Below, piece after piece: positions 1-64,000 of a stretch of 64,000 nucleotides of DNA; within the stretch, counting starts at the first letter, position 1; each line of letters starts with the position of its first letter. A model generated the notes under the pieces. The model was given only the letters and a program-made list of their open reading frames with translations, did not search any database and was not told the DNA's origin. Source of the stretch: an uncultured Acidobacteriota bacterium. GTDB taxonomy: Bacteria > Acidobacteriota > UBA6911. Location of the stretch: the NCBI GenBank assembly GCA_963809485.1, contig CAWEJX010000020.1, positions 960,001 to 1,024,000 of the forward strand, read 5' to 3'. A program made the position numbers and the translations under genes.

Positions 1-1110
1 GAAGGTTTCGTCCACCATAACCGTTTCGGAGCCCTCGTTTTCAGGATCAGGTAATCCGTCATGCGGCTCCTCGTAATGATGAAATTCGCCGGCATAAGGG
101 ACGCCAAAGCGGCCCTTGTTGAAGGCGTAACTCAGGGTAAAGTAGGGTTTCTCGCCAAACCATCCAAACCCGGTATGGCCCGAACTCAGGCGCGTCTTCG
201 AGTTGTCGACTCTGCCTTCGGGGCTGTAGTAGTCGCTGGCCACCTGCCGTCTTCCGCCGGCCCAGAAAAGCCAGTTTTTAACTCCATACTCCATGTTTGC
301 ACCGGCATTCGCTTCGTTATTATTCGTCCCCCCGGAAGTATGGAGACCGGCGCGCAATCCGGCGTGCGGGTGGTCGTGCACCAGGTGGTGCTGGGTGATG
401 GCATTGACGACTCCGCCGATGGCATTGCTGCCGTAGAGCAGCGTAGCCGGTCCTTTGACGATCTCGATTTTGTCCAGGTTGGTCTCGTCGACCGGCTCCG
501 CATGTTCTCCGGATTGGGAGGAAAGCGTGCCCGTAGGCAAACCGTTTGTAAGGATCAGAACTCTGTCGCCGTCAAATCCGCGCAGCACCGGGCGCGAACT
601 TCCGGGGCCGAAACTGCGCTTGGCAACCCCCGGGAGATTTTCGGTCAAGTCTCCCAGTCCGAATGAGCCTTTGCCGGAAATTTCCAGCGTATCCAGAACG
701 GTCACCGATTGGAAAGAGTCAAACAGGGAGGCTTCTTTTGCGCTCGCGGTTACGACAACTTCATGACGCAAATGAACAAAGGACAGTTGGAAATCCGCTA
801 CAGCCGCCTTGCCGGCGATGATTTCAACGCGAACGACGCCTTCCAGCAAAGCATGCATGTGACCTGAAACATCGTAAGAGCCGGCGGGGATCTCCTGGAA
901 TTCGTAATATCCATCCTCGTTGGTATATGTGTTCCGGCCCAATTGTATGATTCGAACAGAAGCGCCCTTAAGCGGCGTATGAATGTCCTTCATATAAACT
1001 CTGCCGTGAAGGCTGCCGGGGTCCGTCGACTGGGCAAGGCCCCCTGCCGGACAAAGCAGAAAGAGAGCCGCTATCCACACGCCAAAGCGAAAAAGGCCGC
1101 GAAAATACAT
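1..1110 (-). CDS. TonB-dependent receptor, 5' part (signal peptide, carboxypeptidase-like N-domain, plug); probably metal (Zn) uptake; runs off the window edge
   Basis: Absent from the ORF track because there is no stop in the window. Manual translation from ATG 1110 gives MYFRGLFRFGVWIAALFLLCPAGGLAQ, the TonB-box-like EVVVTAS, the plug motifs SRPVLRGFDGDRVLIL and KIEIVKGPATLLYGSNAIGGVVN, then His-rich QHHLVHDHPH. Confidence 0.9.
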   Translation of the reverse strand, partial: MYFRGLFRFGVWIAALFLLCPAGGLAQSTDPGSLHGRVYMKDIHTPLKGASVRIIQLGRNTYTNEDGYYEFQEIPAGSYDVSGHMHALLEGVVRVEIIAGKAAVADFQLSFVHLRHEVVVTASAKEASLFDSFQSVTVLDTLEISGKGSFGLGDLTENLPGVAKRSFGPGSSRPVLRGFDGDRVLILTNGLPTGTLSSQSGEHAEPVDETNLDKIEIVKGPATLLYGSNAIGGVVNAITQHHLVHDHPHAGLRAGLHTSGGTNNNEANAGANMEYGVKNWLFWAGGRRQVASDYYSPEGRVDNSKTRLSSGHTGFGWFGEKPYFTLSYAFNKGRFGVPYAGEFHHYEEPHDGLPDPENEGSETVMVDETF

Positions 1111-1135
1111 AGAGCCAAATCCAAAATCGAAAGTC

Positions 1136-1486
1136 TTGTTGCAAATGCATTTGCATTATTCAAAAATTTCCGGCTTTTTCAAGTGCAAAAGCTTTCGAAT
1201 CCGGAAAACAAAGGAGACCAGGTTTTATGTACAGGGCGTGCCGGAAAAAAACATCAAGCTGGATCCGCAGTTTGAAGTGGAACAGGATGGTCAGACCTAT
1301 AAAGGGGAGACCATCAATATGAAGAATCTCCAATCCGGCGACGTGGCAAAAGGCACCCGGATTGAAGGCCTGATCCAGTTGAGCCGGAAGATTGACCTGA
1401 ATCAGCCCTTTAAAGTCAGGTGTGTCCGCAATCCCTCTGCCGATTTCAAGTTTTCGCCGGAAACGCTCAAGCTCCTGGAAAACTGA
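1136..1486 (+). pseudogene. Probable C-terminal remnant of a hypothetical protein
   Basis: The 3' two-thirds reads as normal coding sequence (FYVQGVPEKNIKLDPQFEVEQDG...), but there is no convincing start or RBS and the 5' end overlaps the operator. Confidence 0.35.
1140..1155. promoter_or_regulatory. Palindromic operator TGCAAATGCATTTGCA (candidate Fur/Zur-family box)
   Basis: Perfect 16-bp palindrome 30 bp upstream of the receptor ATG; a near-identical copy lies at 51059-51074. Confidence 0.7.
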
Positions 1487-1494
1487 CCCCTATT

Positions 1495-1559
1495 CAAGAG
1501 GGGGACGGCCACCAGTGTCCCCCTGTGGAACGGGGACACTGGTGACTGTCTCCCTCTTG
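1495..1559. repeat. 28-bp-arm inverted repeat (REP-like hairpin or terminator)
   Basis: CAAGAGGGGGACGGCCACCAGTGTCCCC ... GGGGACACTGGTGACTGTCTCCCTCTTG, 3 mismatches, 9-nt loop. Confidence 0.7.
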
Positions 1560-1609
1560 TGCTATTCTCGGCCTTGTCGGCAAGATGGAAGACAAAGAGG
1601 GGAAAAACG

Positions 1610-3895
1610 GTGAATCCGGAAAAGGAAAAATTCCTGGTTTCCAGAAGAACGATTTTGAAGGCCGCCGGTGCAATAGGGGCCGGCATGCCGTTCGCGGACA
1701 GCCCAACCGGGCAATCGTCGCACGCCGCAACTGCGGAGGCTGTGGAAGAACGCATCCCGACTTTTTGCGCCATGTGCGGCCCGGGTCTTGGATGCGGCAT
1801 CTATGCCTGCGTGCGCAACGGCCGCTTCCTGAGAGTCGAAGGGATGAAGGAATCTCCGCTGAATGGCGGCAGGATTTGCGCCAAAGCGCATGCTGCTCCC
1901 CAGTGGGTTTATTCGCCGCAGCGCCTGAAGCGCCCGCTCAAACGCACGGGAGCAAAAGGCGAAGGCAAATTCGCGCCGATTTCGTGGGATGAGGCGCTCG
2001 ACCTGATCGCGGCAAAACTGAAAGAGCAGAAACAAAAATACGGACCTGAATCGCTGGCTATCCTTTCGCCGGCGCGGCGCTCTTACAGCGAATATCTGTA
2101 CCGGTTCCTGATCGCCCACGGAAGCCCCAATTACGGCCACAGCGGTATCTGCGCGATGCAGAAAGCTTTCGCTTTCACATACACGCTGGGGTCCGCGCCC
2201 ATGCCTGACGTTTCCCGCAGCAAGCTTATCCTGATCTGGGGCAAACAACCCATCTATTCGGGAAGCACCCGCGGCAACCTGAAACAGATCCTGGACGCCA
2301 AAGAGCGCGGAGCAAAGATCATTTCGATCAAGCCCACCCTGGAGCCTGATGTAGCAATATCCGATCTCTGGATTCCAATCCGTCCCGGGACCGACGCGGC
2401 TCTGGCGCTGGCGATGCTCCACGTCATCATCGACGAAAAATTGTACGATTCCCAATTCGTCACCCAGTGGACCTTTGGCTTCGAGAAACTGGCAGATCAT
2501 GTCAAAAAATACACCCCGGAATGGGCGCAGCCGGTTACGGGCCTTCCCGCGGCTCAAATCAGAAACCTGGCCCGCACCTATGCGACTACCAAACCGGCCT
2601 GTATCGACCATGGCAACGGTCTCGAACACGTCCCCTCCTCAAACTACGCAGTCCGCTCGATCGCAATCCTGATGGCGATCACGGGGAACCTCGACAGGCC
2701 CGGAGGCGACATTTTCTCCTCGGGCGGCGGAATGCCGTTTCCGAAAAGTGTGCATCTGAAGGAAAGGTATACTCAGGAGTGGGTCGATAAGCTCGTCGGC
2801 CCCGAGTTTCCAAAACCCTTTCAACCCAGCACGGAAGGAACCTCGGCGGCCTATTACCGGATCTTTAACAGCGTTCTCACAGGCGAACCCTACAGGATCC
2901 GGACCATCATTGCGCCGGGAACGCAGCCGACGGTCAGCACGCGGGGCGTCAAGAACGTAATCGAGGCGCTGAAGAAGCTCGATTTCTATGTGGTCGTCGA
3001 TGTCATGCAGACGGCGGAGATGAATTATGCGGATGTAGTGGTCCCCGTCGCCACCATGTACGAGACCGATCACCCGTTCGAGTTCGGCGGCAACTGGATT
3101 ATGGCCCGCAGGAAGGTCATCGAGCCCCTGGGCGACTATAAATCCGACTACGAGTTCTGGATCGATCTCGGCGTGAAGATGGGATACGGCAAGGACTTCT
3201 GGAACGGCAGTCTCGCGCAGTGCATGAACGAGCAACTGAAGCCCTTGAACCTTACCATGGATGAGCTTCGCGCCAGGCCAACGGGAATTACCTTCCCTTC
3301 CAAGCCGATGGTATACGAAAAATACTCCCGGGTGTTCGCCTCTCCCAGCACGCGGTTCACGAAAGCGCCTTACCTGCCGCAGGGCAAAGTGGCCATTTAT
3401 AATACGACCTTTGAAGAAAATGGATTCGAGCCTCTGCCCATCTGGGTGGAACCGCCGGAAAGCCCCACCGGGACTCCGGATTTGATGCCGAAGTATCCAT
3501 TGACCTTTTCCGACTTTCATACTTCCAAGGTTTACAACGCCGCCTGGCTTCGAAACGTCCCGCTGTTGAGGGAGATTCTACCGTTTCCGACTCTCCAGAT
3601 TCATCCGGACACGGCCGGTGAGCGTGGGATCCACGAGGGGGACTGGGTGATCGTGGAATCACCCCACGGCAGCATGAAAATCAGGGCGCAGGTCAATCCC
3701 GGGATACGGCCCGACACGGTCATGGCGCTGCATGGATGGTGGCAGGGTTGCGAAGAACTCGGCCTGCCGGGATTCCCTCTGCTCGAAGGCGGCGCCAACA
3801 CAAACACGATGTACAGCGTGGACGAGAGAAAGGCCTTTGATCCGCTGGTCACCGCCATGTCGAGTCAGACGCTCGTTCAGGTCAGGAAGGCGTGA
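1610..3895 (+). CDS. Tat-exported molybdopterin (bis-MGD) oxidoreductase catalytic subunit, DMSO reductase superfamily
   Basis: Twin-arginine motif SRRTILK, Fe-S motif CAMCGPGLGC...GRICAK, ISWDEALD, IRPGTDAAL, and a molydop-binding C-domain (IHPDTA...HGWW). GTG start at 1610 follows GAGG. Confidence 0.93.
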   Translation: MNPEKEKFLVSRRTILKAAGAIGAGMPFADSPTGQSSHAATAEAVEERIPTFCAMCGPGLGCGIYACVRNGRFLRVEGMKESPLNGGRICAKAHAAPQWVYSPQRLKRPLKRTGAKGEGKFAPISWDEALDLIAAKLKEQKQKYGPESLAILSPARRSYSEYLYRFLIAHGSPNYGHSGICAMQKAFAFTYTLGSAPMPDVSRSKLILIWGKQPIYSGSTRGNLKQILDAKERGAKIISIKPTLEPDVAISDLWIPIRPGTDAALALAMLHVIIDEKLYDSQFVTQWTFGFEKLADHVKKYTPEWAQPVTGLPAAQIRNLARTYATTKPACIDHGNGLEHVPSSNYAVRSIAILMAITGNLDRPGGDIFSSGGGMPFPKSVHLKERYTQEWVDKLVGPEFPKPFQPSTEGTSAAYYRIFNSVLTGEPYRIRTIIAPGTQPTVSTRGVKNVIEALKKLDFYVVVDVMQTAEMNYADVVVPVATMYETDHPFEFGGNWIMARRKVIEPLGDYKSDYEFWIDLGVKMGYGKDFWNGSLAQCMNEQLKPLNLTMDELRARPTGITFPSKPMVYEKYSRVFASPSTRFTKAPYLPQGKVAIYNTTFEENGFEPLPIWVEPPESPTGTPDLMPKYPLTFSDFHTSKVYNAAWLRNVPLLREILPFPTLQIHPDTAGERGIHEGDWVIVESPHGSMKIRAQVNPGIRPDTVMALHGWWQGCEELGLPGFPLLEGGANTNTMYSVDERKAFDPLVTAMSSQTLVQVRKA

Positions 3896-3904
3896 GGAGA
3901 AAGC

Positions 3905-4498
3905 ATGTCAAGACAATACGGCATCTATATCCGGACAGACCGCTGCATTCAATGTCACGCCTGCGAGGTCGCCTGTAAATCGTGGAATGGCATCGAGCCC
4001 GGAATACGATGGAGAAGGGTTGCCGATGAATGGAGCGGGAAATTCCCTGAAGTCGTAAACCGGACTGTTTCTTACTCCTGCATGCATTGCGCGAAACCTG
4101 CCTGCGCGGCCGCATGCCCGGAAAAAGCCATCTCAAAGCGGTCGGAGGACGGTATTGTCGTTGTCGATGCCCGCAAGTGCAAAGGCTGTCGTACATGCGC
4201 GGCGGCGTGTCCCTTTCATATCCCGGAATACGGGCGGACGGGGACCATGCAGAAGTGCAATCTGTGTCTCGAAAGGCTGCAGCAGGGCCGGCAACCGGCG
4301 TGCGTGGCAACCTGTCCGGGTGAAGCATTGACATTCGGGTTTATGGATGAACTGGCCGAACTATCCGCCGCAAAATCCGGGGAGAAACTGCAGGCAGCCA
4401 CCGATCCATCCTTTTATATTTCAGGCAGGCTGAACGGCCAAGCTTTTCTGGACCTGCTGAACCATTCTCGCCAGCTTAAAGATGCTTCAAGCCTCTGA
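3905..4498 (+). CDS. 4Fe-4S dicluster electron-transfer subunit (DmsB-like)
   Basis: CIQCHACEVAC, CMHCAKPAC, CKGCRTCAAACP, KCNLC...PACVATCP. Confidence 0.93.
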   Translation: MSRQYGIYIRTDRCIQCHACEVACKSWNGIEPGIRWRRVADEWSGKFPEVVNRTVSYSCMHCAKPACAAACPEKAISKRSEDGIVVVDARKCKGCRTCAAACPFHIPEYGRTGTMQKCNLCLERLQQGRQPACVATCPGEALTFGFMDELAELSAAKSGEKLQAATDPSFYISGRLNGQAFLDLLNHSRQLKDASSL

Positions 4499-4533
4499 GA
4501 CTTCGAGGCAAAAATATCTGCCTCAAAGTCTCA
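4496..4533. terminator. Hairpin between convergent genes (possible bidirectional terminator)
   Basis: TGAGACTTCGAGGCA-N8-TGCCTCAAAGTCTCA. Confidence 0.5.
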
Positions 4534-4559
4534 AATCCTTTATGAGGCACTGATTCCCG

Positions 4560-5033
4560 TTACTCTTTTTTTATTTCCAATATATGCTCGCAGCAACTGT
4601 CGCCTGCGGGAATGGATTTGCCGATCCGGTAGATCAGACAGGGATTCAACTCTTCCACCACCGTCTTTTCCATGGTGGTATGTGCCAGGCACATCTCGGG
4701 GATGTCGAAATCGAGAGGGCATCGGTCCACCTTTATGATGATCTTGTCCTTCTCCCTTTCGGCCTTGGATATAATTCCGCGGCCGCGGGCAACCGTGTCG
4801 AATATCCTGATCAGGTATTCCGCCACAGAATCGAGGTCGTTGTTTGCGAGCCTCTTCTTTGCCCTTTGCGCGACGCTGATCCCGTACTCACGGCTCATTT
4901 CGGCAATCAGCTTCAGCCCTTCCTCGCCGAATTTGCGGTAAATGAAATCGTAGTTGCTTCTCAGCCTCGCATAGAGCCCGCTCACGGCGCTGCGGTAAAC
5001 CTGTTCGAGCGTGCGCTGATCCGCTTGAGTCAT
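4560..5033 (-). CDS. ATC-hydrolase/V4R-like family protein
   Basis: 157 aa with the C-terminal pattern VDRCPL...MC...GKSIPAGDSCCEH. Confidence 0.6.
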   Translation of the reverse strand: MTQADQRTLEQVYRSAVSGLYARLRSNYDFIYRKFGEEGLKLIAEMSREYGISVAQRAKKRLANNDLDSVAEYLIRIFDTVARGRGIISKAEREKDKIIIKVDRCPLDFDIPEMCLAHTTMEKTVVEELNPCLIYRIGKSIPAGDSCCEHILEIKKE

Positions 5034-5064
5034 CTTGGTATCCTTTTGCTTTCCAGGCCGGGAC

Positions 5065-5934
5065 CTACTTTGAATCCAGGCCCCAGGTTTTGAACATCTG
5101 CTTGTAGAAATCGGGCCGCTCGAAGTCGGGAAGCATCAGCGGGTAATGGTGCCGATAATCAAACGCGCTCTTCTCGCTTTTTATCAACCCGGCGACCAGC
5201 GTTTCCACTTTAGCTCCCGGGACGGCAAACATCATTTCGTCTTCCGTGCCCACCGCCCGCTGGTATTCACCGGGATCGGGCAGGACAACCCAGTATTTTC
5301 CGCTCGTCATAACATTGACTACCGAATAGGTGCATGAAGGAGGCAGGTAGCGGCTGTTTATCTGTGCGCTTTCCTCTCCGCTCATCGACATGATCAGGCC
5401 TCGGAGCTGGGAGGTGTTGGAATAGACAATCACCACATCAGGCTGGAAACTGGCCTGCCTCAGCGGCGCCGTGACGATGCCCACGTACTTCCCATACGGG
5501 AAACTGTCATAGGTTTGGGTCTGCTGAATTTTGTCATCTGTTTTTTTCACCAGACCGTAGCCGATCAGGGGTGCCGGACACCAGTGATCTTCCTTGAGCA
5601 TGGCGACCGTCGTTTTTTCCCGGCGCGACAAGGCGAATGCCTGACACTGGGCCAGGTGATACCCTCGGTCTTTAAAGGGTCTGAAAGCGCCTTGCGGGAT
5701 ATCCGACTCCTTCTCGAGCATTTTAATGGCGACGGGCGAGGTCCGCAGCATGAGACGCTTTTCGAGTTCTTCGCCGCAACGGTTAAATTCACTCAATGGG
5801 GTTGCTCGTTTATCCCCCTGGCCAACCGGCGTCGAGCCGATTCCAGCCGCAACCGCTTCCCTGGCACACGCTGCCAGGACAACCGAGCCCGCTCCCAATT
5901 CCAACACATCACGACGAGAAATGTTTTTTTTCAT
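5065..5934 (-). CDS. DUF169 family protein with Tat signal peptide
   Basis: N-terminal SRRDVL plus hydrophobic helix; LMLRTSPVAIK, HLAQCQAFALSRR, DHWCP, PDVVIVY; paralog at 9435-10271. Confidence 0.8.
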   Translation of the reverse strand: MKKNISRRDVLELGAGSVVLAACAREAVAAGIGSTPVGQGDKRATPLSEFNRCGEELEKRLMLRTSPVAIKMLEKESDIPQGAFRPFKDRGYHLAQCQAFALSRREKTTVAMLKEDHWCPAPLIGYGLVKKTDDKIQQTQTYDSFPYGKYVGIVTAPLRQASFQPDVVIVYSNTSQLRGLIMSMSGEESAQINSRYLPPSCTYSVVNVMTSGKYWVVLPDPGEYQRAVGTEDEMMFAVPGAKVETLVAGLIKSEKSAFDYRHHYPLMLPDFERPDFYKQMFKTWGLDSK

Positions 5935-7325
5935 TAGAAAATCCTCCTCCAGGATTTGGATGAAATTCGGGTGCTACTGAGTGCTGTTCGAATGTGCGGA
6001 AATATGCCGTAGGACGGTTGGACGGACGCAGCTGGTTTCAGGACCTGCGGGACGACGGAATCGGCGTCGCCGGCTTTCTCGATGCTATATACGTCAAGTA
6101 CCGTCCCCTCCTGTTGTATTGTCACCACTGTGAGCTTTTTGTCGGTTACATTCACGGCAAAGTAGTTCGGCTGATCCTGCGGATCGTAAAAAAAAACGTT
6201 CCAGGGCATCTTTTCGAGGTTGGGGTAGGTTTTCCTGCCGCTCCGTCCGGAAACATAATAAACCGTGCCCTGGGATGGATCTTTTAAATAAGCCCCGTCC
6301 CTGATCGGATACGTGCGCGCAATCCCATGATCGTGGGCATTGAAGACCAGGTTCACCCGGTGTTTCTCGATAATGGGGCAAAAGGCGGCTTTGACATCCT
6401 CGTTGGGTCGCTTTGCCATGATTCCATAGGGGGGCCTGTGGAAAAACACAATTTTCCAGTCGGCGCGGGATGCTGCCAGGTCGGCATCCAGCCATGCCAA
6501 CTGCATCTTCAATATATCGCCGTGTTTCTCTTGTTCTTTCCGCTGGCTGTCCAGCACGACGAAATGGACCGAACCATAATCATAGGAATAAGCCTGGCTT
6601 TTCAGGCCTTCAGGCCCGTTCTGCGGCAGGGCGAATTGTTTGAGAAAATATTCCGGTCGTGTGGAGTCGTCCGAGCCGAAGAACTCATGGTTGCCCAGAA
6701 TGGGCATTACGGGAATGGAGTCAATCACGCCGGCTGCCGCCGCAAACCATGCGTTCCAGTGGGCGCCCCTCTGTCCGAAATCGACAAGGTCTCCCATGTT
6801 GACCATGAACTTCGCATCCGGATTGGCTTTATAGGCATTCTGGACGGTATCCCGCCACAACGCGTAGGGCGGATCACCCGACAGGTTGCTTTGGCTGTCG
6901 CCAAAAACAAGAAACTTGAATGCGTGCCCTCCTCTGTCGGCGGTTTGAAAAGAGCGCACGCCGCTCCAATGCTCGCCGTCTCCCACACGATAGGAATATC
7001 TTTTGTTGGGCGAGAGGTGAACCAGAGTCGCAGAGAACAGACGGGTCGGGCCGAGATCGGTAACAAACTCGCGAGGATCGGCGTTCGCTTTCGGGGCAGC
7101 CGAAGTAAGGCTGGTTCCCTCCTGATACTGCACCACCCCGCGGGTGACCATAATATCGGTTCTCCAGGTAACCGTCATGGTGGTCGATGGATCGCCCGTC
7201 CAGGTCAGGGTCAGGTGGTCGGGAATAGCGGTCGCTCCGCTGTCCGACGCTGTGCTGCCTGCAAATGCTAGGAAGGAAAGAGCAGATATCAGCAGGACTG
7301 TGCATTTGATGGAATTGTGTTTCAT
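5934..7325 (-). CDS. Secreted purple-acid-phosphatase-family metallophosphoesterase (FN3-like N-domain)
   Basis: Signal peptide MKHNSIK..., with the GDSQ, GDLVD, GNHE, FFHRPPY and NAHDH motifs. Confidence 0.9.
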   Translation of the reverse strand: MKHNSIKCTVLLISALSFLAFAGSTASDSGATAIPDHLTLTWTGDPSTTMTVTWRTDIMVTRGVVQYQEGTSLTSAAPKANADPREFVTDLGPTRLFSATLVHLSPNKRYSYRVGDGEHWSGVRSFQTADRGGHAFKFLVFGDSQSNLSGDPPYALWRDTVQNAYKANPDAKFMVNMGDLVDFGQRGAHWNAWFAAAAGVIDSIPVMPILGNHEFFGSDDSTRPEYFLKQFALPQNGPEGLKSQAYSYDYGSVHFVVLDSQRKEQEKHGDILKMQLAWLDADLAASRADWKIVFFHRPPYGIMAKRPNEDVKAAFCPIIEKHRVNLVFNAHDHGIARTYPIRDGAYLKDPSQGTVYYVSGRSGRKTYPNLEKMPWNVFFYDPQDQPNYFAVNVTDKKLTVVTIQQEGTVLDVYSIEKAGDADSVVPQVLKPAASVQPSYGIFPHIRTALSSTRISSKSWRRIF

Positions 7326-7608
7326 GGGAAAAACCTTTTTCTCCAATCCATTTATCCGGTCAGCGATCCTGCCTGATCGCACTTGGATCAAACGGGCGCA
7401 CAAACCATTCTATCAGGTCAGCGCATTAAACAAAGTGCCGGATTGGACCCGAGCGGTCGTATGCGCTTTTTCAGCTTCTGTCAGCGTTACGGCAACAATT
7501 CGGCGCCCGAAGAAATGAAAGGATTTCCCTATCACCGGGCAACGGCTTAAAGGAGTTTTGATTTATAATGCCGGCATCAGGACGCCGGTGAAATTAGGAG
7601 GGAGCAAT

Positions 7609-8559
7609 ATGCAAGTCTACAACGACAGGATTCCCGAAGTGGACGCAGTTCGCATACGGGTTCTCGCAGACAACTACTATGACGCCCTGCGCCCGGACAG
7701 TCAGGCAGCCAAACGCTTCCGTGCAAGGCCGGGCCGGGCCATACATGCCGAACACGGTCTTGCCTATTATGTGGAAACTGAAGTCCAGGGAAAAACCAGC
7801 GCCTGCATGTTTGACTTCGGCCTGGATCCCGCCGGGGTTGCGAATAACATAGAGGTTCTTAATATTGACCCTGGAAAGGCGCAGGCTTTTGTGCTGAGCC
7901 ACGGCCACTTCGATCACTGGGGCGGCGCAGTCGAAATTCTGAGGCGGCACCGGGCAAGGATCGCCAGGGACACGCCGTTTTACACCGGCGAGCAGACTTT
8001 TCTGCACAGATACTCCCTGAATGAGGCAACCAACGAGATCATTGGAATCGGAAAACTGGAGAAAGGCGATATTGAAGCCCTTGGGTTGACGGTAAAAGAG
8101 GTTCACGAGCCCACACAGATCATTCCGGGCGCATTCTGCACGGGCAAAATAGACCGCGTCACGGATTATGAAAAGGTGCCTGCAAGCCTGCTGGTCGATC
8201 GCGGAAACGGGCCTGAAGCGGATGACTTCAGAGGCGAGCAAGCCCTGCTGTTTAATCTTAAAAACAAGGGTCTCATAGTTCTGTCGGGCTGTGCCCATGC
8301 CGGTATAGTCAATACCGTCCGGCATGCCCAGAAAGTCGCCGGCATCCGAAAGGTTCACGCCATTCTGGGGGGCTTCCATCTGGTCCATGCGAAGCCCGAA
8401 ACTATCCGGAATACCGTGAAGGACATCGTGGACATGCAACCGGAGCTGGTGGCGCCTATGCATTGTACCGGCTTTGAAGCAACGGTCGAGTTCAGCAGGG
8501 AAATGCCCGAGGCATTCATCCTGAACACAGCGGGAACTCAGTACACGTTTTCAGCCTGA
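7609..8559 (+). CDS. MBL-fold metallo-hydrolase (dihydropterin-synthase-like subfamily)
   Basis: AEHGLA, LSHGHFDHWGG, SGCAHAG, GGFHL, PMHCTG; RBS AGGAGG. Confidence 0.88.
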   Translation: MQVYNDRIPEVDAVRIRVLADNYYDALRPDSQAAKRFRARPGRAIHAEHGLAYYVETEVQGKTSACMFDFGLDPAGVANNIEVLNIDPGKAQAFVLSHGHFDHWGGAVEILRRHRARIARDTPFYTGEQTFLHRYSLNEATNEIIGIGKLEKGDIEALGLTVKEVHEPTQIIPGAFCTGKIDRVTDYEKVPASLLVDRGNGPEADDFRGEQALLFNLKNKGLIVLSGCAHAGIVNTVRHAQKVAGIRKVHAILGGFHLVHAKPETIRNTVKDIVDMQPELVAPMHCTGFEATVEFSREMPEAFILNTAGTQYTFSA

Positions 8560-8611
8560 AAATTCTGTCGAGCGAGCCGGCTGATTATGGGAATGGAGGA
8601 AGTGGAAAAAA

Positions 8612-9358
8612 ATGATACAGGATGAAATTCTGGATTGCATGCGCGGGCTGGCTGCCGGGCATTTTGCATCCGACATACGGATCGGCCTGGGCTACACGGC
8701 GGTGCGCCTGGAGGATGGGCGCTGCGGTCTTGCCTATACTCTGCACGAAGAAGAGCACGAATCTTGCGGTGTGATTCCGAAGGCAGGGACTCTGACCGGG
8801 CGGAGCGTTTCGGAGCTTTCAGAATATCTGAAATCGGCGGACACGACGGCTTGTGCAGTCGGTCTTGCTTCAATCAACGCCGTTATCCCCTCTCCAGCCG
8901 GCGCCGTCGAGTCGGATATTTTGGACATGTTGCCCACCGGTCCGGATGACTCTGTCGGGATGGTGGGATATTTCGGTCCGCTGGTCGGCCCGCTGAGAAA
9001 AAGCGCCCGGGCCATACACATATTCGAGCGCCGTCCAAATCCCGAATTCGGAATATTGCCCGAATCGGCGACGCAGGATCTCCTTCCCGCGTGCAATGTG
9101 GTCATATTATCGGCGACAACCCTGCTGAACCACACCATCGATGGACTGCTCGATCTCTGCAAATCAGCCCGAGAGATCGCCTTGTTGGGTCCGTCCACGC
9201 CTTTCCTGCCGGAGGTCTTCACACGGCATGGAGTCACCCTTCTTTCCGGACTCGAGGTAGTCGATGCTTTCCAGGTTCTGCGCGTTGTCAGCGAAGGAGG
9301 CGGCACGCGCCAGTTCGGCCGGGCGGCCCGGAAACTGAATTGGCGCGCAACTCCTTAA
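8612..9358 (+). CDS. DUF364 Rossmann-like (putative heavy-metal chelation) protein
   Basis: IRIGLGYTAV, AVGLASINA, VGMVGYFGP, TTLLNHTIDGLL, LLGPSTP. Confidence 0.85.
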   Translation: MIQDEILDCMRGLAAGHFASDIRIGLGYTAVRLEDGRCGLAYTLHEEEHESCGVIPKAGTLTGRSVSELSEYLKSADTTACAVGLASINAVIPSPAGAVESDILDMLPTGPDDSVGMVGYFGPLVGPLRKSARAIHIFERRPNPEFGILPESATQDLLPACNVVILSATTLLNHTIDGLLDLCKSAREIALLGPSTPFLPEVFTRHGVTLLSGLEVVDAFQVLRVVSEGGGTRQFGRAARKLNWRATP

Positions 9359-9434
9359 ACAGCGGCAGTCAGGGAACCTTCAGCCGCACGGAGGCTGATT
9401 TCCACGAGATTAACCGCTGCTTTGCGGAACCACT

Positions 9435-10271
9435 CTATCTCTCTCTCCTGGGGGCATCCAGTCCCCATTTTTTGAAATATTCCTCGTAGAACGGCGGTTG
9501 CTGGAAGTCCGTATGCACGGAGTAATTGAACCGCCGGAACGGCATGTTCTTATCGAAGTGATAGACTCCCTCCATCAGTTCCTGCAATCTTTTCGCAGGA
9601 ATCGTAAGAATCATCTCGTCCTCCAGCGCCGCAGCCCGCTCGTAGTCGCCCGGGTCAGGCACGGTGATCCAGCATTCCCCTTTCATAAGCGAGGGAACGA
9701 CGGAATGCACGCAGGATCCGATGGGATCCATGGTCGAGGTGACTTGGTAGCCGTTTTTATACCTCAGGGCGAGCAGCAGATGCCTCAATTGCGCGGAGTT
9801 GCAGTAAATCATGGTTAGGTCCGGCACGAATTTCGCAGTTTTCAGGGGGCCGAAAACCATCCCCGGGTATAGACCATGGGGAATCCGGTGCATCTCGCGG
9901 GCATGTTTTGCAGCCGCTTCCTTGTCCGCAATGAAAAAGGCGTTGGTGAAGCCATCCAGGTAATCCTTGGGTGTTTCGACGAGGCCATAGGATATGATGG
10001 GTTCGAAACACCAGTGGTCTTCCAGGAACATCGCCAGCGTCATACCCTGGCGGCGAGCCACGGAAAAAGCCTGACAAACTGCATAATGCTCGCCACGGTC
10101 CTTCTTCGGCCGGATGGCCCCCTCGGGAATCTCCGCCTCGCTTTTCAGCATTTTAATGGCGATCGGGTACGTCCTAAGAATCAGCATCTTCTCCAGATCT
10201 GCCCCATAGCTGTTAAGTGTTTCGAGCGAGAGGGCAATGGGTTCCCTATCCTGTGTGCTTTCAGAATTCAC
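9435..10271 (-). CDS. DUF169 family protein (cytoplasmic paralog)
   Basis: LILRTYPIAIK, HYAVCQAFSVARR, DHWCFEP, PDPGDYER; clearly similar to 5065-5934. Confidence 0.82.
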   Translation of the reverse strand: MNSESTQDREPIALSLETLNSYGADLEKMLILRTYPIAIKMLKSEAEIPEGAIRPKKDRGEHYAVCQAFSVARRQGMTLAMFLEDHWCFEPIISYGLVETPKDYLDGFTNAFFIADKEAAAKHAREMHRIPHGLYPGMVFGPLKTAKFVPDLTMIYCNSAQLRHLLLALRYKNGYQVTSTMDPIGSCVHSVVPSLMKGECWITVPDPGDYERAAALEDEMILTIPAKRLQELMEGVYHFDKNMPFRRFNYSVHTDFQQPPFYEEYFKKWGLDAPRRER

Positions 10272-10491
10272 GGTGTCTCCCCCTTTTCAGCATGGTGCTG
10301 CCATGATTTTTTTAGCCATCAACCTGATAAATTGGAAGGTTCATAACCGCAGCCTGAATCCGGAGGCGGAAATGATTTACGCTCTATAGGCGGAATGACT
10401 GCATGATGCGAACCTGCCGGTTACAATGCCGGTAATCAACCATATTGATTGTTGCACAGCGCGTAGGATAAAACAAACCCGGAGGAAGTAT

Positions 10492-11022
10492 ATGAACCAT
10501 TCCGGCAAGCCCGCTGACACGATTTTGGCCCGCGTAATCGGAACGATCCGCACACCATTCAAGGAAGCCTCAGGCACCCCCATTCAGCCCGCCTATGCGC
10601 GCGACGTGGAAGGCATGCTTTGGGTCGACGACTCGTTCGCTGCCGCGCTGGACGACATCGAGGAATTCGAGCGGATTTGGCTGATTTACTGGATGGACCG
10701 CACGGGACCATTCAAGCCGAAAGTTCTTCCCTATCGCGACAACAAGGAACACGGGCTGTTTGCGACGCGCTCGCCCAACAGACCGAACCCGATCGGGATG
10801 TCGGTGGTCCGTTTCCTCCGCAGGGAGGGCTCCAGGCTCTTCGTAGCCGACGTGGATATGCTTGACAACACACCGCTGCTGGACATCAAGCCCTACGTCC
10901 CCGAATTCGACGCCTGCCCGGGTTCCCGAGCGGGCTGGTTTGACCGGGCTGGAGTGGACCGGCGTGTCGCGGACGGAAGATTTCACGGCCCGGACCCCGA
11001 TACCGGAAATGGCGGCTCGTAA
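10492..11022 (+). CDS. tsaA: tRNA m6t6A37 methyltransferase TrmO/TsaA-like protein
   Basis: IGTIRTPFK, GLFATRSPNRPNPIGMS, DMLDNTPLLDIKPYVP; RBS GGAGG. Confidence 0.88.
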   Translation: MNHSGKPADTILARVIGTIRTPFKEASGTPIQPAYARDVEGMLWVDDSFAAALDDIEEFERIWLIYWMDRTGPFKPKVLPYRDNKEHGLFATRSPNRPNPIGMSVVRFLRREGSRLFVADVDMLDNTPLLDIKPYVPEFDACPGSRAGWFDRAGVDRRVADGRFHGPDPDTGNGGS

Positions 11023-11050
11023 GGGGCGGCTTCGGGCAACAGGGTCGTTC

Positions 11051-11282
11051 ACCTCCGGCAAAGTCGGAGGCAAGATTGGAACCGCTCAAAGCGGTTGGAG
11101 GAGTTACGCTGGTCTTGAACGCTGACTTACGCGGGCAAAAGCCGATGAGGCGCTTCCGATCCTCGCCGAAAAAATCGGCGTTTGTCAGCGCTTTTGTCAG
11201 CGTATGTCAGCGTTTCAAAATACGGAGCTGTCAAACTCTATGAGTCCCCCGGCAGAGCCATGGGGTTTACCAATTGAATTAT
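11051..11282 (-). mobile_element. Non-autonomous IS200/IS605-derived miniature element, copy 1 (short)
   Basis: Subterminal hairpins CTCCGGCAAAGTCGGAG and GAGTCCCCCGGCAGAGCC...GGGGTTTACC; shares its sequence with six other copies. Confidence 0.85.
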
Positions 11283-11346
11283 TAGCAGGTATGGACGAAT
11301 CCGCCGGATGCGGATAGACTGCATTTTCATCTCATGGAGAGCAGCT

Positions 11347-11817
11347 ATGATAGAGATCGAAATCCCCGGATATGCAGAGCTGCAGTTCCATCATCTTGTG
11401 CTTGATGTCAACGGAACGATCGCAAAAGACGGGAAGCTTCTGGACGGGGTGGCGGATCTGCTGAAAGAGCTTCGCTCTAGACTGCAGATTCACCTGATCA
11501 CCGCTGACACTCACGGCAGCCAGGAGGAGATCGACAGGCTGCTTGACCTCACGGCGGTTCTGATCCCGTCTCAAAACCAGGCGAAAGCCAAGTTCGATTA
11601 TATCGAAGGCCTCGGCGCGGACAAGGTGTTCGCGGTTGGCAACGGTGCCAACGACGCCCGGATGCTCGAGCGCGCGGTCATCGGCGTCGCCATCGTCGGC
11701 CCGGAAGGGGCCTGCACCGAAACCCTGCTTAAGGCCAAAGTGGTCGTGCCGGATGTTCGGGCCGCGCTCGAACTGCTGCTTTACCCCAAAAGGCTCGCGG
11801 CCACCCTGCGCCGGTAA
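11347..11817 (+). CDS. HAD-family hydrolase (soluble P-type ATPase-like)
   Basis: VLDVNGTIA, ITADTHG, AVGNGANDARML. Confidence 0.88.
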   Translation: MIEIEIPGYAELQFHHLVLDVNGTIAKDGKLLDGVADLLKELRSRLQIHLITADTHGSQEEIDRLLDLTAVLIPSQNQAKAKFDYIEGLGADKVFAVGNGANDARMLERAVIGVAIVGPEGACTETLLKAKVVVPDVRAALELLLYPKRLAATLRR

Positions 11818-12341
11818 CCGCTGACTCTCACACCGAAACCAGGGTTCCTCAGCGCCCTTTTCAGCGTATGTCGCCGTTCCTTGATCGTGGAGCTTCAAAC
11901 TACGTGCATCTTCCCGCAAAGCTTGGATCATAAATATATTCCACCGATAGCGCCAAACGGGAAGGCCGGCTCCAATGCCCTAATACCAATATGACAGGTT
12001 AACAGGAAAATATTGCCTCCGACTTTACAGGAGATTGCTCAAGTGAGAGGCATTTCGCTCATCATCCTTCTGCCTTCAAACAGCCCTATGGGTATTTCTA
12101 CCCAAACGCCAATGAGTATTCCTGCGAATAGCTCTGCGGCACCCTATTAGCTTATAAGAGCTTGATCTCAAAGGATGAATCAGGGGTATCCCGCGAGCGG
12201 AGCTGCCGGGCAGTCCGGACAGAGCAACAGAGCCCGGTACGGAGCCTTGAGTGTGATTCGCTATTTACCTCAATGGAATGCGAGATCGCCAGATAGATAA
12301 ACTGGAAGTGGATACATTATGGCCACCGAATTGAGCGGCAG

Positions 12342-15179
12342 ATGAACGAGTACCTCCAGCGTCTCCGGCGCCCCGCTCTATACCTGGTGATTCTGGTTGC
12401 GGCCGCAATGGGCGCCCTGGCATTGGCCAATCCTGCAATAGCGTTTGAACCCCCATATCTGATCCTGTTTCTCAACATAGTTTCCATAGGGATCCCTTCC
12501 CTGTTCATTTCAGTTATAGCTTCCCGCGGATTTCTGCGCACGGGCGCCTGGCCCGCACTCTGGCTGGGGGCCGGAACGCTCTCTTTTGGGATTGCGATGC
12601 TTATGGGCGGCTTTCTCGTAAAGTACGCGGCTGCAAACACAGCCATTACCGTTCATAACCTCCAATGCTTGCTGGCCGCTTCGCTATACCTTTTGGGCGC
12701 ATTTTTTGTGACCAACCAAATTCCACCTAAGGAGGATCTACCAGGACGGTTGCCTGTGGCATTGCAGGTTTACATGGGCACTCTGGCATTCCTGACGCTT
12801 GCAGCCATAATCGGAATTTGGGGACTATTGCCGCCCTTCTTTTATGAAGGAGGCGGAACCTCACTGCGAGCGCTGGTCGTTGCCATGGCAACCATATTCT
12901 TCCTCATTGCGGGCCTGGCCAACTTCCGGCACTACCTGAAATCCAGGTCCGCCCTCCCTTATTGGTATTCCCTTGCGCTGGTGCTGCTTTCGCTGGGAAT
13001 GTCGGGAATATTGTTTCAGACAGCCATGGGCACACCGCTAAACTGGATGGCGCGGGCTGCACAGATATTGGGCGGGATTTACATGCTGGCGGCGACACTC
13101 GCAACTTTAAAAGAGGCGCGGGCTGCCAGGATTCCTGCCGGAGAAGCCATGGCAAATCAATTAACCTCCGTGAACGAGCGGTTGAGGGAAAGCGAAGAGC
13201 GCTACCGTCGCCTGGTCGAAACGGCCAACGAAGGCATCTGGGTTGTGGATTCCGAAGCCCGGACGACATTCGTGAACAGGAGAATGGCCGAAATGCTGGG
13301 ATATCGCCCGGAGGAAATGATCGGGAAAAAGGCATTCGAATTTATGGGAGAAAACGGCGAAGCACAGGTGCGCGCGAATCTCGATCGCCGACGCGCCGGG
13401 ATCCGGGAAATCCTGGAGGTCAGGCTTCTGCGGAAGGACGGTTCCAAACTATGGACCCTGGCCTCCACGACGCCGCTTCAGGAAAAGGACGGCAGTTTTT
13501 CAGGGGCTCTGGGCATGCTTACGGATATTTCCAAACGCAAGCGGGCTGAGGAAGAGATCTCCAAATTAAATGTGGAGCTGGAAAGCAGGGTTCGCGAAAG
13601 GACCCTGCAGCTGGAACAGACGGCCCAGTTGCTGCGTGAGAGCGAGGCCCAGTTCCATCGTCTGTTTGACTCCGACATGATCGGCATCGCCTTCCCGGAC
13701 AAATACGGCGGATTCAGCAGGGGAAATAACGAGTTTCTGCGAATCGTCGGATATACGCGTGAGGATCTGGAAGCCGGGCGAGTGCGGTGGGACACAATGA
13801 CGCCGCCCGAGTATGTGGCCGTTGATGCGGAACACCTGGCCGAGGCGGACCGCCGTGGTGCCTGCACTCCCTATGAGAAAGAATACATCCGCAAAGACGG
13901 CACTCGTGTGCCCATCTTCGTCGGATACGCATTCCTGCCGGGCTCCAAAGATCAATTCATCGCCATTATCCAGGACATCAGCGAACGCAAACGGACGGAG
14001 AAATCGCTGTTAGGCTATTCGGAGCAGCTGCGGTCGCTGGCTTCCGAATTAACTTTGGCCGAGCAACGGGAGCGGCAGCGCCTGTCTCATGTCCTGCACG
14101 ACGGACTTCAGCAGATTCTTGTCGGCGCAAAGTTCAAGCTTGCGATGGTGGAACGCAGCAGAGACGCAAAGCAGGCCGCAGGTGAAGTTTCGGATCTTAT
14201 CGACGACGCTATCGAAACCTCCCGCTCATTGGCGGCGGAACTCAGCCCGCCCATACTGCACCGGGGAAACCTCATCCTTGCACTGGAGTGGCTGGTCCGC
14301 TGGATGAATGACAGGCACGGGCTTATCGTGAACCTGACCGCCCGGGACAAAATAGATGGGGTACCCGAGGACACGACGCTCCTGCTGTTTCAGGCTGTAA
14401 GGGAGCTGCTGTTCAATGTGGTCAAACACTCGGGGGTCCGTTCTGCACGTGTTCAGGTAATGCAGCGGGACGGGCATATCCAGGTTGAAGTTGAAGATGA
14501 CGGGGCGGGCTTTAATCACAATCAGCTGCGTCACGAAGGAGGCCACTCGAGAGGCACGGGGCTATTCAGTATCCGCGAGCGCCTCAGCCTGCTTGGAGGT
14601 CGCATGGAGGTCGACAGCAGACCGGGCGCGGGAAGCCGGCTTAAACTGACCATGCCTTTGTTTACGGCAACTGCCAGGGCGGTAATTCCACCGGATAACA
14701 GACAGGCTCAAATATCGGTTGCGATACCACAAGACCAGGCGGCAATGGCCGGTTCCGAGGCCGGGATCAGGATTGTGCTGGTTGACGATCACATGATCAT
14801 GCGGCAGGGGCTTGCAGGTCTTTTGAAATTGGAGCCCGGCATTGAGGTCGTTGGCGAGGCATCGGACGGGGAATCCGCCATAAAACTCATACGCGAAGTC
14901 CGGCCCGATGTCGTGCTTATGGATATAAATATGCCTGGAATGGACGGCATACAGGCAACCCGTATCCTGCGCGCGGAAATGCCTGACCTGCAAATCATCG
15001 GCTTGTCCATGTTCGAGGAAGGCGAGAAATCCGGCGAAATGTGCAAAGCCGGCGCTGTGGTCTGCCTGACCAAGTCCGCACCTGCAAAATGCGTGATCGA
15101 AGCGCTGCGGAATTTTGCGCTTCCTTCACGGCGCTTTGGGTTGCCGGAGAGTCTCCCGCACACGGTAATACGCTCATAA
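12342..15179 (+). CDS. Membrane-bound hybrid sensor histidine kinase (multi-TM, 2x PAS, HisKA_3, HATPase_c, REC)
   Basis: About 8 hydrophobic helices, two PAS repeats, ERQRLSHVLHDGLQQ, ELLFNVVKHS, DDGAGF, and a C-terminal receiver LVDDH...VLMDINMP. Confidence 0.92.
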   Translation: MNEYLQRLRRPALYLVILVAAAMGALALANPAIAFEPPYLILFLNIVSIGIPSLFISVIASRGFLRTGAWPALWLGAGTLSFGIAMLMGGFLVKYAAANTAITVHNLQCLLAASLYLLGAFFVTNQIPPKEDLPGRLPVALQVYMGTLAFLTLAAIIGIWGLLPPFFYEGGGTSLRALVVAMATIFFLIAGLANFRHYLKSRSALPYWYSLALVLLSLGMSGILFQTAMGTPLNWMARAAQILGGIYMLAATLATLKEARAARIPAGEAMANQLTSVNERLRESEERYRRLVETANEGIWVVDSEARTTFVNRRMAEMLGYRPEEMIGKKAFEFMGENGEAQVRANLDRRRAGIREILEVRLLRKDGSKLWTLASTTPLQEKDGSFSGALGMLTDISKRKRAEEEISKLNVELESRVRERTLQLEQTAQLLRESEAQFHRLFDSDMIGIAFPDKYGGFSRGNNEFLRIVGYTREDLEAGRVRWDTMTPPEYVAVDAEHLAEADRRGACTPYEKEYIRKDGTRVPIFVGYAFLPGSKDQFIAIIQDISERKRTEKSLLGYSEQLRSLASELTLAEQRERQRLSHVLHDGLQQILVGAKFKLAMVERSRDAKQAAGEVSDLIDDAIETSRSLAAELSPPILHRGNLILALEWLVRWMNDRHGLIVNLTARDKIDGVPEDTTLLLFQAVRELLFNVVKHSGVRSARVQVMQRDGHIQVEVEDDGAGFNHNQLRHEGGHSRGTGLFSIRERLSLLGGRMEVDSRPGAGSRLKLTMPLFTATARAVIPPDNRQAQISVAIPQDQAAMAGSEAGIRIVLVDDHMIMRQGLAGLLKLEPGIEVVGEASDGESAIKLIREVRPDVVLMDINMPGMDGIQATRILRAEMPDLQIIGLSMFEEGEKSGEMCKAGAVVCLTKSAPAKCVIEALRNFALPSRRFGLPESLPHTVIRS

Positions 15180-15381
15180 ACTTAACGGCAAGCCGGATAT
15201 CGATCGTCTCCTCAAACCAACCCGCGACTTGCAGCCTCAAGCCCGAGACCTTCAATCATACTAAGTCTGCCGCCAAACTACGCAGTTACCCCCATCGCAA
15301 AATGGGTAGATCTACGCATTGATTCCCGAAGCGCTGCTGGTGTCTTATATGGTCAATAGCTCACTGAAAGGATACGGAGTG

Positions 15382-16362
15382 ATGCTCCAAATGGCCCGAA
15401 GCATTGCCGCTGAAGAGGATTTTTTTGCCGACTTGGAGGCCGAAGCCCCATCAAATCGCGTCGCCCTTCTCCTGGCTGGAGGCGATGGCAAGCGCCTGCA
15501 GGATTTGACGCGCGAGATCGAGGGGAGACCGGTGCCGAAACAGTACTGCCGTTTGCTTTATGGCTCATCCCTGCTGGAAGCGACCATCACCCGGGCCCGT
15601 CTATTCGCCCCGTGTGAAAGAATCACCGTAATTGTAAATCGCGATCACATGAAGCTTGCAGCAGGCCAGGTTCGGGCTCTTCCGGAACCCAACGTATTTA
15701 TTCAGCCTTCGAATCGGGACACCGGCCCCGGCATGCTCTTCGCTCTGCTGCGACTGGTTGAGACTCATCCGGATGCCATCGTTGCCGTATTCCCCACCGA
15801 TCATTACATTGATGACAACCGGATGTTTATCCTGCATGTCCTTCATGCAGCCAGACTGATTGCCTCAATGCCCGGCAAAATCGCCATTCTGGGTATTCCG
15901 CCCGACACACCCGAAACCGGGTATGGGTATATCGTTCCGGGCAGCCCGGTGGCGGGATGTGCGAGAGCCTATGAAGTTAAGGCTTTTACGGAAAAGCCCG
16001 GTTTACCTTCCGCTTGCGACATCATATCCCGCGGAGGCTTGTGGAATACCTTCGTGATGATTTTCAGGATTTCGCACATGCTGGACCTGTTGCGCGAGCT
16101 GGTTCCGGAGGAGTTCCAAAAGCTGGCCCAGTTGCGCCGGTCGCCCGAAAAAGCTCCCGATATATACCGAAACATCAACGCCTGGAATCTGTCAACCGGG
16201 GTCCTTGCACGTATCCCCCAGCACCTCATTCTGATCAAGGTCGCGGATGTGCGCTGGAGCGATTGGGGGACGCGTGAATTGGTCGAGAAGACCTATCGGA
16301 CTTTGAACCTGGCGCCTTCATGGTATATTTCGCGTACAGTCTCCAACCCGGTTCCCGGCTAA
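15382..16362 (+). CDS. Sugar-phosphate nucleotidyltransferase (mannose-1-phosphate guanylyltransferase-like)
   Basis: LLAGGDGKRL, PKQYC, QPSNRDTGPG, PTDH, ETGYGYI, FTEKP, WSDWG; start position uncertain. Confidence 0.85.
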   Translation: MLQMARSIAAEEDFFADLEAEAPSNRVALLLAGGDGKRLQDLTREIEGRPVPKQYCRLLYGSSLLEATITRARLFAPCERITVIVNRDHMKLAAGQVRALPEPNVFIQPSNRDTGPGMLFALLRLVETHPDAIVAVFPTDHYIDDNRMFILHVLHAARLIASMPGKIAILGIPPDTPETGYGYIVPGSPVAGCARAYEVKAFTEKPGLPSACDIISRGGLWNTFVMIFRISHMLDLLRELVPEEFQKLAQLRRSPEKAPDIYRNINAWNLSTGVLARIPQHLILIKVADVRWSDWGTRELVEKTYRTLNLAPSWYISRTVSNPVPG

Positions 16363-16569
16363 ATTCCAAAATTATCCAATCCGCTGGCGTTTTTGATTTT
16401 CGGGAAGGGCTTCACTCAGCCGCTGTTTGAAGAGGGGCGGAGCCGCAGCTCTCACCCCTCCAAAGGGCACAAATTCGAGGGACACCTATATATACTTTCA
16501 ACTGCGTCGTCCTGTTTCAAAAAAATCAATTCGGCATCAGTCAGGCAGTCCACAGTCCCCTTCTTCTTT

Positions 16570-16791
16570 CAGAGCCGGAGGCTCGATTGTTTGCTGCTCA
16601 AGGCGGTTGGAGGAGTTACGCCGGTCTTGAACGCTGACTTACGCGGGCCAAAGCCGATGAGGCGCTTCCGATCCTCGCCGAACAAATCGGCGTTTGTCAG
16701 CGCTTTTATCAGCGTTTCTCAGCGTTTCAAAATACGGAGCTGTCAAACTCTGTGAGTTCCCGGGCAGAGCCGGGGGATTACCAGTCGATTA
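16570..16791 (-). mobile_element. IS200/IS605-derived miniature element, copy 2 (short, one end eroded)
   Basis: Near-identical to copy 1 from GCCGGAGGC to GGCAGAGCCGGGGG. Confidence 0.82.
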
Positions 16792-16816
16792 AAAATTTTG
16801 CAGCTCTTGTTTGCTT

Positions 16817-17617
16817 CTAAGCAAGGATCTCAAAGCGCAGGCAGGCCTGGCCAAAATAAATCTCGTCTCCGGAACGTAAACGGACACCCCGCTGATTGCC
16901 CTCGGGCACCTCGATCGAGCGCCCATCCCGCATAATGCGCGTTCCGTAGCGGCTGACTTCATCCATGATGCAAAATTCCCGGCTTTCCGAATCGAACCAG
17001 ATCCTGGCATGAATTCGCCCCACCGTGGAATTGATATCATCGCCGCTGTCCAGAAAAACCAAATCGTTCCTTCGAATCAGCCGCCCTTCGCGGTCCAGCA
17101 CTTCGGGCAGGCGGCCCACAAGGATGCGCTCTTTCTTCATGAGGTATTCCGGCTGTTCCGCAGCGCCCTTGGTGATCACAAGTTTTATCTCGGGAACCTC
17201 CCGTCGGCGTTGGAGCTCAGCCTTGACAAACTCCAGTTGGAAAAGGGGTGCAGGCGAGGATTGGGCGCCGTCCGGTTCGGGTGCGATGGCCATCTCCACA
17301 ATTATCTGGAGGCCTTCGCGAAGTCGAACCCGCGATTCCTTTAGGGATTTTTCGATATCAGTCTGCAGCGAGCCATCCTGGAGGAAAGCGGTTTCAAAAA
17401 CATCGCGCGAAGGTCCCTCGGGCGGCTGCAGGCGGCAGATTACCTTTTCATAAGGGAAGACCCTCCCTCCCTTATCTTCGACTATCCTGGATTCCACCTG
17501 TTCAAGGATTTCCTTGCGGACTTCCAAGGGCGTCCGTTCGCTTCCCTGCCCGAATGCATTTTCCACGCGTCTGCGAATATCCTTCTCCGCCTTTAAAATC
17601 TTATCCCAGAGTCCCAT
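16817..17617 (-). CDS. FHA-domain protein (FhaA-like)
   Basis: C-terminal FHA motifs ILVGR...VGRIHARI...SRYGTRI...LRSGDEIYFG; last gene of the minus-strand operon. Confidence 0.85.
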   Translation of the reverse strand: MGLWDKILKAEKDIRRRVENAFGQGSERTPLEVRKEILEQVESRIVEDKGGRVFPYEKVICRLQPPEGPSRDVFETAFLQDGSLQTDIEKSLKESRVRLREGLQIIVEMAIAPEPDGAQSSPAPLFQLEFVKAELQRRREVPEIKLVITKGAAEQPEYLMKKERILVGRLPEVLDREGRLIRRNDLVFLDSGDDINSTVGRIHARIWFDSESREFCIMDEVSRYGTRIMRDGRSIEVPEGNQRGVRLRSGDEIYFGQACLRFEILA

Positions 17618-17621
17618 GGCA

Positions 17622-20600
17622 TCACTCCCCCCCAATCAACCCCAGCTCCGCTGCGGCATCCACTATCTCCGCTGCAGCGGGCGCCGCTGCGCGGCCGCCA
17701 TAGCGGCCGTTTTCGATCAGCACGGCAAATGCGATTCTGCGAACGTTTGAACCGTAGGGCGCAAATCCGATAAACCATGCATGCGCCGGCCGGTTGCGAA
17801 GCTCGGCCGTTCCGGTTTTGCCGGCAACAGGGGTTCCGGATACGCCCGCCGATCTGCCTGTTCCTTCCGTAACCACACGCCTCATAAATCCCGCTATTAT
17901 GGCGGCCTGATCCGCGGGAAGACAAGCCTTTGAAGCAGGCATCGCTTCTGCGGGCACGATCCGCCAGGGCACAACCATCCCCTGGTTGGCGATGGCGCCG
18001 GCGACACGCGCCATTTGCAGCGGTGAAGCCACAACCTGCCCCTGCCCGTAGGACGCCTGCGGAAGCGCGTCCTTGAGCTGTTCGGCCGTGTTTGGCGAGG
18101 CTACGCGTATGCCAAAAAAATCTGCAGCGCGCAGAAGTGCGTCAGCGCCCGCCACGAAAGTGCCCAACTGGGCAAAGTAGGCATTGCACGAAACGATCAA
18201 TCCCCTGGCCATATCCACGTGGCCGTGAGGCTCTTTGTCGAGGATATCGTCGCGGATAGGCTTGCCCCATCCCCGAACGTAATTGCCGACACGGCCATCG
18301 CGAAGGCGCTTGCATTCGAAAGTGGATGTAACCGCATCAGGCCGCGACGCCATGGCCGCCATCGATGTCACCAGCTTAAAAGAAGATCCCGGAGGATAGA
18401 GGCCGTATCTTGCCCGGTCCAGGAGGCTTCGGTTTGCCGCCAGACCGCCGGCAGCCGGATCCGATTCGGCCCAATCCCTATCCGGGGAGAAAACGCCCTC
18501 CCATGGATAGCTGACCGATGCCAGCAGGTCTCCCGTTTCCGGATCGATCACGACCGCGGCACCCGCGCTCATACCGGCAGCCAGGATGTGCTTTCGCAGA
18601 ATCGCGGCTGTCCGCGATTGCAGCCTGATGTCGACCGACAGGCGCATATCCCGGTTTCGCTCCAGGATCTGCCGCACCGCTTTCTTGTCAGGCCGGTACC
18701 GGTACCGGACCAAGGGCGCCAGAATGCTCAGATCGCGGCGCATCGTTGCATATTCCGGCCCGCCCGGCCGATCGCGAACCTTTACCAGGATTGCCCGGTC
18801 GTCGTATCCCTGAAGGACCACATTCCAATCCCGCTCCACGTAGGAAGTGTTGGGCGCGCCCCAGTTCATACGGCTGGGCAGGTCGCCCAGCAGGTGGAAG
18901 GCCAGCGACCCGAAAGGATAATAGCGCCCGGCGCCGGATTTTGTGGTCTGCTCCAGGTCGATATCCATCATGCTGTACTGTGCGCGGAAGGACCTGAGCA
19001 GCGGCTCGGAATCTGTGGCCAGAGGTATGCCGTTCCGGTCGTAAATGGTTCCGCGCGGTATGCGGCGCATTACCTCGAAGATACGGGGATTATGGGTGTA
19101 CCGCCGATGCCCGTCCCCTTGCACAACCAGCGCGGCGCGTCCCAGGAAGCGATCGGCGTTAAACACCTGCACCCGCGCCGCTTGTGCCGAAATCAAAATG
19201 CCCAGGGCCGCCAGAAAGCCGCCGATCCAATAGATTTGCTTGCGGAAGGGCGCCTGGCATTCGGATCCGGCCGCGTATCTGGACAATGAAGCCAGTATGC
19301 CCAAAAGCACGAAACTGCAAATCGTGGAGGACTTGCCGTAATTAATAAACGGAGTCACGACGCCCGATAAGGGCGCGACTCCCAGGATTCCGGCCGAAAT
19401 GAATGCCGCCTGCAATCCGATCAGCAGCGCCGCGGAGATGCCCAGAAACAGCGAGTAGGCTCCGCGGCTGCAAGCGGAAATCCTGAGAGCTCGATGCACG
19501 AGCACGGCATAAGCCAGCAGGACGCAAATCAGGCCGATAAACCCGAGTTCCTCGCCAACGGCCGCCAGAACAAGATCTGTATGAGCAGCCGGCACAGACG
19601 CAGGCTCCCCCAGTCCCAGCCCTGAGCCCCACAGACCTCCGGCGGAAAAGCTCCACAAAGACTGAGCAAGATGATCCCCTCCGGTTCTTACGTAGTTATC
19701 CCACGGCGAAAGCCACATGGAGAGGCGGGCGTAGACCGTCTGAGGAACCTTAAGCGCATAACCAATCCAAACAGCAGAAACCACAGCGGCAAAAGCAACA
19801 AGAGCGCCGGTCAGCCGGGAACGCGCCGCCGCATAGAGAATGATGAACAGCAGGCTCATGACAAGCGCCGGGCCCAGGTCCTTTTCAAGGAAGAAAAACG
19901 CGACGGCCAGAGCCACGGCCAGGATCAGCGGAACAGTGTATCGGAGCATCGGAATATCCATCCCGCGCAAAAAGCCGGGAAGGGTTCGCGGCGCCTGCCT
20001 CAGCTGGCGCAAAAACTCCCACCGGTCGGCAAAAAATCCGGCCAGAAAGAATATCAGCAGCAACTTGATGAACTCGACCGGCTGGAACTGAACGGGCCCG
20101 ATCTGCAGGTTGATCCTGGCATCGCTGACCCCGGGCCCGGATCCGAAGAGAATCAGGACGATGGAGAGGAGAAAGCTGAGCACGAGGGGAACATAGGCCA
20201 GCCGTCTCAAAGGGGACCGCTCATAGTCCGGGATGCTTGCCAGGAACGCAAGGATACATCCCATTCCCACGCCTATCGCGAAATCGGGAAACAATAAAGC
20301 ATCGCGCAACGGATCGCGCAGACGAATCATCATCAGGAATCCGAAGCCGCTCAATAAATGCACGGCGGGCAGAAGGAGTGGATCCCCGCCCAATCGTCGG
20401 AAGCGCCAGGCGACGTGAAGCGCGTAAAATCCCAGGAAGTAAACCGTGCCATAGACCAAGACGAGATTGTGGAACCGGCCGGTTGTGCGCACACAAAGAA
20501 AAGGACGCAGCTGTCTCATCTGCCCGGGCGTCAGAAGAGGGAAAGTGTCTCCCTCCTCGCGGGGCCGCTTTAGCAGCTCTTTATAAAGGCTCAAGCCGCT

Positions 20601-20966
20601 GGCTCTTTCGACCTGGTTCCGGCTGACACGTATCTGCCGCAATTCGCTTACACTTTCCAGGCGGCCACGGTCTCCAATATAGGCCAGGATGCTGCGGGCG
20701 GCCAAACCGCGATCCTGCGGATCCTCCAAAAAAAGAAGCGCCGCCTGAAGATCGGCAGAAGACTGGAGGTTGTTCAGGTCCAAAAGCTTTCCGCCCGGAG
20801 CTGAAGGCGCCGCCGTTTCGGCTTGACGGGATTGCGCCAGGAGAACTAATCCGATTCCCAGCACCAGCGCGGTCGAAACCAGCGCCAGCAGAAGAAATTC
20901 CGGCCTTCTGCCCGAGAAAGATCCTGGTTTGACGCGATCGGCAGCCGAACTTCGGGTTATAGCCAT
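17622..20966 (-). CDS. SEDS glycosyltransferase (FtsW/RodA) fused to a class B PBP transpeptidase
   Basis: SEDS motifs FQPVEFIK, EKDLGPAL, PAAHTD, EELGF, PFINYG; PBP motifs RGTIYDRNG, PGSSFK (SxxK), SCN (SxN), KTGT; one uninterrupted 1114-aa ORF. Confidence 0.93.
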   Translation of the reverse strand: MAITRSSAADRVKPGSFSGRRPEFLLLALVSTALVLGIGLVLLAQSRQAETAAPSAPGGKLLDLNNLQSSADLQAALLFLEDPQDRGLAARSILAYIGDRGRLESVSELRQIRVSRNQVERASGLSLYKELLKRPREEGDTFPLLTPGQMRQLRPFLCVRTTGRFHNLVLVYGTVYFLGFYALHVAWRFRRLGGDPLLLPAVHLLSGFGFLMMIRLRDPLRDALLFPDFAIGVGMGCILAFLASIPDYERSPLRRLAYVPLVLSFLLSIVLILFGSGPGVSDARINLQIGPVQFQPVEFIKLLLIFFLAGFFADRWEFLRQLRQAPRTLPGFLRGMDIPMLRYTVPLILAVALAVAFFFLEKDLGPALVMSLLFIILYAAARSRLTGALVAFAAVVSAVWIGYALKVPQTVYARLSMWLSPWDNYVRTGGDHLAQSLWSFSAGGLWGSGLGLGEPASVPAAHTDLVLAAVGEELGFIGLICVLLAYAVLVHRALRISACSRGAYSLFLGISAALLIGLQAAFISAGILGVAPLSGVVTPFINYGKSSTICSFVLLGILASLSRYAAGSECQAPFRKQIYWIGGFLAALGILISAQAARVQVFNADRFLGRAALVVQGDGHRRYTHNPRIFEVMRRIPRGTIYDRNGIPLATDSEPLLRSFRAQYSMMDIDLEQTTKSGAGRYYPFGSLAFHLLGDLPSRMNWGAPNTSYVERDWNVVLQGYDDRAILVKVRDRPGGPEYATMRRDLSILAPLVRYRYRPDKKAVRQILERNRDMRLSVDIRLQSRTAAILRKHILAAGMSAGAAVVIDPETGDLLASVSYPWEGVFSPDRDWAESDPAAGGLAANRSLLDRARYGLYPPGSSFKLVTSMAAMASRPDAVTSTFECKRLRDGRVGNYVRGWGKPIRDDILDKEPHGHVDMARGLIVSCNAYFAQLGTFVAGADALLRAADFFGIRVASPNTAEQLKDALPQASYGQGQVVASPLQMARVAGAIANQGMVVPWRIVPAEAMPASKACLPADQAAIIAGFMRRVVTEGTGRSAGVSGTPVAGKTGTAELRNRPAHAWFIGFAPYGSNVRRIAFAVLIENGRYGGRAAAPAAAEIVDAAAELGLIGGE

Positions 20967-21115
20967 GCCTTTTTCTCACGGGTGCGGCATCGCGCACTCC
21001 AAAATGAACCTGATTGACGACGGCCGGATTCCCGGAGATTCCGCGCCTCAGCGTGACACGCTTTTTCCCTTTGCAGCATTGAGCTTTTCAATACCTTTTC
21101 CGCAAATGGGCTCCG

Positions 21116-22981
21116 CTATTTGATCCAGTTCCAGGGCAAAAGAGGATTGGGCGGATCCACTTCTTTTCTCCGCTGTTCCACTTTGGCCAGCGAATCCTGA
21201 ACACTCAGGATCTGCGTCGTGCTGTTCCCCCACGGAGCTATCTGCATATAGGCTTTGAGCGCGTCGTTGAAATCATCGCGTGCCATTTTCAAGAACTCCT
21301 TCTCCTGGTCCGTATCGCGAACCTTGTTCGCGTTGTCCCAGTCCTGCAGCCCTCGATTTCTATGGGCCTCTCCCAACATCGCGTATTCTCTCTTGCCGAA
21401 GCTATGCCCCAATTGCTGCGCACGCTCCAGGGCCTGCGTGCCGCGGTCCATGTCGCTCAGATAATAAATATAAGTCCGCGCCAGGCCCAGATAGGGGTCC
21501 GGCCATCCGGGCTGGAACGATGCCGCCCGCTGGAAAGCCGCGACCGCATCCATGCCTTTGCGGTTGATCCGCAGGATATGGCCATCGGCATATTCATACA
21601 TTGCCGCCGATCTCCGGTTGGCCGGATCGAGTTGCATCGCGCGCGACATGCTGCGTTTGCACCGCATCCAGTCCCCTTCCCGGACTCTGGGCGTATCGCT
21701 GTTGCGATATTCGCTGCAGGCGCGGTCGCAGGATTCCTGCAAAAGGTTCAGGAGCGGCTCGCGCAAGACCAGTGTTCCGCTGCCAAGCGGGCTGGAACGG
21801 CGGATCTGTTCGTACCGCTCCCAGGCTTCATCCCCGTCCAGCTTTTCCGCCACAAAATCCGGTCTAAGCCGGATCGCGGAACGGACTTCGATCATTTCCC
21901 ATATCCCAAGGCCGGCCAGCAAGGCCAGTACCGCTACCAGTATCAAAACTTCCCGTCGGGATAATAAATGCCGCAATTTACCGTAAAGCGGCCGCGCCCG
22001 CTTCCCGGCGACCGATGCGGGTTCCGCCTTTTGCGCCGGATTTTCTCCGGCCGTGCGTCGCGTTTCTTCGGCATCCGCGAATTGGGTCCTGCGCGTCTCC
22101 TCATTTTCCCGGGCCGCAGCGGTGGGATTGCCCGACAGCCATGCATCAAGATCGCTTTTGAAATCCGAGGCATTCGGGTACCGGCTTTCGGGATTGGCCG
22201 CCAGTGCTTTACAGATGATCTGCCTCAGGATTTCCGGGCATCGCTCGCCGGGAGGCCGCAGAGTGCCTCGTGTCCGTATGATTGTTTCCAGCCGTTCCGT
22301 GCTGCCGGCCTCGAATGGAAGCCTTCCTTCTATCATTTCATACAACACGATCCCCACCGACCAGAGATCCGACCTCTCGTCGATGCGCCCCGTTTCGAGC
22401 CTTTCCGGCGACGAATACGCGACACTGCCGAACACGTTGCTCGTCAGCTTGCGCGTAATCGACAGGCCCTTGGCTATGCCGAAATCGAGCACGCGCACCT
22501 GCCCCGTAGTATCGATCCGGATGTTCCTGGGTTTGATGTCTCCGTGCACGATGGCGCGGATTTCGCGGCCCTCGACCTGGAGCGTCATTCCGTGCGCATG
22601 GGTCAGGATGTCGCAAAGCTCCACCGCAATTCTGGCAGCAAGCTCCGGCTCGATATTTCCGGCGCTGATCAGCGCGGACAGGTCATTCCCCTCGATGAAA
22701 TCCATCTCGATGAAGAAATATCCGTCGAGATCGCCAAAGGCATGAATACGCGGTACGCGGGGGTCTTTGAGGCTGACCTGACGCTGCAGTTCCGCGCCCA
22801 GACGCTCAGCGTCCAGGATTTCCCTGGCTTCAGGTCCATCTCCACGTTCGACAAGCTTGAGCGCGACGCGCAGGTTGCTTTTCCGGTCCAGCGCCAGGTA
22901 GACATCCGCCATGCCGCCGCGTCCCAGCTTTTCGAGAATCTGATAATCGCCAATATCCTGCAGGACGCTTCTCATAACCAT
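21116..22981 (-). CDS. Hanks-type Ser/Thr kinase with TM helix and C-terminal TPR-like region
   Basis: LGRGGMADVY, VALK, HGDIKPRN, DFGIAK, YSSPE; TM VLILVAVLALLAGLGIW. The ORF-track start lies inside the miniature element, so ATG 22981 is preferred. Confidence 0.92.
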   Translation of the reverse strand: MVMRSVLQDIGDYQILEKLGRGGMADVYLALDRKSNLRVALKLVERGDGPEAREILDAERLGAELQRQVSLKDPRVPRIHAFGDLDGYFFIEMDFIEGNDLSALISAGNIEPELAARIAVELCDILTHAHGMTLQVEGREIRAIVHGDIKPRNIRIDTTGQVRVLDFGIAKGLSITRKLTSNVFGSVAYSSPERLETGRIDERSDLWSVGIVLYEMIEGRLPFEAGSTERLETIIRTRGTLRPPGERCPEILRQIICKALAANPESRYPNASDFKSDLDAWLSGNPTAAARENEETRRTQFADAEETRRTAGENPAQKAEPASVAGKRARPLYGKLRHLLSRREVLILVAVLALLAGLGIWEMIEVRSAIRLRPDFVAEKLDGDEAWERYEQIRRSSPLGSGTLVLREPLLNLLQESCDRACSEYRNSDTPRVREGDWMRCKRSMSRAMQLDPANRRSAAMYEYADGHILRINRKGMDAVAAFQRAASFQPGWPDPYLGLARTYIYYLSDMDRGTQALERAQQLGHSFGKREYAMLGEAHRNRGLQDWDNANKVRDTDQEKEFLKMARDDFNDALKAYMQIAPWGNSTTQILSVQDSLAKVEQRRKEVDPPNPLLPWNWIK

Positions 22982-22985
22982 GGAA

Positions 22986-23386
22986 TCAGGTACCTCCGGC
23001 AAAGCCGGAGGCTTGAAAGATTTGAACCGCTCAAAGCGGTTGGAGGAGTTACGCCGGTCTTGAACGCTGACTTACGCGGGCAAAAGCCGATGAGGCGCTT
23101 CCGATCCCCGCAGGGGCCAGCGCTCCGCGCTGGACAGTTTTCTGCGGCGGCACTGTGGCAAGCGCCGTGCGGCAAGGAGATGAAGGGTTTGAGAAACCGG
23201 GCGTTTGTCACAGTGCCGCCGCAGAAAACTCCATCGGAAGCGCCTCATCGGCTTTTGCTCGCCGACCCTCGCCGAACAAATCGGCGTTTGTCAGCGCTTT
23301 TATCAGCGTTTCTCAGCGTTTCAAAATACGGAGCTGTCAAACTCTTTGAGTCCCCCGGCAGAGCCGGGGGTTTACCAATGTAATTA
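22986..23386 (-). mobile_element. IS200/IS605-derived miniature element, copy 3 (long, with internal nested hairpin)
   Basis: Both end hairpins are perfect (CCTCCGGCAAAGCCGGAGG; CCCCCGGCAGAGCCGGGGG); internal 26-bp and 22-bp inverted repeats. Confidence 0.88.
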
Positions 23387-23440
23387 CGGGAAGACCACTC
23401 AGCTCCGATGCTGCCTTTGCCGGAACGCATTCCGCAAAGA

Positions 23441-25111
23441 TCATTGCCGCACATTCTCCACAACAACGGCTCTGGCGTTTCTGCCCGGGCCGATGAACAG
23501 GTTATCCGTCATCTTTTCCTTAAGCTCCGGCCGCTGCAGCCGGATCGCTTCCGCGCCGTTGCCGGAAAAAACATTTCGTTTCACTTCGGGATTCGACTGG
23601 CCTGTCAAATAGAGTCCGGGGCTTTTCTGCCCCCGCTTTGTGCCATTCGCGTGCACCACATTCCCAATCAGGAAGGGACTCGCAGTGTCGCTTATGATGA
23701 TGCCCGGACCCGAGTTGGCATGCACGAAGGTGGCCGCAATGATACCGGCAGAGTTGCCGTCAATCAGGATGCCGGCGCGCGCTGCTCCCGAAATCTCCAT
23801 GTTGGAGAGATTCACCTTCGAGTTCGAAATACGTATCCCGTAAGGGAGAGCGGAGCCGGCCTCGGCTTTGATTGCCAGTCCCGAGACACTGGCCTGGCCG
23901 ATTGCGTCAGCCGCAATCGCGGCATCCATGCCGGGAAGCGCTTTCACCAGGCGCAGGACCGCTTTACCCGGAGAGCGCGCGGCGATATCGACGCCGTCCT
24001 TCAGATGGATCAATTCCTCATACTCTCCGTCGCCGACTTCGATGCGATCGCCGCTTCGCGCGGCCTCCATCGCCCGGGTAATGGTCGGGAATTCCGGACT
24101 GGCAGGTTCAACTTTCAGCACTCTGGGCATTTGAACAGCAGGGACAGGCTCCGGCTCATTGGCAGCCGGCGCACGGTAGCGATGCCACCCGGCTGCCAGG
24201 ACCAGGCCTGCCAACAAGCCCAGGAACAGGAAAGCCCAACGTCCCTGCAGATATGAAGCCCGTGAATCGCCGGACACGAGCTTTTGCTTACCCGGCGCCC
24301 CGCCGGCCCCTTCCGTTTCTCCAGGATATCCGGGACAGGCCGCAGCGAAATTCCCGGCTTCGACCACAATGACAGAAATATTGTCCTTCCCGCCTGCGGC
24401 ATTCGCCTGCCGGATCAACTGCCGGACGCTGTCCTCCGGCCGGCCCGCATTTCGGGTCACCGCGCGAAGTATTTCGTCGGACGCGATCATGTCGCTGAGA
24501 CCGTCCGAGCACAGGACAAGCGCAGCGTCGTTCTCGAATGGTATTTGTGTGTAGTCAATGAAATCGTCATCCTCGGGCTTATGCAACCGGGAGCCGACGT
24601 CGCGAAACACCTCGTTGCGTCTGGGATGGCTTTGAGCCTCCAGTTCAGAAAGCTCACCTGCATCTTCCCGCTGTCCCACCGGTGAATGGTCCGATGTGAC
24701 TTTGAGGATTTGCCCGTTGAGAATCTTATAGAGCCTTGAGTCGCCTACATGCCCGATGTGCAGAATCCCGTCCTCGAGAACGGCGGCTGTAAGAACACAG
24801 GCCATCCCACGCCACGTCGGATTTCGTTCAGCAAGGTGGAAAATATCATTGTTCGCTGCGGCAATTGCCTCTCTGAGCCTGCGGGCGACGGTTCCGGTCT
24901 CCTGGTGCAGCCGGGTCTTTATCGCATCGATCGCCCGCTGGGCGGCGACCTCGCCTGCAGCTTCGCCTCCCATTCCGTCGGCGACGACGAATATGCCCCG
25001 CTCTGCTTCGCAGAGAATCCGGTCTTCGTTATTGTCCCGTTTCCTGCCAGGATCTGTTCCGCCAAAAGCTTTCCAGCCTGGAGAGGGATCCGAATTTTTC
25101 ACCTGGGTCAT
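23441..25111 (-). CDS. PP2C/PPM Ser/Thr phosphatase with TM helix and right-handed beta-helix domain
   Basis: GRKRDNNED, VADGMGG, HVGDSRLY, LCSDGLSD, GGKDNIS; TM WAFLFLGLLAGLVLAAGW; then FPTITRAM...GDRIEVGDGEY and PbH1-like repeats. Confidence 0.92.
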   Translation of the reverse strand: MTQVKNSDPSPGWKAFGGTDPGRKRDNNEDRILCEAERGIFVVADGMGGEAAGEVAAQRAIDAIKTRLHQETGTVARRLREAIAAANNDIFHLAERNPTWRGMACVLTAAVLEDGILHIGHVGDSRLYKILNGQILKVTSDHSPVGQREDAGELSELEAQSHPRRNEVFRDVGSRLHKPEDDDFIDYTQIPFENDAALVLCSDGLSDMIASDEILRAVTRNAGRPEDSVRQLIRQANAAGGKDNISVIVVEAGNFAAACPGYPGETEGAGGAPGKQKLVSGDSRASYLQGRWAFLFLGLLAGLVLAAGWHRYRAPAANEPEPVPAVQMPRVLKVEPASPEFPTITRAMEAARSGDRIEVGDGEYEELIHLKDGVDIAARSPGKAVLRLVKALPGMDAAIAADAIGQASVSGLAIKAEAGSALPYGIRISNSKVNLSNMEISGAARAGILIDGNSAGIIAATFVHANSGPGIIISDTASPFLIGNVVHANGTKRGQKSPGLYLTGQSNPEVKRNVFSGNGAEAIRLQRPELKEKMTDNLFIGPGRNARAVVVENVRQ

Positions 25112-25209
25112 CTCGAACGGATAGTTTTGACGTGAACGTAAATCAGGACAGCCAGAGCCACGGCCATCACAAACAGGAATCCATACCGCATCAAGTAAAG
25201 GAAACTCAT
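25108..25209 (-). CDS. 33-aa single-TM peptide (FhaB N-terminal anchor-like)
   Basis: MSFLYLMRYGFLFVMAVALAVLIYVHVKTIRSR; ATGA overlaps with both the upstream FHA stop and the downstream PP2C start; shorter than any ORF in the track. Confidence 0.72.
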   Translation of the reverse strand: MSFLYLMRYGFLFVMAVALAVLIYVHVKTIRSR

Positions 25210-26000
25210 AGCTGTCGGAATTCCAGCGTCACCCGGTCAGCCAGCGATATCTTAGCCTGAGAGGGCAGGCGCACCCATTCCTTCGGGCTGAGCTTCTTGT
25301 CGTTGACCAAAGTGCCGAACTTGCTGACGTCCTGTATAAAGAAGTCTCGCGTTGCCGGATCCTGCCGCAGGTAAAAGTGCTTGCGGGAGATATCTGCCGG
25401 TCCTTCGAGCTCTAGATCGCAAAATTCGTTTCGACCGCCCCGTCCCACGGAAATTTCCGTGCCGGTCATCAGATATTCCCGATCCTCGCCATCCTTGTCC
25501 TTATAGGAAAGCGAGGCAAGCGCAGGAGCGTCCTCTCTTCTCGCCTCTTCCTGATACCTCCTGAGCTTCCTCGTCTCTCCCCCGGAGCGGATGGTTTCAG
25601 ATCGCTGCGTTTTGGAGCCGGCGCCGTATGCCACTGGAGCCGGCAGTCTGAGCCTCGAATCGATTAAGATGTCCCCCGGAGACAATTCATCGTTTTCATC
25701 GATGTGGAAAACCACCAACCAGTCCTTCTCGGCGGGCTCATACCTGGAGGTTTTCGGCTTGATCCCCAGCATTGAGGGCAGTCCTTTTTTATTCAATGCG
25801 GCCAATTCATCCGTCAAAGCCTGGATGCTCTCGTCCCTGATCCGGGGTAAAATGGCCGAAAGTCGTTCATAATCCTCGCGATGCAGGTAAACGTCATAGC
25901 GGCTGGGGACCAGGGTGCTGTAAAGCAGCGGTTCGACCGACTCGCGCAGGTTGTCTAAAATGGCGAGAATAACATCTCTTCCTGTGGCTTTGGTATCCAT
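25206..26000 (-). CDS. FHA-domain protein (FhaA-like, DUF3662-type N-domain)
   Basis: LVPSRYDVYLHREDYERL N-domain; FHA motifs ISVGRGG...ISRKHF...SKFGTLVN. Confidence 0.87.
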   Translation of the reverse strand: MDTKATGRDVILAILDNLRESVEPLLYSTLVPSRYDVYLHREDYERLSAILPRIRDESIQALTDELAALNKKGLPSMLGIKPKTSRYEPAEKDWLVVFHIDENDELSPGDILIDSRLRLPAPVAYGAGSKTQRSETIRSGGETRKLRRYQEEARREDAPALASLSYKDKDGEDREYLMTGTEISVGRGGRNEFCDLELEGPADISRKHFYLRQDPATRDFFIQDVSKFGTLVNDKKLSPKEWVRLPSQAKISLADRVTLEFRQL

Positions 26001-26063
26001 CTGGGAATCCCGAATAGAGTTTATCATTTTTTGGCTTGAGCGGCTTTGAAGAAACCGGATGTC

Positions 26064-26504
26064 TCATTCATCCGGAATCCTGTTGCGGCGAAGCTTCTTC
26101 AGGTCGGAGCGGCGCTTCTTGTCCTTCAGCCGCCGGACTTTGGAAGCGCCGGTCGGCCGCGACCTGCGCCGGATTGCGGGGGGGATGCTTGCCCTTTCTA
26201 TCAGCTGCATCAGCCGCTGCACGGCATCTTCCCGGTTGCGCTGCTGCGTGCGGAACCTCCTGGCTTCAATCAGAATCTCACCCGAAGAAGTTGCACGGTT
26301 TCCCGCCAGGCGAAGAAGACGCTCGCGGATTTCCGGCGTTATCGACCTGGAATTTCGTGCATCAAAGCGAAGCTGGACGGCCGTAGCGACTTTATTGACG
26401 TTCTGGCCCCCCGGGCCGGAGGCGCGTATGAAATCGAGGTGGATGTCACCCGGGTCAATTTCAATCCGGTCCGCATTCATGTTTTTTTGATGGTCGGCGT
26501 TCAC
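26064..26504 (-). CDS. arfB: Alternative ribosome rescue peptidyl-tRNA hydrolase ArfB
   Basis: RASGPGGQNVNKVATAV, RTQQRNR, basic C-terminal tail; the start may be 26480. Confidence 0.93.
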   Translation of the reverse strand: MNADHQKNMNADRIEIDPGDIHLDFIRASGPGGQNVNKVATAVQLRFDARNSRSITPEIRERLLRLAGNRATSSGEILIEARRFRTQQRNREDAVQRLMQLIERASIPPAIRRRSRPTGASKVRRLKDKKRRSDLKKLRRNRIPDE

Positions 26505-26593
26505 GAGGTTTTGTCGGCCTATATCGCGTTATCCAAATCGGGAGCTTTTCAGTCGCCTGCGTCCCGTCGTCAGGGCAAAGCCCTGGCAATGAA

Positions 26594-27577
26594 TCAGGAA
26601 TTGGGCTTTTTGCGTGGCTTTTCAATCAAAACCGGCTCGCCTTTCGCCGGCTCTGACAGCAAGGCCGGCGGATTCGGCGGCGCAGAGGGATTCACGCCAA
26701 AGTCCCATACATACTGGTTCAAGGAGCCCTTTTCGTCCAGTTCGACCAGGGCATATTCGCCTGTCTGCAAAGGAGCTGCAGGAGTGACCTTCGCCCAGTA
26801 TTCCGAGACCGGTTCGACCTTCGCCTCAACATAGTTGGCCTTCTGCTTGACCTTGCCGTAAATTGCGATGCTGATGGTGGCCACGATGCGATTGCCCTTT
26901 TTGTTTTCGCAGCGGACAATCCGCAGATGGTTTTTTGCCGCTTCACTGGTGTACCCCATCTGGGGATCACCGGGATCGACGGCAAAATACACCGAGGGCA
27001 TCCGCACATGAGATTGAATACGAGAATTCAGTCCTTTAAGTTCCACGGTCTGTTTGGAGCCGGCTATCGGATTGATCACTCCCCGCAGGATGTTGCTTCC
27101 GGTATTTTTGTTTATATCCGCCCCATTCTGCGCCAGCCGGTTCAGCGCGGGCTGATTTTCATATTCGTCAAGCAGATAAACCCACTCGGGGGCGGGCAGC
27201 CGCACACCGGGAGCAACCAGCGGATACCGCGCCTCATCGTCTCGCCGTTCCGCAGCCACCCGTTCCAGCGCGTCGCTTTTGCGGGCGGATTCGGAAAGCG
27301 ACGCCTGGGTGGCATATGCCTGAGTCGCCGGCCAGTCGATCATGGAATTCGGCAATTCCTCCCAGGCATGGCGCTCGGAGCTGAAGTAGCGCACCCGGTC
27401 GCCTGCAACTTCATACCGGCTGATCGGCTCGTACGATCCATCCTTCAAAATCAGTCGCCTGATATCGCCCGAAGGATCCTCGACGGCTTTCGTCTGGCCG
27501 GAAGAAGCGTAAAATAGCGAAGGGATCCCGCACAAAAGCAGAATCAGGATTACCCATGGGATTCTGAAGAACCTCAT
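26594..27577 (-). CDS. Secreted hypothetical protein
   Basis: Signal peptide MRFFRIPWVILILLL; RLILKDGSY; C-terminal PLQTGEYALV...VWDFGV. Confidence 0.75.
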   Translation of the reverse strand: MRFFRIPWVILILLLCGIPSLFYASSGQTKAVEDPSGDIRRLILKDGSYEPISRYEVAGDRVRYFSSERHAWEELPNSMIDWPATQAYATQASLSESARKSDALERVAAERRDDEARYPLVAPGVRLPAPEWVYLLDEYENQPALNRLAQNGADINKNTGSNILRGVINPIAGSKQTVELKGLNSRIQSHVRMPSVYFAVDPGDPQMGYTSEAAKNHLRIVRCENKKGNRIVATISIAIYGKVKQKANYVEAKVEPVSEYWAKVTPAAPLQTGEYALVELDEKGSLNQYVWDFGVNPSAPPNPPALLSEPAKGEPVLIEKPRKKPNS

Positions 27578-27743
27578 AGAATTTGCCTTTTCCAGTAAGC
27601 GCACCGGAACCACCCGCACCCCTTAAGATAATCTTGATCCCTGAGAGTTTCAATCCGCCGGCAGGAAAAGCATCGAGGACGCCATCGTTTCTCTGCAGTC
27701 CGCTTATTGCCGAATAGCAGGTGCTCAATTAAGTGCAGATCAG

Positions 27744-27975
27744 TCAGGTACTTCCGGCAAAGCCGGAGGCAAGATTTGAACCGCTCAAAGCGGTTGGACT
27801 AGTTACGCCGGTCTTGAACGCTGACTTACGCGGGCAAAAGCCGATGAGGCGCTTCCGACCCTCGCCGAACAAATCGTTTGTCAGCGCTTTTGTCAGCGTA
27901 TCTCAACGTTTCAAAATACGGAGCTGTCAAACTCTATGAGTCCCCGGCAGAGCCGACGTACCCCCTAATGGATTA
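27744..27975 (-). mobile_element. IS200/IS605-derived miniature element, copy 4 (short)
   Basis: Near-identical to copies 1 and 2. Confidence 0.85.
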
Positions 27976-28125
27976 GCAGTGGAGATACGCCCTCCTTTTC
28001 GTTTGCGGGGATTGGGCATAGGTTGAAGAAAAGCATTAAAGTAATAATAATAGGCACCTGCCGCTTTGGAATCGGTTCGTGGCGCCGGATCCTTCGCGCA
28101 AGGATGCCCGGAAAGTGAGGTTCCA

Positions 28126-28395
28126 ATGTTTGTGGGTTTTGCAGTCCGCGTTGTCGATGCAGACGGAAACGGCGTTGAAGGGGCAGAGGTCAGAGCGGAT
28201 TTCCCCTATGCGACCGAAAGCAACTGCACCGACAAGGACGGTTGGGTGAAATTTGAAAGAAATCACGCTTTCGGCGATGCCATTCGCACAACCATTTATG
28301 TGGATGGCGAAATGAAAGCCGAAAACATCTGGATCGAGAACGAAAATACCTACTCGTTCGTAATTCAAAAGCCTCTTGCTTTGCGGGAGGCTTGA
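28126..28395 (+). CDS. Small hypothetical protein (carboxypeptidase-regulatory/transthyretin-like fold possible)
   Basis: RBS GAGG before the ATG; VRVVDADGNGVEGAEV...TDKDGWVKF. Confidence 0.6.
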   Translation: MFVGFAVRVVDADGNGVEGAEVRADFPYATESNCTDKDGWVKFERNHAFGDAIRTTIYVDGEMKAENIWIENENTYSFVIQKPLALREA

Positions 28396-28751
28396 ATGCC
28401 GGCGGCTCAAAACCTTTGGATGCGCACATCCGGCTGCTGTGCGCTGAATTCTCAATCAGGCTGCCCGGCAAGCGTCACGACAATGTTCCGAGGTTCCTGG
28501 CCTCGATAAAACTCAATTGCATTCCGGTCGCCAGGAGCGTGTTTGGCCAAAACCGGCAACAGCTTGGAACCCTTGTGTCATTTTGCGCCATACCGATGCC
28601 TATGAGGAGCCATTCGAAGACCGGTGAAGCTAAAAAGCGGAGGCACGCAAAAAACTGAACAGATTCGCGGCGTTTTTATCGTTTTTCCCTCATTTGCGCG
28701 GTAGAATCCTCATGCGGTTTCCACAATCTAAGTTTGGGTGACGTCACGATT

Positions 28752-29837
28752 ATGCGCCTGACAACCTTGCGGATTATGGTCTTCACATTGTGGGTTGCAG
28801 CCTTCGCATCCTGTTCTTCCGGAGATAAACCGGGAATGTACAAGATTGCACTGGTGCCCTCCCGGAGCGGCCAGCACGGCATCTTTGTCATGAACTCGGA
28901 CACCTCCGGCGGAAAGCTCCTGACTCCCGAAGCGACGGCCCGCCTGAGCAGTTCCTCCTGGTCGCCTGACGGAAAGAAAATTGCGTTTTATGCGGCGCCG
29001 CGCCAGGACGCTGAGCTGGCCGGCAGTTTCCAGATACTGGGCCATCAATTACTCTATGTCAGCAATTCCGCAGGCGGCGGCGAGAAGCGACTGCTCAGTT
29101 TCCCGGTCAGCGATTTTGAATGGTCGCCCGATGGTCAAAAACTGCTTTACGTATCCGCGTCTGAAAATCCGGAACGCCTGGACCCGGCGGTCCTGCGCGG
29201 AACCAAAAGCCTGTTAAGCGCCATCTATGTTCTGGATCTCCCTTCCGGGGAACGGAAGCGTCTGACGGATTTCGGGCTGAACTGCTCCGGCGCGTGGTCA
29301 TCCGACAATGCACACCTGGCGCTCAGCCTGGGCAGCGGCTCGGGCAGTGACCTTTACGTCGTAAATCTGAACAACGGGCAGACCCGCCGCATCACCGATT
29401 CGCAGGACATAAATATTGCGCCGTCCTGGTCTCCGGATGGAAAGACCATTGCTTATGTATGCATGGGATCTCCGGGGAAGGATAAGGATGCGGGAATCTA
29501 CAGGGTCGACTCCGGCGGGGCCAATAAAATACGCATTTTCGACCGGATGGCTTACAAGGCGGCCTGGTCTCCGGATGGCAAATCGGTCCTGGTGCAATCG
29601 GCTACAGGCATTTACCTGATCCCTGCATTCGGGGGTCAGGCGACGGAGCTGTACACGGGTAGAGGACGCCCGCTGGATGCCGTATTCAGCCCCGACGGGC
29701 GGAAGATTTTATTCCGCAGCAATCACGAAGATGCCTGGCAGTTGTATTCGGTGGACTTGAACGGCGGCAACCTCAGGAGAGTCACTCATCTAAGCGCCGC
29801 ATCATTCTGCGTTTCGCCTCTGCTCTCGAAAGACTGA
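28752..29837 (+). CDS. TolB-like PD40 beta-propeller lipoprotein
   Basis: Lipobox-like FASC; repeated WSPDG[KQ] motifs. Confidence 0.88.
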   Translation: MRLTTLRIMVFTLWVAAFASCSSGDKPGMYKIALVPSRSGQHGIFVMNSDTSGGKLLTPEATARLSSSSWSPDGKKIAFYAAPRQDAELAGSFQILGHQLLYVSNSAGGGEKRLLSFPVSDFEWSPDGQKLLYVSASENPERLDPAVLRGTKSLLSAIYVLDLPSGERKRLTDFGLNCSGAWSSDNAHLALSLGSGSGSDLYVVNLNNGQTRRITDSQDINIAPSWSPDGKTIAYVCMGSPGKDKDAGIYRVDSGGANKIRIFDRMAYKAAWSPDGKSVLVQSATGIYLIPAFGGQATELYTGRGRPLDAVFSPDGRKILFRSNHEDAWQLYSVDLNGGNLRRVTHLSAASFCVSPLLSKD

Positions 29838-29872
29838 TCGCTCGACTCATGCTGGAGTTTGATGACTTGGCC

Positions 29873-30080
29873 AACTGCCTCGGCAGAGCCGGAGGCTTGA
29901 TTGTTTACCACTCAAAGCGGTTGGATGATCTTCGCTGCCTCCAACCGCCGACATGGGCTGGCAAGAGGTGAATGTTGCCTTTTTGACGTTCGTCAGTGTT
30001 TTGTCAGTGTAGGTCGGCGTTCAATGATCCCGGAAGCATCAAACTCTGTGAGTCCCCCACCAGAGACGGATTGCCAGCCT
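29873..30080 (-). mobile_element. IS200/IS605-derived miniature element, copy 5 (divergent or degenerate interior)
   Basis: Retains CGGCAGAGCCGGAGGCTTGA...CTCAAAGCGGTTGG and TCAAACTCTGTGAGTCCCCC; interior only weakly similar to the other copies. Confidence 0.65.
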
Positions 30081-30082
30081 AG

Positions 30083-30476
30083 TCAGGTACTTCCGGCAAA
30101 GCCGGTGGCTTGAAAGATTTGAACCGCTCGAAGCGGTTGGACTAGTTACGCCGGTCTTGAACGCTGACTTACGCGGGCAAAAGCCGATGAGGCGCTTCCG
30201 ATCCCCGCAGGGGCCAGCGCTCCGCGCTGGACAGTTTTCTGCGGCGGCACTGTGGCAAGCGCCGTGCGGCAAGGAGATGAAGGGTATGTGAAACCGGGCG
30301 TTTGCCACAGTGCCGCCGCAGAAAACTCCATCGGAAGCGCCTCATCGGCTTTTGCTCGCCGACCCTCGCCGAACAAATCGGCGTTTGTCAGCGCTTTTAT
30401 CAGCGTTTCTCAGCGTTTCAAAATACGGAACTGTCAAACTCTGTGAGTCCCCCAGCAGAGCCGGGTTGCCAGCTTA
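30083..30476 (-). mobile_element. IS200/IS605-derived miniature element, copy 6 (long)
   Basis: Nearly identical to copy 3 including the nested hairpin; abuts copy 5. Confidence 0.87.
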
Positions 30477-30477
30477 T

Positions 30478-32661
30478 CTATTCCGGCTTCACCGGACCGC
30501 CCGCGTTTCCCTTGTCGATCATGACCATGAGGGATTCATGGGAATGAAGCAACTTGGACAGCGCCTCCTGGCCGGATTCCCGCGTCTCGCTCTTTTTTGC
30601 CCAGCCGGGCTCCACCATTGCCCATAATTTCTCGCGCAGGTTTTCCGGCAGGATGCTGTCCAGATATTCCGCAGCCAGGCCGCGCAGCGTCTTGTCTTCG
30701 GTATGCAGCACGCGAAAGGCGATTTTGACCGGCTCGCGCGGCAGCACCGTGGCGAACAGGGAGAACACATGCTCCAAGCTTTGATCGGCACGCTCCCGGA
30801 GAATATCATCCAGAAAAGCGTTCGGATCTCCGGACTGGCGCTTGTCAATGAGCCGTCGTGAATTCCATATTGGGTGCGCGACCTGGAGTTCGCGCTCAAC
30901 CGCCGCAAAAACTGCATCGGGAGGGACTTTAAGATCAGGCCGGCGCAGAAGCAGAGCGTCGAGCGCGCGTGAGCACTGAAAACGCACTTCAAACCGGCTG
31001 TCGGCAAGGCCGGCCAACAGGCCGTGGGCGGCCAGTTGGGAATTGCAATAGGTCAGAATTCGGGGGATCCGGCGGCGGATGCCGAACTGGACCTCGTCCT
31101 GGTTCGTGAGATGGTCCACCAGAAGCCCCGTGATCGGATCCGGATTACGCTTCAGCGCCGCATGGACAGCGTCGCTGACATCGTCCCAGGCGAGCAGGCG
31201 CACCAGTTGCGCGGCAATCACGGGTGTCAGGCGCGTAATGCCTTTGGTCGCGGCGATAATGCGCTGGCTGTCTCCGGATCGCAGTTCGCGTATGGCGTCG
31301 AGCGTCGGATCCACCACCCTGGCCGGAGCGGTTGAGAGATTGGGCGGTGCCGTCGCACCCTGCGAAGCGGGTTTGGCACCCGGAATACGAACCAGCACGC
31401 TCCGGGATGTGGAATCCTGAAGGTCCGCAAGATCCAGCTCCACGGCCCGGTCCACAAGCCGCTGCTGCACAAGCCCGGAGTAGGCCGCATCGAGCCTTCG
31501 CGAAATCCAGATCCCGAACACCGCCAGGGCCAGCGCAATCCCCAGCAGCCCCGAGACTATGAAGGAGGAACCTATCCATAGCAGCAGTTGAACAATCCCC
31601 CCGCCCAGTGCGTCACCCGCCCGGTCAAAGGCAACGTCTATCAGTGTCTTTGCCGCGCGCTTCTCATTCGCGGGCACAGGCGTATAGAGCAGCTCGTACG
31701 CAGAACGATAAAACGATCCGCGCAGGACATACTCCAGGGACCGGGCTAGAGTGAACATCGAGAATGCCGGTATCAACAGGGCACTCAAAGCTCCGGCGCC
31801 CACTCCGACAGGCAGTGACGCGATCGTCCGGCCGATCCCGAACTTGTTGAGCACCCGGCGCACCAGGAAAGTCTGCACCAGAAAAGTGATAACCTGCGTG
31901 GAGGTATAAAATACGGCGAAAAAGCGCAGCAACTGAGCGCCCTTGCCGAAGTCTTCGCGGGCAGCCGCCTTGAAGAGATAATCCAGTACCGCTGCCGAAG
32001 TTGTCCCCGCCAATACAACCATGGCAATCATAAGCAGGTAGGGAGCGCGTCGGAATAATTTTACGCGCGCCAACGGCATATCGGGCTGCGGGAGCGGGAG
32101 CCGGGGCGATACGCGGCGGAAGGATATCAGGACAAAGAAGCAGAGCAGGTGAAATGCCGACAGGAGCAGCAACTCCTCGGCGGCCCATGATCGCGCTGCC
32201 ATGCGCTCGGCGATGATGCCGCCCATGATCCCCCCCAGAGTGCCTACCCCCGTGATCCGTCCGAAGGCTTGCCTTGCGGCGCGTGGGTCAAAAGCCTCCG
32301 TCATTAGCGACCAGAAGCCTGATAGGAGTATCGCGCTCAGGGCGACAATGTGGAAATAAACGACCAGCGACCATTTCGCCGGCGAATCCGGCCCGAAATA
32401 ATACTCGGTGAAGTGCAATAAAGAACTGAGGAAAAATCCCGCAGGGACCATGGTGGCGGGACCGAAACGGCTCATCAGGCGGGAAAAGACAAGCACCATG
32501 ACTACGGAAATGAAAGCCGCAGCGATAACCACTTTCGGCAGATCCGAGGCAGGGTAGTTGGACAAAAAGTACGAATCCCGGACAGCTTTTCCCGCCACCT
32601 GGTGCGCCAGCATCAGGGCTGCCCCGATCATGGCAATCAACGTGGTCCGGCTGGTAGTCAA
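30478..32661 (-). CDS. MFS/Npt (TLC ATP/ADP translocase-like) transporter fused to HEAT repeats
   Basis: GKAVRDSYFLS, FWSLMTEAFDPRAARQAFG, YELLYTPVP...AKTLIDVAFDRAGD; HEAT-like LLAGLADSRFEVRFQCSRAL. Confidence 0.8.
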   Translation of the reverse strand: MTTSRTTLIAMIGAALMLAHQVAGKAVRDSYFLSNYPASDLPKVVIAAAFISVVMVLVFSRLMSRFGPATMVPAGFFLSSLLHFTEYYFGPDSPAKWSLVVYFHIVALSAILLSGFWSLMTEAFDPRAARQAFGRITGVGTLGGIMGGIIAERMAARSWAAEELLLLSAFHLLCFFVLISFRRVSPRLPLPQPDMPLARVKLFRRAPYLLMIAMVVLAGTTSAAVLDYLFKAAAREDFGKGAQLLRFFAVFYTSTQVITFLVQTFLVRRVLNKFGIGRTIASLPVGVGAGALSALLIPAFSMFTLARSLEYVLRGSFYRSAYELLYTPVPANEKRAAKTLIDVAFDRAGDALGGGIVQLLLWIGSSFIVSGLLGIALALAVFGIWISRRLDAAYSGLVQQRLVDRAVELDLADLQDSTSRSVLVRIPGAKPASQGATAPPNLSTAPARVVDPTLDAIRELRSGDSQRIIAATKGITRLTPVIAAQLVRLLAWDDVSDAVHAALKRNPDPITGLLVDHLTNQDEVQFGIRRRIPRILTYCNSQLAAHGLLAGLADSRFEVRFQCSRALDALLLRRPDLKVPPDAVFAAVERELQVAHPIWNSRRLIDKRQSGDPNAFLDDILRERADQSLEHVFSLFATVLPREPVKIAFRVLHTEDKTLRGLAAEYLDSILPENLREKLWAMVEPGWAKKSETRESGQEALSKLLHSHESLMVMIDKGNAGGPVKPE

Positions 32662-32676
32662 GGTTTCAGCTCCGGA

Positions 32677-34287
32677 TTATGCCTTTGGCAATGAAATCGG
32701 CGCTGCGACTCGGGACTGGCGCGCCGCCCGATAGGAAGACGTTGCCGGCAGATAGGTTTGCCACCATTCAGAAGCACGGTCCTGGGCCCAGACGGGAACG
32801 CCGCAGTCTGCCAAAAGGTCGCTTAGTTCCCGGGCCGATGCCGGCCGGTCCTGAGGCTTCTTGGCAAGACAGCGGAGGATAATTTCCTCAAGCCGGGCAG
32901 GCACCGGCAGTTCGCCTCGCTGCGAGGGCGGAACCGGCTGCTTTTGAACCTGCGCCAGTGCCGTTGCGGTTGCGGTCTTTTCTTCAAACACCGGCGCCCC
33001 GGTCAGCAGGAAATACCCGACGCAACCGAGCCCGTAAATGTCGACGCGGCCGTCTATTTCTACCTCGCCCATAGCGACCTCGGGAGCCATGTAGGCAGGC
33101 GTGCCGGCCGACATTCCTTCGATGGTCAGGTGCCGCGCCTCCGCCGAGGAAAGGTTCTTGACCAATCCAAAGTCGAGCACCTTGATGAAATCGTACTCAA
33201 TCCCGAGATTGCAGGCAAAGATGTTGCTCGGCTTGATGTCGCGGTGGATCAGCGCCCTCCTGTGCGCCTCCTCGAGTGATTCACAGACCTGGCGCAGGAC
33301 ATGAACCACGCGCGCCGCGGGCTGAGCGCCAAACTGGTCCACAAGCATTTGCAGGCTGATACCGTCGAGCAACTCCATGACATAATAAAAAGAACCGTCC
33401 ATCGAAATCCCGAAATCGAAAAGGTAGACCGTGTGCGGACACTGGAGGGAAGCTATCGCCTGGGCTTCGCGTTCGAAGCGCTTGCGCGTGACATCCGATT
33501 GATATACAGGCTGCCCCATCATCAGGTCGTTCCGGACCAGCTTTATGGCTGCGTCGCGCGCCAGCATGTGATGCCGCGCTCTCCACACTTCCCCCATGCC
33601 GCCGGAACCTATGAGCGACACCAGCTTGTAGGAACCCAGATCGCGCGCTTTCTGCGCGGCCGTTTCCATCCCGTAAATCCGCTTCGAGATCGCATAGGTC
33701 ATAAAAGCCATGATGTAGGGCACGTGAATCCAGACCATGAGACGGTTCAGGGGCAGCGCGGTGTTGCCAAACAAATGGATATTCAGATAATAGGCAAGCG
33801 GCCACATGCTTGCCGAGGCCAGCGCGGTCACTAACTTGATTCCGGGCTTGTTCGGGATCAGCAGTCCAACCACGGCAATCCAGAGCGCCACTTTGGAAAT
33901 TCCCAGGACGGGGTGATCCGGGGACATCGGCAGCCCGGTTTCGGTAAAACAAATAGCAAAGGAGACGGCCAACTCGAATGCCAGGCCGAGGTTCAATATG
34001 GCCAAAGGGGACACCAGGCGGAAATGACGGGCTGCGCTGATGCTCAGCGCAAATAAAACAACGGCTACCCATGTCCACAGGATCGGCGGCGTCTTGAGCA
34101 ATCCTGCCATTTCCGGCTGCATCGCGCGATGCACAAACGCCGAAAAGATAATCAAGCCGGAACAGATCACCAGAACCCAGCAAAGCCTCTGGACGGCGCT
34201 TTCGACCATTTGGGGCGCGAGAGTAGGCTTCGCAGACGCATCGGACCGCATCGCTGACGGCGTATACGCGCGCTCAATCTGGTGCAT
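32677..34287 (-). CDS. Ser/Thr kinase with N-terminal multi-TM domain
   Basis: About 6 TM helices, then IGSGGMGEVW, AIK, HRDIKPSN, DFGLVK, GTPAYMAPE. Confidence 0.93.
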   Translation of the reverse strand: MHQIERAYTPSAMRSDASAKPTLAPQMVESAVQRLCWVLVICSGLIIFSAFVHRAMQPEMAGLLKTPPILWTWVAVVLFALSISAARHFRLVSPLAILNLGLAFELAVSFAICFTETGLPMSPDHPVLGISKVALWIAVVGLLIPNKPGIKLVTALASASMWPLAYYLNIHLFGNTALPLNRLMVWIHVPYIMAFMTYAISKRIYGMETAAQKARDLGSYKLVSLIGSGGMGEVWRARHHMLARDAAIKLVRNDLMMGQPVYQSDVTRKRFEREAQAIASLQCPHTVYLFDFGISMDGSFYYVMELLDGISLQMLVDQFGAQPAARVVHVLRQVCESLEEAHRRALIHRDIKPSNIFACNLGIEYDFIKVLDFGLVKNLSSAEARHLTIEGMSAGTPAYMAPEVAMGEVEIDGRVDIYGLGCVGYFLLTGAPVFEEKTATATALAQVQKQPVPPSQRGELPVPARLEEIILRCLAKKPQDRPASARELSDLLADCGVPVWAQDRASEWWQTYLPATSSYRAARQSRVAAPISLPKA

Positions 34288-34458
34288 TCAAATCTCCTTT
34301 TGGATTCGAGTGTAGCACCACCGCAGGATCCGGCAAAAGCATTCGTTTGATTGAAGGTTACGGCTCACACGTTGCAGGATGCGGTCAGCTCAGATCTATA
34401 ACCTCTATGGACATGCTCCGCTGCACGCATCGCCGGGGAATCCTACGCGAAATATGGA

Positions 34459-35286
34459 CTAGAGACTCTGGCATTTTCCGCAGAAGTAAATGCTTCCGCC
34501 CAAGTAACTTTCTTTTTTGATCCTGGTTCCGCAGATAGGGCAGGGTTTGCCCGCCGTATTCCTGGACAGAATTGTCCGGTATCCGCCGCGGCAGCCGTAG
34601 AGATCCGTCTCGGTATCCCTGCCGCCGCCTTTCTTCATGTCCGCCAGTGTGGCTTTGACGGCCGTAAAAAGCTTCTCCCGGTCATTATCCGAAAATGCGC
34701 TTACCTTTTTCTTCGGATGCATCCCCGCGTGGAAAAGGATGTCCTGCAAAACTCCGTTGCCCAGACCCGGGATGCGCTGCTCGGTAGCCAGAAAAGCTTT
34801 GGCGCTGAGCTTCCGGACTTCAGGCGACGATACCATCCGGGAAAAGTAAGTTTTGCTGAATGCGGCTGAGAAAGGTGAAGGCTTTTCTTTGGCGACCTTA
34901 TAGTAGGGATTGTCCAATCCTCCTTCGACGAAGCAACCCATCCCCCCGTACATCTGCACGGATCCGCTCACTGCCGTCCCGTCCTCAAATTCGATCAGCA
35001 GCTGGTGTCTTGCAGGGCGGGGCTGATTCCGCTCATGGAAACGGATACCGACGCCTTCGGAGAATAAAATAATTGCTTCTCCCGCCTGAACCTCAACCAT
35101 GCCGCCGCTGGCGAAGGCCTTGCTGACGGTTTTTCCAGCCAGCAGATCGGAATATTTTCCACGGTCACCATAAAACCAGGCCAACTTGTGGGGAGTGAAG
35201 CCAGCCGTGATTCTGCTGATTTTCCGCTTCGCGAGAGCTTTATTCAATTGCCCTGCAATGACCTGAGCTTCCGGTAGTTCAATCAT
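34459..35286 (-). CDS. Fpg/Nei-family DNA glycosylase (endonuclease VIII-like)
   Basis: MIELPEA N-terminus, H2TH motif IPGLGNGVLQDILF, zinc finger CPICG...FCGKCQ. Confidence 0.88.
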   Translation of the reverse strand: MIELPEAQVIAGQLNKALAKRKISRITAGFTPHKLAWFYGDRGKYSDLLAGKTVSKAFASGGMVEVQAGEAIILFSEGVGIRFHERNQPRPARHQLLIEFEDGTAVSGSVQMYGGMGCFVEGGLDNPYYKVAKEKPSPFSAAFSKTYFSRMVSSPEVRKLSAKAFLATEQRIPGLGNGVLQDILFHAGMHPKKKVSAFSDNDREKLFTAVKATLADMKKGGGRDTETDLYGCRGGYRTILSRNTAGKPCPICGTRIKKESYLGGSIYFCGKCQSL

Positions 35287-35316
35287 GGTTTTCCCCCTGT
35301 ATTTTTGGAGCACGTT

Positions 35317-35348
35317 TTCCCCGGTAGAGCCGGGGTAACTCCCAATGG
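35317..35348 (-). repeat. Solo end-hairpin of the miniature element family
   Basis: CCCCGGTAGAGCCGGGG...CCAATG matches the end at 23351-23380. Confidence 0.5.
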
Positions 35349-35363
35349 AGTAAGGGCTCCACA

Positions 35364-35813
35364 TCACTCCATGATCTCAAGCAAAGCCATATTGGCGGTC
35401 TTGTGAACCATTCTTCGGGCATCCGCTTCGCAAAGGATTTCCCCGATTACGGCTTCCCCGACCAGCCAGACTGTGACTCCCTTCTGGAAACAGCCGGCCA
35501 TCGTCTGTCCAGCCCGGCCCACCGCCCCATGCATGTGGAGCACCGGACGGCCGTTTTCAGCCGGCGCGATAATTCCGCTGGCGAATGCATCCCCCGCCCC
35601 TTCGACCGGCAAAACAATCGGGTCCGGCCGGGCGTCTTCGGTTTTGCGGGGTCCGGCAACGAGATTGCCCTGGAAAATTCCCCCGATGAAAACAACCTGT
35701 GCCAGCCGGATTTGCTTTTCCGCCGCAAAGTCCTCGATGCATTTCGGAAGCGGATCACCATGCTCGAGACGCAAAACAAACGTCCTTCCTGCCTTGCCTT
35801 CCATTGCCTTCAT
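35364..35813 (-). CDS. PPC/DUF296 domain protein
   Basis: GRTFVLRLEHGD, FIGGI, PVLHMHGAVGR, MAGC. Confidence 0.87.
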   Translation of the reverse strand: MKAMEGKAGRTFVLRLEHGDPLPKCIEDFAAEKQIRLAQVVFIGGIFQGNLVAGPRKTEDARPDPIVLPVEGAGDAFASGIIAPAENGRPVLHMHGAVGRAGQTMAGCFQKGVTVWLVGEAVIGEILCEADARRMVHKTANMALLEIME

Positions 35814-35941
35814 CGCCAAGCTCCTGCCGCAATATGTTTCACCCGCGAACTCATTGTGTGGTATGCCGGAAGAAAGGGGCCGAGGCGCAGCATAGCACAG
35901 CCGCTGCCGAAAGGAGCCTGGATAAAAATTCTTGAATATAG

Positions 35942-36165
35942 TCAGGTACCTCCGGCAAGGCCGGAGGCTTGAAAGATTTGAACCGCTCAAAGCGGTTGGA
36001 CTAGTTACGCCGGTCTTGAACGCTGACTTACGCGGGCAAAAGCCGACCCTCGCCGAACAAATCGACGTTTGTCAGCGCTTTTGTCAGCGTTTCTCAGCGT
36101 TTCAAAATACGGAGCTGTCAAACTCTTTGAGTCTCCCGGCAGAGCCGGGTTTACCAATTTAATTA
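35942..36165 (-). mobile_element. IS200/IS605-derived miniature element, copy 7 (shortest internal variant)
   Basis: Same ends as the other copies; the internal junction reads CAAAAGCCGACCCTCGCC. Confidence 0.85.
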
Positions 36166-36382
36166 ACTGTTTTGCGCGAAGACGCATACCCACATGAAAT
36201 ATCTCGTGGTCGATTGTGCAATCAGCTTTCAATTAAAGAATGACTGGTGCCGATAATAATTTTTGCGAACTCATTATGGATTTTTCTGATACGATCGATT
36301 GGATTGAAGCTCAATTCCATTTGTTCCATACTCCTTGTATTGGAACAAACCTGAACCGGGAACCGTAATTCAGTCTTGAGCA

Positions 36383-37339
36383 ATGCTTATGAAGCCGTCA
36401 TTCAATGTGTGCAAAGAACCAGGATCGAAAGTCCGGCTTCTGCTGATTATGTTTCTGTTTATCACGGCCGGCTCCGCCTGCTCGGTACGGAAGATCGCGA
36501 TCAAGAAGCTGGGAGATGCCCTGGCTCAAAGCGGGACAACTTTCGCTTCCGATAACGATCCTGAGCTTGTAAGGGATGCGCTTCCTTTCAGCCTGAAACT
36601 GATTGAGAGCCTGCTGTCGGAAAGCCCGAGGCACCGCGGACTGCTTTTTGCTGCCTCAAGCGGCTTCACTCAGTATGCCTATGGTTTCATCCGTCAGGAT
36701 GCGGATGAGATGGAACCCGAGGACCTGGCCCGTGCCCTGGAGATGAGAGCGCGGGCACGCGCCCTGTTTCTGCGGGCGCGCGATTACGGAATACGCGGCC
36801 TGGAAATCACCCACCCGGGTTTCTCCGACGCACTGAACAAGGATCCCGCGCTGACCGTAAAGGCCGCAAAGCCCGCCGACGTGCCGCTGCTCTACTGGAC
36901 GGCCGCGTCCTGGGGCCTTGCCATAACTCTATCGAAGAACGAGCCCGCCTTGATCGCTGACCAGCCCGTTGTGGAGGCACTGGTCGATCGAGCGCTCGAG
37001 CTGAATGAAGCCTTCGATCAAGGCGCCATACATTCCTTTCTAATCAGCTATGAACCCGTGCGGCAAGGCGCGCCGGGAGATCCGCTCGAGCGCGCCCGAA
37101 AGCATTTTGACCGCGCCCTGGCGCTCTCGGGCGGACACCAGGCCGGCCCGTTCGTTTCGCTTGCAGAATCGGTATCCGTGGCCCGGCAGGACCGGCGCGA
37201 GTTCCGGTCCATGCTCGAAAAGGCACTTGCCGTGGATGTGAACGCGAAGCCCGAATATAGGCTGGCAAACCTTATAATGCAGCGGAGAGCCCGATGGCTT
37301 CTGTTACGCATCGACGAGCTGTTCTTGAGCGCGGAGTAG
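36383..37339 (+). CDS. tatT: TRAP transporter T-component (TatT) lipoprotein
   Basis: Lipobox GSAC; DNDPELVRDALPFSLKLIESLL, LLYWTAASWG, ARKHFDRAL; directly upstream of dctP. Confidence 0.85.
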   Translation: MLMKPSFNVCKEPGSKVRLLLIMFLFITAGSACSVRKIAIKKLGDALAQSGTTFASDNDPELVRDALPFSLKLIESLLSESPRHRGLLFAASSGFTQYAYGFIRQDADEMEPEDLARALEMRARARALFLRARDYGIRGLEITHPGFSDALNKDPALTVKAAKPADVPLLYWTAASWGLAITLSKNEPALIADQPVVEALVDRALELNEAFDQGAIHSFLISYEPVRQGAPGDPLERARKHFDRALALSGGHQAGPFVSLAESVSVARQDRREFRSMLEKALAVDVNAKPEYRLANLIMQRRARWLLLRIDELFLSAE

Positions 37340-37382
37340 TTATTAGTTATTAGCTATAGGCTAATAGGGATTAGGGATTAGG
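37338..37382. repeat. Short tandem heptamer repeats (TTATTAG/GGATTAG)
   Basis: AGTTATTAGTTATTAGCTATAGGCTAATAGGGATTAGGGATTAGG. Confidence 0.6.
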
Positions 37383-37576
37383 TAGAATTGGGTAATGCGG
37401 CGATGGGGCGCAAGAAAACAGCGCAACAAAATGGCCGGGATTGGGAGCAGGTATAGAAGAAGCCGAAGGGCGACGCTTCCGGTCTTTGGATGGGATTGAC
37501 AAAATCCCCGATCAGCAAAAATGCCAGGGATTCAAATCACGGATCTGCTGAAACAAAGGCATTTGGGAGAGATTGA

Positions 37577-38617
37577 ATGAAAAGGAAGAGGGGCTTAACC
37601 GCGACCATCGGCTTTGCAGTGCTCGGAGTGTTCCTGATCGCCTTCGTACACGATGATACCAAAGCCATGGATCCGGTTCCCATACGGCTGGGCACTTTGG
37701 CGCCCACCGGCAGTTCATTCCATACGGCCCTCATCGAAATGGGTCAGAAATGGCGCAACGCAAGCGGCGGCGCCGTTAAATTAACCATATATCCGGATGG
37801 AACGCAGGGCGGCGAGGCCGATATGGTGCGCATGATGCGCGCCGGCATCCTGACCGCGGGCCTGTTCACGGTCGTCGGCCTTAGCGAAATCGACTCATCC
37901 GTCGGATGCCTGTCCTTTCTTCCCCTGACATTCCGTTCCTGGGAGGAATATGACTACGTTCGGGAGAAGATGGCCCCGAAGCTCGAAAGGCTGCTTCTGG
38001 AGAAAGGCTTCGTCGTCCTTTTCTGGGGTGACGCCGGATGGGTGCGGTTTTTCTCCAAAACGCCGGCCATACGCCCAGACGACTTCAAGCAGCTGAAGAT
38101 TTTCACCTGGGCGGGAGATGCCTATCAGGTGGACCTTATGAAAGCATTGGGCTATCACCCGGTGCCTCTGGAAACAGCCAATATTCTGCCGGGACTGCGA
38201 ACGAACCTGATCAACGCTATTCCGCTTCCGCCAAGCCAGGCTCTGCTGGGCCAGTGCTACACGGCAGCGCCCAACATGCTGGCGCTGAAATGGACTGTTC
38301 TCTCGGGCGGAGCCATAATCCGTAAGGAAACCTGGGACAAAATCCCTGCCGATGTACAGAAACAGTTGCGCGAAGCAGCCGCCATGGCAGGCAGTAGAAT
38401 CCGCGCCAGCGATCGGAAAGAAGACGATGAATCCATAGCCGCCATGCAGAAAAAGGGATTGGCCGTGCATCCGGTTACGCCCCAGGTCGAGGAGGAATGG
38501 CGGAAATTGACCGGGATCATCTACCCCCAGCTGCGCGGGAAAAAGGTGCCGGCGGATATCTTCGATGAAGTGCAGCGCCTGGTTTCCGAGTACCGGGCAA
38601 AAGGAACAGGTAAATGA
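37577..38617 (+). CDS. dctP: TRAP transporter substrate-binding protein (TPAT P-component)
   Basis: IRLGTLAPTGS, IYPDGTQGGEADMVRMMR, FWGDAGWVRFFSK. Confidence 0.9.
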   Translation: MKRKRGLTATIGFAVLGVFLIAFVHDDTKAMDPVPIRLGTLAPTGSSFHTALIEMGQKWRNASGGAVKLTIYPDGTQGGEADMVRMMRAGILTAGLFTVVGLSEIDSSVGCLSFLPLTFRSWEEYDYVREKMAPKLERLLLEKGFVVLFWGDAGWVRFFSKTPAIRPDDFKQLKIFTWAGDAYQVDLMKALGYHPVPLETANILPGLRTNLINAIPLPPSQALLGQCYTAAPNMLALKWTVLSGGAIIRKETWDKIPADVQKQLREAAAMAGSRIRASDRKEDDESIAAMQKKGLAVHPVTPQVEEEWRKLTGIIYPQLRGKKVPADIFDEVQRLVSEYRAKGTGK

Positions 38618-40473
38618 GCGTTGGAACGGTGGAAGTTGCGGGCGCTTCCGATCTGGACAGGTGGATTCGGCCATTCCGGGGAGGCGGCGCTCGAAATCTG
38701 GAAAACCTCCTGATGACGTTTTGCCTGGCCGCGATGGTCCTGCTGCCCCTGGCCGATATCGCCCTGCGCTCCAGCACAATTGTCCTGTCCGGTTCGAGCG
38801 CTATCCAGTGCCATTTGACGCTGTTTGTCTGCATGATCGGGGGCGCCCTCGCCGCGCGCGAGGCGCGGCATCTTTCGCTTTCAACGGTAACGGTTTTTCT
38901 GAAGGGTCGCGCCAAAGATTATGCGCGCCTTTTCAGCGGAGCTTTTGCAGCCGCAACGACTTTTTTCCTTTTTATCGCCAGTCTCCGCTTTGTGCTCCAG
39001 CAGCGTGAGGCAGGCAACATCCTGGTTTACGGAATTCCAATTTGGGTAGCGCAGACCATTCTCCCGTTGGGATTCGCCGTCATAACGGTACGCCTCCTGA
39101 AGCACGCCGCCGACAGTTGGGCCGGACGGGGCGTCGCAACACTCATCGCCTGTGCGCTGACGGCAACGATAGCCTATCTGCCGGCGGATCCATCCCGGTG
39201 GGTCCTCCCTACCCTGCTGATACTTCTGGTTGCGACCATTCTCGGCGCTCCCATTTTCGTAACGCTCGGGGGCGCCGCGCTCATACTTCTCTGGGGCGAT
39301 GCCGTCCCCATCGAAATGATGCCCATCCGGCATTACCAGCAGGTCACCAATGCATCGCTGCCGGCGATTCCGATGTTTACGCTGGCCGGCTACCTGCTGG
39401 CGGAAGGCGGCGCCGCCAGAAGGCTGATTCGGGTTTTTCAAGCCCTGGTGGGTCATATCCGGGGCGGTCCGGCCATCGCGGCAGTCCTTGCCTGCGCCTT
39501 TTTCACCAGTTTCACCGGCGCATCCGGAATTACTATCCTTGCCCTGGGCGCCCTCCTTATGCCGGTTCTGCTGTCGGCGCGCTACGCCGAAAGAGATGCT
39601 CTAGGCCTGCTGACGGGTTCGGGATCCATTGGGCTTCTCTTCCCGCCCTGTCTGCCCGTAATTCTCTACGCGATCATCGCCAACACTGATATCAACCAGA
39701 TGTTCCTGGGCGGCATCTTCCCCGGAATCCTCATGGTCGTGGCCGCATGTATCTGGGGGGTCTCCAGGAGTCCCAAAATCATCGCATCCGAGGGCAAAGG
39801 ATTCCAATGGGCCGAAGCCCGAAGCGCTTTATGGGATGCAAAATGGGAACTCCTGCTGCCGGTTGTCGCCTGCGCAGCTCTTTTCAGCGGTTATGCGACT
39901 GCCGTGGAGGCTTCCGCCATCACGGCCCTCTATGCCTTTGTCGCAGAATGCCTGGTTTACAGGGATCTGAAAATTACCCGCGATCTCCCCCGCGTGATAG
40001 CGGAATGCGGTCTGCTGGTGGGCGCCATCCTGCTGATCCTGGGTGTTGCGCTGGGCTTCACAGGGTACCTTGTCCAGGCTCAGGTCCCCGAACAGCTGAT
40101 TGCCTGGGTTCAGAATACCGTGCATTCGCCCCTGCTCTTCCTGCTTGCCCTCAACTGCTTTTTGCTCATCGTCGGCTGCCTGATGGATATTTTTTCCGCA
40201 ATTATTGTCGTGGTGCCGCTACTGAAGCCGCTGGGGGCGGCGTTCGGGATCGACCCGGTCCACCTTGGAATCATTTTCCTGGCCAACCTGGAGTTGGGCT
40301 ATCTGACCCCGCCCGTCGGATTGAATCTGTTCCTGTCATCTTATCGCTTCAACAAGCCGATGCCCCAGGTATGGAACTCGATCATTCCGATCCTTCTCGT
40401 GCTGCTGTGCGGCGTCCTGCTGATCACATACGTGCCTGCGCTGTCGACGATTCTGCCGCAGCACTTCAGGTGA
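38614..40473 (+). CDS. dctM: Fused TRAP small and large permease (DctQ-DctM)
   Basis: About 16 TM helices; AIPMFTLAG, FTGASG, GSIGLLFPP, LGYLTPPVGLNLF; ATGA overlap with dctP. Confidence 0.92.
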   Translation: MSVGTVEVAGASDLDRWIRPFRGGGARNLENLLMTFCLAAMVLLPLADIALRSSTIVLSGSSAIQCHLTLFVCMIGGALAAREARHLSLSTVTVFLKGRAKDYARLFSGAFAAATTFFLFIASLRFVLQQREAGNILVYGIPIWVAQTILPLGFAVITVRLLKHAADSWAGRGVATLIACALTATIAYLPADPSRWVLPTLLILLVATILGAPIFVTLGGAALILLWGDAVPIEMMPIRHYQQVTNASLPAIPMFTLAGYLLAEGGAARRLIRVFQALVGHIRGGPAIAAVLACAFFTSFTGASGITILALGALLMPVLLSARYAERDALGLLTGSGSIGLLFPPCLPVILYAIIANTDINQMFLGGIFPGILMVVAACIWGVSRSPKIIASEGKGFQWAEARSALWDAKWELLLPVVACAALFSGYATAVEASAITALYAFVAECLVYRDLKITRDLPRVIAECGLLVGAILLILGVALGFTGYLVQAQVPEQLIAWVQNTVHSPLLFLLALNCFLLIVGCLMDIFSAIIVVVPLLKPLGAAFGIDPVHLGIIFLANLELGYLTPPVGLNLFLSSYRFNKPMPQVWNSIIPILLVLLCGVLLITYVPALSTILPQHFR

Positions 40474-40551
40474 TCCTGTAAGGACGGTTCTCAGGAACCG
40501 TCCCCGGACCGCGGCGATAGAGTGCCGCATTTGCAGAGAAAGGAATTGTTC

Positions 40552-42045
40552 ATGAACGTCGCTGATTTGTTTGCGAACGCTGCAGTCTGTTATCCGGGAA
40601 AAAATGCGCTGATCTTCGGAGACCGGGCCTATACCTATAACGAGATGAACCGGATCATTGCAGGGGTGGCAGCTTATTTGAAGACACTGGGCATCGTCCG
40701 AGGGGACCGCATCTCGCTTTACATGCTGAACCGGCCCGAATGGATCATGGCTTACTATGGCGCGGCCAGAATCGGCGCAATAACCGTTTGCGTGCCGGGA
40801 GCATACAAGACGGATGAAGTCAAAAATGTGGTGAATGACTCGAAATCCTCAATCCTGATAACCTCCGAATCCCATCAGTCGCTGCTCCCTGCACCTGAGG
40901 CGATACCCGGAATAAGGGAAGTCATTGTGGTCGAGCGGGACGAGGTTCTGCAATCCATCCTGAAGGGAGAAAACGCAAACTTCTGCGACACGGACACCGA
41001 TATCACCGGCGACGATGCCTGCGCGATACTGTACACGGGGGGAACGACAGGCACGCCCAAGGGCGCCATGCTGACGCACCGGAACCTTATCTACAGCGCA
41101 CAAAATGTCATTTATCACGAACGGATGGTTCCCGAAGACATAGGATCATGCTTCCTTCCTCTCAACCATGTCTTCGCCCAATGCCATATTATGCATACGG
41201 TCTTTTGCGCCTGCGCCACACTGGTGCTTTTCCCCGGCTTCGATATGGACAGGGTAACCGCAGCCGTTACGGAACATAACGTGACCCGTTTCTACGCCGT
41301 TCCCACCGTCTTCATCCGCTATCTGAACAATCCGGAAACAAGGAAACAGCTGAAAAGCGTCCGTTACGTATTTTCGGGAGGAACCAGCATGCCCGCCGAA
41401 ATAGTACGGCAATGGGAGGACGCTTACGGCACCCGCATTCACGAAGCCTACGGGATGACGGAGGCCGCTTCCCTGGTGACTTTTAATCACATCTTCCGGC
41501 ACAAGATCGGGTCCATCGGAATGCCCGGAGGCATCATCGAGGTAAAGGTTGTGGATGAAAACGACAGGGAAGTCAGGCAGGGGCAGCAGGGCGAAATTAT
41601 TATACGGGGCCCCAATATCATGAAGGGCTATTTCCAGCAGCCCGAGGAGACGGCCATGTCCCTCCGCAACGGATGGTTTCACTCCGGGGACGTGGGCGTC
41701 TTCGACGAAGAGGGGTATCTTTTTATTGTGGACCGCATCAAGGACATCATCATTACCGGCGGCGAGAATGTCTATCCCAAGGAAGTCGAGGACACGCTCC
41801 ATCAGCACAGGGCCGTCAACGAATGCGGGGTTGTGGGTTTGCCCGATCGTGAATATGGAGAAGCCGTTACCGCTTTCGTGACATTGAAACCGGGCATCTC
41901 CGCGGATGAACGCACTCTCATTGCATTCTGCAAGGAAAAGATGGCCGGCTACAAAGTACCCAAGAAAATCCGCTTTGTTGCCGACCTGCCGAAAACGCCG
42001 CAGGGCAAAATTCTCCGCCGGGAATTGCGGAAAGTTACGAACTGA
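40552..42045 (+). CDS. AMP-dependent acyl-CoA synthetase (long-chain fatty acid CoA ligase-like)
   Basis: YTGGTTGTPKG, YGMTE, GWFHSGD, DRIKD, LPKTPQGKILR. Confidence 0.92.
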   Translation: MNVADLFANAAVCYPGKNALIFGDRAYTYNEMNRIIAGVAAYLKTLGIVRGDRISLYMLNRPEWIMAYYGAARIGAITVCVPGAYKTDEVKNVVNDSKSSILITSESHQSLLPAPEAIPGIREVIVVERDEVLQSILKGENANFCDTDTDITGDDACAILYTGGTTGTPKGAMLTHRNLIYSAQNVIYHERMVPEDIGSCFLPLNHVFAQCHIMHTVFCACATLVLFPGFDMDRVTAAVTEHNVTRFYAVPTVFIRYLNNPETRKQLKSVRYVFSGGTSMPAEIVRQWEDAYGTRIHEAYGMTEAASLVTFNHIFRHKIGSIGMPGGIIEVKVVDENDREVRQGQQGEIIIRGPNIMKGYFQQPEETAMSLRNGWFHSGDVGVFDEEGYLFIVDRIKDIIITGGENVYPKEVEDTLHQHRAVNECGVVGLPDREYGEAVTAFVTLKPGISADERTLIAFCKEKMAGYKVPKKIRFVADLPKTPQGKILRRELRKVTN

Positions 42046-42069
42046 ATCAAAGCTCCAAGGAGAATTGCA

Positions 42070-43683
42070 ATGACTCGAGAATTCCGGATCGGGGAGTGGC
42101 GAGTCGAGCCTGAACTGAACTGTATCACGAAGGGGAGCCATCGGATATCCATTGAGCCTCGAGTTATAGAGGTCCTTGCCTACATGGCGGATTACCCGGG
42201 GGAAGTGCTCTCGAAGAAGCAGATCATGAAGGCCGTCTGGCCGGACACCTATGTCAGCGACGAGGTGATCCGCTACTCGATTTCCGAGCTGCGCAAAGCC
42301 TTCAAAGACGACGCGAAAAACCCGCGCATTATTCAAACGATCGCACGCAGGGGCTACCGTTTGATCGCCCCGGTAACCAGGCAGGGGCCCGCAGCCGAAT
42401 CCAGGGGATCCATCGCCGTCCTGCCTTTTTCCGACTTGAGTCTGGCCGGAGACCAGGGATACCTGTGCGACGGGATCTCCGAGGAAATCATAAACAGCCT
42501 GAGCCGCATAAATGGCTTGCGGGTTTCCTCCCGCACATCTTCTTTCACTTACAAGGGAAAGTTGGAGGACATACGCTCGATCGGAAGGAGCCTTGGAGTT
42601 ACGACAGTGCTGGAAGGTAGCGTCCGGAAGGATGGAAATCAATTGCGCATTACGGTCCAGCTGACCAATGTGGAGGATGGATGCCTTCTCTGGTCGGAAA
42701 GCTACGACCGTGAACTGAAGCACGTTTTTGCCATCCAGGACGAAATAGCCCGGACCATCGCCTCCACCTTGAAGATTGCGCTGACTCCCAGGGAGCGCGT
42801 GGCCATAGGGAGGGCCCCGACGACCGACCTGCAGGCCTATGATTTCTACCTTCGCGGCCGTCAGTTTTTTTATCAGTACAAGCGCAAGGGCATCGAATTT
42901 GCCTTGAAGATGTTTTCCCATGCGATTGAACTTGATCCGGCTTTTGTGCGAGCTTTCGCCGGAATGGCGGATTGCTGCTCGTTTTTATACATGTACGCGG
43001 GAAGCCACGATCAGCACCGCCGGCAGGCCGACGAAATGAGCCGCAAAGCGCTCGAACTGGATCCGGAGTCGGCCGAAGCGCACGCTTCACGAGGCCTGGC
43101 CTGCACTTTGATGAAAAGCTATGCGGATGCGGAACAGGAATTTGAGAGGGCCATCCGGCTGGGCCCCAATCTCTTTGAAGCCTATTACCTGTATGGCAGG
43201 GCCTGTTTCGCACAGGGCAAACTGGAAAAAACCATTCAACTATACGAAAAAGCAATAGAAGTGAATCCTCAGGATTACCAGGTCCCCCTCCTGGTCGCCC
43301 AGATTTATGCGGATCTGGATGATGCTCCTAAGGCTGAAGCCTCCCGCCGTCGCGGCATCCGGGCCGCCGAAACGAAACTCAGGCTGAACCCGGACGATTC
43401 GAGGGCTCTGTATATGGGCGCCAACGGCCTGGTTGCGCTGGGCGAATATGAGAAGGGCCTGGAATGGGCACGTCAGGCCCTTGAAATCGACCCGGATGAG
43501 CCGATGGTCCTGTATAACGTCGGGTGTATCCAGTCGCTGGCCCACCAATACGACGACGCCCTCGATTCGCTCGAAAGAGCCTTCAAGAACGGTCTGACCG
43601 AGAAGGGCTGGTACGAGCACGACAGCAACCTGGATCCGTTGCGACCTCATCCCCGGTTCAAGCGTCTCCTCAAACAGCTGTAA
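42070..43683 (+). CDS. Winged-helix (CadC/OmpR-type) + TolB-like + TPR transcriptional regulator
   Basis: IEPRVIEVL...IQTIARRGYRL; SIAVLPFSDL...VLEGSVR; multiple TPRs. Confidence 0.9.
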   Translation: MTREFRIGEWRVEPELNCITKGSHRISIEPRVIEVLAYMADYPGEVLSKKQIMKAVWPDTYVSDEVIRYSISELRKAFKDDAKNPRIIQTIARRGYRLIAPVTRQGPAAESRGSIAVLPFSDLSLAGDQGYLCDGISEEIINSLSRINGLRVSSRTSSFTYKGKLEDIRSIGRSLGVTTVLEGSVRKDGNQLRITVQLTNVEDGCLLWSESYDRELKHVFAIQDEIARTIASTLKIALTPRERVAIGRAPTTDLQAYDFYLRGRQFFYQYKRKGIEFALKMFSHAIELDPAFVRAFAGMADCCSFLYMYAGSHDQHRRQADEMSRKALELDPESAEAHASRGLACTLMKSYADAEQEFERAIRLGPNLFEAYYLYGRACFAQGKLEKTIQLYEKAIEVNPQDYQVPLLVAQIYADLDDAPKAEASRRRGIRAAETKLRLNPDDSRALYMGANGLVALGEYEKGLEWARQALEIDPDEPMVLYNVGCIQSLAHQYDDALDSLERAFKNGLTEKGWYEHDSNLDPLRPHPRFKRLLKQL

Positions 43684-43689
43684 TCCGGA

Positions 43690-43724
43690 ATCACCCGAAT
43701 CCTCACAAAACCCTCACAAGAACC
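43690..43724 (+). promoter_or_regulatory. Phased direct repeats (candidate winged-helix binding site)
   Basis: TCAC at 43691, 43703 and 43714; CCTCACAA occurs twice with an 11-bp period, upstream of the gene at 43815. Confidence 0.5.
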
Positions 43725-43814
43725 TGCGGTCGCAGGCCGTAATAATTAATCAGAAAGGGCGAGATACCCAAACCTAAACAGGGATGAGCGCCGCAAAACC
43801 ACAAAGGAGGATTT

Positions 43815-44237
43815 ATGAAAAAGCACCTGGTTGTTCTGAGTCTGATTTCGATGTTTGCCGTAACGATGAGCCTGGCATACGCAGCCGGAGGGGCTGCCAT
43901 GCGTGTGGATATTCCCTTTGATTTTTACATGGGAGACCAGTTGATGCCTGCAGGCATGTATCACTTTCAGATAGGCTCCGGCATCGCTGCGACCTCAGCG
44001 CTGCTCAAGGTTCGCGAACTGAATGGCGCCGGATACTTTGTTCTGACCACGCCGGCTACGACTGCGGGGAATTCCGACCAGAAGTTTTTACAGTTCCACA
44101 AATATGGCGAAAAGTATTTCCTGGCCAGCGTTGCGATTCACAATTACAGAGGGAATCTTAGTGAGCGCAAACTCGAGAGAGAATTGAAGGCACAGGATCA
44201 GGATGCGCAGGCCACGATACTGCTGGCCAGCAAGTAG
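43815..44237 (+). CDS. Small secreted hypothetical protein
   Basis: Strong RBS AAGGAGG, signal peptide, VDIPFDF...MPAGMY, LQFHKYGEKYFLA. Confidence 0.8.
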   Translation: MKKHLVVLSLISMFAVTMSLAYAAGGAAMRVDIPFDFYMGDQLMPAGMYHFQIGSGIAATSALLKVRELNGAGYFVLTTPATTAGNSDQKFLQFHKYGEKYFLASVAIHNYRGNLSERKLERELKAQDQDAQATILLASK

Positions 44238-44667
44238 GGCAAGGAGGCTTGCCTTTCGGTGAAACACCGCCTCTGCTTCTCCCCTTAAAAAGCTGGTCAG
44301 AGAAGCACAGAGGCGCTTATGAGACCCATTGCGACATGCGTAGCTGCTGCTGTGATCCTTTCCCCGGTGGCTCCGGTACCCGGCCCTGACGCAGGGACGA
44401 TGGAACGATTGAGGCGCGTATGGCCGCATCGGCAACAAAGATGCGGCCTACCGCGCCGGAAAAAAGCGATGTTTCCTCGATGTGAAGGGATCCTTCAGCG
44501 CACTCGGTGAAATCCGCAGCCCGTTATCCTCTGGCAAACCTTCGCCCGCCAATAAAACCTTCCCGCCGGCAATCCGGCCGGCATAAAATCCGGCGCTACG
44601 GATATTCCCGGCATGGGATAAAATCGGGCTGCAGATATCCCATTGGATTTTGCGGAAAGGAATAAAA

Positions 44668-45432
44668 ATGAATCGCGTTAAAGGCAAAGTAGCGATCGTT
44701 ACCGGCGCCGCCGGCGGGCTGGGCGGGGCCGAGGCTACCCTTCTGGCAGATGAAGGAGCCAAAGTTGTTGTGACGGATATCGACGAAGGCGCCATTGAAA
44801 AGCTTGCGGAATCCATTCGCAGCCGCGGCGGCGAGGCTCTCTCCATCAAACACGATGTAGCCAGTGAAGCCGAATGGATCGAGGTTATGGGCAAGACTCT
44901 GGACGCTTTCGGCAGGCTGGACGTCCTCGTCAACAACGCGGGAGTCATCATTTATAAAAAAATCGAGGATATTTCCCTGGACGAGTGGCGATGGCTCATG
45001 AGCGTGAATCTGGACGGCGTTTTTCTGGGTACCAAACACGCCATCGGCGCCATGAAGAAGAGCGGAGGCGGATCCATCATTAATATCGCCTCCACAGCGG
45101 CCTTGATCGGCAACCCGGATGCGTCGGCATATCACGCGAGCAAAGGAGGCGTCCGGCTGTTCAGCAAGGCTGCAGCCATCGAATGCTCGAAGGCAGGCTA
45201 CGGATACAATATCCGTGTGAACTCCATTTATCCGGGAGTCATCAACACCGCCATGGCGGATCCTCTGAAAAAGGATGAGAACAAGTACAACACGGCCGTA
45301 AGCTGGCATCCGATGGGGCATTTTGGCGAGCCGGAGGACATTGCCTATGGCGTGCTGTATCTTGCATCCGATGAGTCCAAATTCCTCACGGGTTCGGAGC
45401 TTGTGATCGACGGCGGCTGGACTTCCCGCTGA
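44668..45432 (+). CDS. SDR family oxidoreductase (hydroxysteroid/cyclopentanol dehydrogenase-like)
   Basis: TGAAGGLG, NNAG, YHASK, IRVNSIYPG. Confidence 0.92.
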   Translation: MNRVKGKVAIVTGAAGGLGGAEATLLADEGAKVVVTDIDEGAIEKLAESIRSRGGEALSIKHDVASEAEWIEVMGKTLDAFGRLDVLVNNAGVIIYKKIEDISLDEWRWLMSVNLDGVFLGTKHAIGAMKKSGGGSIINIASTAALIGNPDASAYHASKGGVRLFSKAAAIECSKAGYGYNIRVNSIYPGVINTAMADPLKKDENKYNTAVSWHPMGHFGEPEDIAYGVLYLASDESKFLTGSELVIDGGWTSR

Positions 45433-45507
45433 CGCAAACCGGCAACAGCCGATCTATCAATCCTCTGCGAAGGTGGGGATTATCGATGCATTGAGCGGTT
45501 GGACCGA

Positions 45508-46140
45508 CTAACGCACGCGAAAATTTCCGACTCCGAGGGAGTGCGCCAGAGCCCTGCACTGTTCGATTTCCTCGTCCGTCAGGGCAAAGCCGACAACACT
45601 CGCCTGAATCCTCTCGAAAAAAGCCGGGGCACGCTTAAGGAAATCCAGCGTCGCTTCCCAAAAGTCTTCCGGGGTCAGCCCGGCGCGGCCGGAATCCGGA
45701 ATCGACCGAAGATCCGGGAGGCACAGCTCCAGATACTTTCCCAGGTTCGGAGCGTTCAACGAGACCGAGACCTCATCCACGGCCCGCGAAAGCTCCTCGA
45801 GCACATCCCGGCCATGAATGAGACAGGCATGGCCGTTGGTATTGAGCCGGATTTTTGCGCCATGTCTGCGCAGCCATGGCGACGCCGCGGTAATCAGATC
45901 CAGGCGGTAGGTCGGCTCCCCGAATCCGCACCAGATGAATTCGACGATCTTCTCGAGGGGTCCACGCTGAAGCACGGCTTTTTGGAGCTGACTCAGGTCA
46001 GGCTCTGTACCACCCCACAGGACCGCGCCTCCCAAGCCACGGCTGTAATTCCGGACACAAAATGAACACCGGTTGGTACAGCGGTTGGTCCCATTGAGGT
46101 AAAGGCGGCCCGGATCTCCATAGATGTATGCGTATTCCAT
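45508..46140 (-). CDS. Radical SAM protein (TatD-associated type)
   Basis: LYLNGTNRCTNRCSFCVR, WCGFGEPT, IRLNTNG, SVSLNAP, C-terminal FRVR. Confidence 0.85.
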   Translation of the reverse strand: MEYAYIYGDPGRLYLNGTNRCTNRCSFCVRNYSRGLGGAVLWGGTEPDLSQLQKAVLQRGPLEKIVEFIWCGFGEPTYRLDLITAASPWLRRHGAKIRLNTNGHACLIHGRDVLEELSRAVDEVSVSLNAPNLGKYLELCLPDLRSIPDSGRAGLTPEDFWEATLDFLKRAPAFFERIQASVVGFALTDEEIEQCRALAHSLGVGNFRVR

Positions 46141-46326
46141 AGCGTATGCAGCTGCGCGGCGGCTGCAGCCGATGGCCTCCCGGGGGGAAGTCGGGCGCCG
46201 CTTTTCGTGGCTACCCACCCTGGCAATAGGAAACCCCGGAATCCTGACGTTCCAAATTAACAGAAATCAAAGAAACGCAGGCATTCCGAGGTCTTAACAG
46301 GTTACTGTACCCGGAGATCGCCGGGA

Positions 46327-47157
46327 TTATGGTTTTTCCAGCGTTGCGTTCCAGTTGCTCTGGTCCGTGCCGTATTTCAGACGCGCCGAAATTGTTTCAC
46401 CGTTCACATTCCCGATGTACTCCGCTTCGCCTGCGGTTAAACTGATCTCGTTGCCCGTCAATTTACCGATTACGGGCGTGCTTTTACCATTCAGATCGAG
46501 CGTTCCGGAAAGCATCTGATATTTCTGCTGGAGGGTGAGTTCGCCCTGAGGCAGCTTCCACTTCCCTTCCGCCTTTGCGGGCACTATCCAGAGATAGGCC
46601 GTACACCATGTGGCGCAGCCGTTTTCCAGGCTTACGGTCCCATCCGCCTCCCAATCCTCCATGGTGAAGGAGTTTGAGACGATCCGTGTCCCCGGCTTCA
46701 GGTTCAGCAGCTTGGGGCGAAGCCGGATGTTGATATCCGGGAGCAGAAACATCGTAATCACGGTAGCGCCCGAAAAGTCACTCTCGAACAGGTCTGCCTT
46801 GGCGAAGGCGGCCTTGTCCGTTACACCCTGCTCAAGGGCATTTTTTTTCGAAAGCTCGACCATATCGGGGTTGTATTCGATACCCAGCGCCCGGGTGCCT
46901 CGCTTTGCGGCGGTTATGACGGTGCGTCCATCGCCGGAGCCCAGGTCGATCAGGTAATCCTGGGGCGTAACCTTCGCAAGCTCGAGCATTTTATCGACCA
47001 GTTCCTGCTGCGTCGGCACCCAGACCACATCCTTGCCGGGTTGTCCCACGACCGGTTCGTAACCGCTCAGCTGCGGCTCCTGGGCCAGAATGAACGAAGT
47101 ACTTGAGATAAGAGTGAATACCAAAATCATGCAAAATAGGGGATGCCCTCGTTTCAT
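46327..47157 (-). CDS. Class I SAM-dependent methyltransferase with signal peptide
   Basis: GKDVVWVPT, DLGSGDGR, LKPGTRIVSNSF. Confidence 0.88.
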   Translation of the reverse strand: MKRGHPLFCMILVFTLISSTSFILAQEPQLSGYEPVVGQPGKDVVWVPTQQELVDKMLELAKVTPQDYLIDLGSGDGRTVITAAKRGTRALGIEYNPDMVELSKKNALEQGVTDKAAFAKADLFESDFSGATVITMFLLPDINIRLRPKLLNLKPGTRIVSNSFTMEDWEADGTVSLENGCATWCTAYLWIVPAKAEGKWKLPQGELTLQQKYQMLSGTLDLNGKSTPVIGKLTGNEISLTAGEAEYIGNVNGETISARLKYGTDQSNWNATLEKP

Positions 47158-47411
47158 ATTTCAGCTCCTGTCCGGATTAAGTGCTACCAAAAAGCGAGTG
47201 ATTATAACTCCGGGCAAATACTTATGGCACATGGAAATTCATCAGCGAATATTTATGGAGCAGGCCGGCAATTGGACGCGCGAGCAGCCGGGAGCGGCAG
47301 CCGGCTCAATCCGGCGTCCTGTATAGCCAATCGCTGCGCCATCTGCTAAGCTCGACCCGGCCGGATGCCTGATCCGGAAAAACCTTTGGACATATAACGG
47401 GAGAAACCCGT

Positions 47412-48185
47412 ATGAAGGATCACTCTTTGAACGGCAAAGTTGCGATCGTTACCGGAGGCAGAAGAGGCATAGGCAGGGCTATTGCGCTTGCATTCGCCGC
47501 AGATGGAGCCGATGTCGCAGTTTCCGACCGGGTCGCCGACGATGGCAGGCTTCAGGAAACGGCGGCGAATATCATGGAACTGGGCCGGCGGTCACTGGCG
47601 CTGCGGGTCGACGTCTCGCGGCGTCGAGACGTGGAGGAAATGGTCCAGCTCGTGATGGAAGGTTTCGGGAGGATCGATGTTCTGGTGAACTGCGCAGGCA
47701 TATGGATACCCGGACAAACCCTGACCGAATGCAGTGAGGAAAATTGGGACAATGTCATCGATACGAATCTAAAGGGGACCTACCTCTGCTGCCAGACAGC
47801 GGGAAAAATTATGGCCGGGCAGAACAGCGGCTGCATCGTCAACCTCTCTTCCCAGGTGGGAATCACTCCCGGCACCGGCGTCGGCGCCTATTCTGTTTCA
47901 AAAGCCGGAATCATCATGCTCACTCGGCAACTCGCTCTGGAACTGGCTTCCTTCCACGTCAGGGTGAATGCGCTGGCGCCCGGGATCGTTAAAACGGATT
48001 TCAACTCCGCTTTCTGGCAGGATCCCAAAGTTGAAAAGCGGACCTCCGGCATGGTGCCTCTGGGCCGTTTGGCAGAACCCGAGGACATCGCGGAGGCGGC
48101 TCTTTTCCTTGCATCGGAAAGATCGGGCTATGTAACCGGCGAGGTCCTTTGCGTAAACGGCGGATGGACGCCTGCCAGTGGTTAG
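47412..48185 (+). CDS. SDR family oxidoreductase
   Basis: TGGRRGIG, NCAG, YSVSK, VRVNALAPG. Confidence 0.92.
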   Translation: MKDHSLNGKVAIVTGGRRGIGRAIALAFAADGADVAVSDRVADDGRLQETAANIMELGRRSLALRVDVSRRRDVEEMVQLVMEGFGRIDVLVNCAGIWIPGQTLTECSEENWDNVIDTNLKGTYLCCQTAGKIMAGQNSGCIVNLSSQVGITPGTGVGAYSVSKAGIIMLTRQLALELASFHVRVNALAPGIVKTDFNSAFWQDPKVEKRTSGMVPLGRLAEPEDIAEAALFLASERSGYVTGEVLCVNGGWTPASG

Positions 48186-48213
48186 CGGTTAGTGGTTAGT
48201 GATTAGTGATTAG
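48179..48213. repeat. Five tandem heptamers (TGGTTAG/TGATTAG)
   Basis: TGGTTAG CGGTTAG TGGTTAG TGATTAG TGATTAG, beginning at the SDR stop codon. Confidence 0.7.
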
Positions 48214-48273
48214 AACATTCTTGATTAATCACAATTTTAATGATCCAGGAAATAATCGTTCCACGTTCCGCTG

Positions 48274-48840
48274 CTATTTCAGACGTCTGGCCAATTGGCA
48301 GACGCTGGTGCCGAGGAGTCGGGCTTCCTGCATGGCCGACATGTCGATGCCGCCGCCTACTCCCGTCAGGACATCTCCGACTTCCCTTCCGTAGCCGATG
48401 GCTCCGCCGGCCACAATCATGCCCTGTGCGATACAAAACGAGTAGAGCAGCGACCGCGCCTGAATCGCTCCGACTCTTCTTGTGACAACCAGGGCGCCCG
48501 CCACCTTGTCTTTCAGCGCCCGGCGCCCGAGAAGGGCGAACATTCGATCCATGACCGCCTTCATCTGTGCGCTGACCGTGCCGAAATAGACCGGGCTGCC
48601 GAAAATCACAGCGTCCGCGCGCTCGAGCATGGCATATAGCTCCTGCATTTCGTCCTGAACGATACAGGCGCCGGCCTCGAAGCAGATCCCGCATGCATCA
48701 CAAGGTGCCACGCTTTTTTCCGACATGCGGAACATTTCAGTCTCGAAGCCTGCTTCGCGGCACACTTTCAAAACTTCATTCATCAGGATCTCGGTGTTGC
48801 CGTTTTTGCGGGGACTGCCCACAATTCCCAGAATTTTCAT
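48274..48840 (-). CDS. Iron-sulfur flavoprotein / flavodoxin-fold FMN reductase
   Basis: GSPRKNGNT, CDACGIC...C, FGSPVYFG. Confidence 0.9.
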   Translation of the reverse strand: MKILGIVGSPRKNGNTEILMNEVLKVCREAGFETEMFRMSEKSVAPCDACGICFEAGACIVQDEMQELYAMLERADAVIFGSPVYFGTVSAQMKAVMDRMFALLGRRALKDKVAGALVVTRRVGAIQARSLLYSFCIAQGMIVAGGAIGYGREVGDVLTGVGGGIDMSAMQEARLLGTSVCQLARRLK

Positions 48841-48918
48841 CCACACCTCCCTGCTTTGTAAGTCCGGGGATTATTAACACGGGACTGGACGACAGAATCC
48901 GCCCGGATGCCCGTCCCG

Positions 48919-50145
48919 TCAATCTTTGAATAGAGACAGCTGTTTCTTTTTCGCGGAAGCGTCCGCGGATGGCCTTTTCATGTCGTCAAAAACGCTCCGG
49001 CCGCCCAGATCCCGGGATATGGCCTTATCGTGCGCGATGGCGGCGCCGAAATCGGCACGCGGTTCATACCGGTCTTCGACCGTCCGGGTGAATTGTTCGA
49101 GACGCCGGAAGCCGTCCAGCTTATCGCTGCGGCCCAGTTTCGCGGCATCCAGGGAAGCCCGAAGCACCGAAACCGATTCGTCGTACGTCTTGAGCGGCAC
49201 AGGAAAGGGATGCCGGTCCTTGCCGCCCAGGGCGAAGGAAAAACGCGCCGGATCGGAAAAGCGTGTGGGCGCGCCGTGGACCACTTCGGCGATGAGCGCA
49301 AGCGAATGCAGCGTTCGGGGCCCCAGATTCTCGAGCAAGAGAAGCGAGGCAAAATCGCGGAGCTCGCGTTCGTAGGCTACGGCCAGCACAGCGCCCAGCC
49401 GCTCAAGGTTAAGGTCGCCAGGCAGAAGATTGTGTCTCCCGGGCATAATCAGCTTTCTGGCCGTGCGCAGGGTTGTGTCGGGATTTTCGCCGGCAATCTG
49501 CAGGAGTGCTTTCTGTGCCGTTTTGGCCTTGGCATCCACCAGGTTCATTATGATTCCCTGATGCTCCCCCGCAATCCCGGTGTGAGGCTCCGATGTGAAA
49601 TCGCTTACTGAAGCGGAGTGCCAGTGATAGCGGCGGGCCATCGCAAGTGCCTCGTTCATGCCCTGCTGTACGACCGTCCATTCGCCCAGCGCGCTCAGAA
49701 TCAGGGTATGCAGGTAGATCTGGAAGCCGTCGCCGATGGCATTATTGTCTATGCGGGCCGTCAGCCGGCTGGTTCTTACAAGCGCCTCCCCATCCAGCGA
49801 CTTTTTTTCCGCGATGGCCCGCAGCTCGTTCGGCGTCTGTAACGAATGCTTCCCGCGCCCACCGCAGATATAGATTCCCAACTCGTCGGCGCGCGGAGCA
49901 AGGCCTCTTTTGAGGGCTCCCATAACCGAGGTGGTGATGCCGGAGGAATGCCAATCCATGCCCATCACCGCGCCCAGAGCCTGGAACCAGAACGGGTCGG
50001 CCAGCCTGGAGAGCAGCTCGGAATGCCCGTAATGATAGAGCACCGACTCAACGATCGCCGTGCCGAGCCTGGTCATTCGTTCGGCAAGCCAGGATGGCAC
50101 CCGGCCGCTGTGCAGCGGCAGGTCTGCGGTTCCCGAGCGTTTCAT
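48919..50145 (-). CDS. DUF763 family protein
   Basis: ADLPLHSGRVP, DPFWFQALGAVMGMDWHSSGITT, VVQQGM, RRYHW, GGKD.HPFPV. Confidence 0.88.
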   Translation of the reverse strand: MKRSGTADLPLHSGRVPSWLAERMTRLGTAIVESVLYHYGHSELLSRLADPFWFQALGAVMGMDWHSSGITTSVMGALKRGLAPRADELGIYICGGRGKHSLQTPNELRAIAEKKSLDGEALVRTSRLTARIDNNAIGDGFQIYLHTLILSALGEWTVVQQGMNEALAMARRYHWHSASVSDFTSEPHTGIAGEHQGIIMNLVDAKAKTAQKALLQIAGENPDTTLRTARKLIMPGRHNLLPGDLNLERLGAVLAVAYERELRDFASLLLLENLGPRTLHSLALIAEVVHGAPTRFSDPARFSFALGGKDRHPFPVPLKTYDESVSVLRASLDAAKLGRSDKLDGFRRLEQFTRTVEDRYEPRADFGAAIAHDKAISRDLGGRSVFDDMKRPSADASAKKKQLSLFKD

Positions 50146-50251
50146 GGATGGATTATACATCCGCCAGCCGCTGGAAATTAGCCATTGCGGAGACAGGGAT
50201 TGGCTGTAGCCGGAAATTTGCGCAATTCCGGGGTCAATTGTGGCGATTGCG

Positions 50252-51016
50252 CTACAGGAACCGAAGGACCAGGGTAAGCGCTGCGATCATGAGAACACCG
50301 GTGGAAAAGCTGACGAGCACGCCGGCGCGGCTGTGTTTGATCAACTCGCCGAAGACTGCGTGAAGGGCCAGGAAAATGAATCCGCCGCCCACATGCGCCA
50401 GAAGTATCTCCAGCCAAAGGCCCGATATCTGAGGCGCCGCCCATAATCCAATCGCGCCGCCTAACAGCGTTGCCGCTTCGATCGCAGCCACCCAAACCAG
50501 GGCGGTTGTGCGCCGGAAACCGGCAGCCAACAGCAGAGCGCCCAGCGCAAGCCCCTCGGGGACCTTGTGCACGCAGATTGCGAGAAGCAGTGCGGCGCTG
50601 AGGCTGCCGGCCATATCCGGATCTTCGCCCAGGGCAAGCGCCAGCCCGTCCATGGTGCTGTGCAGACCCAAGGCGATAACCATGGCCGATGCTATCTCAC
50701 TGAACCTGTGTGTCGTGGCTTCATCGAAATGGCTCGCAGCGCATGCCGGGCAAACATGAAACACGTAGCGGCTGATGAGCCAGAAAACCAGATATCCCGA
50801 AGCAAGCGCACCGGCAAGCTGCACCCAGGGCATTTTGTCAAAACACTCGGGGATGATTGAAAAGACGGTGACGCCCAGAAGGGTTCCAGCCGCCAGACTG
50901 ATCAGGCGGCAGAGGCGCTTGTGCGAAACAGCCGTCATGGAGCTTATAGCCCCTCCGGCCACGGCCAAAAGGAAGGCCAGCGAAACCCTGAATATTACAT
51001 CCCACGAATCCTGCAA
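50252..51016 (-). CDS. ZIP family metal transporter
   Basis: ISLAAGTLL, LHSTMDG, HKVPEG; TTG start at 51016 after GGAGG is preferred over the ORF-track start inside the operator. Confidence 0.87.
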   Translation of the reverse strand: MQDSWDVIFRVSLAFLLAVAGGAISSMTAVSHKRLCRLISLAAGTLLGVTVFSIIPECFDKMPWVQLAGALASGYLVFWLISRYVFHVCPACAASHFDEATTHRFSEIASAMVIALGLHSTMDGLALALGEDPDMAGSLSAALLLAICVHKVPEGLALGALLLAAGFRRTTALVWVAAIEAATLLGGAIGLWAAPQISGLWLEILLAHVGGGFIFLALHAVFGELIKHSRAGVLVSFSTGVLMIAALTLVLRFL

Positions 51017-51058
51017 GGGGCCTCCGTACGCTCCCGGCAATAATGTTGGGAGAGTTAT

Positions 51059-51127
51059 TGCGAATGCATTTGCATTGTCCACATTCTGTGCAGGTTGTCA
51101 AGTTTATTGCAGTCGCGCTTGCAATAA
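51059..51127. promoter_or_regulatory. Two TGCA-N8-TGCA-type operator boxes in the divergent ZIP/Fur intergenic region
   Basis: TGCGAATGCATTTGCA (51059-51074) and TTATTGCA-N8-TGCAATAA (51104-51127). Confidence 0.7.
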
Positions 51128-51166
51128 CAAAAAATGCAGGCTAGGATGGGCCTGGAGTCAGTCAGC

Positions 51167-51538
51167 ATGAAGCGGAAAACAAATCAAAGGAATGCCATCC
51201 AGGAGGTTTTTCAGAAAATCGACCGGCCTTTAGGCGTAGACGAAATTCTTGAGGCTGGACGCCAGACGGTAGGATCTCTCAACCAGGCAACTGTTTATCG
51301 CAACCTGAAGATTCTCGTCCAGTCCGGCTGGCTGAAAAAGATCCACACACCCGAACTGGGATCGCTTTATGAAAAGGCCGGCAAGGAGCATCACCATCAT
51401 TTTCAATGCAGGTCCTGCGACCGGCTGTTCGAGATATCCGGCTGCGCATTCAACGAGCGCAGCCTGACTCCGCCGGGATTCGTCACCGAAAGCCATGAGG
51501 TTTACCTGTTCGGCCTCTGTCCGGCGTGCAAAGGTTAA
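51167..51538 (+). CDS. Fur-family metalloregulator (possibly Zur-like)
   Basis: [30 protein letters not shown]. Confidence 0.92.
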
Positions 51539-51695
51539 AAACGAGTGTTTGTCTGCATCCATTCCCTGAAGTTTCCTGTTTTTTGCGCCACAGTCTGTCG
51601 AATATTCTGATTTCTGCAGTCCATCCTTTTGAATAGCCGAAAATGCCCTGTCTGATAAAAGCTTTTCACGCGGAGACGCGGAGTCCGCGGAGAAA

Positions 51696-51951
51696 GAAAT
51701 CCCTGGAAATTCCTGGGAATTCCTGAATTCCTGGTTCCTGAATTACAATTCCTGGACAATTCCTGGACAATCCCTGGACACCCATTTATTCCACCCATTT
51801 ATTCCACCCATTTATTCCAAATCCCTGGGAAATCCCTGGGGAGGAAATCCCTGGACACACACTTATCTGGAATCCGCTTATCTGGGGAAATCCCGAAATC
51901 CCGGACACCCACTTATCTGGAATCCCTGAATCCCTGGACACACACTTATTT
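51696..51951. repeat. Stuttered repeat array built from AATYCCTGG and GGACACMCAYTTAT units (left flank of the RAYT gene)
   Basis: More than 10 partial AAT(T/C)CCTGG units, three CACCCATTTATT units and four GGACAC(C/A)CA units. Confidence 0.8.
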
Positions 51952-52020
51952 GCCGATTTGTGTGTTTTCTTTTAGCACATACCATGGATTCATCATTAGA
52001 CGTATCGAAAGGAGTGAACC

Positions 52021-53136
52021 ATGACTATGCCACGAAGCAAATATGTCCAGGAAGGACAAGATGGCGTCTATCACTGCTTCAGCCGCTGCGTCCGCAGGGC
52101 GTTTCTATACGGATTCGATCCACACTCCGGCCGCGACTTCTCCCACCGCAAAGCTTGGCTGGTCGACAGGTTACGGTTTCTCTCCGCCATTTTTGCCATC
52201 GATGTCTGTGCTTTCGCCGTCATGCAAAACCACTTCCACGTCATTCTTCGTATCTGCCTCGAAATCGCCGCCGCCTGGTCCGATCGCGAGGTGGCCATCC
52301 GATGGCTTACCCTCTTCCCTATACGGCACGCACCCCCTTCTGAAGCCCAGATCTGCGCCCTGGCCGATTGCCCCGATCGTATTGCCGTATTGCGCCAAAG
52401 ACTCTGCAGCCTCAGCTGGTTTATGGGCCGACTCAACGAATTTATCGCCCGAGCCGCTAATAAAGAAGATAACGTCAAGGGCAGATTCTGGGAATCCCGA
52501 TTCAAATGTCAGGCCCTGCTCGACGAGGCTGCCATTGCCGCCTGTATGGTTTATGTGGATCTGAATCCCATCCGTGCCGGCCTGGCCCCAACTCCCGAAG
52601 AAAGCGACTTCACCAGCATTCAGGAACGGATTCGCGCCTGGCAGAACGAAATGACCAGCAAAGCTCTGATAACCAGCGAGTTAACTCAGCACAACCCGGA
52701 CGATTCTTCCGCGGAGAACATGCCAATGTCGGAAGACAAAAGGGGTATTCCCGGCTGCAATCCCGAGGCTATCCCTGTCGGTTCTGTCAACTCCTCATCC
52801 CTTTGGCTGTGTCCCATTCAATCAGATACCCACCGTCGCGGCATCCTGCAGATGACTGAAGCCGATTACTTCAATCTGGTAGACCAGTCGGGGCGCCTAT
52901 TGCGGGCTGACAAACGCGGAGCCATTGATCCCCAGCTCGCACCCATTCTGCTGCGCATTGGAGCCAATCCCCAAGCCTGGATAGATACCATTTCCCATTT
53001 CGGTCCGAAATTCCGTCTCGCTGCTGGCCTAATTTCCAGCCTGCGCGATTTTGCAGATCAGCTCGGCCGAAGGTGGCTTGTTGGCTTATCCGCAGCTCGA
53101 AATGCTTTTGCAGCTCCTTCGGCGCAATCAAGCTGA
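52021..53136 (+). CDS. REP-associated tyrosine (Y1/HUH) transposase, RAYT-like
   Basis: YHCFSRCVRRAFL, AVMQNHFHVIL (HUH), GRFWESRFK, YVDLNPIRAG. Confidence 0.9.
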   Translation: MTMPRSKYVQEGQDGVYHCFSRCVRRAFLYGFDPHSGRDFSHRKAWLVDRLRFLSAIFAIDVCAFAVMQNHFHVILRICLEIAAAWSDREVAIRWLTLFPIRHAPPSEAQICALADCPDRIAVLRQRLCSLSWFMGRLNEFIARAANKEDNVKGRFWESRFKCQALLDEAAIAACMVYVDLNPIRAGLAPTPEESDFTSIQERIRAWQNEMTSKALITSELTQHNPDDSSAENMPMSEDKRGIPGCNPEAIPVGSVNSSSLWLCPIQSDTHRRGILQMTEADYFNLVDQSGRLLRADKRGAIDPQLAPILLRIGANPQAWIDTISHFGPKFRLAAGLISSLRDFADQLGRRWLVGLSAARNAFAAPSAQSS

Positions 53137-53353
53137 GACATGCTCCTTTGCCAGATTCCATCCGCCTATCCTGCAGTCCATAATTAGTCCCGCAGATTGC
53201 TTCCAGCAATCCCTGATCTTCAGCTCGCCAGATGCGGCAAGGCTGCCCTTATCGAATCCCCCATCGAATTGCTGTATACCCCGGTGACTATTGATAACAG
53301 GTAGAACCAAAAACAAATGATGTGAGCGGCGATCTGCTATATCTGCTCCCTTC

Positions 53354-53395
53354 AAATAGTGGGTGTCCACCTTTTATTTTATGTCCACGTTTTAT
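53354..53395 (-). repeat. Inverted copy of the GGACACCCA motif with stutter (right flank of the RAYT gene)
   Basis: AAATAGTGGGTGTCCA is the reverse complement of TGGACACCCACTATTT; TGTCCAC.TTTTAT occurs twice. Confidence 0.65.
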
Positions 53396-53723
53396 GCGAT
53401 CCCGGGTCGGGTACGGCGCCTCGTCTTTACGCCGCCGTACCTGTTGCCTGCGTCCATGGCTAAGGCTTCGGCCTCTCCCAGCGAAACTCTATTTCGGGGC
53501 TAACTTCCGGTCGTACGCTTCACCTCGCAGCTATTCCTCATATCCGCTTCCACCCTTCCGCCTTAGGAGTGGAGTTTCCGTTCCTCACCCTTTCGGTTGT
53601 GAGGCAGGTTCCTAGTCACTCCATCGCTTCCAGACTCTGCTTCTACGAGGATACAGAGTGGTTGACTATTCCTTCCCTGGCGGGCCTTTCACCCGCTTGA
53701 CAACGGACCATTTCCAGGTCCCC
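53393..53723 (-). ncRNA. Group II intron 5' fragment (domain I), no RT ORF or domain V/VI
   Basis: The minus strand reads GGGGACCTGGAAATGGTCC...GCGGGTGAAAGGCCCGC...AGCCCCGAAAT...GCCGAAG...GCAGGCAACAG...CCGGGATCG, which resembles domain I of bacterial IIB-type introns. The 5' end is not the canonical GUGYG. Confidence 0.55.
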
Positions 53724-53732
53724 AGCCTTTTC

Positions 53733-53775
53733 GAGTCGCGCCGCCAGAGGCGGCGGTTTACCCTAATGCCAATTA
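53733..53775 (-). repeat. Variant IS200/IS605 end hairpin
   Basis: GAGTCGCGCCGCCAGAGGCGGCGGTTTACCCTAATGCCAATTA parallels GAGTCCCCCGGCAGAGCCGGGGGTTTACCAATGTAATTA of copy 3. Confidence 0.6.
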
Positions 53776-53882
53776 TGATTGCCGAAAGCATAGCGCGATG
53801 CATTGGGCGCTACTTATATATCCCTTCTCTTAGCTGTCCATAGAAGGGAAGGGATCTCAGTCTGAGCGGGAGCATTATTGAG

Positions 53883-54089
53883 ATGCTGGAGAGAAAGGCG
53901 AAGACTCGGAAGGCAGGGTGGGATCTTCCCTGCTCCCGATGGAACGCCGTGCTAGCAGCCGCCCTTGATCATCTTCACAAGGCGGTTAGAGAAACCTTGA
54001 AGCTCAGCTCAGAGTTTGCTATACACTCACTGCGGCAGACGTTTCTGACCCGCTTAGGGGAAGCCGGAGCGGGAAAGGGAGCGTCTTGA
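53883..54089 (+). pseudogene. Tyrosine integrase C-terminal remnant
   Basis: FAIHSLRQTFLTRLGEAGA resembles the HxLRH box II; next to the tRNA. Confidence 0.55.
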
Positions 54090-54168
54090 TTCTATGAATC
54101 AGGAAGACCTGCAAAAAAGGCTTCCGCCCGCTGCAATATCCGCATCGAAAAATGATGTGCCCGTTGAT

Positions 54169-54244
<76 letters not shown>

Positions 54245-54444
54245 TGAAAACAAAAGACTTACGGTTTTTCACTTCTCTCCTTTTTCTCCCAAAACAGCCC
54301 GTAGGGTGAAAAAACTCAGCCGTGCCGTAAATGCCTGCAAATAGAACCGCTTGCCGAGCAAGCCAGTTGCGTCCACTACGAGGCTTGACAGGCAGTCGGT
54401 GTTGCCGGATGCTGCAGATTCTCACTGCAATTCCGGAGGAGAAT

Positions 54445-55281
54445 GTGAAGGTACTATTGCACCCCTGGCAGTTATTGCTTTTGGTTCTCGCTGGCTGGGT
54501 CAATCGTCGGCGGCAGGATGTGATCGAATACCTTCTGGTTGAAAATCGTGTGTTGCGGCAGAAACTGGGGAAAAGACGAATCCTGCTGAATGAAGAACAG
54601 CGGCGCCGCCTTGCCGTCAAAGGCAAGATCCTCGGTCGGAAGATGATCGAGCAGGTCGCTGGGATTGTAACTCCGGAAGCGATTCTTCGCTGGCATCGTG
54701 AGTTGGTCGCACGACATTGGGATACCAGCAAGCGACGACAGAGGGCCGGACGGCCGGCGATTCCTCAGGAAACCGTGGATCTCATTCTGAAATTGGCAAA
54801 GGAAAATCCTCGCTGGGGCTACAAGCGCATCCAGGGCGCAGTCGCGAATCTCGGAAGCGTGATTTCGGATACGGCAGTTGCAAACATTCTGAGGGCCCCA
54901 TGCGATAGACCCGGCCCCGGATCGAAAGAGACAGGGCAGCTGGAAGGAATTCCTCAACACACACTGGGATATGCTTGCCTCGGTTGATTTCACAGCGATC
55001 GGGATTTGGACGAAGAAGGGATTGGTTACATACTATCTGCTGTTCTTCATGGAGATTGCAACCCGACGGATTCATTTTGCTGGTCTCACCACCAATCCAG
55101 ATGAAGCCTGGCTGCTTCAGGTTGCCAGGAATGTGACTGACGCCGATGACGGATTCCTTCGTGGCAATCGATACTTGCTGATGGACCGAGACACGAAATT
55201 CTCGGAAGCGTTCCGGGGCACGTTTGAGGATGTCGGAGTGAAGCCGCTCCGCCTGCCGGCACGATCCCCGAATTTGAGTGC
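54445..55281 (+). pseudogene. rve/integrase-core (DDE) transposase, 5' part; frameshifted and interrupted
   Basis: LLVENRVLR, VTPEAILRWHRELV, ENPRWGYKRIQG; an extra C in CCCC 54896-54899; then VDFTA, LLMDRDTKF, RSPNLS up to the insertion. Confidence 0.88.
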
Positions 55282-57363
55282 TTATGCTTCATACTGCACC
55301 TCATGCGTAATTTGGGTCGCTCTTTCTGCCTTTGATCGATAGCATCCCGGTTTTCTCTTGTGCTTAAGCGGCCTATTGTTTCCAGGACGTTCGATGAGAT
55401 AAGAATGGTCATTGTACCAGTGGGCGTGTAGATAACCTCCACGTTTCCACTTCTTGACCGTTCCGGGATTGATATCGAGTCTGGCTGCTGTCTCATTAAC
55501 TGTCATCATCCCAAGATCGCGGAGTCGTTGATATCGTGTTTTCATTGCATACTCGCGGCAAAGACGGTAGACCATTGCGTGATTAATGGACTTTCCCTCG
55601 CCTGAGCGATATCCGCGTTCGGTGAGAATCACGGAAATCTCCGAGTCCGTATGGTTGTCGAGCAGCCGGTCGATCTCGGCGAGCACTTCAGGACTGGTCT
55701 GCCGGATCTTCCATGCCGGAGGCGGAAGAGGCAGTGTCAGTATCCTGGTGGCTCCCCCTCGGAAGCGGACACTGGCGCTGATTTCTTTGTTCCTAATAAG
55801 AGTCACATCTTCGATCAAGAGCCGCAACATTCGCTTTCGATCGCGGTCCTCTGTCCGCTGATCTTGCCAGAGTTTGGGAAAATCACTTGCAAGAGTAAGA
55901 ACCTGCGTGCTTGTCTTTTCATCAAGGAGCTTCCGATCCCTTTCGCATTCCCGCTGATACTCTTGCTGTCGCTCATCGAGCACTCGGAGTTTCTCGTTCC
56001 ACTCAGCCTCAAGTGAGGCAGCTACAAGCCGGTTCTCTGGATCTACACGGAGAAAACGCCGCCGGGCAAGATCCGCCTCATACTGAGCTCGCTCGACGTG
56101 TTTTTTTCGCAGTGCGTCTGCTTCACTCAGACGTGTCTGCAATTCCTGCTGCACTGCCAGCGTCACTTCTAGAGCCATGGGACTCACAGCCTCAACCAGA
56201 AGAGCTCCTACAGCCTCGTCGATATTCGCTCCCGGGATATGCTGGCAAATCCTCTCTCCGCGTTCTATCCCTTCGCGCTGGCACACATAGTCAGGCTGAA
56301 GTCCTTGTCTCCTACCATGATAACGAACCGTCATACGCCGGCCGCATACTCCACAGATCACCAACCCCTGTAACAAAGCAGGACCTTCTCTTGGCGGGCT
56401 CTTGCGGCGGTCGGTGCCGTGGGCCGCCGAGTTTTCGGTCAGGCATTTCTGGTTCTGTTCGAATTCGTCCCAAGAAATGTAGCCCGGATGCGCATTGGGA
56501 ATAAACGCAATCCATTCCTCCCGCGGTAATTTCCTACTGCTAACATTAGAGCCATACTTGCGCTGTCGAGTACGCCCAAAGAAAAATGCTCCCGCAAAGC
56601 GTGGATTGTGCAGCAGCCATAAGGCGCGATGGAGTAAAAGGGGGCCCCACGCCAAGTCTCCCTTCTGATGATTATCGGCTCGTCGTGGAAAGAGCAGGCC
56701 CTTGTTTCGAAACGCTTTCACTGTTGCTGTTGCAGACCCCGTACGACGAAAAGTCCGGAAGAACATGCGGATGCTCTCCTGAACCTGCCGGTCGGGATCA
56801 ATCACGACTTTGCCTGTTGCATCGTAGATGAAACCAATGGGAAGTGGGCACTCTAGTTCACCTCGCCGTGCCTTATTCACGATACCGCCCAAAAGCCGAG
56901 CCCGAAGCATGTGCAGTTCGGCTTCACTCATCGTACCTTTGAGACCGAGCAGCAGGCGGTCATTAAAGTGCGCCGGATCGTAAATACCATCCTCGTCCAG
57001 TATGAGTGTATCGCTCAGTGCACACATTTCGAGCAGCCGATGCCAGTCGGCCGAATTTCGTGCAAGGCGAGAAACCTCTAAACCCATCACCAAGCCTGCA
57101 TGCCCTAACCCAACTTCGGTCACCAATTTTTGGAAACCCTCGCGGTCTGCAGCGGCTGCGCCTGATTGGCCCAGATCCGTATCCAGCACAATGATACGCT
57201 CCTGGGGCCATCCCAACGCAACTGCGCGCTGCTTCAAGGCATACTGGCGTTTTGTACTTTCAGTATTTTCCAAAACCTGTCGGAGCGTCGATTGCCGTAT
57301 GTACAAATAGGCATTCCGTTGAACGTGGATCGGCCGGATCTTCTGATTCCCCTCACTCGCCAT
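55282..57363 (-). CDS. Large serine recombinase (resolvase, recombinase, Zn-ribbon, coiled coil)
   Basis: AYLYIRQST, DLGQSG, EVSRLARN, LLQGLVICGVCGRRM...YVC...C; the stop codon abuts the core. Confidence 0.95.
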   Translation of the reverse strand: MASEGNQKIRPIHVQRNAYLYIRQSTLRQVLENTESTKRQYALKQRAVALGWPQERIIVLDTDLGQSGAAAADREGFQKLVTEVGLGHAGLVMGLEVSRLARNSADWHRLLEMCALSDTLILDEDGIYDPAHFNDRLLLGLKGTMSEAELHMLRARLLGGIVNKARRGELECPLPIGFIYDATGKVVIDPDRQVQESIRMFFRTFRRTGSATATVKAFRNKGLLFPRRADNHQKGDLAWGPLLLHRALWLLHNPRFAGAFFFGRTRQRKYGSNVSSRKLPREEWIAFIPNAHPGYISWDEFEQNQKCLTENSAAHGTDRRKSPPREGPALLQGLVICGVCGRRMTVRYHGRRQGLQPDYVCQREGIERGERICQHIPGANIDEAVGALLVEAVSPMALEVTLAVQQELQTRLSEADALRKKHVERAQYEADLARRRFLRVDPENRLVAASLEAEWNEKLRVLDERQQEYQRECERDRKLLDEKTSTQVLTLASDFPKLWQDQRTEDRDRKRMLRLLIEDVTLIRNKEISASVRFRGGATRILTLPLPPPAWKIRQTSPEVLAEIDRLLDNHTDSEISVILTERGYRSGEGKSINHAMVYRLCREYAMKTRYQRLRDLGMMTVNETAARLDINPGTVKKWKRGGYLHAHWYNDHSYLIERPGNNRPLKHKRKPGCYRSKAERATQITHEVQYEA

Positions 57364-57670
57364 AGCTCACCTCTGTGGATGCCGCATGGAAAACCATACT
57401 CGACAGTACCATTACGATGTCGCCCTGTAATCCCGCAGGAAGGAAGTCGTCAGCCATTTTGCTGTCGGCGCCTTCAGGGACAACCGGGCTCGCATAGGTC
57501 CACCACGCATCGATCCATGCCGCCAATCCTTGATACTTCAAGACGGCAAGTCCAAGTTCTCCTTGAGTGCAAGAACTTTGATCGATTGCCTGTTTGCGCA
57601 GTTTTTCGTATGCCGTTTTGATCCGCATCAGTGCATCAGGTCCCTGATCAACTTGCCTTCTGGCTTTCAT
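57353..57670 (-). CDS. Hypothetical protein of the recombinase element (y4bB-like)
   Basis: YEKLRKQA...GLAVLKYQGLAAW; overlaps both neighbours (translational coupling). Confidence 0.75.
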   Translation of the reverse strand: MKARRQVDQGPDALMRIKTAYEKLRKQAIDQSSCTQGELGLAVLKYQGLAAWIDAWWTYASPVVPEGADSKMADDFLPAGLQGDIVMVLSSMVFHAASTEVSYGE

Positions 57671-58137
57671 AGCTGTTTTTTTTCCCGCCGGCGCAGGGCG
57701 CGCTCAACGGTGCGACGGTGAACTTTAATGCCAAAGCGCTCGGTGACCAGGGAAATCAACTCCGAAACAGTTGGTGATTGGCTTGCAGCCCGGGCCGCCT
57801 CAATGTAATCGACGACTTCTTCGCTAAGCTTATGACCACTTCGGGGACCCCGTTTTTTGGGGATGAGCCCGGGAAGGCCATCTTGCCGCAGGATTGACTG
57901 AGCTTGGTAAAATGCTGGCCGTGAGAGGCCGAAGGCGGCAGCAGCGGCAGTCACCGACTTCCCCTCGGCTTCGACCCGCCGCAGCATCTCGTACTTGACC
58001 TGAACTACGTCACGTGCATTGAAGAATTCGCTTTCGAGGAAGAGTGAATCGGTTACCCGTTCAGGATGAGGATTCAGGGTTCCTTGCTGTTTCAGTGCTT
58101 TTATCTTTGGGTCGGCTGTGCGCAATTGTTTTTTCAT
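57667..58137 (-). CDS. Helix-turn-helix protein of the recombinase element (y4bC-like)
   Basis: GTLNPHPERV, QVKYEMLR, AAAAFGLSRPAFYQ, KRGPRSGHKL, VHRRTVERAL. Confidence 0.85.
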   Translation of the reverse strand: MKKQLRTADPKIKALKQQGTLNPHPERVTDSLFLESEFFNARDVVQVKYEMLRRVEAEGKSVTAAAAAFGLSRPAFYQAQSILRQDGLPGLIPKKRGPRSGHKLSEEVVDYIEAARAASQSPTVSELISLVTERFGIKVHRRTVERALRRREKKQL

Positions 58138-58285
58138 TGTAATAATATATACGCCTTATTCCTCTCCGCATGTCAAGGATAATCGTGTTGACATCAACCG
58201 TACGCTAGCCGTTATCAAGCATATCATGCGCATACCATCAATAATGTTTGCAGATGCGCACAACGGATATGCGGCGATATTACTC

Positions 58286-58639
58286 TTACACATGCGGCGT
58301 CTTTTCCTTTACAGATGTTGCGCGGACTCTTTTCTTGGGCATTTTGCTTTTACAGAACGTCACCAGCTCTGCGAGCTGAATGAGATCTTCCGTGCGGAAG
58401 CAGGCCCTGCCCGCTGCAATGGCTACGAACGGATCCGGCGCTGCCGCATCGGTCCATGCAGTTGGTATCGCTATAAGGCAATTCTCTTCGTTGTAGAAGT
58501 ACACTCTGGACTCACCCCAGGCTGGCCTACAAGCAACCAGCTCGAACCGGCGGTTATGAAGAGGATGGAAGGGATGCGTTACTGTGAAAAATCGTTGCGG
58601 TTCTGTCGAATACTTCGCAGTTGATGGCTTTTTCCAGTG
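58286..58639 (-). CDS. DUF5372 (Y4bD/Y4pK-like) protein, lacking a start codon in the integrated state
   Basis: The frame is open from the element end: HWKKPSTAKYSTEPQRFFTVTHPFHPL...WGESRVYF...IPTAWTD...DPF. The first in-frame start (GTG 58504) lies after the VTHPFHPL signature. Confidence 0.8.
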   Translation of the reverse strand, partial: HWKKPSTAKYSTEPQRFFTVTHPFHPLHNRRFELVACRPAWGESRVYFYNEENCLIAIPTAWTDAAAPDPFVAIAAGRACFRTEDLIQLAELVTFCKSKMPKKRVRATSVKEKTPHV

Positions 58640-58640
58640 C

Positions 58641-58887
58641 GCACATTGAGCGGTTCATGCGAAGCCTGAAGGAGGAGTGCCTGGAGCGCATGATCTTCTT
58701 CGGAGAGAAATCGCTCCATGCCGCCACAGTAAGCTATGTGGATCATTTTCTTACGGAGCGCAACCATCAGGGGGTGGGCAACCGGCTGCTGATTCCTGGG
58801 AGGGAAGTCGGCGAGAGGGCCGGTGAGGTCGTGTGCCGGCAACGGCTCGGTGGACTGCTGCGTTACTATTTCCGCGAAGCTGCATGA
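58641..58887 (+). pseudogene. rve transposase, 3' part
   Basis: HIERFMRSLKEECL...ERNHQGVGN...RLGGLLRYYFREAA. Confidence 0.88.
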
Positions 58888-59063
58888 CCTCGGTCGATTC
58901 ATCACGGAAGCCGTTCGGGAGCAGCCTGATCGTGTGCACAGCCGTCCGTGCATGGCCGAGGAACCAAATGGTTAATCCGGTCCTTTTCCTCCCCAGTATC
59001 CAGAATTCGTCCGTCAGTCTATTGAGATCGGCCGGACATGTTCCGCCACTATCTACCCTTCCT

Positions 59064-59155
59064 GACTATGTCGAGTAGCACCTACTGCAATCGATCTCAA
59101 CCCGAAGATTCCAAGTCATGGCACCACTGCGGTGAGCGTGTTACTCGACATAGTC
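59064..59155. repeat. Terminal/subterminal inverted repeats of the outer RIT element
   Basis: GACTATGTCGAGTA (59064-59077) and TACTCGACATAGTC (59142-59155), similar to the GACTATGCCG boxes of the inner RIT. Confidence 0.65.
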
Positions 59156-59164
59156 TTTTCGATC

Positions 59165-59374
59165 CTACAGGCTGTTAAGGAAGCCCAATAGCTGATCACC
59201 TGGTTGATAACGGGTTGCCTTGCCATTGGGCGGTGCTGTTTTGGCGAGAGCTTGCTCCTTCATCGCCAACGTCGCCTCCAGATAGATCTGGGTCGTCTCA
59301 ACTGACTCATGGCCCAACCACAATGCAATCACGGAACGATCGACGCCCGCCTGTAGAAGGTCCATGGCCATTGT
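59165..59374 (-). pseudogene. Outer RIT third recombinase, 3' fragment
   Basis: TMAMDLLQAGVDRSVIALWLGHESVETTQIY continues HRLRH from 62830. Confidence 0.9.
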
Positions 59375-59554
59375 GTGTCTCCTATGCCGGTACCGGCATA
59401 GGAGACACTATGCCGGGTTCCGGACTATGCCGGGTAAAGCGATCTTTGCCGTATCAAACCTCTGGTTGATGTAATTTCATCCGGCATAGTTTTACGCCTC
59501 GATTTCTAGGTTTGTGCGATCTTTCCTGGATGCTAACCCAAAGGAGAAGATCGT

Positions 59555-60793
59555 ATGAACCAACTGTTGGAAGACCTCAGAATATCTGCCCGGGTAGAGG
59601 AAGGCCCCCTCGGACCGTATATCGGCTCCTATGCTGCACAGCTGCTTTCGGAGGGGTATGCAAGACACTCAAGCTGCGTGAAGATCCGGCTCGTTGGTGC
59701 GTTTAGCCGATGGCTGAGTCGCAAGCACATAGCTGCCAATAAGCTGGTAGATCAGCACCCAGTCGATTTTTTACGCTATCGCAATCGATGCGGCCATCGC
59801 CTTGGTCTAGGTGATCCAGCGACCATAATGCGCGTGTTGAAGTTGCTTCGCGAGCAAGACGTGATCGTGCAGGGACCGGCCCAGGCGCCAACAACGCCGA
59901 GCGAGCGTCTGGTGGAAGAGTACGATATTTATTTGCAGAGGGAGCGAGTGCTCTCTCTGGCAACACGGATCAATTATCGGCCCTTTATTCAGAAGTTTCT
60001 GACCGTTCGGTTTGGGAAAGGTCCGGCCAAACTCTCTCGCCTGCGTACCACAGACATCATTGGATTTGTACGGTGTCATGCCCGACAAATACACAGCAAA
60101 CGCGTTCAGCTGATGACCACCGCGCTTCGCTCTTTCCTGCGATTTGCCCGTTATCGTGGCGACATCACCCTTGATCTGGCCGCCTGTGTCCCCGCAGTGG
60201 CGAGTTGGTCCTTATCCACGCTACCGCGAGCTCTTCCCCCGGCACATGTAAAGCTGGTTTTGGAACACTGCAACAGACAAACAGCCGTAGGCCGCCGCGA
60301 CTACGCAATCCTGTTGTTACTCGCCCGCCTTGGCCTGCGAAGCGGAGAAGTTGCCGGTCTCGGTTTGGAGGACATTGATTGGAAGAACGGGTTATTCTCG
60401 GTTGTGGGCAAAGGGGGCTCCTCGTCTCCGTTACCTCTTCCTGCAGATGTAGGCAACGCAATCGCTGCCTACCTGAAGGACGGCCGGCCGCGACTATCCG
60501 GCAACCGGCGAGTATTTCTCCGGGCCAGAGCACCGATGGTCGGGTTCACGAGTATGGCGGTGCGCGATGTCGTCAAACGCGCTCTTGCCCGAGCCGGAAT
60601 TGATTCACCGCGAAAAGGTGCGCACCAGTTTCGTCACGCGCTGGCTACAGGCATGCTGAACCGAGGAGCCTCTTTGAGCGAGATCGGAGAACTCCTGCGG
60701 CACCAAAACCCGGATACAACCAGAATCTATGCGAAAGTCGATCTGGCTTCGCTGCGTACTGTAGCAATGCCATGGCCAGGAGGTGGGCGATGA
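59555..60793 (+). CDS. RIT tyrosine recombinase A
   Basis: RDYAILLLLARLGLRSGEV, GKG, AHQFRH, LRHQ...TRIY. Confidence 0.93.
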   Translation: MNQLLEDLRISARVEEGPLGPYIGSYAAQLLSEGYARHSSCVKIRLVGAFSRWLSRKHIAANKLVDQHPVDFLRYRNRCGHRLGLGDPATIMRVLKLLREQDVIVQGPAQAPTTPSERLVEEYDIYLQRERVLSLATRINYRPFIQKFLTVRFGKGPAKLSRLRTTDIIGFVRCHARQIHSKRVQLMTTALRSFLRFARYRGDITLDLAACVPAVASWSLSTLPRALPPAHVKLVLEHCNRQTAVGRRDYAILLLLARLGLRSGEVAGLGLEDIDWKNGLFSVVGKGGSSSPLPLPADVGNAIAAYLKDGRPRLSGNRRVFLRARAPMVGFTSMAVRDVVKRALARAGIDSPRKGAHQFRHALATGMLNRGASLSEIGELLRHQNPDTTRIYAKVDLASLRTVAMPWPGGGR

Positions 60794-61710
60794 ACAGCCT
60801 CCGCAAAGCGGTCAAGGACTACATTGAGATGCGCCGCGCCTTAGGATACAAGATGAGGAAGGCGAGAGTTCTATTGCCGCAGTTTATCAACTTCTTGCAC
60901 CAGCAAGGTTCATCGGTTATCACGATCCCGCTGGCCCTTCAATGGGCACAAAGCAACAGAGGGGTGCAACCTACCGAGTGGGCCCAGCGATTGACCACCG
61001 TCCGTTGTTTTGCTCGTCACTGGAGTGCCACCGACCCTCGAACTCAAATTCCGCCATGGGGCTTACTGCCGCATCGCCCCAAGCGAGCACGACCGTACTT
61101 GTATAGCGACGAAGAAGTTCAGCAACTCCTGCAATCCGCACGTCGGTTAGGTGGTTTGCGCGGTCTGACCTACTACTGTTTGTTCGGATTGTTATGCGTC
61201 GCTGGCCTGAGAATCAGCGAGGCGTTGAACCTGCGATCGGTGGATGTCGATTTGGTAACCGGCGTTCTGACCGTCCGTGGAGCGAAGTTCGGCAAGTCCC
61301 GATTGGTGCCGATTCATGCCACGACACAAAAGGTTCTCTCTGAGTACGTGAAGTATCGTGACCGTACTTTTGCTCGAGAACTCTCCTTTTTCTTTGTCTC
61401 TAAACGTGGCAATCGCCTTGATGGAGGCGAAGTACGGCGTACCTTTTACGCCCTGTCACGCGAAATCGGGCTGCGTGGCCCGACCGCCAGTCACGGACCA
61501 CGCTTGCACGACTTCCGTCATCGACTGGCTGTCCGAACCCTGGTGCAGTGGTACCGCTGGGGACAAGATGTCGAGCGACGCCTACCCGTATTGTCGACTT
61601 ACCTCGGTCATGTTCACGTCAGCGATACGTACTGGTATCTCACCGCTTGCCCCGAACTAATGGGAATGGCGGTGAAGCGCCTGGAAAAGCACTGGGAGGG
61701 GCAATCATGA
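60790..61710 (+). CDS. RIT tyrosine recombinase B
   Basis: GLRISEAL, KFGKSRLVP, LHDFRH, LSTYLGH...TYWY; ATGA overlap. Confidence 0.93.
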   Translation: MNSLRKAVKDYIEMRRALGYKMRKARVLLPQFINFLHQQGSSVITIPLALQWAQSNRGVQPTEWAQRLTTVRCFARHWSATDPRTQIPPWGLLPHRPKRARPYLYSDEEVQQLLQSARRLGGLRGLTYYCLFGLLCVAGLRISEALNLRSVDVDLVTGVLTVRGAKFGKSRLVPIHATTQKVLSEYVKYRDRTFARELSFFFVSKRGNRLDGGEVRRTFYALSREIGLRGPTASHGPRLHDFRHRLAVRTLVQWYRWGQDVERRLPVLSTYLGHVHVSDTYWYLTACPELMGMAVKRLEKHWEGQS

Positions 61711-62702
61711 AGACCGCCACCTTCTCTGCATTGCTGGAAAGCTTTTTCAGTGAGCGCCTGATCCGTCAGCGCCAGGTGAGCCCTCATACCATCAGTTCCT
61801 ATCGCGATACATTCCGGCTGCTTCTTCAGTTCGCGCAGCGGAGTCTGCACAAGCCGCCATCCCGTTTCGCACTTGAGGACATCGATGCCCCAATGGTTAG
61901 CGCGTTCCTCAATGACATGGAGAACAGTCGCAAGATCACTGCGCGCAGTCGAAATCTTCGTTTGACCGCTATTCGCTCTTTCTTTAACTATACGGCCTAC
62001 GAGGAACCTGCTCACGCACAGCAGATCCAGCGTATCCTGGCAATTCCCGGCAAGAGATACTCCCGAACTTTGGTTCAGTTTCTGAACCGGCCCGAGATTG
62101 ACGCGCTCCTGGCGGCCCCAGATCAACGAACCTGGCTCGGTCGTCGCGATCACGCACTACTGCTTGTGGCGGTTCAGACCGGGTTGCGCTTGTCCGAGCT
62201 GACAGGACTGCAAACTCAAGACGTGCATTTGGCAACAGGAGCCCACGTTCGCTGTTCGGGCAAAGGCCGAAAAGAGCGCTGCACTCCGTTGACCAAGCAC
62301 ACAGTAGCAGCCTTGAAAGCTTGGTTATATGAATCGGCCAAAGGTGCTGCCGAGTGGCTGTTTCCCAGTGCACGCGGCGGTCGGCTGAGTGCCGACGCCG
62401 TGCAGGATTTGTTGGCAAAACACGTGGCAGTCGCGGCCCGGGACTGTCCCTCATTGCGGAAAAAGCGGGTGACCCCGCATGTGCTTAGACACGCCGCCGC
62501 AATGGAATTGCTTCAGTCTGGTGTGGATCGTTCAGTCATTGCCCTCTGGCTGGGACATGAATCTATCGAAACCACCCAAATTTATATAAACGCAGATCTG
62601 GCTCTCAAGGAAAAGGCCCTGGCTAAGACGACGCCTGCCAGCAGTAATCAACGACGTTTTCGGGCCAAAGACTCATTGCTGGAATTTCTCAAAGCCTTGT
62701 GA
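61707..62702 (+). CDS. RIT tyrosine recombinase C
   Basis: SPHTISSYRDTFRLLL, TGLRLSEL, GKGRKER, TPHVLRH, WLGHE...TQIY; ATGA overlap. Confidence 0.93.
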   Translation: MKTATFSALLESFFSERLIRQRQVSPHTISSYRDTFRLLLQFAQRSLHKPPSRFALEDIDAPMVSAFLNDMENSRKITARSRNLRLTAIRSFFNYTAYEEPAHAQQIQRILAIPGKRYSRTLVQFLNRPEIDALLAAPDQRTWLGRRDHALLLVAVQTGLRLSELTGLQTQDVHLATGAHVRCSGKGRKERCTPLTKHTVAALKAWLYESAKGAAEWLFPSARGGRLSADAVQDLLAKHVAVAARDCPSLRKKRVTPHVLRHAAAMELLQSGVDRSVIALWLGHESIETTQIYINADLALKEKALAKTTPASSNQRRFRAKDSLLEFLKAL

Positions 62703-62829
62703 ACTTCAATAACACTATGCGGGACTATGCCGGATGATGGTCAGGGACACGAAGGACCGGAGTCTTTATCAAAGCGGGTTTTCGAATCATCGGTCTCGCT
62801 TTACCCGGCATAGTCCGGAACCCGGCATA

Positions 62830-63618
62830 GTGTCTCAAACGGTGAACGGTGACGCGTTTGTTCTTCAACGACGGGCACTTCCTGGAGGCCATCATACGGT
62901 GTTTTTTCAGCAGGTACTGCACGCCATGGACGCTGAGGCGTTTTCCCATTGCGCTGGGAAACAGCACGTTACCTGCACCGCGTTGCGGCTCACGGAGCCA
63001 GGCCTTCAATATGGCGAGCGTGGATCGGGCAATAGGTGTGCACCGTTCTTTGCGGCCCTTGCCGATTACGCGTACGTGGGCCCCTGCGCCAAGGATAAGA
63101 TCTTCGCGTGTGAGGCCGGTCATCTCCGACAGGCGCAGACCCGTCTGTACGGCAACCAGAAGAAAGGCGTGATCGCGCCGGCCAGACCAGGTGCGCAGAT
63201 CCGGAGCGGCCAGCAAGGCATCGACTTCCGCACGTGTGAGGAACTGGACCAAGGTGCGCGTAAAACGTTTACTGGGAATGGCGAGCACCCGCTGGATCTG
63301 TGCAGAGTGAGCTGGTGCCTCAAACGCTGCATACCGAAAGAAGGAATGAAGCGCGGTGAGCCGTAGATTCCGGCTGCGAATGCTCAAGCCGTGATGTTTC
63401 TCGATGTCATCAAGAAACATCACAATTAAAGGGGCCTCGATCTCCTCGAAGTTTAGACGCGATGGTGGTTTGTGTATCCGCTGCTGGGCGAACTTCAGAA
63501 ACTGGCGGAAGGTATCGCGGTAGGAGCTGATGGTGTGGGGGCTCGCCTGGCGCTGCTGCATCAGGCGCTGTGTGAAGAAGCGTTCCAACAGCGGAGCGAG
63601 GTTAGTGCTGGTCGTCAT
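62830..63618 (-). pseudogene. Outer RIT third recombinase, 5' part, interrupted at HRLRH
   Basis: Homologous to 61707-62702; after HRLRH the frame runs into the inner element IR. Confidence 0.9.
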
Positions 63619-64000
63619 GGCTGATGATCCTCCCAACGGTGCTCGAGCCGACGCATCGCCTCGCGCATCAGCTCCGGTGTGCCGCTCAAATACCACTGCG
63701 TATCAGCCACGTGCACATGGCCGAGGAAAGCGGACAAGAGAGGTAGTTTTCGCTCGGGGTCCTGATTGGATCGATACCAGTGCACGAGTGTGCGGGTCGC
63801 GAATCGATGCCTGAAGTCGTGCAGACGAGGGCCATGACTGTCGGATGGGCCGCGCAGACCGATCTGCCGGGACAGCGCATAAAACGTTCGATGAATGTCT
63901 CCGCTATCCAACCGATTGCCCCAGCTTGAGACGAACAAGTAGGAGGACACCGGCCGCTGCGCCCAATGGCGTTTGCGTCTGCCGATGTAGTCTGCGAGCA
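63615..64000 (-). CDS. Outer RIT second recombinase, 3' part (runs off the window edge)
   Basis: HGPRLHDFRHRFA, LSAFLGHVHVADTQWY; homologous to 60790-61710. Confidence 0.9.
   Translation of the reverse strand, partial: LADYIGRRKRHWAQRPVSSYLFVSSWGNRLDSGDIHRTFYALSRQIGLRGPSDSHGPRLHDFRHRFATRTLVHWYRSNQDPERKLPLLSAFLGHVHVADTQWYLSGTPELMREAMRRLEHRWEDHQP

Follow-up and report, generated by a model that had tools for sequence, protein, structure and literature searches.

In IS911, IS30, IS2, and other insertion sequences, a junction promoter is assembled from the two ends in the circle and is thought to drive rapid reintegration. The joined ends of Tn4451 and Tn4453 of clostridia, which use the recombinase TnpX, are reported to form a promoter for the recombinase gene (Lyras and Rood 2000, as cited in PMC13023037). 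Archaeal integrases of the "suicidal" SSV type have their attachment site inside an element gene that is whole only when the element is circular; there, the split gene is that of the tyrosine integrase itself, cut in its body, and excision is blocked, and such self-disrupting recombinases are, according to a review, known only in archaea (PMC8371274). In the integration-dependent immunity of mycobacteriophage BPs and its relatives, the analogy drawn in the initial annotation, attP lies inside a regulatory gene and integration alters its product; the 3′ end is exchanged, a degradation tag is removed, and the integrated form is the active one (PMC4557955).

Here, we describe a locus in a 64,000-nucleotide stretch of DNA from an uncultured Acidobacteriota bacterium (the window) at which, we think it probable, an attachment site splits the gene for a DUF5372 protein. 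The protein would be made only in the circle state, as the end of a coupled operon, and would have an accessory role for the recombinase. The anatomy of the element, the exact position of its ends, the conserved frame, and the lack of internal starts are documented here; transcription, translation, the circle, and the function are inferred. With the insertion sequences above, the element would share a circle-specific expression signal, but the effect there is transcriptional and involves DDE transposases. Tn4451 and Tn4453 are likewise large-serine-recombinase transposons with a circular intermediate and an expression signal present only in the circle; our element differs in that it would join a ribosome-binding site and five codons to the body of an accessory gene, with the recombinase intact in both states. 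Compared with SSV, what is split is an accessory gene of a serine-recombinase element, after codon 5. Compared with BPs, it is the 5′ end with the initiation signals that is removed, and the integrated form should be silent. Suicidal integration of the SSV type was itself rejected for this locus, since the last base of the recombinase ORF, 55282, is still within the element, 1 to 2 nt before the core.

The element, its ends, and its relatives

The window holds a serine-recombinase element nested in the gene of another mobile element, an insertion sequence (IS) transposase. All four genes of the element lie on the minus strand, in the order DUF5372, HTH, small protein, and large serine recombinase. 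The features, by window position, are as follows.

54331 to 55276, plus strand: 5′ part of the host IS transposase, HTH_32 and rve in two frames (ORF and Pfam)
55277 to 58640, minus strand: whole element, 3.36 kb (3359 bp plus one 5-bp core copy)
55277 to 55281, no strand: core AGTGC at the recombinase end; inferred crossover dinucleotide AG on the plus strand, CT on the gene strand (55277-55278)
55282 to 57363, minus strand: large serine recombinase, 693 aa (Pfam Resolvase, 2.1e-18; Recombinase, 1.5e-12; Zn_ribbon_recom, 2.7e-9)
55290 to 55302, minus strand: Shine-Dalgarno-like GAGGTG-N4-ATG, start of the junction frame (ATG 55292-55290); GAGGTGCAGT in 66 non-identical elements
57353 to 57670, minus strand: small protein, 105 aa ("y4bB-like" in the initial annotation), no family match
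57667 to 58137, minus strand: HTH protein, 156 aa (Pfam HTH_28, HTH_23, HTH_32)
58138 to 58285, minus strand: intergenic region from the DUF5372 stop to the HTH start, presumed operon promoter from its position only
58286 to 58639, minus strand: DUF5372 frame without a start, 117 codons and a stop (Pfam PF17342; THPFHP from 58579)
58614 to 58621, minus strand: left inverted-repeat arm, ACTGCGAA on the gene strand, encoding ..T-A-K.., 14 nt from the crossover
58636 to 58640, no strand: core AGTGC at the DUF5372 end; crossover dinucleotide 58636-58637
58641 to 58887, plus strand: 3′ part of the host transposase, rve_3, ..AHIERFMRSLKEE.. (ORF and Pfam)
58655 to 58657, minus strand: in-frame TGA in the flank, six codons outside the element end (frame reading)

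With an N-terminal catalytic domain (PF00239, residues 18 to 169, E 2.1e-18), then a Recombinase domain (PF07508, 194 to 311) and a zinc ribbon (PF13408, 330 to 386), the predicted recombinase meets the criteria for a large serine recombinase; its best NCBIfam match, XisF, is under the cut-off. The IS607 family was rejected, as the protein has 693 aa with the catalytic domain first and is not a small protein with an N-terminal DNA-binding domain. The HTH protein resembles the N-terminal DNA-binding part of IS481/IS630 transposases, and the NCBIfam IS481/IS630 models match it only at model positions 2 to 107, far under their cut-offs. The small-protein ORF shares 11 nt with the start of the recombinase and 4 nt with the end of the HTH gene, stop included, and its tblastn relatives occupy the equivalent position in G279. 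A consensus scan of 58138 to 58285 found no sigma-70-like site.

Contigs of two public metagenome runs join 55276 to 58636 (5 ambiguous letters). Because these contigs (1127 nt in run X1; 297 nt, with 2 other letters, in run X3) represent an empty target that skips precisely the stretch from 55277 to 58640, the element ends are exact. As to excision as a circle with restoration of the donor site, the mark of transposons of the Tn4451/Tn5397 kind, what was seen in the contigs searched is precise empty sites and no circle junction. Joining the flanks at the window site gives ..SPNL-SAHIERF.., an rve-type transposase, and in 50 of 54 homologous elements the same operation restores the interrupted host frame, open on the opposite strand, an independent confirmation of the ends. 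The element family is also seen to insert into DDE transposase genes, at their catalytic-Glu motif. The same genome has another copy, at C7:636292-639655, with 99.94% identity to the window element (2 differences in 3364 bases) and with flanks 97.3% and 98.8% identical to those of the window copy. We count the near-identity of the two copies, set against a divergence of about 2.2% between their host IS flanks, in support of the presumed activity of the element in its source genome.

The site of the family consists of 8-bp inverted arms, GGTGCAGT and ACTGCNCC, each 14 bp from a 2-bp crossover. The right arm, GGTGCAGT (55300-55293), is mirrored by the left arm and is part of the start signal: GA directly before it and a start codon directly after it give GAGGTG-N4-ATG. 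The left arm precedes the Thr codon by 42 nt in 108 of the 137 non-identical left ends, by 39 nt in 15, and by 45 nt in 1. In 55 of 60 homologues, the dinucleotide at start+14 to +15 is the one also found 58 nt ahead of the Thr codon (TT/TT in 49, AA/AA in 4, AC/AC in 1, CT/CT in 1), a covariation between the ends. The sequences fit recombination at a 2-bp crossover with imperfect inverted arms, as for large serine recombinases, an inference from sequence alone, without biochemistry.

The family, transposon-like, about 3.3 kb long, and predicted to be moved by a large serine recombinase, is widespread and apparently undescribed. Contig titles of homologues name many bacterial phyla and one archaeal MAG. 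G279 carries two types, in 8 and 3 copies, with differing flanks and only TT common at the ends. Of the 80 plasmid records with DUF5372 matches, 51 are from Sinorhizobium. The gene order and end geometry of the window element recur on pNGR234a, a symbiotic plasmid of Sinorhizobium, and on further rhizobial plasmids (pNGR234a reads GTG, 11 nt, and TT at the recombinase end and again has TT 58 nt ahead of the Thr codon). Unlike the window copy, the pNGR234a copy has a frameshifted recombinase (three tblastn pieces) and a DUF5372 annotated with an ATA start. We take its genes to be those once named y4bA-D; a literature search on these gene names found no relevant paper.

The frame across the joined ends

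In the integrated copy, the DUF5372 frame is open from the flank TGA (58657-58655) through to TAA (58288-58286). The initial annotation had described a frame open to the last element base, without ATG, GTG, or TTG before THPFHP and shut off from the host by that TGA, all of which was borne out by frame reading. The Val codon preceding THPFHP is GTA, and the first canonical in-frame start, GTG at 58504, would drop THPFHP and leave a 72-aa ORF. Gene callers truncate DUF5372 to 72 aa in the closest relatives. The PF17342 match covers residues 20 to 93 of 117 (E 5.4e-26, 90.9 bits versus a cut-off of 25). In an AF2 model (pLDDT 88), the protein has a five-stranded small barrel and two helices; the N-terminal 19 residues are modelled at lower confidence (pLDDT 65 for residues 1 to 10).

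At the recombinase end, an ATG (55292-55290) preceded by GAGGTGCAGT (55302-55293) overlaps the recombinase stop by 11 nt, and the same coupling layout, GAGGTG-N4-ATG with an 11-nt overlap, stands at the junction of small protein and recombinase (57353-57363). ORF reading agrees on both points with what had been proposed, and so does an in silico join of the window ends through the core, which puts the ATG in frame with DUF5372 (4 + 117 = 121 aa). A random frame across the junction in homologues would have refuted the idea. It was not found: 59 of 60 non-identical homologues, forming 42 clusters at 70% DUF5372 identity, give a stop-free frame from ATG, GTG, or TTG into DUF5372. The sole miss, L150, is an artefact of how matches were called: its left crossover dinucleotide differs by one base, and with the standard geometry its frame is maintained. 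The start and the Thr codon are 24 codons apart in 52 homologues, 23 in 5, 25 in 1, and 26 in 1; the length thus varies by whole codons. The 19 element-encoded codons before THPFHP have stops in 0/145 copies in frame, versus 100/145 and 97/145 in the other frames. Past the element end, the next 19 flank codons have a stop in the DUF5372 frame in 64 of 133 cases, and the shortest open stretch found is exactly 19 codons. Given the recurrence, the independent check of the ends, and the frame controls, we regard the window geometry as confirmed, on comparative grounds, to be beyond chance.

The triplet after GAGGTGCAGT (at most 1 mismatch allowed) is ATG in 42, GTG in 19, and TTG in 1 of the 66 non-identical elements, and the remaining 4 have TTG one codon further on, still in frame. 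The GA that completes GAGG, and ATG itself, have no mirror at the left arm; therefore, the inverted repeat does not explain them. Nor is the motif conserved as recombinase coding sequence, since the recombinase stop varies in frame and position relative to it (+8 in 20, +1 in 15, -11 in 9, -4 in 5). That stop falls within -17 to +10 nt of the junction start in 54 of 60 homologues. The expected circle order of HTH, small protein, recombinase, and DUF5372 follows from the conserved gene order. No recombinase stop occurs before the element end in 5 or 6 of 60 relatives.

One could still suppose that the DUF5372 frame is a decaying, functionless remnant that lost its start, as the integrated copy has none and gene calls in the closest relatives are cut short. 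We give this next to no credence: the frame is intact in 145 of 145 non-identical copies from many phyla, H22, H25, and P26 are invariant within a confidently predicted fold, and identical, multicopy, evidently active elements are among those that carry it.

Starts outside the junction

Might DUF5372 instead be translated from the integrated copy, via an internal or noncanonical start near THPFHP, with the distal SD-ATG as a by-product of the attachment site? Gene calls at M, V, or ATA, 1 to 5 codons from THPFHP, would favor this. Among database proteins, 31 of 191 have an initial M or V immediately preceding THPFHP, and several others start 3 to 4 residues before it. RefSeq starts lie inside the element, at an ATA in pNGR234a and at a GTG in a Streptomyces plasmid copy, five and three codons, respectively, before the Thr codon. 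The 19 N-terminal residues are poorly conserved, without a clear third-position pattern, and less confidently modelled. In addition, GGTGCAGT is, as inferred from sequence, a recombinase-binding arm; such an arm can explain the S-T-A-P conservation in the N-terminal stretch, and a protein-binding site would likewise tolerate A-to-G variation in the first base of the start triplet.

Nonetheless, we consider this unlikely. A conserved internal start, which would have overturned the original proposal, is refuted by the 75 of 148 left ends without ATG, GTG, or TTG in the 19 element-encoded codons. ATG is present there in only 5 of 148, 4 or 6 codons before the Thr codon, and GTG is the Val codon before THPFHP in 25 of 148 loci. 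The codon in that position is Ile in 81 of 152; where it is Val, GTG accounts for 33/70 (0.47, versus 0.43 in the gene body), with no enrichment. Residues -3 to -1 are conserved in a coding pattern, which argues that translation begins further upstream. The dearth of in-frame stops described above ends exactly at the element end, and indels between arm and motif are of whole codons only. Even so, the putative switch is not universal in the family, as judged from gene sequences, in that some relatives have their own start at or near THPFHP or a start in the flank.

Flank starts also raise the possibility that DUF5372 is made in both states, from the junction start in the circle and from chance starts when integrated, and is modulated, not switched. 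In-frame ATGs supplied by the flank do recur, such as one 21 codons before the Thr codon in L086, L104, L129, L135, and L156 (two codons before the element end, as in the first three), and in IS91-type targets a flank ATG eight codons before the element end gives rise to "conserved" N-termini in protein databases. In copies with a flank-supplied ATG, the switch would leak. As a general account we find this very improbable, however: no start follows the TGA six codons outside the window element, nearly as many flanks as not have a stop within 19 codons (the 64 of 133 above), and the flank runs antisense to a transposase gene and is not known to carry a promoter or a ribosome-binding site.

Proposed mechanism and meaning

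We propose, then, that the element carries its attachment site within its own DUF5372 gene, of which the first five codons are at the recombinase end and the rest, from codon 6, at the other end. In the integrated state, a promoter upstream of HTH would drive HTH, small protein, and recombinase, and DUF5372 would have no initiation site. The recombinase would excise the element as a circle, the host transposase gene being repaired at the same time. In the circle, transcript and ribosomes would cross the junction, and DUF5372 would become the fourth, translationally coupled gene of the operon. The predicted 121-aa product, with a basic disordered N-terminus, a small SH3-like barrel, and two helices, might act on the recombinase or its sites only in the circle; this is inferred and is the least certain part.

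That DUF5372 is an accessory factor of the recombinase is likewise an inference. By analogy with the junction promoters of circle-forming insertion sequences and with Tn4451, it would most likely favor reintegration. A factor made only after excision cannot trigger the first excision, which argues, again by inference, against a classical recombination directionality factor. One can also envision a circle-only "integration licence" that redirects the recombinase from the element's own ends to a degenerate DNA target encoding the K/N-G-x-V/I-E-R catalytic motif of DDE transposases. On that reading, the family would be a parasite specialized on insertion sequences, its directionality set by the physical state of the DNA and not by a separately regulated factor; we hold this to be possible but doubtful.

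The family's ends, core, and target are now defined, for widespread elements that inactivate insertion sequences of several families and restore them on excision. The split gene would explain why the annotation of DUF5372 is inconsistent, its start being set variously at ATA, GTG, or internal codons or within the flank. Genome engineers may also take an interest in compact serine recombinases that combine a loose, motif-like target with a small accessory protein. If the proposal is true, it would provide a handle on direction control in transposase-like serine recombinases that lack a classical directionality factor, and it would represent a clean, purely topological bacterial gene switch, in which a protein is encoded or not according to whether the DNA is linear or a free circle.

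Start signal and reading frame across the element ends

The element under study has all of its genes on the minus strand and is laid out as follows (window coordinates; IS, insertion sequence).

58640 to 55277, minus strand: the element, inserted antisense in the rve-type transposase gene of the host IS (..SPNL / SAHIERF..)
58639 to 58286, minus strand: DUF5372 frame (Pfam PF17342, E 5.4e-26)
Between the DUF5372 frame and the HTH protein gene: gap of 148 nt
58137 to 57667, minus strand: HTH protein
57670 to 57353, minus strand: 105-aa protein, no family match
57363 to 55282, minus strand: large serine recombinase, 693 aa, with resolvase, recombinase, and zinc-ribbon domains

The genes for the HTH and 105-aa proteins overlap by 4 nt, and those for the 105-aa protein and the recombinase by 11 nt. 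At the recombinase end, GAGGTGCAGT-ATG overlaps the recombinase stop, again by 11 nt. A promoter scan of the presumed operon promoter region of the window found no sigma-70-like site.

The initial annotation had proposed that the DUF5372 gene is assembled only upon excision, with its start at the opposite end of the element. The observations on which this rested hold: no ATG, GTG, or TTG lies ahead of the conserved THPFHP motif, the Val codon at that point being GTA, and an in-frame TGA six codons outside the element bounds the open frame. AGTGC is present at both ends, and joining the ends through it, as in an excised circle, gives a DUF5372 protein of 121 aa.

Relatives were taken from genomes of the same phylum, for which larger regions were fetched, from prokaryotes at one genome per species (80 of 504 confirmed relatives), from metagenomes (80 of 535), and from the window itself, giving 152 non-identical left (DUF5372) ends over all loci. 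Gene order is conserved: DUF5372, HTH, (small protein), recombinase. The complete genome of one relative, G279, carries eight identical copies of one type and three of another, all with different flanks, and only TT is common to each end. Two apparent cases of DUF5372 without neighbors (L075 and L126) were rejected, as these copies are cut by other insertion sequences. One viral contig bears a copy of the element family. Another copy, L061, comes from a contig that was assigned by binning to an archaeon (Ca. Argoarchaeum); it has AC as the crossover at each end and lacks a recognizable transposase target.

At the right (recombinase) end, GAGGTGCAGT was found with at most one mismatch in 66 non-identical elements, directly followed by ATG in 42, GTG in 19, and TTG in 1; in the remaining 4, TTG is the following in-frame codon. 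In 55 of 60 elements, the dinucleotide 14 to 15 nt past this start matches the one located 58 nt upstream of the THPFHP Thr codon (TT at both ends in 49, AA in 4, AC in 1, and CT in 1, the window element). Of the five mismatches, four are elements whose N-terminal region differs in length by one or two codons, and the fifth, L150, has one base different. When the ends of these homologues were joined in silico, the fusion claimed for the window element recurred, with an in-frame, stop-free ORF running into DUF5372 in 59/60; the distance from the start to the Thr codon was 24 codons in 52, 23 in 5, 25 in 1, and 26 in 1. The sixty elements are relatives rather than independent trials, forming 42 clusters at 70% and 31 at 60% DUF5372 identity. 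Moreover, our rule for the left crossover tried whole-codon offsets first and was thus biased toward in-frame results for the 8 elements unmatched at offset 0; the standard position matched in 52/60. The recombinase stop lies from -17 to +10 nt from the junction start in 54/60 elements, in varying frames. In 5 or 6 of the 60, and in L041 to L043 of G279, the recombinase has no stop before the element end, so that its C terminus would be set by the flank when integrated and by the left end in the circle.

Repair of the host gene provides an independent check of the ends. Among the 54 non-identical loci with both flanks, joining the flanks at the deduced ends gave an open frame on the opposite strand, with a codon boundary at the crossover, in 50. 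The failures were L050, with a target one base out of frame, the copy from the A+T-rich archaeal metagenome-assembled genome (L061), and two loci with short flanks (L141 and L149). A single coordinate difference sets the frame of the target as well as that of the junction, so the flank join confirms the latter independently of the DUF5372 reading frame. A spanning-ORF test with shifts of -1, 0, and +1 was too noisy in G+C-rich flanks and was dropped in favor of a frame-by-frame view and the flank-join count. Together, the comparisons establish that the attachment site lies between DUF5372 codons 5 and 6, with the initiation signals at the recombinase end.

Coding constraint and the question of internal starts

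Over the 19 codons that the element supplies ahead of the Thr codon, none of 145 left ends has an in-frame stop, while in the other two frames at least one stop occurs in 100/145 and 97/145. Just beyond the element, 19 flank codons have a stop in the DUF5372 frame in 64/133. Three loci, in which a stop directly adjoins the crossover, have the shortest open stretch observed, exactly 19 codons. In 124/137, the left arm of the inverted repeat is 42, 39, or 45 nt ahead of the Thr codon. The coding constraint on the DUF5372 frame ends at the element end. Conservation at the three residues that precede the Thr codon follows a coding pattern, implying that translation begins further upstream. Codon-position conservation from -19 to -4 was dropped as support, since it had no clear periodicity.

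The alternative is that translation starts within the element. No general internal start emerged: among 148 left ends, 75 lack any ATG, GTG, or TTG in their element-encoded codons. In 25/148 the sole start candidate is a GTG serving as the Val codon ahead of THPFHP, and 5/148 carry an ATG at 4 or 6 codons upstream of the Thr codon. The codon ahead of THPFHP is Ile in 81/152, and GTG makes up 33/70 of the Val codons there, compared to 0.43 in the gene body. In the wider family, 31 of 191 database proteins begin with M or V directly before THPFHP and others begin a few residues earlier, so some clades probably possess a start of their own. RefSeq places the DUF5372 start inside the element at an ATA five codons before THPFHP in L209 (pNGR234a, position 4540) and at a GTG three codons before it in L210 (a Streptomyces plasmid, position 4549), and gene calls reduce the nearest relatives of the window's gene to 72-aa fragments. 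The annotated starts of this family are unreliable.

Other observations weigh against the start at the opposite end. The N-terminal residues of DUF5372 are poorly conserved, and a conserved S-T-A-P among them coincides with the recombinase-binding arm, which can explain it. Some targets supply an in-frame ATG from the flank, which counts against a strict switch. In one DUF5372 subfamily (L129 to L137; proteins P0008, P0014, P0016, P0017, P0021, P0023, and P0127), an apparently conserved stretch of 29 to 30 residues precedes THPFHP in database proteins. Junction-derived or contiguous recombinase-DUF5372 genes were rejected as their source, the residues in the metagenome loci being flank; they are the antisense of the zinc-finger region of IS91-like transposases, and the conserved target gene supplies the in-frame ATG, so they were discounted as support.

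Empty site, copies, and targets

Contigs from two public metagenome runs join 55276 to 58636, leaving five ambiguous letters; that from run X1 is 1,127 nt and that from X3 is 297 nt, with two other letters. X3 also contains element pieces at full identity. These contigs are the uninterrupted host gene, and the element ends are exact. No empty host IS is left in the window's own genome, which carries a second copy on another contig (C7). The two copies differ at 2 of 3,364 bases, while the host IS on either side of them matches at only 97.3% and 98.8% identity, fitting recent movement into two diverged copies of one IS. The same genome has a third, weak DUF5372-like match (C8:595978-596127; 23.7 bits, below the cutoff) in a 155-codon open frame.

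Searches for the circle cannot decide the matter, since contigs drop rare forms: in 211 loci the right-end motif never lay 110 nt or less upstream of THPFHP in the junction geometry, no contig of 3 to 4.6 kb had overlapping ends, and the contigs of four metagenome runs held no back-joint, which is uninformative either way.

Insertion in transposase genes is always antisense (window 55277/58636; L041 to L208). Host contexts include ..PQA/KGRVER.., ..GNE/KGRVERAIRY.., ..DAYD/NAxAESF.., and ..FD/NSQAERDIR.. (slash, crossover), which fit what is usual around the catalytic Glu of various kinds of DDE transposase. The crossover codon is Lys or Asn in 48/54 loci, and the repaired frame has Glu four residues later in 45/54. 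The DNA consensus is weak (AA-N-GG-N4-T-N-GAR-CG). Elements with the AA crossover are inserted in ..LLA/FSCK.R.FCP.., a zinc-finger region that we take to be typical of IS91-like transposases. The element looks like an IS parasite whose excision restores the host gene.

The surroundings hold other recombinases. Just beyond the host IS, three tandem tyrosine-recombinase genes (59555-62702, plus strand; 412, 312, and ~384 aa) have overlapping ends, a layout that presumably resembles "recombinase in trio" elements; a fourth lies at 62725-63696 and a short integrase-like fragment at 59165-59371, both on the minus strand. A tRNA-Thr (CGT) gene (54169-54244, plus strand) is directly upstream of the host IS, and this corner of the window is a mobile-element pile-up.

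Precedents and a possible role in the circle

An attachment site inside an element's own gene is already known. It splits the integrase gene of SSV-type archaeal integrases (PMC8371274) and exchanges the 3′ end of the repressor gene in mycobacteriophage BPs (PMC4557955). In the present case, a bacterial serine-recombinase element keeps the body of an accessory gene apart from that gene's first five codons and ribosome-binding site. The initial annotation knew of no such account, and we likewise found no description of the element family, the mechanism, or DUF5372 in open-access papers and bioRxiv, subscription journals and supplements not being covered.

The HTH protein of the window is similar only to the N-terminal DNA-binding part of IS481/IS630 transposases. 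This is the kind of gene into which the element inserts; speculatively, the protein might bind IS DNA. In the confident DUF5372 model (pLDDT 88), two helices follow a small five-stranded barrel. A Foldseek search of the PDB returned nothing at E ≤ 0.001; the top matches above this threshold were KOW/SH3-like barrels (eS4, NdhS, and PsaE), without a functional lead, and an Atlas search returned DUF5372 clusters only.

We infer that, in the circle, the four genes would form one translationally coupled operon and that DUF5372 would be made only there; both inferences rest on sequence, without evidence from RNA or protein or of the circle itself. Since excision cannot be initiated by a factor that appears only afterward, we favor a role in the circle. 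Circle-specific promoters are found in Tn4451 and in circle-forming insertion sequences, and by analogy with these, DUF5372 may act in the circle, either by promoting or steering re-integration or by preventing the reverse reaction.
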